This document shows positions 1 through 19,203 of a DNA stretch of 19,203 nt, piece by piece; position 1 is the stretch's first letter; each line of letters opens with the position of its first letter. Both the position numbers and the translations under genes were made by a program. A model generated the notes under the pieces. That model saw only the letters and a program-made list of their open reading frames with translations. It had not been told where the DNA came from and ran no database searches. Location of the stretch: positions 5,735-24,937 of the forward strand of contig CAYLZE010000043.1 of NCBI GenBank assembly GCA_964388035.1. The letters are read 5' to 3'. The stretch comes from an uncultured archaeon. Its GTDB lineage: Archaea; Asgardarchaeota; Lokiarchaeia; Sigyniarchaeales; SOKP01.

Positions 1-1
1 A

Positions 2-1126
2 AGATGGGTTAATACCAATAAAATCCCGATTAAAAATGATAAAGGAGAAGTCTACCAAATTCTGGATGTATCAATGGATATCACGGAGTTAAAGCTGTTT
101 GAAAATAAAATCAAGGATCTCGCCAAATTTCCCGAAGAAAATCCTTTTCCCGTAATGAGAATTGATGAAGAAAAAATATTATATGCTAATAATCCAGCTA
201 AAAAAATGCTCAACCTCCAAGAGGAAAAAAGGATACCCCCATTTCTTAATTCAATGTTGAAAGAAGTTAAAATCTCCAAATCTTTGCAGAGATACGAACA
301 GGAAATAAACAATCGGTATTTATCAATCATTATTGCACCGATTGAAGGAGAGTCTTATTATAATATCTATTGCATGGACATTACAAAAAGAAAGTTAGCT
401 GAAAAAAAATTAACTGAATTCATTTCGAATATTTCCCACGAAATCAAGACCCCATTAACCGCCATAATGCAATCGATTGAAAACTTAAAAAGGTTTGAAG
501 ATTCCTTAACAGTGGAGCAGAAAAAAGATCTCTACGACACCATAAATCAAAATTTAATAAATACATCTGAAATTATTCAAGATTTACTTCTTAGATCTTA
601 TTTAGATGAGAAAAAAATAAAATTAAATTTCGATCTATTTAAAGTGGATGACCTAGTTAAATCGGCCGTTAAATCACTAGCACCTCAAATTAAGATCAAA
701 AATATTGATCTCACTTGTGAAATTGGAAAAGATTTAATAATTCGAGGTGATTATAAAAGAATTGAGCAAGTTTTGCGAATTATTCTGAGTAATGCCGTAA
801 AATACACTAAGAATAGAGGTTCTGTTAAAATAGAAGCCCATGATTATGTTGAAGATTCCTTAAACGTAGGGATATCTGATGGAACCTTGATAAGAATAAC
901 GGATGATGGAATCGGGATTGATAATGAAGATTTATCCCATCTCTTTGAAAGGTATTTTAGAGGGAAAAATGTAAAACAGGTCAGCGGAACGGGGTTAGGA
1001 TTGCCCATTGCGAAAGAATTAATGGAACTTCACAGTAGTAAAATTCATGTAGAAAGTGAGATCGGAAAAGGTTCCTCATTTTCCTTGATCTTTCCAAATA
1101 TTAACCTAAAAGAAAAATATAAATAA
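2..1126 (+). CDS. PAS-domain sensor histidine kinase (PAC-PAS-HisKA-HATPase_c), 5'-truncated by the window edge
   Basis: The frame is open from base 2 (RWVNTNKIPIKNDKGEVYQILDVSMDITELK, a PAC-type motif), so ATG 74 is internal. PAS-like FPEENPFPVMRIDEEKILYANNPA; H box SHEIKTPL; N box ILSNAVKY; G1 DDGIGI; F box LFERYFR; G2 GTGLGL. No TM segment in the visible part. Confidence 0.95.
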   Translation, partial: RWVNTNKIPIKNDKGEVYQILDVSMDITELKLFENKIKDLAKFPEENPFPVMRIDEEKILYANNPAKKMLNLQEEKRIPPFLNSMLKEVKISKSLQRYEQEINNRYLSIIIAPIEGESYYNIYCMDITKRKLAEKKLTEFISNISHEIKTPLTAIMQSIENLKRFEDSLTVEQKKDLYDTINQNLINTSEIIQDLLLRSYLDEKKIKLNFDLFKVDDLVKSAVKSLAPQIKIKNIDLTCEIGKDLIIRGDYKRIEQVLRIILSNAVKYTKNRGSVKIEAHDYVEDSLNVGISDGTLIRITDDGIGIDNEDLSHLFERYFRGKNVKQVSGTGLGLPIAKELMELHSSKIHVESEIGKGSSFSLIFPNINLKEKYK

Positions 1127-1170
1127 GTAGCAATTACTATATTTAAGAAAATCGGTAGTGAAATAATCTT

Positions 1171-1180
1171 ATTTAAGTAG
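1171..1180 (+). promoter_or_regulatory. Candidate archaeal TATA box for response regulator 1
   Basis: ATTTAAGTAG 83 nt before ATG 1254; nearly the same 10-mer (ATTTAAATAG) lies 69 and 72 nt before the starts at 2285 and 4778. AT-rich background limits confidence. Confidence 0.35.
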
Positions 1181-1253
1181 AAGATTATTATTTATATTAT
1201 ATTTTTTTATTTTATGGTATTCACAAGCTCATTTACAGAAAGGGATAAAAAAA

Positions 1254-2132
1254 ATGCACCATTCTTTAATTCTTGTCGTTGAAGATAATATGGATATCTT
1301 GAAGAATCTGAAGATTACGCTGGAATCCTCCAATTATAATGTGATTACAGCATTGGGTGCGGAAAAAGCTTTAAAAGAACTTTCTACGATGGATAAGGTT
1401 CCAGATTTAATTTTGAGCGATATTATGATGCCGGTCATAGATGGATATGAATTTTTTTTAAAGATTTCTTCTAATCCTACATGGAATTCCATTCCCTTTA
1501 TTTTTCTTTCAGCAAAAAGTTCCCCAGATGATGTTAGGTTAGGTAAGTTATTGGGAGCTGATGATTATATTACTAAGCCGTTTCAGATGGAAGATTTACT
1601 AGCGGTAATAAAAGGTAAAATACGGCGTAATGAACATGCCAAATTAATAAATAATGAGCTTAATAAATCTTCCATATTAACATCTCTTAAAAAAGCGTCG
1701 AAAAGTGAACCAAAAAAGTTAGATATCCTTTTGTTCATTGTATATTGGGATGAAGAATATGGTCCTACTTTGAAAGATTATTGTCCTAAGGATGTAATAG
1801 ATAAACCAACTATCGAAAAGATTAGCGAAGAAGTATTTAATAGTTCCCGCTTGATTTTTAATGATAACACAAAATTGAAAGGAGAAACTATTTTATTGGA
1901 CATGCATTATTTAAAAAAAAGGGGATACCTCTTCTTTGATTCTTATCCGGATGACACTAAAAATGCTAAGGAGTTCCCATATATGATTGGAGTCATCTCT
2001 CCTTCCATCACATACCTTCAATCCTTATCCATAAAAAAAGTATTGAATAACCTTTCAATGTGCGTAAAAAGAGAAGAAAAAAACAATATAAGTTATTTTT
2101 GGCAAAATATTGTAAACATTCTCTTAGAATAG
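1254..2132 (+). CDS. Response regulator: N-terminal receiver (REC) + C-terminal putative longin/u-DENN-like domain (paralog 1)
   Basis: REC motifs VVEDN, LSDIMMP (phospho-acceptor D56), FLSAK, KPF. C-terminal part starts LFIVYWDEEYGPTLKDYCP and has a longin-like strand/helix order. REC call is firm; the longin call is by-eye inference. Confidence 0.9.
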   Translation: MHHSLILVVEDNMDILKNLKITLESSNYNVITALGAEKALKELSTMDKVPDLILSDIMMPVIDGYEFFLKISSNPTWNSIPFIFLSAKSSPDDVRLGKLLGADDYITKPFQMEDLLAVIKGKIRRNEHAKLINNELNKSSILTSLKKASKSEPKKLDILLFIVYWDEEYGPTLKDYCPKDVIDKPTIEKISEEVFNSSRLIFNDNTKLKGETILLDMHYLKKRGYLFFDSYPDDTKNAKEFPYMIGVISPSITYLQSLSIKKVLNNLSMCVKREEKNNISYFWQNIVNILLE

Positions 2133-2215
2133 GACACCACCAGTCACTTCTTTTGAAGAGAAATTTTAATATTACTGTGACATTTAAATTACATGTATTT
2201 AGATAAAAAATAAAT

Positions 2216-2225
2216 ATTTAAATAG
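2216..2225 (+). promoter_or_regulatory. Candidate archaeal TATA box for response regulator 2
   Basis: ATTTAAATAG preceded by an A-rich BRE-like stretch, 69 nt before ATG 2285; identical 10-mer at 4706-4715. Confidence 0.4.
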
Positions 2226-2284
2226 AAAGTCAAATTTCCTTAAAAATTGATTTTTTAATTATAAAGGTTTTCTTTAATTAAAAT

Positions 2285-3193
2285 ATGTTATCTGAGACAA
2301 CTAAGGAAAATAATTTAATATTAGTAGTGGATGATGATCCTCTCATTTTAGAAAGTGTCTCAATAATGTTAGAACTGAATAATTTCCGTGTCATTACGGC
2401 AAAAAATGGGGAACGCGCAATTGAAAAACTCTTAAAATTAGAAAGTCCCCCTGATATAATCTTGAGCGATATATGCATGCCTGGAATGGATGGGTATCAA
2501 TTCTTCATGAATGTAATGAAAAATCCTCAGTGGAGTCAAATACCCTTTATTTTTTTAACCGGACTCTCCTCTCCGAAAGAAATACGATTCGCTAAAAGCA
2601 TGGGGGTGGATGATTATATCACTAAACCTTTTAAAGAAAATGACCTATTAGCTATTATTATAGGAAAACTCACTCGAAAAAGTAGATCTCTCCAGGTAGA
2701 AAATACAATTAAAATTAATCATCTGAACTTTGAACGAGAAATTACTTTAAATATTAAAAATCAAATGGATGTTATTTTGATTTTCTACATATGGGATGAT
2801 GCTGATGGACCATTATTGGATAAATCTTATCCCGAAGATCTTCCAAATAAAAGTAAAATTGAAAAGTTAGGAGCACATTTATTCCATTCCTCGCGTCTAA
2901 TTTATGGAGAAAATCCGATTAATGAAGCCGAGGATCTCTTACTTAGAATGAATTCTATCCAAAAAGATTGTTTTATCTATTTCGATTACATCCCCGATGC
3001 ACAAACAAGGGCAAAAAAAAAAGAATACATGATTGCCTTGATTGCCCCAACTATTACATATTATCATACATTTGAAATTCAAAAATTATTTAAAGAACTC
3101 TCTGCTGAAATCAAGAATAAGAGCAATATTAAACTAAAACGATATTGGGATAATTGCATGGTAATTTTAAGTACGTCGAAATGGAGTGAATAA
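2285..3193 (+). CDS. Response regulator: N-terminal receiver (REC) + C-terminal putative longin/u-DENN-like domain (paralog 2)
   Basis: REC motifs VVDDD, LSDICMP (D62), FLTG, KPF. C-terminal LIFYIWDDADGPLLDKSYP ... FDYIPDAQTRAKKKEYMIALIAP is collinear with paralog 1. Confidence 0.9.
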   Translation: MLSETTKENNLILVVDDDPLILESVSIMLELNNFRVITAKNGERAIEKLLKLESPPDIILSDICMPGMDGYQFFMNVMKNPQWSQIPFIFLTGLSSPKEIRFAKSMGVDDYITKPFKENDLLAIIIGKLTRKSRSLQVENTIKINHLNFEREITLNIKNQMDVILIFYIWDDADGPLLDKSYPEDLPNKSKIEKLGAHLFHSSRLIYGENPINEAEDLLLRMNSIQKDCFIYFDYIPDAQTRAKKKEYMIALIAPTITYYHTFEIQKLFKELSAEIKNKSNIKLKRYWDNCMVILSTSKWSE

Positions 3194-3457
3194 ATTAATT
3201 TGTTATGATTTTTCTTTCAATTTTTCATTTCCTAATATGTGCGTGTTGTAGTCTATAATAAGCTTTAAAATTCTTACCAATTTTTAAAATTCTTCATCTC
3301 TTTTAATATATTATGAAATTTAATTAACATTCTCTAAGATTTTTGGAAATGAATCATAATTAATAAAAACTAAGAAATTTAATTAAATTAACAATAACTT
3401 AATAATTAATAACTTTGAGAAGCAATAATATTCTATATAATAAAACTAATATAAAAA

Positions 3458-4453
3458 GTGATTAATTTGACAGTTCTGGTAACAGGCGCTAATGGGTTTA
3501 TGGGTTCAAATATTGTAAGAGAATTGATTAAAGATAGTGAAGATATTCGGGTCACAATTAGAAAAAGTAGTGATACGCTAAATATTGATAATCTGGATGT
3601 GGAAAAGGTCTATTGCGATATTCGGGACAAAAAATCCGTAAAAGCAGCGCTAAAAGGATGTGATACTCTTTTTCATATTGCTGCCTATTTCCATCATTGG
3701 GCGCCAGATAAGCAATTATTTTATGATATTAATGTGGAGGGTACTAAAAATATTCTTGAAGAAGCACTTAACCAAGGATTAGAAAAAGTTGTTTATACTA
3801 GCACTTCCAATACAATTGGTTCTCATGGTGCGGGGAATTATGTCAACGAGGAGGCAGAATTCAACGGTTTTGAGGCGGGAGATCATTATGCCATTTCAAA
3901 ATATTATGCTGAAATAGAAGCGAAGAAAATTTGCGAGAGGGGTCTTCCCTTAGTAATAGTAAACCCTACATTGGTTATTGGAGTGAGGGACCGCAAGCCA
4001 ACACCCTCTGGAGCGTTAATCGTGGATATTGCTAATGGGGACATGCCCGGATATATTGAAGGAGCAATTAATGTTATAGATGTGGAAGATGTGGCACGTG
4101 GACATGTTCTTGCTGCCAAGAAAGGAAGAATTGGGGAAAGATATCTTTTCGGCAATGAAAACTTGTTCGTAGGAGAGTTTTTTAACATGATTGCAGAAAT
4201 TGCGGGCGTGAAACCACCAACAAGGAAAATTCCCTATCATGTTGCCTTATTTTTAGGGTATCTTTTTCAGATGGTAGCTCGCATTACAAAAAAAGCTCCT
4301 ATTGTTTCGGTATCACAAGTAAAGCTCGGAAACATGGGAGAGCATTTTGATTGTTCCAAAGCGATAAACGAATTGGGTTTGCCACAAACACCCATCAAGA
4401 AAACTGTTGAAAAAGCATTTAACTGGTTTAAAGATAATGGTTATATAAAATGA
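3458..4453 (+). CDS. NAD-dependent epimerase/dehydratase, extended SDR (HpnA / dihydroflavonol-4-reductase-like)
   Basis: TGANGFMG Rossmann motif, FHIAA, INVEGT, YTS, catalytic YAISK (YxxxK), VNP, IDVEDVARGH, GERY. GTG start (TTG at 3467 is an alternative). Confidence 0.9.
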   Translation: MINLTVLVTGANGFMGSNIVRELIKDSEDIRVTIRKSSDTLNIDNLDVEKVYCDIRDKKSVKAALKGCDTLFHIAAYFHHWAPDKQLFYDINVEGTKNILEEALNQGLEKVVYTSTSNTIGSHGAGNYVNEEAEFNGFEAGDHYAISKYYAEIEAKKICERGLPLVIVNPTLVIGVRDRKPTPSGALIVDIANGDMPGYIEGAINVIDVEDVARGHVLAAKKGRIGERYLFGNENLFVGEFFNMIAEIAGVKPPTRKIPYHVALFLGYLFQMVARITKKAPIVSVSQVKLGNMGEHFDCSKAINELGLPQTPIKKTVEKAFNWFKDNGYIK

Positions 4454-4497
4454 TGGAGTAAGTCACGCTAAAATTATTATAGAAAATACTTTTTTTA

Positions 4498-4635
4498 TCA
4501 GTTATATCCACCTATTATTAGACCATGCTTTAAAGAGTTCTCGATTTCATCGAGCAAGTCGTGAATTTTAATTCCTTCGGTCAACCTAGCAAGAAATTCA
4601 TTCTCAAAGTTCCTTTGGAAGTTTATTATGCTCAT
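4498..4635 (-). pseudogene. 45-aa ORF, possible truncated PPC/DUF296-like gene remnant or small protein
   Basis: Translated by hand: MSIINFQRNFENEFLARLTEGIKIHDLLDEIENSLKHGLIIGGYN*. It occupies a locally GC-richer part of the spacer. FLARLxxG..I.D.L.E.....LKHGLIIGG resembles the start of PPC/DUF296 domains as recalled. Confidence 0.35.
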
Positions 4636-4705
4636 GAATAAAAAGTGCAGATTAAAGTGTTTAAGAAAATAGTGATGTAAATAACACCTTTTAGAAATAA
4701 AATAA

Positions 4706-4715
4706 ATTTAAATAG
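4706..4715 (+). promoter_or_regulatory. Candidate archaeal TATA box for the asparaginase gene
   Basis: ATTTAAATAG preceded by A-rich sequence, 72 nt before ATG 4778. Confidence 0.4.
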
Positions 4716-4777
4716 CTGAGCTGAATTAATTCGATCATATTCATAAATAATGCGATAGTTTATCAGGAATAAACATC

Positions 4778-5803
4778 ATGATCGTCATTTCTTCTCCAAA
4801 TGGATTAATCGGGATTAAAAAATCTATTGAAATATTAAAAAAGGGAGGTTCAGCCATGGATGCTGTTGAAGCAGGGATTCGATTGGTAGAATCAAACCCC
4901 ATTGACCATAGCGTGGGCTTTGGTGGGTTTCCAAATATTCGGGGTGAAGTGGAGCTCGATGCAGGAATAATGGACGGTAAATCATTGAATGCAGGAGCTG
5001 TTGGAGCCATGAAAGAATTTAAACACCCGATTTCCGTCGCAAGAAAGATCATAGACCTTTTACCTCATGTATTTCTCGTGGGCGCTGGTGCAGAACATTT
5101 TGCAGATCAAATGGGTTTTAAAAAATCAAAATTGCTCACTCCCGAAATTCAGAAATTCTGGGAACTGCGTTTGAGAGCAGAATCACCCGATATCGATTTA
5201 AAAAAATTAAAAAAATAACCAGACTTGTGGAAACTCACGGAAATCGGAACAGATCCCGAAAAAACTGCTCAATGGATGGTTCAAAAATCCTCGGAGGATC
5301 CTAACTTTAAAAAATTAGTGGAAGATTTTAATAAATTATGGATGATAACCGGGACGGTTAATTTTCTTGCCCAAGATAAGGAAGGAAATATTTGTGCTGG
5401 AACAAGCACGAGTGGATGGGCGGGAAAATACCCCGGTAGATTAGGGGATTCTCCAATAATTGGGGCGGGTTTGTACGCAGATAATCGTTATGGAGCAGCG
5501 GCTTGTACTGGCATGGGGGAGATGGCGATACGAGCTAGCACTGCACGTAGCGTTATTTTTTATCTTAAAATGGGTTATTCCTTATTGGATGCGGGACGGC
5601 AAGCAATGATCGATCTAAATGATTTAGAAGGTCGTTATTTAAGCCGCATGAATATTGTCATGATGGACAAAGATGGGAATCCTGCTGCCTTCAGTAATGA
5701 TAAAAATCAAAAATATATTTACATTACAGAAAAAATGAGTGAACCTAACATAGAAACTCGCATTCATGTTCCAACAAAAATGCAATGGAACAAAAATAAT
5801 TAA
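4778..5803 (+). pseudogene. Ntn-hydrolase type-2 asparaginase (glycosylasparaginase / isoaspartyl peptidase family) interrupted by one in-frame TAA at 5216-5218
   Basis: ORFs 4778-5218 and 5225-5803 are in the same frame (...DLKKLKK*PDLWKL...). N-part: AMDAVEAG, SVGFGGFPN, ELDAGIMDG, HPISVAR. C-part: G|TVNF nucleophile Thr (5354-5356), TSTSG, PGRLGDSPIIGAG, CTGMGE. Family call is firm; pseudogene vs functional split vs sequencing error is unresolved. Confidence 0.8.
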
Positions 5804-5901
5804 CATGACATTTAAAATTAAAAAAAAATCAAAGTTCAACATTAGGAGTTTAAAATCAAAACGTTCATGTTCGTCGCATTGTTACTATCGCAATAAAAAA
5901 A

Positions 5902-5913
5902 AACCTTTATTAA
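5902..5913 (+). promoter_or_regulatory. Putative BRE/TATA element of DMT paralog 1
   Basis: AACCTTTATTAA 68 nt before ATG 5970; the identical 12-mer lies 70 nt before the paralog's ATG. Confidence 0.55.
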
Positions 5914-5969
5914 TAAATTTGACAAATTAATTCTTATATTTTTAAATCAAAAAGATGTGCTAAACAATA

Positions 5970-6860
5970 ATGGAAGGGTCATTTTATCTTTTAGGTGTTT
6001 CTTTAGCAATAATAAGCGGGATCGTGAATAATTTGGGCTCTGTTTTTCAGAAAAAGGTAGTAAATGATTTGCCTGGTGAAGCCAAATTTTTCAGGAGTTT
6101 AATTAAAAACCCGCTTTGGCTCTTTGGATTAATAATGCAAAACGGAATTGGTGCGATCTTTTTCATGATAGCTCAATTATATATTGGACCGGCGCTCATT
6201 CCCGGCCTAATGGCTTTTGGCTTGATCTTTTTAGCTATCGGCTCAGTAAAAATAGTGGGAGAATCGTTAAAAAAAGAGGAAATTTCAGGCATCATTATAA
6301 TGGTGGTTGCAATTTTCTTATTGGGCCTCTCAGAATTAAGTATAGATATTACGGGTATAGACATGCTCCAAGGAATGTTGATTTTTAATATGACCGTTTT
6401 TACAGTAAGTCTATATGGTGGGACTTTACTCTGCGAAATTCTTCAAAGGAAGAGCGCAAGATTTAAGGGAATTTTACTGTCCATCTCTTCAGGTTTTCAA
6501 TTTTCGTTAACTAACTTTTGGGTAGCCCCCATGATGGCCTTCTTTGCCGCAGTTTTTACTGGTAATGCGAGTTTGGGCGGGATAATTCTTTTTATTGTAA
6601 CCGCCGTGATTTTAGTCGTTTCAAGTATAATCGGAATGGCAGAAATTAACCAAGCATTTCAAGTGGCAAATGCCAGCCGAATGATTCCAATACAACAAGT
6701 TCCCATTCAAATCACGCCCATTCTCGTATATTTCTTGGTTTTTTCATTATTAGCCCCCAGTATCATGTCTTCCTTTTTGGTGGTAATTTCAGTGACATTT
6801 ATAATTATCAGTTCCTTCTTGCTGGCTAAACGGCAAGCACAATTAGAAGCAATTAAATAG
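5970..6860 (+). CDS. DMT-superfamily membrane transporter, NIPA/Mg2+-transporter-like (paralog 1)
   Basis: About 9 hydrophobic segments; LAI.SG..NNLG.VFQKK, LIKNPLWLFGL, GPALIPGL, VGESL..EEI.G, NQAFQ..NAS.MIPI match the NIPA-type DMT pattern. Substrate cannot be determined. Confidence 0.8.
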   Translation: MEGSFYLLGVSLAIISGIVNNLGSVFQKKVVNDLPGEAKFFRSLIKNPLWLFGLIMQNGIGAIFFMIAQLYIGPALIPGLMAFGLIFLAIGSVKIVGESLKKEEISGIIIMVVAIFLLGLSELSIDITGIDMLQGMLIFNMTVFTVSLYGGTLLCEILQRKSARFKGILLSISSGFQFSLTNFWVAPMMAFFAAVFTGNASLGGIILFIVTAVILVVSSIIGMAEINQAFQVANASRMIPIQQVPIQITPILVYFLVFSLLAPSIMSSFLVVISVTFIIISSFLLAKRQAQLEAIK

Positions 6861-6885
6861 GAAAGAAATCAAAATTAAAAATTAA

Positions 6886-6895
6886 TTTTTTTTTT
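6886..6895 (+). terminator. Oligo-T tract, candidate archaeal terminator
   Basis: T10 run starting 26 nt after the DMT1 stop codon. Confidence 0.45.
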
Positions 6896-7036
6896 AACCA
6901 TATATCCTAATGATTTCAATTAGAGAAAATAATGTATATTTTGACCTTAATAATTTAATTTTTATTTGTTTGGGTCATAAATTTAAAAGTAAATAAATTA
7001 TTTTAATATTGTAATTGAAAAGGGTGGATTCAATAA

Positions 7037-8398
7037 ATGGACCAATTAACTGCAATTGTTATAGGGGCTGGAGACCGGGGAGCTCATGCCTATGCATCGT
7101 ATGCATTGGAATATCCTAAAGAATTGAAAATTGTAGGTGTAGCAGAGCCCAATGCTATTCGGCGCAATAATTTAGCCAATGCGCATCATATAAAACAAGA
7201 GAATCAACTAAACGAGTGGAGAGACGTATTTGATCGTCCTAAATTTGCGGACTTCATAATTCTCACCACAAATGATCAAATGCATTTTGAACCTGCCACG
7301 AAAGCAATGGAACAAGGATATCATGTCCTATTGGAAAAACCGATGGCTACTAAAGTGGAAGAATGCCGCCAATTAGTAGAAACTGCTGAAAAAAGGGGTA
7401 TAATTTTACAAATAGGCCACGTGCTCAGGTACACGAAATTGTTTAGCAAAATTAAGGAAATCATTGACTCTGGTAAGTTAGGCAAAATCACCGCTATTAA
7501 TTACTCTATAGATTTGAGCTATTGGGTGTATGCTCATAGTTTTGTGAGAGGCACGTGGCGCGACTCGAAAGAAACTTCACCGATGATATTAGCCAAGGCA
7601 TGCCACGATATGGACATGCTATATTGGTTTGCCGGTGCTGATCCGGTTAAGATTTCATCATTTTCCTCTCCAAGTTATCTTACAAAGAAAAATCGTCCAG
7701 AAGGCGCTCCAAATAGGTGCACGGATGGATGTCCCCATCTTAACACGTGTCAATATAACGCGATTGATTTTTATCTCAAGTCCGTTCAATTTTATAAAGA
7801 TCTCATTTTCACCGAGAAAAAAGGCATGCGCGTGTTCATTCAATTTTGGAAAAATCATCCCAAATTGGCAAGAACCTTAATTCCTATTTTAAAAAATCGC
7901 ACTCCCTATCGAGGATGGCCCATAAGTACCATATCTGAAGATCTATCCGATGAGGGCATTCTGAAAGCCTTAAAGGAAGGAAATTATGGGCGTTGCGTGT
8001 ATGCTTGCGATAATGATCAAGTTGCCTCTCAAGTAACTATTATTGAATTCGCAAATCAAATTTTGGCAACATTGACGATGCACGGGCAATCCTATCGAGA
8101 AGGGCGGACTATTCGAATTGACGGCAGTAAGGGGAGTCTTATTGGCAGATTCACGATGATGGGAATGCCCTTATCTTTTTATGATCATCTAACCGGAAAA
8201 ACAACATCCTTTAAAATAAAAATGGGGCAATCCGAGCATGGCGTGGAAGATTGGCCTTTATTAAAAGGTTTCATGGCCACAATTAGGGGAGAAGCAAAGC
8301 CATTGACCTCCGCAAGAGAATCCCTTCAAAGCCATTTGATGTGTTTTGCTGCAGATCAATCAACAAGGGAGAATAAAAATATTTATTTGAATAATTGA
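7037..8398 (+). CDS. Gfo/Idh/MocA-family NAD(P)-dependent oxidoreductase
   Basis: IGAGDRG Rossmann start, HVLLEKPMA, GHVLRY, GKLG, AKACHDMD catalytic-type motif; Cys-rich segments RCTDGCP...C and GRCVYACDND. Confidence 0.92.
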   Translation: MDQLTAIVIGAGDRGAHAYASYALEYPKELKIVGVAEPNAIRRNNLANAHHIKQENQLNEWRDVFDRPKFADFIILTTNDQMHFEPATKAMEQGYHVLLEKPMATKVEECRQLVETAEKRGIILQIGHVLRYTKLFSKIKEIIDSGKLGKITAINYSIDLSYWVYAHSFVRGTWRDSKETSPMILAKACHDMDMLYWFAGADPVKISSFSSPSYLTKKNRPEGAPNRCTDGCPHLNTCQYNAIDFYLKSVQFYKDLIFTEKKGMRVFIQFWKNHPKLARTLIPILKNRTPYRGWPISTISEDLSDEGILKALKEGNYGRCVYACDNDQVASQVTIIEFANQILATLTMHGQSYREGRTIRIDGSKGSLIGRFTMMGMPLSFYDHLTGKTTSFKIKMGQSEHGVEDWPLLKGFMATIRGEAKPLTSARESLQSHLMCFAADQSTRENKNIYLNN

Positions 8399-8459
8399 AA
8401 ATTGTTGGACAATAATTGCGGTTTGATATTAACTATTTATTTTTAAAATTGAAGAAAAG

Positions 8460-8471
8460 AACCTTTATTAA
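8460..8471 (+). promoter_or_regulatory. Putative BRE/TATA element of DMT paralog 2
   Basis: AACCTTTATTAA 70 nt before ATG 8530, identical to 5902-5913. Confidence 0.55.
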
Positions 8472-8529
8472 AGAATCCCACCAAATGTTATATATCTTTT
8501 CAATTAAAAATGCAAGATGATAAGAAGGA

Positions 8530-9420
8530 ATGGAAGGATCATTCTACATTTTAGGAGTTTTTTTAGCAATAACAAGCGGAAGCATTAATAACCTGGGCTC
8601 CGTGTTTCAGAAGAAAGTAGTAAATGAAGTACCCAAAGAAGCTAAATTTTTCAGGAGCTTAGTGAAAAAACCACTTTGGATTACGGGATTGATCATGCAA
8701 CTCGGCATTGGGTCCATCTTTTTCATGATTGCGCAATTATTCATCGGGCCGGCAATAATACCTGGGTTAATGGCTTTTGGCTTGATCTTCTTGGCAATCG
8801 GGTCAGTTAAAATAGTGGGAGAATCATTAAAGAAAGAAGAGATAATGGGCATTATTCTCATGATCATTGCAATTTTCCTCTTAGGGCTTTCAGGATTGAG
8901 AATTGATATTACTACTATCGAAATGCTTCAATTAACGACAATCATTAACATGGTCATTTTTACACTAAGTCTCTACTCAGGATCTATACTCTGTGAAATC
9001 TTCCAAAGAAGAAGTGAAAGATTTAAAGGTATCTTATTGGCAGTCTCGTCAGGATGCCAAGTATCGATAAATAACTTCTGGATAGCCCCTTTAATGGCGT
9101 TTTTTGTTGCCGTGTTTACTGGTACTGCGAGTTTGGGTGGCACAATCCTTTTTATTGTTAATTGCGGAATATTAATTACTTCCAGCATGCTTGGAATAGC
9201 AAAGTTACAGCAAGCGTTTCAAGTGGCAAATGCCAGCCGAATGATCCCAATACAACAAGTTCCCATTCAAATCACGCCTATTTTTGTTTATTTCTTGGTT
9301 TTTTCGTTAGTTGCGCCTAGCATTTTCTCTACAATCTACATGATGATCGCTATAATGTTCATACTCATGAGCTCATTTTTATTAGCTAAACGTCAAGCAC
9401 AATTAGAAGCAATTAAGTAG
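8530..9420 (+). CDS. DMT-superfamily membrane transporter, NIPA-like (paralog 2)
   Basis: Same length (296 aa) and ungapped alignment to 5970-6860; about 72 differences by hand count (~76% identity). Confidence 0.8.
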   Translation: MEGSFYILGVFLAITSGSINNLGSVFQKKVVNEVPKEAKFFRSLVKKPLWITGLIMQLGIGSIFFMIAQLFIGPAIIPGLMAFGLIFLAIGSVKIVGESLKKEEIMGIILMIIAIFLLGLSGLRIDITTIEMLQLTTIINMVIFTLSLYSGSILCEIFQRRSERFKGILLAVSSGCQVSINNFWIAPLMAFFVAVFTGTASLGGTILFIVNCGILITSSMLGIAKLQQAFQVANASRMIPIQQVPIQITPIFVYFLVFSLVAPSIFSTIYMMIAIMFILMSSFLLAKRQAQLEAIK

Positions 9421-9789
9421 AAGACAGCAAGTAGAAGAGAGTAGATAAAATTTATTTTCCCATTCGCCAATTTGAGCATTAGATGAAAATTGAGCGTAAA
9501 TTTTTCTATTTTTAGCTCTTTGGGGATTAAATCTTGTCCCGAAAGGAAATGAATAAGCTTTCCTTTATTAATATTTATAAACTTATTTATCTTTTCTTTT
9601 CATTGGCTTTCTATTCGATTTATATATCATTTTTTTGAATAAGAGATATATCTTTTTCAGAATGGCTTAAATTAATATTTTTATTCTTTAAAAAGTGAAA
9701 AAAAAGCCTTTAGCTTGGATCCATTGCGCAACTCTCTGTTTTTCTTAAAATTATAAAGATTTATATACTTCAAGAATTAAAGAGTTATT

Positions 9790-11229
9790 ATGGTACAAAC
9801 TCAAACAAATGAATTGGTAGAAGAAAAAGTACCCGTAAAATCGAAATTAGCATTCTCATTTGGAGGTTTAGCCAACGATTTATTGAATGGATTGGTCTTT
9901 TCCAATCTAACTTTTTACTATAACGCAAAATTGGGATTAGATGCAACCATTCTGGGAATAGCATGGCTTATATTCGCCATCTGGAATACGCTAAACGACC
10001 CAATTATATCCTACATTATTGATAACACGCGCACCAAGTTAGGCCGGCGTATTCCTTACATACGCTATGGAAGTATTCTCTATGGGGCAGCTTTTATTTT
10101 CTGTTGGTTTCCAATAGCTCCAATTGGTGATGATATAGGATTATTCTTCAATTTTCTGGCGGCATTGTTCATTTTAGATACGATGTTTACCTTTGTGGGA
10201 TGTTGTTTCTTTTCTCTTCCCAATGAGATTGCGGTTACGGCAAAAGAACGTGGCAGCATTACCATATATCGTACATTAATAGGTTTTATCAATACGATCA
10301 TAGGAATCATTTTGCCCGTAATGCTTTTAACTGGGCATGAAGGAATTCCTGCAAGTTTTGGCATCTCGATTATCATAATAGCAATTGTGAGTTCTTTTAT
10401 CCTGTTCTTCACCTCCTATTATTACAAGGAAAACATTTTTGCTCAACTCCAACCCCATGAACCTTTTTTCGAAGGGTTGAAATTAACTCTAAAAAATAAA
10501 CCATTTTGGATCTATGCAATTCCTGCTTTCATGATAACATTAGTATATCCCGTATTCAGTACGGGTTTGTTATATTATGTTGATTATGTGGTGATTGGCC
10601 AGGATGTACTATTTTTCTTGTTAATTTTCTTGGTTTCTCTTTTAATAGGGGCATTGATACTGCCAAAAAAGCTTCCGAAATGGGAGGGTAAAGGAATGAT
10701 GATGTATAGTCTATTCTTTATTGCTGCGGCTTTTGGAGTCTTATTTTTCATAGGTTATAATCTGATTTTAGCAGTAATACCTTTTTTCGTAGTAGGCTTC
10801 TTTTTTGCGGGTGCAACAATCGGGAATGGAGTGCTAGTTGGAGATGTCATTGATAATGATGAATTAATTACTGGAAAGCGACGGGAGGCTATATATGGTG
10901 GAGTAAATGCCATTATAACTAAACCAGCGATTTCCATAGCAAATTGGTTATTTTTAACTATCTTAACTGTTTTTAATTTTCAGCAACCTGTTGTCGTTAA
11001 TGGAGTTGCTGTAAAACAACCACAGCCAGAAATTGCGATCATCGGCATTTTATTAGCTTTCTGCCTAATGCCGGCCATTTTTATAACTATTGGGGCAATA
11101 GCATTACGATGGTATCCTTTAGAAGGACCAGAATGGCAAAAAAAGAAACAGAAAGTTATAGAAATGCATGCACAAAAGGAACGTGAGTATTTAAAGAAAA
11201 TTGCAAAAGAGCAAAAAGATAATGAATAA
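9790..11229 (+). CDS. MFS transporter, glycoside-pentoside-hexuronide (MelB/MFS_2-like) family
   Basis: WNTLNDPIISYIIDNTRTKLGRRIPYI, ERGSI..YR, LKNKPF, DVIDNDELITGKRREAIYGG; about 12 hydrophobic segments. Confidence 0.93.
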   Translation: MVQTQTNELVEEKVPVKSKLAFSFGGLANDLLNGLVFSNLTFYYNAKLGLDATILGIAWLIFAIWNTLNDPIISYIIDNTRTKLGRRIPYIRYGSILYGAAFIFCWFPIAPIGDDIGLFFNFLAALFILDTMFTFVGCCFFSLPNEIAVTAKERGSITIYRTLIGFINTIIGIILPVMLLTGHEGIPASFGISIIIIAIVSSFILFFTSYYYKENIFAQLQPHEPFFEGLKLTLKNKPFWIYAIPAFMITLVYPVFSTGLLYYVDYVVIGQDVLFFLLIFLVSLLIGALILPKKLPKWEGKGMMMYSLFFIAAAFGVLFFIGYNLILAVIPFFVVGFFFAGATIGNGVLVGDVIDNDELITGKRREAIYGGVNAIITKPAISIANWLFLTILTVFNFQQPVVVNGVAVKQPQPEIAIIGILLAFCLMPAIFITIGAIALRWYPLEGPEWQKKKQKVIEMHAQKEREYLKKIAKEQKDNE

Positions 11230-11571
11230 TGAGTATTGAACCCGAAATTGTTCCATATTACATGTTCTTATCCATTTTTACTTTATTTTATTTTTTTTTA
11301 ATCTACTACCTCTTAATTTTAAAAATAGAATATTCAGATTAGAAGGAATTAACATTCTTTGATTTAAGTTAGGACATTATACTTTATTAAAAGAATTCAC
11401 ACTTCTTTTCTTCTGCTGTTTAAAGATCAAACAATTACAACCAAATGAGCTTTAAATGAACGTTAAAATAGTAAATAGTTTTAACTTGATCCATTTAAAG
11501 ACTCCTAATTGCAATTTTTCACTCTGATAGGATTCCATAAATTATAAGGTATTCTTAATAAAAAGGCAACT

Positions 11572-12516
11572 TTAAAATACTGATGCCATTGCCAAAAATG
11601 AAAATATTAAAACATCTTGGACGAAATGTATGAACCAGGCCCAGAAAAATCCTTTGGTTTCGAGAATACTTTTACCTAAAAACCATCCTAAGAATCCAGA
11701 AAGCAACACTCCAATAATACCATTAGGGATACCGAAATAATGCCCGAGGCCAAAAAATACGGTAGTTATAATGAGGGCTTGCTTTCTTCCTAAATTCTTG
11801 TTGAGCTCCGATAAGGGCGCCGCTCTTAATGTGAATTCTTCATTAAAAGCATTCATTGCAGCTATTAAAAATGCGATAGGGATTAAGGGAAGTGCAGCAA
11901 TAAACATCTCTAGAGTTGGTTGATATGCAATTATTAAAAAGATGAGCATTCCAATTGTAATAACTATGACAAAAGTTCTCCCCAGTTTGGTCCAAGGTTC
12001 TGGTTCTTTCATTCCCAATATTTTAGTAGGTTGAGCAGGAGCATTAATAGTTCCTTTTACTAAATATAAATCTTTCCTAGTTCTTCCAATTATTAATAGA
12101 AATATAAGAATAGCAATGGCGGGCAGCAATCTTAAGAGATGAGTTGCTATGCTCTCAATCCCCCACGATAAATTTGAGGTCCAATTCACCCAAATTTCAC
12201 TATTTCGTATGTATGGGACAACTCCGAACTGCCAACCGCCTCCGAATCCCATAATAAATATTAAAATCAAAATCCCTACAAAAATCCATAGCGATCTTAA
12301 ACTCTTAAGAAGTAGTGTGATTGTAAAAATTATGAGGAGCAAGCCTAAATGAATCCAAGGCCACCAAGCAGGTTCTCCATTCGCAAATTCTCTCCAAAAT
12401 ATGAGAGCTAATGAGCTAGCAACAATCATTGTCATCCAGGCAGTAAATATCATTTTTTGATGTGTTTTTTCAACTAACTTCTCTTTAAATTCTTCTCCCT
12501 CATATGTTTGTTCCAT
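11572..12516 (-). CDS. CPBP-family (Abi / Rce1-like, type II CAAX) intramembrane glutamic protease
   Basis: EEFTLR (EExxxR), FGLGH (FxxxH), HFVQD (HxxxB) motifs; multiple TM segments. Confidence 0.9.
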   Translation of the reverse strand: MEQTYEGEEFKEKLVEKTHQKMIFTAWMTMIVASSLALIFWREFANGEPAWWPWIHLGLLLIIFTITLLLKSLRSLWIFVGILILIFIMGFGGGWQFGVVPYIRNSEIWVNWTSNLSWGIESIATHLLRLLPAIAILIFLLIIGRTRKDLYLVKGTINAPAQPTKILGMKEPEPWTKLGRTFVIVITIGMLIFLIIAYQPTLEMFIAALPLIPIAFLIAAMNAFNEEFTLRAAPLSELNKNLGRKQALIITTVFFGLGHYFGIPNGIIGVLLSGFLGWFLGKSILETKGFFWAWFIHFVQDVLIFSFLAMASVF

Positions 12517-12987
12517 GGTTTACTCATTTCACTATTTATTTTATTATTTAGGATTTTGATTTAGAAATCATTCAATAATTTAATTATTTTTCAGCTAAAA
12601 TGTGATTTTACATTGATATATTATTATACTTTCTACCTATATATTTTTTTAAAAAATTCTATAAAAATTTTATTATTTTTTTTACAATAATCAGAAAATG
12701 ATTTCATAGAAATAATGCCAATGAATAGATAACCAAAATAAAAAGTAACTATATAAATTATTTTATTTTATCTCCAACCTGATTTTTTTTATAGAGAAGA
12801 TTATGAAGCAATATAAAGGATTAAATAAATATTAAAATTTAACTTTTTTCGGGAGGTTAGTTTAATTTTAAATATAAATATTATCATGTCTTTACTAATA
12901 TTTGTTATAAAAAATTGAAATTTTTTTTCAAAAATAAGAGAGCTTATAAATTAATATTTTAAATCATAAAGCATAAAAGGTGAGATA

Positions 12988-15000
12988 ATGGAAAATAAGG
13001 AGGAGGACCAAAAAAGTGTAAAAACAGAGGAATTAAAAGAAGTTCAAAATAAAGATAGGCTCCTTTCCAATTACATGCTCTTTATTATTCCAAGTTGGGG
13101 GAATCTATTGGGACATCCAACTAATGGACGATATGTGGGACAGGAAGTGGATAAAATATCATCCGATATTGTTTTCTTTTTCGCTTCTAATGAGCTCTCC
13201 ATTAAAACAGACAAGGGTGTAATTTATTGCTTATTTGGCTTGGGAAACTACTATACTAAATTTGAATTACAACAAGATGTGGAAATATCCCGTGGTAAAT
13301 ATATTATAGATGAAAAATTGTTGACAGGCATCGTTTTATCTGATTTCGTCTATGATCATCTTGCTTCTTCTAAGAATTTGATCTTAGAGGATGATCCCGA
13401 TGTTATTATTGCAGAAAAAGTTATTAAAATCCCGGTAGATTTATCAGATAAAACAGAAGGACAAATGACTTTCATCAAAGGAGCATTAATGAGAAATGTC
13501 TTCATCCCATACAAGGAAGTCATTCTTAAAATGCTAGATATGATTAATAAAACGGATAGCTATAATATTGATAGAACAGGACACATGCTACTTAGTGGAC
13601 ATGGGGCTTATTTTGATAAAATTCTCGTTTCAGAAGGAAAAAAATCCAATTTACAAGAAGAATACATGAATAGTACAGCGGGAATTCTGGAAATAATCCC
13701 GGGTGCAGATAAATTATTAACTAGTTTATTAACTCCGGTAGAGTTTCAAAAGATTAAATCAGGATTATCGACTCTCAAGGCGATTTATTCCAATCTTAAA
13801 TTTGATCGTTCTTACTTTTATTCGATGTTGGAAGCTATCGCGCAAAAAATACCACCTGAAGCACTTCCACAAATTTCATTAAAAAGCTCACCTCTTGCCA
13901 TCAAACAAACTATACTCTACTCGGCAGAAGATCGAATTAATTCATATTTAGAATGGCCTAATGAATTTCCTAGAAAGGAAAAAGAAACAGAAAAGGTAAA
14001 ACCTACTTATATCTATCCCGAAATGATCTCTGGAACAAATGTAGCTAATTCAACGACAATTAAAGAGTATGATACCATTAAAGAACATGAGGAATTACCT
14101 AAAGAAGATCAATTTGTATTAAGGATTGATAAATCAGAGAAAGTAGAAAAGCGGGTACTTCCAGCCACCCCTTTAGGAGAAGATATTGAAAAGATTTTTC
14201 TTTATCTTAAACATGTAATTGAGGAAGATTATGATATGTCTTCAGTCGGGACAGCTTTTGGTTTAGCTCGGGATAGTCTTCCTCCAACTTTTAAGATTGA
14301 AAATCCACGATATGCTTGGGAAATGAGTAAAATAGAGAACCTTTATATTAAAAAATCAGATAACTTGGGATTACCTGCCAAAGAAAAAGAAGAGATTTTA
14401 GAAAAAATAAATAGCTGGTTACATTTAATCGAAGAAGAAAAAAGGAAAAAGCAAGAAGAATTAGAAGCAGAAAGAAGATGGATTGAGGCAGAACAAAAAC
14501 GATTAGAAGAAGAAAGGTTAGAAAAAGAAAGATTAAAGAAAGAACATCAAGAAAGAGAAAGGTTGGCTCAAGAAAAACTTAGATTGGAAGAAGAAAGAAT
14601 AGAAAGAGAAAAATTAGAAAAGATTCGCTTGCAAAAAGAGCAGGTGAAAAAGCAAAGAGAATTAGAACAAATTGAGGCGCAAGAACAAGAAAGAATTAGA
14701 AAAGAGCAAGAGGAACTTGATAGAGCTAAAAAGGAGCAAGAAAAGCTTGAAAAGGAAAGAGAAGTGAGAGAACAAGAAATATTAGAAAAGGCCAAGCGAG
14801 AACAGGAAGAACTTGAAAAAGAGAAAGCTAAATTAAAAGAAATTAAAGCAGAGCGGAAGAGACAAGAAAAACTCTTAAAAAAGAAGAAAAAAGAAGAAAA
14901 AAAGAGAGAAAAGGAGCGATTGAAAATTGAGAAACAAAAAGCCAAAGAAAAAGAGAAGTTAGAAAAAATTTCTAAAGAACTTAAATCTAGTGATTCTTAG
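12988..15000 (+). CDS. Hypothetical protein: globular N-domain, linker, small helical domain, ~185-aa E/R/K-rich helical tail
   Basis: 670-aa ORF; SD-like AGGTGA at 12978-12983; residues ~482-667 almost entirely E/K/R/Q/L/I. No family recognised. Confidence 0.85.
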   Translation: MENKEEDQKSVKTEELKEVQNKDRLLSNYMLFIIPSWGNLLGHPTNGRYVGQEVDKISSDIVFFFASNELSIKTDKGVIYCLFGLGNYYTKFELQQDVEISRGKYIIDEKLLTGIVLSDFVYDHLASSKNLILEDDPDVIIAEKVIKIPVDLSDKTEGQMTFIKGALMRNVFIPYKEVILKMLDMINKTDSYNIDRTGHMLLSGHGAYFDKILVSEGKKSNLQEEYMNSTAGILEIIPGADKLLTSLLTPVEFQKIKSGLSTLKAIYSNLKFDRSYFYSMLEAIAQKIPPEALPQISLKSSPLAIKQTILYSAEDRINSYLEWPNEFPRKEKETEKVKPTYIYPEMISGTNVANSTTIKEYDTIKEHEELPKEDQFVLRIDKSEKVEKRVLPATPLGEDIEKIFLYLKHVIEEDYDMSSVGTAFGLARDSLPPTFKIENPRYAWEMSKIENLYIKKSDNLGLPAKEKEEILEKINSWLHLIEEEKRKKQEELEAERRWIEAEQKRLEEERLEKERLKKEHQERERLAQEKLRLEEERIEREKLEKIRLQKEQVKKQRELEQIEAQEQERIRKEQEELDRAKKEQEKLEKEREVREQEILEKAKREQEELEKEKAKLKEIKAERKRQEKLLKKKKKEEKKREKERLKIEKQKAKEKEKLEKISKELKSSDS

Positions 15001-15145
15001 TTGCTGTTTAATTCATTTATAATATTCCCAAAAACATACAACCTTTTTTTATAATTTTATAAAATTTAATTCTTTTTAATTTTAACAGCTTATTTCTGAA
15101 AATAGTAAAAATTAGTGAGAAAAAGAAGAAAAAAAATCTAATGGC

Positions 15146-16342
15146 TTAAATATTTTCAATAATCGTGGCTTCTGAGACTCCTCCTCCACCGCAGAGAGTG
15201 GCCAGTCCATAAGATGCGCTTCTCTTCTTCATTTCATGAATCAAGGTGACGATGATTCTCGCTCCCGTACATCCTACAGGATGTCCTAAGCCGATTCCCG
15301 AACCATTTACATTAGTAATCTCAAAATTCCAATTTAATTGTTGACCTACTGCTACATATTGAGACGCAAAAGCTTCATTACATTCCACCAAATCCAAGTC
15401 CTTATATTCCATATTGGCTTGTTTGAGTGCGAGTGGTGCAGAATACATTGGCCCCATTCCCATATATTTTGGGTCATTTCCAATTTTCGAAATTGTTTTT
15501 ATTTTTACAAGAGGAGTTAATCCTAATTCTTGGGCTTTCTCTGTAGTAGTTAAAAGTAGTATACAAGCACCATCATTGATCCCCGATGAATTTCCAGCAG
15601 TTACCGTGCCATCTTTCTTGAAAACGGGAGGTAATTTCTCTAAATCTTCCATGGTTAAACCCGGTCGAAAATGCTCATCTTTATCGAATATAAATGCTTT
15701 TTTCCGGCTTTTTACTTCTATCGGTAGGATTTCATCCTTGAATCGTCCCGATGAATTAGCTTTTTCTGCGTTATTGTGAGATTTCAACGCGGCTTCATCT
15801 TGCATTTTTCGAGTAATTCCATATTTTTCAGCTACATATTCAGCTGTTATTCCCATTATATAACCGGGTGGGGCAAATACTTTACTTCCTGCGTGCAACC
15901 CCTCCATGATTCCACATTTCATTTCTTGATTCCGAAGGCGAGCCCCCCATCGTGCAGAAGGAATGTAATATGATACATTGCTCATACTTTCTGTTCCTCC
16001 AGCTAGTACCACCTCACCGTATCCCATTTGAAGATCCATCATCCCTGCTCTTACTGCTTCCATTGCGGAAGTACATACACGGTTTATTGTCATTGCAGGC
16101 ACTTCTTGGGGAATTCCTGCCATTAGAGAAGCCACTCGAGCGACATTCATTTCTTCCTGCGGTTCCATACAGCAGCCCGATTTGATATCAGCAATAATCA
16201 AAGGATCAATCCCCGTTTGTTGAATGCAATCTTTAATCACGAAACTTAATAACTTGCTGGAATTATAAGGGAGCAAGGCTCCTCCAAAAACTCCAATTGC
16301 CGTTCGCTTCGCATAACAAATTACTATTTCTTTATTATTCAT
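15146..16342 (-). CDS. Acetyl-CoA C-acyltransferase (thiolase)
   Basis: RTAIG, INRVCTSAM (nucleophile Cys), AGGTESMS, VTAGNSSGINDGA, NEAFA, GHPVGCTG, LCGGGG. Confidence 0.96.
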   Translation of the reverse strand: MNNKEIVICYAKRTAIGVFGGALLPYNSSKLLSFVIKDCIQQTGIDPLIIADIKSGCCMEPQEEMNVARVASLMAGIPQEVPAMTINRVCTSAMEAVRAGMMDLQMGYGEVVLAGGTESMSNVSYYIPSARWGARLRNQEMKCGIMEGLHAGSKVFAPPGYIMGITAEYVAEKYGITRKMQDEAALKSHNNAEKANSSGRFKDEILPIEVKSRKKAFIFDKDEHFRPGLTMEDLEKLPPVFKKDGTVTAGNSSGINDGACILLLTTTEKAQELGLTPLVKIKTISKIGNDPKYMGMGPMYSAPLALKQANMEYKDLDLVECNEAFASQYVAVGQQLNWNFEITNVNGSGIGLGHPVGCTGARIIVTLIHEMKKRSASYGLATLCGGGGVSEATIIENI

Positions 16343-16714
16343 TAATCCATCCTTTTTGTTGTTTTAAGTGATTTGTTTTTAAAATTCTTTTTAAGATTGT
16401 TTAAAAGAATTAAGCTTAATTAAAGTAATTTTGCGTTATAGAAAATGAATTTCAAGAAAATTCTTTATAGATAACTGTGAATGATGATGATTCTTTTAGA
16501 GTATTCTAAATGAGGTTAAATTTTTACAGATATGGTTAAATCAAGGACGGATGAGAAACAACTTGCATATAAAATTCATGAATCATTATCTAATAAAATT
16601 GCGATATGGAAAAAATATATATATATCTTACAGCTATGTTTTTTATAAGAATTTGATTGCAATGATTAATTTCTTAATAACTTGAATTTCTTAGAATATT
16701 AAATCGAAATATAG

Positions 16715-16719
16715 GGAGG
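16715..16719 (+). promoter_or_regulatory. Shine-Dalgarno site for the GTPase
   Basis: GGAGG 5 nt before the TTG at 16725. Confidence 0.65.
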
Positions 16720-16724
16720 AAACC

Positions 16725-17705
16725 TTGATTGTCAACGAGATCAATATTAAGCTGGTATTGTTCGGACTAGGAGGTATTGGAAAAACTTCCATCGTTAATA
16801 GCTTCTTGGAGCAGCAGATTTCCAAGAAATACTATCCAACGATTGGTTCAAGCATTTCTAAACATGAATATAGGTTGCCCAAATTTATTGTTAAATTGAA
16901 CGTGTGGGACGTTGGTGGCCAGCGCTCATTCAATCCATTGAATCCCGTTTATTTTAATAATAATGATGCCGCGTTTTTAATTTTTGATTTATCTAATCCC
17001 CAAGAATCGCTAAAAGAAATAAAAGAGGTGTATTTGCCAAGTCTGATTGAAAAATCGGAGGATTGCATCTCTTATATTATCGGAAATAAATTAGATTTAA
17101 TAAAGACTGATGATGAATTAAAGCAAATTACGGAAGAATTAAGATTTCCAAATCTCCCTCTTGTTTATGTATCCGCATTAGAAAATAACAATATAAATGA
17201 AGTATTCGAATTAATCATTTTTCATTTTTTACAAGATTTGGAAGTCAAATCTCCTTCAAAAAAGTTTTCAGGGATTTCTGAAGGTTTTTTAAATTACATT
17301 GGCAAGAAAGAAGAGGAGTTATCCCGAGTATTAATAAATAAAATTGATACTAAGACATTAAGATTAGAAGATTTGATAATGCCAGATATAGAAACTACCG
17401 TCCTTCCTACATCCGATATTAATATCGCCAGCATTCCTTATCCAAAACCTATTACTGGGGATCTTAAAAATATTGAGCGCATCATAGAAGAACTTATTGA
17501 ATATAACACAGAGCTATTAAGTGATGTGAAGGATAAAATTTTGCAATTAAAAAAAACGCCCATTGATCAATTAAACCTACAAATCGATAAAATTTCCCTT
17601 GATCTTGACACGTTAAAAATGAACTTGGAGAAAGAAATAGAGGAAATGCTTAAATTTAAAGGTCCTGAAACTGATAAAAAAACTGATAAAATTACATTGA
17701 AGTAG
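16725..17705 (+). CDS. Ras-superfamily (Rab-like) small GTPase with ~150-aa C-terminal extension ending in a helical hairpin
   Basis: G1 GLGGIGKTS, G2 YYPTIG, G3 WDVGGQ, G4 NKLD, G5 VSAL. No C-terminal Cys/CAAX. Confidence 0.93.
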   Translation: MIVNEINIKLVLFGLGGIGKTSIVNSFLEQQISKKYYPTIGSSISKHEYRLPKFIVKLNVWDVGGQRSFNPLNPVYFNNNDAAFLIFDLSNPQESLKEIKEVYLPSLIEKSEDCISYIIGNKLDLIKTDDELKQITEELRFPNLPLVYVSALENNNINEVFELIIFHFLQDLEVKSPSKKFSGISEGFLNYIGKKEEELSRVLINKIDTKTLRLEDLIMPDIETTVLPTSDINIASIPYPKPITGDLKNIERIIEELIEYNTELLSDVKDKILQLKKTPIDQLNLQIDKISLDLDTLKMNLEKEIEEMLKFKGPETDKKTDKITLK

Positions 17706-17715
17706 GTAATTTAAA

Positions 17716-17955
17716 ATGTCAGAAGAATTGATTAATTCAAAACAACAGTTTGTTGATAAATTTATACAGAATCTAACCAAAATAGAAGCATTAATTAGAA
17801 CGTTAAGTTCACAGAATGCAGAACAAATAGTAAGCGCGATAGATGATACTTCAAAGAAATTAGAGAAAATGAAAACAGAATTTATTGAAACCCATGAATC
17901 GTTTACTAAATCTTCCATGAAGGTGGAGAATAAAGGATTAGAAGAAAATTCATAA
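17716..17955 (+). CDS. Small alpha-helical protein (stand-alone helical hairpin)
   Basis: 79-aa ORF 10 nt after the GTPase stop, amphipathic heptad pattern, aligns with the C-termini of both neighbours. Confidence 0.75.
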   Translation: MSEELINSKQQFVDKFIQNLTKIEALIRTLSSQNAEQIVSAIDDTSKKLEKMKTEFIETHESFTKSSMKVENKGLEENS

Positions 17956-17978
17956 TTGATGTGAAAAAGGTGTGAAAA

Positions 17979-18626
17979 TTGTTTAAAAAAAAAATGACAG
18001 AAGTAAACGTAAAGGATTTTGAAAAATTAAGTGAACGCATGGATAAATTCGAGCAGAAATTTTTGGAACAAAAAATAAGTTATGATGATCAACTCGAGCG
18101 CATTCATAATGAGCTTCTCGAAATTAAAGAACTCTTTGTCATAAATCAAAAATTAGTCGAACGAGATAAAGGTTATGAAGATAGAATTACCAATTTAAAA
18201 ACGGAAGTAACGGAAATGCAAACCTTACTCACCAGAAATCAGAGAGATATCGAAGAACACATTAAAACGCAAGAGGAAATCATCGTTAGTCTCATTAACA
18301 AATTTAATGACCAAGCGTTATCAAAATTCAATCAATTCACGGCTGAAATTGAAGAACTGAAAAACCAGCAAGATGTTTTGAGAATCTCTTATACCGTTAA
18401 TGAAAAAAAATTAATAGAAAAAATTAAAGATACGATATCCTCTGAAATCAAAAATGCTGTAAAAGAGAAAGAAAAAGAGATTTTAATGAATCTTTGGATT
18501 CGAGATCTACGAGAAATAATTTCTAATTTTGAAAAATTGAAAAGAATGAATCCAGAAGAATTTAATTTAAAGCTCAATCAAATTGCGGATATTGTTGATT
18601 CATTTAAAAAAAAGCTTCAGGCTTGA
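17979..18626 (+). CDS. Coiled-coil protein with C-terminal helical hairpin
   Basis: 215-aa ORF 23 nt after the previous stop; SD-like AGGTG at 17968-17972 before TTG (ATG 17994 is an alternative); long heptad-rich stretch with almost no Pro/Gly. Confidence 0.85.
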   Translation: MFKKKMTEVNVKDFEKLSERMDKFEQKFLEQKISYDDQLERIHNELLEIKELFVINQKLVERDKGYEDRITNLKTEVTEMQTLLTRNQRDIEEHIKTQEEIIVSLINKFNDQALSKFNQFTAEIEELKNQQDVLRISYTVNEKKLIEKIKDTISSEIKNAVKEKEKEILMNLWIRDLREIISNFEKLKRMNPEEFNLKLNQIADIVDSFKKKLQA

Positions 18627-18663
18627 CTTACATGCTTGAAGTTAAGAAAGAAATGAATTGTGG

Positions 18664-19203
18664 TTAATTTTTGATTCTTGGTGGGGGAATATAAACCTTT
18701 CGCATTCCTTCCAACAATTCTATGGCTCCTTCTGGGCAGAAATGAGCACAAACAGTACAGCCAATGCATAAATCTTCATTTACCTCTGCTATACTATCCC
18801 CGTTGAGTTCAATTGCTCCCACAGGACATTTTTCAGTGCACGTACCGCAACCCACGCATAAATCCGAATTTACCTTGGATAGGAAATTAGTCCAGCTAAT
18901 TAGAGCAGACATGCCCATTCTCCACCACTCGAATTCGCCGCAACAATCAGCACAACAATTGCAAAGAGAGGTCTCTTCTCTTGTTATATTGGAATGGGGA
19001 TGGAATGCTTTATGAATTAGCCCCGCTTCTTCTGACTTTTTTAGAATTTCTATCGCTTCATCTTTCGAAATCATGCGAGCAAATCCTTGTTCTGCACAAT
19101 ATTTTGCCGATTTCCCAAATGTAAAGCAATTTTCTCTAAGATCTGTTATTTTACAGGGATCTCCCAATAAATCCTTGTGCTGCCTGCAGAAACAATGACC
19201 TAC
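18664..19203 (-). CDS. 4Fe-4S dicluster (ferredoxin-domain) protein, 5'-truncated by the window edge
   Basis: Frame open to 19203 (VGHCFCRQHKDLLGDPCK...). Two ferredoxin motifs CVGCGTCTEKCP and CIGCTVCAHFCP, plus CxCR...C...C and CNCCADCC. Confidence 0.92.
   Translation of the reverse strand, partial: VGHCFCRQHKDLLGDPCKITDLRENCFTFGKSAKYCAEQGFARMISKDEAIEILKKSEEAGLIHKAFHPHSNITREETSLCNCCADCCGEFEWWRMGMSALISWTNFLSKVNSDLCVGCGTCTEKCPVGAIELNGDSIAEVNEDLCIGCTVCAHFCPEGAIELLEGMRKVYIPPPRIKN

Follow-up and report, generated by a model that had tools for sequence, protein, structure and literature searches.

Receiver-longin proteins encoded with a histidine kinase and a Rag/Arf-like small GTPase in a conserved signalling cassette of Asgard archaea

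The window analyzed here is a 19,203-nucleotide stretch of a contig from an Asgard (Loki-type) archaeon; its region from position 2 to 3193 encodes the 3′ part of a histidine kinase followed by two intact receiver proteins, RR1 and RR2 (Table 1). A first-pass annotation, made from the letters alone, had placed the same open reading frames at these positions and read the first as a PAS histidine kinase and the other two as intact receivers with phospho-acceptors D56 and D62, in agreement with the Pfam matches and the residues reported here. The full kinase gene (contig C43:4928-6860) starts upstream of the window and is split by a scaffold gap of 100 N that ends just before it; the flanks of the gap share a 9-nt overlap and, when joined, give a single in-frame gene for a cytosolic PAS-PAS-HisKA-HATPase protein of 607 aa. 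The PAS matches of the in-window part are weak, and the upstream ORF that represents the 5′ part of the kinase carries PAS_4 and PAS_9 (Pfam). The kinase gene is located directly 5′ of RR1 on the same strand, i.e. a presumably cognate kinase is encoded alongside the receivers. Both receivers match PF00072 and retain the acidic pair, the phospho-acceptor Asp, the Ser/Thr and the Lys (E10-D11/D56/S86/K108 in RR1 and D16-D17/D62/T92/K114 in RR2). A scan for bacterial sigma-70 and terminator signals gave results at or below shuffle expectation, the sigma-70 consensus being bacterial and not applicable to archaea.

Table 1 Features of the locus. Coordinates with the prefix C43 are those of the contig; all others are those of the window.
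Feature	Coordinates	Strand	Evidence or remark
ArsR-type wHTH	C43:1813-2157	+	
Bare Rag/Arf-like small GTPase, 198 aa	C43:2207-2803	+	
KaiB and KaiC	C43:3023-4774	+	between GTPase and kinase
Histidine kinase, 3′ part, PAS-PAS-HisKA-HATPase_c	2..1126	+	5′-open ORF; Pfam HisKA E 2e-12, HATPase_c E 7e-26
RR1 (P0002, 292 aa): receiver D56 and C-terminal longin	1254..2132	+	Response_reg aa 6-119, E 1e-23; family profile match
RR1 longin domain, aa 150-292, predicted topology bb-a-bbb-a-a	1701..2129	+	AF2; Foldseek and VIA matches to solved longins
RR1 hairpin W165-D-E-E-Y-G-P171, C9orf72-type WD...GP	1746..1766	+	column conservation; predicted GTPase interface
RR1 N237, same column as RR2 R242, beta4-beta5 loop	1962..1964	+	family alignment
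RR2 (P0003, 302 aa): receiver D62 and C-terminal longin	2285..3193	+	Response_reg aa 12-125, E 2e-25; family profile match
RR2 longin domain, aa 155-302	2747..3190	+	aligned with RR1 along whole domain
RR2 hairpin W170-D-D-A-D-G-P176	2792..2812	+	column conservation; predicted GTPase interface
RR2 R242, candidate arginine finger, beta4-beta5 loop	3008..3010	+	Arg column; confident predicted-complex interface residue

RR1 and RR2 are 40% identical across their full length (E 2e-76) and share a C-terminal domain of approximately 145 aa that aligns over its whole length; in the family tree, the two proteins fall into a polytomy with long branches. In line with the first-pass annotation, which saw no HTH, GGDEF, HD or kinase domain here, no Pfam family matched the C-terminal parts of RR1 and RR2 at E ≤ 1, NPR2 (PF06218) and Folliculin (PF11704) included, and none reached the threshold in the domain of all 116 family members, three of which gave weak Folliculin (PF11704) matches (best E 0.0016). 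Searching PDB sequences with the domain alone or with a 116-row profile produced no meaningful match, and a word-indexed homolog search returned nothing beyond the query protein and a 99% copy. The domain is more than a chance feature because an exhaustive profile search yielded 173 cluster representatives at E ≤ 1e-3, among which 111 were found at E ≤ 1e-10.

The fold was examined in an alignment-based AF2 model of RR1 aa 147-292 (pLDDT 92.2), which was used instead of the single-sequence model of full-length RR1 (pLDDT only 34). The elements of this model (E13-20, E24-31, H38-56, E65-71, E76-86, E94-103, H108-126, H133-145) follow the longin order b1-b2-a1-b3-b4-b5-a2(-a3) with a five-stranded antiparallel sheet, and this is the order that had been proposed from the sequence. 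Structural matches to solved longin domains (Foldseek, VIA) are significant over the whole domain, the best ones being an Asgard longin as well as Lst4, FLCN/FNIP2, C9orf72/SMCR8, NPRL2-type GATOR1 chains and DENND1; apart from the Asgard longin, these are the proteins with which the first-pass annotation had compared the domain, or their partners. As modelled for RR1, the C-terminal domain has a longin fold, so the outcome named beforehand as refuting this reading, best hits to an unrelated fold, did not occur; its kinship with NPR2 and Folliculin is visible at the fold and motif level only. The earlier label ‘longin/u-DENN’ holds for the longin fold (AF2, Foldseek) and, for u-DENN, in the longin-fold sense only: Pfam finds no DENN domain in RR1 or RR2, and the proteins stop 0-5 residues past the last longin helix. 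A Roadblock/LC7 (MglB-like) reading was rejected on scores and topology, the a-b-b-a-b-b-b order without C-terminal helices not being matched. A PAS/GAF/profilin-type small-molecule alpha/beta sensor that merely resembles a longin would fit the few LOV/PAS and sensor-domain chains at Foldseek ranks 24-48; topology and structural-match scores make this reading highly improbable.

The motifs WDEEYGP at W165 of RR1 and WDDADGP at W170 of RR2 are present as first annotated, and the W-D-x3-G-P hairpin that they represent is nearly invariant in the family (W in 110/116, D in 87/116, G in 109/116 and P in 107/116 members, i.e. at least 90% in each of the W, G and P columns). In both proteins, WD (W165-D166 in RR1, W170-D171 in RR2) precedes by 4-5 residues a GP at the loop-to-beta2 junction (G170-P171 and G175-P176, respectively), and the spacing is identical to that in C9orf72 (W33-D34...G38-P39). 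An aromatic-xxxx-GP hairpin of FLCN, SMCR8, C9orf72 and NPRL2, as invoked in the earlier reading, is documented (PMC12290439), and ARF1 GAP activity requires W33/D34 of C9orf72 together with R147 of SMCR8 (PMC8213707). The alignment column shared by RR2 R242 and RR1 N237 holds Arg in 82 of the 116 family members (71%) and, with 4 exceptions, in the REC-longin locus copies examined; among the Arg-less copies, Gln is found in G186, the loop is deleted in G305, and Asn occurs in the present genome. RR1, with N237, is by itself without the arginine-finger feature. Partners without the Arg seem to have originated on more than one occasion. R242 is a candidate equivalent of FLCN R164, NPRL2 R78 and SMCR8 R147, an assignment based on the loop position and the predicted interface described below rather than on residue-level superposition.

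Genes for the ArsR-type protein and the small GTPase are located some 3 kb upstream of the window, and the entire locus reads, all on the + strand, ArsR, GTPase, KaiB, KaiC, kinase and two REC-longin regulators. When neighbourhoods of kinases and REC-longins were surveyed, as had been suggested, 25 of the 29 REC-longin loci examined had a kinase gene directly 5′ in the same orientation. The colinear arrangement ArsR-GTPase-kinase-REC-longin is present at two paralogous loci of the present genome and in 11 further genomes, is interrupted by a contig end in a twelfth, and has variants in 4 more genomes, where the kinase is missing or the GTPase is divergently transcribed; most of the related genomes examined thus share the arrangement. 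Because the genomes are related, the loci are non-independent samples. Region 2 to 3193 is the downstream half of this conserved Asgard signalling cassette. In a second family (f24), a REC-longin gene is followed by a gene for a Gtr1/RagA-like GTPase of 462 aa and then by a kinase gene. Downstream of the REC-longin, no common partner was found across the loci examined: one genus has HSP20 there, a second genus has a convergent PLP enzyme, and the present locus has an epimerase.

The cassette GTPase carries a WDFGGQ motif and a Rag-type HKxD G4 motif, both invariant among 64 homologs. For the predicted complex of the RR2 longin, the RR1 longin, the GTPase and GTP, the ipSAE was 0.79 (0.71, 0.81 and 0.79 in separate runs), a value to be read with regard to the use of our own alignments and a GTP ligand, unlike in the calibration of the tool. 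Of 80 solved complexes, 58 attain this mark, as do 2 of the 110 mismatched pairs. The best ipSAE among the controls was 0.00; contact agreement between runs was at least 89%, and partner pLDDT was 86. The predicted interface comprises both WDxxxGP hairpins and R242-A243 on the longin side, and the P-loop, switch I (T62) and switch II (Q85) on the GTPase side. The score may derive from solved eukaryotic structures such as 7MGE and 8DHB.

Gene order and complex prediction both bear on a decidedly unlikely explanation, under which the longin is a general dimerization or protein-binding output (with TPR, SNARE-like or other partners) and its adjacency to the GTPase reflects ArsR co-regulation only. 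Such an output would be consistent with the fusion of this very domain to TPR repeats in proteins of ~310 and ~680 aa, with the two surveyed loci (L045 and L050) that have no GTPase nearby, and with the 30 Gtr1/RagA-type matches in the present genome, given which chance adjacency is partly expected. However, the same GTPase ortholog occupies the equivalent place in five or more genera and in both paralogous loci of the present genome, the complex prediction passes where the controls score zero, and the structural neighbours of the domain include Asgard proteins that combine a longin-type fold with Arf/Ras GTPase domains. Longin domains in general are GEF platforms more often than GAPs. Binding of the cassette GTPase by these longins as a GEF or platform (in the manner of DENN, Mon1-Ccz1 or TRAPP), or as an effector or a sensor of the GTPase state with feedback to the receiver, appears unlikely, given that the GP motif is reported to be specific to C9orf72, SMCR8, FLCN and NPRL2, the GAP group, and absent from DENND and TRAPP longins (PMC12290439), and that the Arg conserved in most family members is in the predicted interface, beside the P-loop and the switch regions.

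The explanation that we favour, and consider reasonably probable, is that of a conserved kinase/REC-longin/GTPase cassette in which the longin pair is a phosphorylation-gated regulator, likely a GAP, of the cassette GTPase. The kinase would phosphorylate D56 and D62, and receiver phosphorylation would alter longin pairing or exposure; the two WDxxxGP hairpins and the alpha1 helices of the longin pair are predicted to cup the switch regions of the GTPase, with R242 of RR2 as the putative arginine finger. The motifs point to a phosphorylation-gated GAP as the most likely role of the pair, the GAP function being that of FLCN-FNIP, NPRL2-NPRL3 and SMCR8-C9orf72 in eukaryotes. RR1 lacks the Arg, and therefore the pair would be asymmetric here, like the eukaryotic complexes. 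The signalling output would be the nucleotide state of a small GTPase instead of transcription, and the ArsR protein might, speculatively, provide transcriptional feedback. The earlier proposal of a phosphorelay wired to a small-GTPase module gains support from the conserved Rag/Arf-like GTPase gene in the string and from the passing complex prediction.

Eukaryotic longin GAPs and their clients include SMCR8-C9orf72 (ARF), FLCN-FNIP (RagC/D) and the NPRL2-NPRL3 part of GATOR1 (RagA/B). The present system resembles these in the longin fold, the GP before beta2, the Arg in the loop beside the hairpin, the longin pair with one Arg-bearing and one Arg-less member, the Rag/Arf-type candidate client and, in the predicted geometry, the GTPase atop two longins. 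It differs in lacking a DENN domain and any WDR41, DEPDC5 or Ragulator partner, in the position of the longin, which follows a receiver here but is N-terminal in the eukaryotic proteins, and in having a candidate client without the C-terminal roadblock domain of Rag. Furthermore, unlike in the eukaryotic complexes, each chain has a WD hairpin and usually an Arg, so that a homodimer could suffice, and the proposed control is His-Asp phosphorylation.

The first-pass annotation could not tell whether such an architecture had been reported; the longin/two-component fusion itself is already published, as NPRL2-like longins fused to two-component domains in Asgard archaea (Liu et al. 2020, bioRxiv 10.1101/2020.10.19.343400; Fig. 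5c). Those authors propose growth control via prokaryotic two-component systems with ‘eukaryotic’ regulators. Their fusions come from the same phylum and likewise consist of a receiver, or a hybrid kinase and receiver, followed by an NPRL2/FLCN-type longin; the REC-longin family described here is presumably one of theirs. The accessible part of that preprint is confined to domain architectures: a GTPase partner and an ArsR-GTPase-kinase-REC-longin string are absent from it, and it contains neither an analysis of the WD, GP and Arg motifs nor an Arg-less tandem paralog. Asgard FLCN/SMCR8-type longins with a GP motif and an arginine finger, features in common with the eukaryotic GAP longins, have also been described, with the question of ArfR or Rag/Gtr clients being raised (PMC12290439, section 2.6); they are stand-alone or DENN-linked and come mainly from Heimdallarchaeia, whereas those reported here are REC-fused. 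In that paper, the terms receiver, response regulator and CheY have 0 occurrences, and no partner is proposed from gene order. In the Myxococcus MglA-MglB/RomR system, RomR is a receiver-containing polarity factor and MglB a Roadblock-type GAP; MglB adopts the Roadblock topology, is not fused to the receiver and contributes no arginine finger itself, and the match of the present domain to MglB is much weaker than that to longins.

In eukaryotes, nutrient and membrane signalling relies on longin GAPs that act on Rag and Arf GTPases (GATOR1, folliculin, C9orf72-SMCR8), whose origin and minimal mechanism remain under debate. Longins and small GTPases are both numerous in Asgard genomes. In the published view, the partners among these are not readable from gene order (PMC10933270). 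The cassette singles out one GTPase together with its one or two candidate longin regulators and the kinase expected to switch them, and is a candidate precursor, open to testing, of the off-switches of eukaryotic GTPases. Its proteins are small and soluble, so that in vitro tests of the arginine-finger and WD/GP hypotheses are feasible. If the favoured explanation is correct, these proteins would represent a class of response-regulator output that acts on a G protein, not on DNA.

At the present locus, KaiB and KaiC sit between the GTPase and kinase genes, an observation that counts against the main explanation. Among the cassettes, this insertion is confined to the present locus; KaiB is found in 7 of the 71 family genomes, in two of them (G135 and G186) on contigs other than that of the cassette, and KaiB-KaiC was rejected as a general cassette part. 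Under a more specific account, RR1 and RR2 would have become, after tandem duplication, an obligate asymmetric heterodimer acting as a phosphorylation-gated GAP on the bare Rag-like GTPase of the cassette; RR2 would give the single arginine finger (R242), RR1 (N237) would contribute only a WDxxxGP hairpin, and the inserted KaiB-KaiC would supply the PAS kinase with timing or energy input. We regard this account as tentative and somewhat doubtful. If true, it would describe either a forerunner or an archaeal, independently evolved counterpart of the one-finger asymmetry seen in FLCN-FNIP, NPRL2-NPRL3 and SMCR8-C9orf72. With a single REC-longin in most cassettes, heterodimers cannot be the rule, a point that also counts against the main explanation. 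The features particular to the present locus are the KaiB-KaiC insertion and the Arg/Asn tandem pair, the latter a natural experiment on how the eukaryotic one-finger asymmetry could arise.

The first-pass annotation had described a PAS histidine kinase followed by two receiver proteins with a common C-terminal domain, and this observation is confirmed: positions 2-3193 hold three open reading frames (ORFs), all on one strand, of which the second and third (RR1 and RR2) are 40% identical over their full length. Both have complete receivers (REC), with the acidic pair, the phospho-acceptor (D56 in RR1, D62 in RR2), Ser/Thr and Lys all present, and the hairpin motifs quoted around W165 and W170 were found as written. 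Neither Pfam models nor PDB sequences match the shared C-terminal ~145 amino acids of RR1 and RR2.

The longin-like fold proposed for this domain is favored by the structure comparison that had been suggested as its refuting test. The AF2 model built from a 116-row alignment (pLDDT 92.2, pTM 0.87) has the predicted element order bb-a-bbb-a-a, i.e. the longin topology. The top Foldseek matches in the PDB are GATOR1 chains (9v0j_A, E 8e-6), which we take to be NPRL2, followed in order by a Lokiarchaeal longin (8yqg), the yeast SEA complex, DENND10, FLCN-FNIP2, DENND1, Lst4 and C9orf72-SMCR8. In the ESM Atlas, the neighbors are Asgard clusters labeled in part as Folliculin or NPR2 by Pfam, one Asgard cluster in which the same fold is joined to Arf/Ras GTPase domains, and SMCR8 and C9orf72 of eukaryotes.

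An exhaustive profile search yielded 173 cluster representatives at E<=1e-3 (111 at E<=1e-10); a word-indexed homolog search retrieved only the query protein. Most members consist of REC plus the longin domain (~295 aa); a few are kinase-REC-longin hybrids (618 and 821 aa) or have an N-terminal longin domain followed by TPR repeats (~310 and ~680 aa). In public records, members from Lokiarchaeota/Promethearchaeota MAGs are named 'response regulator', 'CheY-like' or 'Regulator of RpoS', and the output domain is without annotation. The domain is present in 94 of 301 sampled genomes of the phylum and is concentrated in two families (60/68 genomes of the window's own and 21/21 of one other). Two tandem ~695-aa ORFs elsewhere in the window's own genome (contig C80, 18524-21042) start with the same domain; their relatives (P0125, P0152) have TPR repeats after the longin, and thus the domain exists outside two-component proteins too.

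Across 116 aligned family sequences, the hairpin residues W165 (110), D166 (87), G170 (109) and P171 (107) are retained, as is P178 (101; RR1 numbering). The beta4-beta5 loop, which, judging by loop position and the predicted interface, may correspond to the loop that carries the arginine finger in FLCN, NPRL2 and SMCR8, has Arg in 82/116 sequences, including RR2 (R242), and Asn in the same column in RR1 (N237). According to a 2025 survey, the GP motif is specific to C9orf72, SMCR8, FLCN and NPRL2, and is absent from FNIP2, NPRL3, DENND, TRAPP and adaptin longins; the spacing of W33-D34...G38-P39 in C9orf72 equals that of WD...GP in RR1 and RR2 (PMC12290439). The ARF1 GAP activity requires C9orf72 W33/D34 and SMCR8 R147 (PMC8213707).

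A search of the same genome with the Gtr1/RagA profile found a match ~3 kb before the window start (contig C43, 2291-2773) and a second one near a paralogous REC-longin gene on contig C96, where ArsR, a GTPase (176 aa), a MASE3-PAS-kinase (858 aa) and a REC-longin protein (320 aa) are encoded on a single strand. At the C43 locus, a 100-N scaffold gap (5635-5734) directly precedes window base 1, and its flanks repeat 'aagatgggt'. When the overlap is collapsed, an uninterrupted in-frame 607-aa gene results, so that the PAS-PAS ORF and the window kinase are one gene and the open 5' end of the latter is an assembly artefact.

Genes of the C43 locus (contig CAYLZE010000043.1), with window positions where they apply
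Feature	Contig	Window	Strand	Remarks
ArsR wHTH, 114 aa	1813-2157		+	
Small GTPase (P0154), 198 aa	2207-2803		+	
KaiB, 86 aa	3023-3283		+	E 4e-15
KaiC, 492 aa	3296-4774		+	E 9e-108
PAS-PAS ORF, 272 aa	4928-5746		+	
Histidine kinase, rest of gene	to 6860	2-1126	+	5'-open in window; Pfam HisKA, HATPase_c; weak PAS matches
RR1, 292 aa	6988-7866	1254-2132	+	receiver Pfam E 1e-23
RR2, 302 aa	8019-8927	2285-3193	+	receiver Pfam E 2e-25

The genes for KaiB and KaiC, ~1-2.7 kb ahead of window base 1, separate the cassette GTPase from the PAS-only kinase. A KaiB gene was detected in just 7/71 family genomes and not in the same-genus genome, and in two genomes (G135, G186) it is on contigs other than that of the cassette; thus, the pair is a lineage-specific insertion here. 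Its position hints at a KaiC-to-kinase input that would resemble cyanobacterial SasA/CikA.

In P0154 and 63 aligned homologs, the G1 GKT/S, switch-I PT, WDFGGQ and H-K-x-D motifs are invariant, HKxD being the Rag/Gtr form of G4. The Pfam match of P0154 to Gtr1_RagA (4e-23) is slightly better than that to Arf (2e-19); NCBI labels its relatives 'ADP-ribosylation factor-like', and it has no C-terminal roadblock domain. The window also encodes a different Ras/Arf-family GTPase (326 aa, Ras E 2e-26) at positions 16725-17705, which lies 13.5 kb past the 3' end of the REC-longin genes and not next to them.

We predicted a complex of the two longin domains (RR2 and RR1) with the G domain of the GTPase, all given as alignments, and with GTP. 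The ipSAE was 0.79 (runs 0.71, 0.81 and 0.79) vs. 0.00 in all three controls, a level attained by 58/80 solved complexes and 2/110 mismatched pairs in a calibration from which our own alignments and the GTP ligand depart. At least 89% of the contacts were common to the runs, with a partner pLDDT of 86. The predicted interface involves W170-P176, alpha1 residues and R242-A243 of RR2, W165-P171 and alpha1 residues of RR1, and the P-loop (D36, N37), switch I (59-67, including T62) and switch II (Q85-Y88, E91) of the GTPase. C9orf72-SMCR8-ARF1 is described with the same 'GTPase on two longins' geometry (PMC8213707), and the score may therefore be recall of solved complexes; the prediction supports likeness and compatibility rather than binding.

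Gene order was mapped at 20 further loci with 9-kb flanks and at the loci fetched earlier. The colinear ArsR-GTPase-kinase-REC-longin string was found at L048, L049, L052, L054-L058, L060, L062 and L063, and at L053, cut by a contig end; L037 and L038 have it without the kinase, L046 and L047 have the GTPase in divergent transcription, and at L045 and L050 no GTPase was found within the mapped flanks. The kinase is directly 5' of REC-longin in 25/29 loci, and the cassette arrangement is seen in five or more genera and at two paralogous loci of the window's own genome, counts that are not independent because the surveyed genomes are related. The second family (f24) is organized otherwise: at L042 (genome G130, 1035-4850), the gene for a 462-aa Gtr1/RagA-like GTPase comes directly after REC-longin and a PAS kinase gene after that, the genes being 9-12 nt apart; an ortholog of this GTPase adjoins the longin gene, or is one gene away, in two more genomes. 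This GTPase has an N-terminal extension of ~140 aa; the arrangement recurs at L040 and L041, and at L041 the two genes have between them a Ras-family GTPase encoded on the other strand. A second linkage, to a non-orthologous GTPase, is seen at L011 (2-2538, genome G144): one strand encodes, in this order, a kinase, a receiver on its own (125 aa), REC-longin and a 179-aa Ras-family GTPase. At ten loci of genus g2 (L013, L014, L016, L019-L021, L027, L030-L032), an HSP20 gene (~107-121 aa) lies 130-180 nt 3' of REC-longin on the same strand.

A distinctive feature of the C43 locus is the tandem longin pair with Arg in one copy (RR2) and not in the other (RR1). The tandem pairs of G214 and G265 keep Arg in both copies, the downstream copy of the G305 pair has WN..GA and a deleted loop, and one copy in G186 has Gln in the Arg column. 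In the maximum-likelihood tree, RR1, RR2 and the G305 pair form long, poorly resolved branches, and the Gln copy clusters with copies from its own genus that carry Arg (99/96, 98/78), apart from RR1; thus, Arg was probably lost more than once in the family.

The co-encoded Rag/Arf-like GTPase and the predicted complex lend support to the earlier reading that the phosphorelay is wired to a small-GTPase module. Most likely, the REC-longin proteins would function as phosphorylation-gated regulators of this GTPase, a function we infer at every step; they are probably GAPs, and RR1 and RR2 possibly act as an asymmetric pair at the C43 locus. The fusion of NPRL2-like longins to two-component domains in Asgard archaea is a published architecture (Liu et al. 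2020, bioRxiv 10.1101/2020.10.19.343400). The 2025 Traffic paper tied Asgard longins to GAP longins via the GP motif and Arg and never mentions receivers (PMC12290439), and Tran et al. noted that GTPase genes of MK-D1 are generally not in longin operons, making partner matching difficult (PMC10933270). In literature with incomplete full-text coverage, no paper was found on Asgard longins with histidine kinases, or on Asgard two-component systems with small GTPases and receiver domains; the cassette itself is perhaps unpublished.

Elsewhere in the window, an Asparaginase_2 (Ntn-hydrolase) gene (4778-5803) is split by a stop into two ORFs of 146 aa (profile positions 31-153) and 192 aa (172-302). 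For three ORFs, at 5970-6860 (296 aa), 8530-9420 (296 aa) and 12988-15000 (670 aa), Pfam gave no match at E<=0.001-0.01, and positions 14001-15000 are strongly skewed toward purines (GC skew 0.34, AT skew 0.42).

Follow-up and report, generated by a model that had tools for sequence, protein, structure and literature searches.

The window (the whole 19,203-nucleotide stretch of DNA analysed here) carries two adjoining genes for response regulators, both composed of a receiver (REC) domain followed by a C-terminal domain of about 145 amino acids with a predicted longin fold, and the two proteins differ in the arginine-finger column: regulator 2 has an arginine (R242) in the loop that holds the arginine fingers of SMCR8 and FLCN, and regulator 1 has an asparagine (N237) in its place. 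We interpret the pair as response regulators with an output domain of the FLCN/NPRL2/SMCR8/C9orf72 type, in which a kinase-gated longin dimer would act on a GTPase encoded in the same gene cassette, most probably as a GAP; the probability of this reading is put at about one half. The features on which the analysis is based are as follows.

2..1126, + strand: 3' part of a PAS-HisKA-HATPase_c histidine kinase gene, which starts upstream of the window at L051:4928 (Pfam)
1254..2132, + strand: REC-longin response regulator 1 (292 aa), Arg-less paralogue (Response_reg and longin profile matches)
1419..1421, + strand: phospho-acceptor Asp56 of regulator 1 (aligned with the conserved receiver Asp column)
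1746..1766, + strand: WDxxxGP motif of regulator 1, W165-D166...G170-P171 (conservation in alignment A2; HMMER alignment to C9orf72)
1962..1964, + strand: Asn237 codon (AAT) of regulator 1, arginine-finger column (paralogue alignment, profile A2, DNA reading)
2285..3193, + strand: REC-longin response regulator 2 (302 aa), Arg-bearing paralogue (Response_reg match and AF2 model)
2468..2470, + strand: phospho-acceptor Asp62 of regulator 2 (receiver alignment)
2792..2812, + strand: WDxxxGP motif of regulator 2, W170-D171...G175-P176, its GP opening beta2 (conservation in A2 and AF2 model)
3008..3010, + strand: Arg242 codon (AGG) of regulator 2, candidate arginine finger in the beta4-beta5 loop (AF2 model and column conservation)

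Receiver and longin domains of the two regulators

Regulators 1 and 2, translated from 1254-2129 and 2285-3190, are paralogues with 40% identity over 289 residues (BLASTP, E 2e-76), and their alignment contains a single one-residue gap, located in the inter-domain linker. The Pfam Response_reg domain was identified at residues 6-119 of regulator 1 (9.9e-24) and 12-125 of regulator 2 (1.7e-25), with PF00072 scores of 84 and 90 bits, respectively, against a cut-off of 30.2. Both genes have the complete REC active-site quintet (acidic pair, phospho-acceptor Asp, Thr/Ser and Lys), and so do all 50 relatives, the Asp column being conserved in 50/50 family members examined, and the whole site is also kept in 15/15 Arg-less copies. 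Directly upstream, the histidine kinase gene (HisKA 1.5e-12, HATPase_c 5.9e-26, PAS domains in its upstream part) ends 127 bp before regulator 1. The phosphorylation gating suggested in the first-pass annotation is supported to this extent, by a full phospho-acceptor site in both receivers and a kinase next to them.

Pfam and NCBIfam searches with the two proteins matched the receiver domain alone, and the C-terminal domains of 32 family members likewise matched no Pfam family; when the C-terminal region was used for a word-based homologue search, the query itself was the only match. At the profile level, the C-terminal domain of regulator 1 was recognized by the family profile A2, built from 32 genome-derived domains, with an E value of 1.7e-49. 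A longer search returned mostly longin proteins without a REC domain, all named 'hypothetical' and found in Promethearchaeota/Lokiarchaeota records. Leads from the ESM Atlas were all sub-threshold (<=0.81), one of them being a Promethearchaeota cluster with Pfam NPR2 in 19% of its members.

The AF2 model of residues 158-300 of regulator 2, based on an alignment of 32 sequences, reached a pLDDT of 88 and a pTM of 0.84 (a single-sequence model of the whole protein, with a pLDDT of 41, was not used), and its element order, b-b-a-b-b-b-a-a, is that of the longin fold (b1-b2-a1-b3-b4-b5-a2-a3). The top Foldseek matches were the GATOR1 chain 9o5d_D (E 2e-4), FLCN-FNIP2 (6ulg_N), a Lokiarchaeal longin (8yqg) and the SEA complex. 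VIA-align gave Z scores of 15.3 for 8yqg, 13.2 for the Lst4 longin, 13.1 for the FLCN complex chain 6nzd_H and 12.3 for C9orf72, whereas SNARE, TRAPP and sedlin longins scored 9-11, below the GAP-complex longins. The C-terminal domains are therefore longins, as had been claimed, and their nearest eukaryotic structural matches are the longins of FLCN-FNIP, GATOR1 and C9orf72. Both proteins stop a few residues past helix a3, with neither a C-terminal DENN domain nor the NPRL2-specific C-terminal domain; yeast Lst7 is also longin-only (bioRxiv 10.1101/2020.04.16.045708).

Both regulators carry a WDxxxGP motif, with GP at the start of beta2 (W13, D14, G18 and P19 in model numbering; beta2 = 18-25). 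Alignment A2 shows no variation in W and G, and D, P and the R of the finger column each occur in at least 90% of the sequences; among family representatives, the GP motif has G in 115/124 and P in 114/124. HMMER aligns the motif with C9orf72 W33-D34/G38-P39. When the family profile was compared with the PDB, the single near-significant match was the C9orf72 longin, colinear over 130 residues, at an E value (0.065) below significance; the PDB profile search with a related N-terminal longin group (A4) gave nothing relevant. According to a recent study (PMC12290439), the GP motif occurs specifically in GAP longins and is missing from GEF longins, WD is essential in C9orf72, and FNIP and NPRL3 are without GP.

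The arginine column and its history among relatives

The motif D238-x3-R242-x5-Y248 is present in regulator 2 as described by the first-pass annotation, and N237 of regulator 1 stands opposite R242 in a motif alignment of 23-residue stretches, which is gap-free because the sole gap between the paralogues lies in the linker. Both codons, AAT and AGG, were read directly in the DNA. The corresponding stretch of FLCN, with the same spacing, is presumably D-S-L-A-R164-G-F-Q-R-W-Y-S-I. Logan contigs from three salt-marsh metagenome runs, which possibly stem from a single campaign and could include the source sample, show no differences in either codon or in the frame through the A-run after R242; no RNA data set was listed as containing the stretch. 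One Ala/Val variant neighbours N237 in these contigs; the sequence of regulator 1 is otherwise stable.

In the model, R242 (model R85) falls in the loop 81-87 between beta4 (70-80) and beta5 (88-97). SMCR8 R147 and FLCN R164 have been published as sitting in this bL4-bL5 loop, and the predicted location of R242 agrees with the mapping proposed at the outset, the equivalence being one of loop position and not of residue superposition. On this basis, R242 is a candidate for a finger in the sense of an Arg in the beta4-beta5 loop of a catalytic subunit. Arg occupies the column in at least 90% of the 32 domains of A2 and in 103/144 family representatives (50% clustering), the other 41 being Arg-less, and the arginine is thus conserved across homologues. 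As judged from these alignments, the Arg/Asn difference between the paralogues is therefore not due to chance.

Most genomes contain a single Arg-bearing REC-longin copy, for which reason a homodimer is likely the default and an unequal pair would be a derived, lineage-specific state. Arg was lost from one tandem copy in G008 and G022, and in G015 an Arg-less and an Arg-bearing copy are 4 kb apart. In the genus g11, Arg-less copies are orphans, with neither a kinase nor a GTPase gene in the vicinity, and in G174 and G211, which belong to one lineage, the Arg-less gene is the sole copy in the genome; since such genes exist, Arg can be dispensed with, and losing it does not have to mean that there is a partner. 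In 15 further multi-copy genomes no tandem pair was found, and most genomes have either one copy or copies that are dispersed. The family tree, which is poorly resolved, needs about 16 changes of Arg state. Taken as a whole, the sequences indicate that Arg loss is repeated and independent, often but not only in tandem or second copies. Overall, the family includes natural variants with two, one or no putative arginine fingers.

Two other explanations of the Arg-less state were rejected. A single clade of 'Arg-less partners' is inconsistent with the approximately 16 state changes and with the position of regulator 1, which is no nearer to Arg-less than to Arg-bearing copies. A role of N237 as an 'asparagine thumb' (RapGAP/TSC2-like) was dismissed because other Arg-less copies have K, Q, H, L, E, Y or deletions in this position and because the cassette GTPase has its own catalytic Gln.

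Gene cassette, proposed mechanism and alternative readings

In Loki-type Asgard archaea, the REC-longin gene comes last in a cassette that also comprises an ArsR-type regulator, a short single-domain Rag-like GTPase and a PAS histidine kinase. These four genes lie on one strand in 15/21 extended loci (from related and hence not independent genomes), often with intergenic gaps of just 3-30 bp, and in most related loci a homologous kinase immediately precedes the REC-longin gene. The source contig (L051) has the cassette, with a KaiC-like gene additionally inserted, and a second cassette copy is found on contig C96. The cassette GTPase, encoded at L051:2207-2800, matches Pfam Gtr1_RagA (4e-23) and Arf (2e-19), its best PDB matches are Lokiarchaeal Rag-like proteins followed by Arl3 and RagC/D, and its switch II Gln is conserved. 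Among the 22 GTPase paralogues of the source genome, the closest two are exactly those adjoining the REC-longin genes, and an orthologue of the short GTPase was detected in 5/5 genomes with REC-longin and 0/5 genomes without it. The conservation of this cassette speaks for a GTPase regulator that is under kinase control and probably a GAP.

In the proposed mechanism, the kinase would phosphorylate the receiver domains, whose dimerisation would join two longin domains, and the resulting longin dimer would act on the cassette GTPase, most probably as a GAP to which R242 contributes the arginine from its loop, with the WD and GP motifs beside it. Where there is one gene, as is usual, the product would presumably be a homodimer with two arginines. 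In the source genome, the regulator gene is duplicated and the upstream copy has lost the arginine alone (N237) with the rest kept, so that regulator 1 may pair with the Arg-bearing regulator 2 as a C9orf72-like non-catalytic subunit. Such a catalytic/non-catalytic heterodimer is plausible; we infer it, as we do phospho-dependent dimerisation, GAP activity and the GAP target. The pointers to a longin-longin heterodimer with a non-catalytic partner are two, gene adjacency and unequal Arg. Complex prediction for the two longin domains gave an ipSAE of 0.01, which counts neither for nor against pairing.

These observations can also be accommodated by a different arrangement, in which each regulator would pair with itself and regulator 1, a paralogue that has diverged in function, would be no obligate partner but could serve as a phosphate sink, compete for kinase or GTPase, or be a GAP-inactive GTPase-binding scaffold; the unequal Arg would then reflect divergence after duplication and not a heterodimer by design. 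The single-copy Arg-bearing norm, the Arg-less orphans and the Arg-less sole copy all agree with it, as does the distance between the window genes, each of which resembles the cassette genes of other genomes (45-47%) more closely than it does its 40% identical neighbour. Moreover, branched systems of one kinase and two regulators, with sink regulators, are established in bacteria. However, regulator 1 keeps every other invariant pocket residue (W, D, G, P and the FD motif) and shares a transcription unit with regulator 2, and the eukaryotic relatives are unequal longin pairs, the SMCR8 longin alone having been published as inactive; we consider this arrangement possible, at rather low odds. 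The same integrity of regulator 1 bears on the idea that it is a decaying duplicate in which N237 is neutral drift. Decay does occur in the family: the second copy of G012 is degenerate and split into fragments, that of G003 is cut down to 105 aa, and in G022 the copy has a 6-residue deletion and GA in place of GP. Regulator 1, on the other hand, has an intact 292-aa frame, conserves the whole receiver quintet as well as columns W, D, G, P, F and D, and is stable across the metagenome contigs save for the Ala/Val variant, which makes decay very improbable.

A further question is whether the longin output is that of a GAP at all. Many longin/roadblock dimers are GEFs or scaffolds (DENN, TRAPP, Mon1-Ccz1 and Ragulator; PMC3747258), DENND1 and TRAPP longins reach Z 10-11 against the model in VIA-align, and Arg is dispensable in several lineages; the output could accordingly serve the Rag-like GTPase as a GEF, an effector or a localisation platform, with the conserved Arg playing a structural part, e.g. 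holding the beta4-beta5 hairpin shut against the conserved Asp. We regard this as unlikely in view of the GP motif and its reported restriction to GAP longins, the top scores of GAP-complex longins among eukaryotic structural matches, and the position of Arg in the published finger loop.

Under the preferred reading of a kinase-gated longin GAP, a wider scenario, which we put forward tentatively and ourselves hold doubtful, is that homodimeric REC-longin GAPs were repeatedly duplicated in Loki-type archaea and that loss of the finger in one copy produced kinase-gated heterodimers of a catalytic and a C9orf72-like subunit. This would be an independent replay of the origin of FLCN-FNIP, NPRL2-NPRL3 and SMCR8-C9orf72, with the target GTPase in the same operon.

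Comparison with known systems

Nutrient and membrane-traffic signalling in eukaryotes relies on three unequal longin heterodimers which switch off Rag and Arf GTPases. The locus described here is a small prokaryotic counterpart, in which a sensor kinase, regulator(s) and the likely target GTPase are encoded together, and it may repeat in miniature how these off-switches became unequal pairs. Its four soluble proteins make testable whether Asgard longins are GAPs, whether they are gated by phosphorylation and whether one arginine per dimer is sufficient. Longins of the same domain kind have been published from the same phylum: Liu et al. (2020, bioRxiv 10.1101/2020.10.19.343400) described Asgard 'NPRL2-like'/'FLCN-SMCR8-type' longins, including fusions to two-component domains, and the GP motif as well as the arginine finger was reported in Asgard longins (Traffic 2025, PMC12290439). 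The REC-longin fusion class and the Asgard GP/Arg longins are thus known, and the novelty lies in the Arg asymmetry only. The available text of these two papers has no fixed Rag-like GTPase partner, no paralogue pairs with unequal Arg and no archaeal WD motif. The added value of the locus is a candidate natural catalytic/non-catalytic pair.

Among prokaryotic systems, the Myxococcus polarity module MglA-MglB with the receiver protein RomR similarly places a small GTPase under a dimer of the roadblock/longin superfamily linked to receiver signalling, and the REC-Roadblock-like (NitrOD3) regulators of Thaumarchaeota (PMC5847659) can be grouped with it. MglB, however, is a roadblock and not a longin protein, is not fused to REC, and differs from the archaeal REC-longins in catalytic strategy and motifs. 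An MglB-type roadblock identity of the C-terminal domain was rejected, as the model has no N-terminal helix and two C-terminal ones, and the Z score of MglB, 8.5, is lower than that of every GAP-type longin.

The parallel with FLCN-FNIP and GATOR1 drawn by the first-pass annotation holds in part. The FLCN-FNIP (RagC/D GAP) and GATOR1 NPRL2-NPRL3 (RagA/B GAP) longins are the top Foldseek and VIA-align matches, the arginine finger is on one longin of each heterodimer, their substrates are Rag GTPases, and the archaeal cassette GTPase is Rag-like. The likeness does not extend to the Arg-less subunit, since regulator 1 keeps GP, unlike FNIP and NPRL3 as described in PMC12290439; in addition, the DENN domain, DEPDC5 and Ragulator are absent from the archaeal context, and the cassette GTPase is without the C-terminal roadblock domain of Rag GTPases. 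Because it retains WD and GP, the Arg-less regulator is more like C9orf72 than FNIP or NPRL3, and C9orf72-SMCR8 (CSW, an ARF/RAB GAP) is the closer analogue. C9orf72 is the best, albeit sub-threshold, PDB sequence match and has an identical WDxxxGP spacing, and the complex combines an Arg in the b4-b5 loop of one subunit (SMCR8) with a partner that has WD and GP and no finger, as does regulator 1. The archaeal pair differs from this complex in having N-terminal receivers and neither DENN domains nor WDR41, in the presence of WD also in the Arg-bearing subunit, and in that its GAP activity is putative.

Tandem receiver-longin regulators and the predicted fold of their output domain

The two regulator genes stand in tandem behind a kinase gene whose 3' part lies in the window:

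2-1126: 3' part of the histidine kinase gene, directly preceding both regulator genes
1254-2132, + strand: regulator 1 gene, 292 aa
2285-3193, + strand: regulator 2 gene, 302 aa

Each regulator carries an N-terminal receiver domain (REC; PF00072, E about 1e-24), and no Pfam or NCBIfam model matched the last ~145 residues of either protein. The regulators share 40% identity over 289 residues (E 2e-76), and since the only gap in their alignment falls within the linker, the stretch quoted in the first-pass annotation aligns gap-free. The asymmetry described there was confirmed by this alignment and by the codons, AAT for N237 of regulator 1 (1962-1964) and AGG for R242 of regulator 2 (3008-3010); both codons, together with the frame across the A-run after R242, recur in contigs of three salt-marsh metagenome runs, with an Ala/Val change at 1966 as the sole nearby variant.

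A profile built from the C-terminal domains of both regulators retrieved 174 relatives from 1.8 billion representatives, most of them ~295 aa long with the domain C-terminal, and it detected 4-5 more copies in the 5.5-Mb genome from which the window comes; the named records are "hypothetical protein" entries of Promethearchaeota/Lokiarchaeota MAGs. Within the order, 126 of 151 genomes have the domain, and sampling of 25 families across the phylum turned it up in only 5. Residues 158-300 of regulator 2 were modelled with AlphaFold2 from an alignment of 32 genome-derived sequences; the model has high confidence (pLDDT 88, pTM 0.84), and its predicted elements (b1 7-14, b2 18-25, a1 32-50, b3 59-65, b4 70-80, b5 88-97, a2 102-120, a3 127-139) follow the order of the longin topology. 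Foldseek ranked chains of GATOR1, FLCN-FNIP2, a Lokiarchaeal longin domain (8yqg) and the yeast SEA complex at the top. VIA-align Z scores were 15.3 for 8yqg, 13.2 for the Lst4 longin, 13.1 for an FLCN-complex chain and 12.3 for C9orf72, with 9-11 for SNARE, TRAPP and sedlin longins and 8.5 for MglB. The C9orf72 longin was also the sole near-significant PDB match of the REC-longin family profile (E 0.065), colinear over 130 residues and placing the family WDxxxGP on W33-D34/G38-P39 of C9orf72.

R242 corresponds to model residue 85 and lies within the b4-b5 loop; its proposed likeness to the FLCN arginine finger R164 is one of loop position. SMCR8 R147, equated with FLCN R164, has been placed in the bL4-bL5 loop (CSW cryo-EM preprint). 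PMC12290439 assigns a GP motif that opens b2 to FLCN, NPRL2, SMCR8 and C9orf72, describes FNIP2, NPRL3 and GEF-type longins as being without it, and gives C9orf72 W33-D34 as essential. W and G do not vary in any of the 32 genome-derived domains, and conservation of D, P and the loop Arg reaches at least 90%; among the representatives R occupies the arginine column in 103 of 144, W is kept in 115/121 and G in 115/124. Given this conservation, a typical member unites the C9orf72-type WD, the GP and the SMCR8/FLCN-type loop Arg in one chain.

A second, larger protein group (L006:1-1974 on the - strand, L032-L035 and L045-L050) shares the WDxxxGP / VRGG longin domain, here in N-terminal position; TPR repeats or other regions come after it (300-1100 aa), and the L006 protein ends in a second longin/roadblock-like region. 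Across the nine proteins of this group that were aligned, the loop Arg does not vary.

A cassette with a Rag-like GTPase

Clustering of neighbouring ORFs identified a small GTPase as the commonest neighbour after the kinase. In the window's genome the genes lie on one strand, ahead of regulators 1 and 2, in the following order within L051, the locus that extends upstream of the window on the same contig:

L051:1813-2157: ArsR-type regulator
L051:2207-2803: GTPase, 198 aa (Pfam Gtr1_RagA 4e-23, Arf 2e-19)
L051:3296-4774: full-length, double-domain KaiC-like ATPase (Pfam KaiC 9e-108)
L051:4928-6860: PAS kinase

Within the kinase gene, the PAS region is broken shortly ahead of the window by a stretch of withheld or masked bases (N; L051:5590-5700). 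The KaiC-like gene is inserted between the GTPase and kinase genes, an insertion found in none of 20 other extended loci; it may represent an extra kinase input or an unrelated insertion. Within the window, same-frame ORFs at 4778-5218 and 5225-5803, with a single stop codon between them, look like one split hydrolase gene, and a separate small-GTPase gene group (16725-18626) lies 13 kb downstream, outside the cassette.

Among solved structures the cassette GTPase is best matched by Lokiarchaeal Rag-like proteins (8yl2; 8zla/9m28), followed by Arl3 and RagC/D; the P-loop, switch II Gln and an HKxD G4 motif are retained in its orthologues, which are without a roadblock domain. ArsR, GTPase, kinase and REC-longin genes occur together in 15 of 21 extended loci, often 3-30 bp apart, the counts being drawn from related genomes and thus not independent; a second cassette of the window's genome (contig C96) is among the 15. 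This genome has 22 GTPase paralogues; the two closest are none other than those that adjoin REC-longin genes. Five genomes with REC-longin each have one GTPase orthologue (183-194 aa, 44-49% identical); five without it have only multidomain paralogues (37-41% identical). A family at greater distance likewise has its REC-longin gene packed tightly into one operon with genes for a kinase and other GTPases. A gene order that persists across genera and families points to a functional link. In G243, a genome of a distant family, a tight operon with 3-bp gaps (L073:3427-7953, - strand) encodes a REC-longin protein, a GTPase-containing protein of 465 aa, a histidine kinase and a GTPase of 236 aa, repeating the cassette's logic with different GTPase types. 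The cassette is an exception to the pattern in MK-D1, where GTPase genes generally lie outside operons with longin genes (Tran et al.), and our literature search found no published description of it.

Loss of the loop arginine

In most genomes the gene occurs as one Arg-bearing copy or as several copies scattered apart; six genomes had paired copies.

Paired REC-longin copies and residues at the arginine column
G000 (the window's genome), tandem: N and R
G008, tandem: 3-residue deletion with Lys at the site; other copy R
G022, tandem: R; other copy with 6-residue deletion, GP to GA
G012, tandem: degenerate, fragmented copy; other copy R
G015, 4 kb apart: Q (GP to GA); other copy R
G003, tandem: R and R; second copy truncated

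Regulator 1 is 33-43% identical to other Arg-less copies, versus 45-47% to Arg-bearing cassette genes, and the poorly resolved tree needs about 16 changes of state; because of both, loss of the arginine is taken as recurrent and independent. Outside pairs, genus g11 (L078-L085) has an orphan subfamily whose members show K, H, E, Y or Q in this column and keep an intact receiver site. Its surroundings are free of kinase and GTPase genes over 4 kb and of an adjacent ArsR gene, and the genomes concerned also have an Arg-bearing cassette copy. G023 has an unpaired Lys variant, and in G174 and G211 the Arg-less gene is the only REC-longin copy. Pseudo-receivers were ruled out, as the receiver active site is complete in 15/15 Arg-less genome copies.

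Interpretation and known longin pairs

The best-supported reading is that REC-longin is a longin regulator, under control of the kinase, for a dedicated Rag-like GTPase, its output most probably being that of a predicted GAP. A homodimer would be the likely ground state, and the window's pair a derived one in which one subunit shed the finger and retained WD and GP; heterodimer formation, phospho-gating and GAP activity are inferred.

A non-GAP role for the longin output is rather unlikely beside the GAP-type fold matches, the GP motif and the position of the Arg in the finger loop. A more serious possibility, still the less favoured one, is that regulator 1 is a diverged paralogue that does not partner regulator 2 and serves as a sink, competitor or scaffold. 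That it is simply a decaying duplicate, as the fragmented copy of G012 might suggest, seems very improbable: out of WD, GP and loop Arg, regulator 1 lacks only the arginine.

The GP motif, as well as the arginine finger, had already been reported in Asgard FLCN/SMCR8-type longins (PMC12290439), and fusions of Asgard longin domains of this kind to two-component domains are published too (Liu et al. 2020); this locus contributes a naturally occurring Arg/no-Arg pair and the finding that such losses recur. The first-pass proposal of a catalytic plus non-catalytic longin GAP is partly supported, as regards the GAP-type longin and the loop Arg. Its chosen parallel, FLCN-FNIP/GATOR1, fits less well: because the non-catalytic partners in FLCN-FNIP and NPRL2-NPRL3 are without GP, the window's pair, whose finger-less subunit keeps both WD and GP, is better matched by C9orf72-SMCR8.

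Follow-up and report, generated by a model that had tools for sequence, protein, structure and literature searches.

A Rab-like GTPase and a coiled-coil protein encoded side by side in one lokiarchaeal family, with a duplicated GTPase tail in one genus

The analysed window, a 19,203-nt stretch of a lokiarchaeal contig, contains a small GTPase gene followed by two shorter genes of the same orientation. The locus raises the question of whether the three products are related to one another and whether they act together. An initial annotation had proposed that all three share one helical hairpin of about 45 residues, that this hairpin joins them in a hetero-oligomer, and that it replaces the lipid anchor of the GTPase. 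The three open reading frames were located on the + strand at 16725-18626 of the window. Their coordinates confirmed the co-oriented arrangement and the intergenic gaps of 10 and 23 nt described before. The following features were assigned:

16714..16719, + strand: Shine-Dalgarno-like GGGAGG, 5 nt 5' of the TTG start of the GTPase gene (from the sequence)
16725..17705, + strand: Rab-like (RasL) small GTPase, 326 aa, TTG start (Pfam, TIGR00231, PDB matches, AlphaFold2, motif counts, hydropathy)
17457..17654, + strand: GTPase tail module, residues 245-310; the core proposed earlier, residues 257-301, is 17493-17627
17716..17955, + strand: 79-aa stand-alone copy of the GTPase tail; its core, residues 12-56, is 17749-17883
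17979..18626, + strand: 215-aa coiled-coil protein (CC), all helical
18009..18251, + strand: N-terminal stalk of CC
18252..18473, + strand: conserved segment of CC, residues 92-165, candidate binding surface
18483..18617, + strand: C-terminal helix-break-helix of CC, residues 169-213, possible distant homologue of the tail module

The G domain of the GTPase comprised residues ~4-175 with intact G1-G5 motifs. Pfam Ras matched with an E value of 2e-26 and TIGR00231 scored above its cut-off. Among 30 GTPase orthologues, G14, G19, K20, T39, G64, Q66, N121, K122, D124, S150 and A151 were invariant. The nucleotide-binding motifs, the switch II glutamine among them, were all invariant or nearly so. 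The best-conserved part of the family was switch II with the segment after it. Rab7 was the closest PDB sequence match (E 1e-34) and Rab3C the closest fold of the G domain (Z 19.9, rmsd 2.4, 167 aligned). Against the Rab consensus, RabF2 and RabF5 matched in part, F1 read IGSSI or IGSNI, and the F3-F4 region held a family-specific FNPLNP segment. The deviations at F1, F3 and F4, together with the missing terminal cysteine, indicate a Rab-like RasL protein and not a Rab. This probable assignment rests on best matches, the G-domain tree comprising only the GTPase family and nine paralogues of the same genome. An N-terminal amphipathic helix ahead of the G domain defines Asgard ArfR and Arf (10.1101/2024.02.28.582541). 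Such a helix was absent from the GTPase, in which strand beta-1 begins at residue 4. No fused roadblock or longin domain was present; the C-terminal region was predicted to be all-helical or disordered, with no beta sheet and no Pfam match to either domain.

AlphaFold2 placed a small helical subdomain (residues 176-217, window 17250-17375) directly after the G domain, its predicted helical part spanning 184-217, followed by a disordered linker at 220-247 and helices at 245-276 and 280-310. The subdomain lay outside most fold matches, and its residue F188 was invariant, with L189, L199 and N205 near-invariant. Some orthologous GTPases (P0140, P0144, P0148, P0152 and P0153; also L047:2122-3315, L062:1848-3023 and L048:2903-3682) carried an extra C-terminal domain of ~30 aa after a long Lys/Pro-rich linker. 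Its motif resembled YExENPxKKAxWxGKETKxFxxWK and no Pfam family matched above cut-off. Six more proteins encoded in the window's genome had this domain, one of them (G000 C78:4528-5796) in three copies. Interrupted GTPase genes were seen in L006, L019 and L100 (G369:C71:75000-79500). In the last, an in-frame stop closes the G domain and a separate tail frame of 160 codons follows, either a natural split or an assembly error.

The absence of a C-terminal cysteine from the GTPase was confirmed, and no prenylatable cysteine was found in the last 10 residues of the 30 orthologues. Archaeal Rab-like GTPases generally have no such residue (PMC4915359, PMC10933270). A cysteine within the last five residues occurred in 3 of the 50 small-GTPase ORFs of the window's genome and was missing from the other 47. 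The residues C-L-I-E close one small-GTPase ORF of this genome (C90:8501-9013); formally they make a CaaX pattern, which probably arose by chance. Since the missing cysteine is the default state, it calls for no explanation, and the idea that a hairpin module took the place of a lipid anchor was left unsupported. Hydropathy analysis gave no transmembrane segment in the GTPase, the 79-aa protein or CC, with a maximum 19-residue hydropathy of 0.46 for the 79-aa protein and 0.42 for CC.

The tail of the GTPase and the 79-aa protein matched in HHalign with 96.9% probability (E 1e-10), 27 standard deviations above column shuffles, which scored 9.1 +/- 1.5; a reversed control scored 10.8. All runs together ranged from 94 to 97% with E values of 1e-7 to 4e-11, and 97% was retained with tails from other genera only. 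A tail HMM built without this genus ranked the 79-aa ORF first among the 10,102 ORFs of the genome. The register proposed in the initial annotation was chosen by the small-protein matrix in 30 of 30 GTPases. By these profile comparisons, the tail and the 79-aa protein are clearly true homologues, and the proposal of a shared module at GTPase 257-301 and residues 12-56 of the 79-aa protein was borne out. No Pfam, NCBIfam, PDB or ESM Atlas family covered the tail. Searches of PDB sequences, PDB folds and the ESM Atlas with the tail returned generic coiled coils or nothing, and a word-index search with the tail alone returned only the query itself. Pfam matches of the 79-aa protein to BLOC1_2, Snapin and dynactin p22 (E 0.02-0.06) were absent from its orthologues and from the tails and were rejected as coiled-coil noise. 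A third tail-like match in the genome, the 148-aa C7 (E 5e-4), was the A/V-ATPase subunit D by its context and was discarded.

The distribution of the genes was followed in a phylum-wide sample of 300 genomes, 68 from the window's family and 232 others. The conserved region of CC was found in 52 of the 68 family genomes and the tail module was convincingly present in 55. All 52 genomes with CC carried the tail. In 51 of them the GTPase gene was the immediate upstream neighbour of CC, on the same strand of one contig, often with gaps of -14 to +60 nt, so that the synteny check came out very strong. Three genomes held a tail without CC, each at a contig end, and 13 family genomes had neither. 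One genome (G310) contained the GTPase-CC pair in two copies. The GTPase gene was inherited, lost and duplicated together with the CC gene. Neither CC nor the tail was found convincingly in the 232 other genomes, which gave one weak, partial coiled-coil match to CC. The tail profile matched 47 of 1.84 billion representative proteins: the same GTPases, their fragments, the 79-aa proteins of the genus and one repeat-protein artefact. No GTPase-CC fusion was among these matches. The module was restricted to one lokiarchaeal family among the genomes sampled, and homologues of CC carry the label Promethearchaeota.

Recurrent neighbours of the operon loci were a convergent gene for a 4Fe-4S protein and metabolic or transport genes, as seen in flanks of 1.5-5 kb with part of the neighbours annotated. 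In the window, the convergent 4Fe-4S dicluster protein gene is located at 18664-19203 on the - strand; relatives are ~380 aa long. It was found 3' of CC in 30 fetched loci, a number that counts some genomes more than once, and probably reflects conserved gene order, not function. Further upstream, a 670-aa protein (12988-15000, + strand) has a Glu/Lys/Arg-rich, highly charged C-terminal helix of ~190 aa and showed no match in Pfam or NCBIfam. An Rce1-like protein of the CAAX protease family is encoded at 11572-12516 (- strand). Two closely similar hydrophobic paralogues of 296 aa (5970-6860 and 8530-9420, + strand), likewise with no match in Pfam or NCBIfam, stand on either side of a Gfo/Idh/MocA oxidoreductase gene. 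Consecutive ORFs of 146 and 192 aa at 4778-5803 (+ strand), separated by 6 nt, look, by their sequence alone, like two halves of an asparaginase/Ntn-hydrolase gene. An ordinary histidine kinase gene followed by two response regulator genes occupies 74-3193 (+ strand).

The 79-aa gene had a much narrower distribution. It was present in both genomes of the genus and in four additional assemblies whose CC is 69-75% identical, and it was retained in all genus-level loci seen. The small-protein profile gave a single match in each of 56 other family genomes, and this match almost always lay within a frame of GTPase size; where matches in short frames were checked, they were contig ends or interrupted GTPase genes. 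Candidate stand-alone hairpins outside the genus (G184, G349) were dismissed as contig-end fragments. A quick G-domain tree rooted with paralogues placed the genus (support 99) inside the family. Because of this nested position, the two-gene state is ancestral and the 79-aa gene a later tandem duplicate. The family-wide unit is two genes, and the three-protein state is derived and confined to one genus. The dN/dS of the 79-aa gene was 0.18, 0.18 and 0.10 in three close pairs, compared with 0.17 for the GTPase gene; the 79-aa gene is under purifying selection.

The two copies of the module have diverged in a complementary manner. Column 5 was F or Y in 71 of 71 tails of other genera and F in the 79-aa proteins; the GTPase tails of the genus have N or S. 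Column 8 was N in 61 of the 71 tails and in the 79-aa proteins, and L or M in the genus tails. The family motif F-x-x-N was thereby kept by the 79-aa proteins and lost from the GTPase tails of the genus. These tails retained the LKKTPI turn and, in helix 2, the acidic end, both of which are altered in the 79-aa proteins. The same was seen in the family scores, which were 8-12 for genus tails and 17-20 for 79-aa proteins in helix 1, and 22-35 and 16-18, respectively, in the turn and helix 2. In HHalign, the copies scored 65 and 52 against the family profile and 30 against each other. Such a pattern would be expected if one sequence that occupied two positions of a bundle had given way to two specialists, and is taken as a lead, not a proof. 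It counts as a single observation, since the rows of the genus stem from about three lineages and a single duplication.

CC was predicted by AlphaFold2 as a single helix at 11-188, a break, and a helix at 192-214. Orthologous open frames were mostly about 170-330 aa long. The N-terminal stalk showed a heptad period of 3.5 residues, was little conserved and varied in length between orthologues. In segment 92-165, D132 and I136 were invariant and S137, N141 and E142 near-invariant, and its conservation was about that of the C-terminal hairpin (169-213), with invariant W173 and near-invariant P192. No Pfam or NCBIfam family matched CC above cut-off, and searches of the PDB, by sequence and by fold, and of the ESM Atlas returned generic coiled coils or nothing.

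Whether the C-terminus of CC is a third copy of the module was less clear. Columns 9, 19 and 42 were identical in the three 45-aa segments of the window, as the initial annotation had noted; among the orthologues of the 79-aa protein, K42 occurred in only one of eight rows. The matching hydrophobic columns were confirmed, with columns 1, 2, 9, 12, 16, 19, 27, 31, 38, 41 and 45 hydrophobic in all three. A helix break was predicted at GTPase 277-279 and CC 189-191, in agreement with the earlier description, except that the CC proline falls in column 24 and not in column 23. Across the family, tail and CC agreed at F/W5, L9, I12, I/F16, L19-K20-K21, L/F27, I/L31, D/N32, L/I38 and K42. From the predicted secondary structure we infer an antiparallel geometry for the helix pairs of both.

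HHalign of the tail against the CC C-terminus returned the proposed register over 42-47 columns, at 2-9% in all runs together. Local runs gave 3-9% (E 0.004-0.012, score 16-17), and stalk windows of the CC family scored no worse, at 17-22. The global score was 14.3, compared with 5.8 +/- 2.3 for heptad-preserving shuffles, none of which reached it (0 of 50). The joint window score was equalled by 1 of the genome's 127 coiled-coil-rich proteins. The tail HMM never reported CC at E<=0.01 in CC-carrying genomes or at E<=0.001 among the 1.84 billion proteins. Compared with coiled-coil-like windows from the genome, average tails and CC proteins scored at about the 95th-98th percentile, and cognate tail-CC identity was 7.3 of 45 family-wide. 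Few pairs of the family matched as well as the one in the window (BLOSUM 36; mean 14), which explains why the similarity caught attention by eye. Four genus tails matched CC with 81% in HHalign; the best score of other four-member tail subsets was 19.7. The idea that genus tails had become CC-like was nevertheless rejected, since cognate pairs of several other genera reached the same level (scores of 32-36, compared with 19-37), and the 81% match was kept as no more than a hint. Altogether, the profile evidence leans slightly towards homology of the CC C-terminus with the tail module. Of the module claimed for all three proteins, the tail and 79-aa copies stood, and the CC copy was only suggestive.

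The explanation that we prefer, tentatively and at somewhat less than an even chance, is a family-specific soluble GTPase module with a hairpin headpiece on a coiled-coil stalk, to which a 79-aa subunit was added in this genus. An intact Rab-like G domain is joined through a flexible linker to the conserved helix-break-helix tail, which may take at least two positions within a bundle of helices. Most genera would have a pair of GTPase tails that fill these positions and dock on the C-terminal hairpin or hairpins of CC, forming a headpiece at the tip of the stalk, for which the hairpin headpiece of ESCRT-I is a precedent. In this genus, the 79-aa protein would permanently take one position, so that the GTPase-small-CC assembly would carry fewer G domains on each stalk. 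The G domain on its tether may switch with GTP and act on CC 92-165 or on a third protein, and the stalk would serve as spacer or scaffold and not as membrane anchor. A more specific version, that all three segments stem from one hairpin and form an independently evolved, ESCRT-I-like heteromeric headpiece on a stalk with a Rab-like switch, is possible but doubtful. The hetero-oligomerisation put forward initially fits the synteny and the divergence pattern, and the tail-CC homology on which it drew was not significant by HHalign. A complex prediction with GTPase 1-312, two copies of CC 92-215, GTP and Mg, run without the 79-aa protein, gave no answer (score 0.00, mark 0.32) and counts neither for nor against a complex.

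CC might instead be a coiled-coil dimer of the effector or GEF type that grips the switch regions of the GTPase via 92-165. Its hairpin would then be self-capping and its likeness to the tail convergent, and the tail would dimerise the GTPase, by self-pairing in most genera and by pairing with the 79-aa protein here. Coiled coils are used by Rab effectors and by GEFs of the Sec2 type, and Rab-effector complexes were among the fold matches. The conservation and invariant polar residues of CC 92-165, the strong conservation around switch II and the weak tail-CC profile similarity all suit this explanation. We consider it unlikely. One full-length tail-CC register, in which the aromatic, LK and FK positions coincide, beat the heptad shuffles, and the tail module was found nowhere but in this GTPase family and in the stand-alone copy, with a distribution that matches CC. 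The weak HHalign probability and the low cognate identity would also agree with mere co-regulation, in which CC has no direct contact with the other two proteins and the likeness is that of ordinary amphipathic helices; the exceptional standing of the window's pair in the family means that the by-eye match was partly lucky. Against this, joint presence, absence and duplication over 68 genomes and the tight coupling of the genes are unusual, small GTPase genes of MK-D1 generally being outside operons with their regulators (PMC10933270), and this explanation appears very improbable.

Another alternative concerns the 79-aa protein itself, which could be a microProtein-type competitor that ties up the tail of the GTPase or the hairpin of CC to tune or block assembly. 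It duplicates the interaction domain alone and has no G domain, its gene is optional at the family level, and it diverges faster than its neighbours, with a dN between genus lineages of 0.5-0.75 compared with 0.3 and 0.17. If the copy were a decoy, the parent tail would be expected to stay as it was, yet it has lost two conserved positions that the copy kept; this complementary loss favours an obligate partner over a decoy. The position of the gene between its putative partners, with gaps of 10 and 23 nt, suits stoichiometric co-expression. A role as competitor is quite improbable. In PMC7534434, microProteins are defined as small proteins with only the interaction domain of a larger relative, and the 79-aa protein likewise has a single interaction domain derived from a larger protein. 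It differs from that description in the complementary change of the parent domain and in the shared operon, suggesting a subunit over an inhibitor.

Among known systems, the described Asgard Rab-like or RasL GTPases also have a Ras-superfamily G domain closest to Rabs and no prenylation cysteine, and are single-domain proteins or roadblock/longin fusions with short C-termini (PMC4915359; PMC10933270; 10.1101/2024.02.28.582541). The GTPase studied here differs in its tail of 150 aa, whose module belongs to no known family, and in its dedicated operon partner. Rag GTPases with Ragulator are similar in that a C-terminal module of the GTPase recurs in stand-alone partner subunits. Here, the module is all-helical and not of the roadblock or longin type, the G domain is Rab-like and a lipidated anchor subunit is missing; the operon is not a Rag, ArfR or roadblock/longin system.

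The closest architectural analogue was ESCRT-I (Vps23/Vps28/Vps37), in which several subunits each provide a helical hairpin. Its headpiece consists of homologous helical hairpins on a coiled-coil stalk, and Asgard archaea encode a Vps28-like hairpin as a separate gene (PMC10936438). In ESCRT-I as in the operon, one hairpin ends a long coiled coil and another is joined by a linker to a functional domain, which is a GTPase here in place of the cargo domain. By this analogy, the operon may act like ESCRT-I. Homology to ESCRT-I or the steadiness box was not detected with PF09454, PF03997 or an Asgard steadiness-box (SB) profile, and PF09454 (Vps23_core / steadiness box) had no match at the operon locus. 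The Asgard SB profile of 31 sequences matched the tail, the 79-aa protein and CC with less than 1% in HHalign, within the range of shuffles, and ranked the three operon proteins 68, 209 and 1564 in the genome. Fold searches with the operon proteins mainly picked up the G domain or the long helix, and no ESCRT or ubiquitin genes were seen near the operon in the partly annotated flanks of 1.5-5 kb. Elsewhere, a 679-aa protein (L065, G000:C30:27122-29161) has a C-terminal steadiness-box-like hairpin that matched the SB profile at E 6e-19, being itself part of the profile; weaker matches were C39:25786-28137, C6:49391-51226 and C45:16451-18526.

Literature searches retrieved no description of a GTPase-CC operon, and no eukaryotic descendant of the system was found. 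The GTPase-CC pair with its genus-specific duplicated tail is real and undescribed. Small GTPase genes of MK-D1 are generally not located in operons with their regulators, and the partners of Asgard Rab-like GTPases are mostly unknown for that reason (PMC10933270). The near-obligate partner gene found here, for a protein that is neither roadblock nor longin, makes this a cognate pair that is open to direct expression and testing. The duplicate in the genus offers a natural comparison of a two-subunit with a three-subunit state, as homomeric helical bundles turn heteromeric, a route that has been proposed for eukaryotic trafficking complexes. If all three segments did descend from one hairpin, the genus would record such a homomer-to-heteromer step, by tail duplication and then complementary degeneration, in an Asgard GTPase complex.
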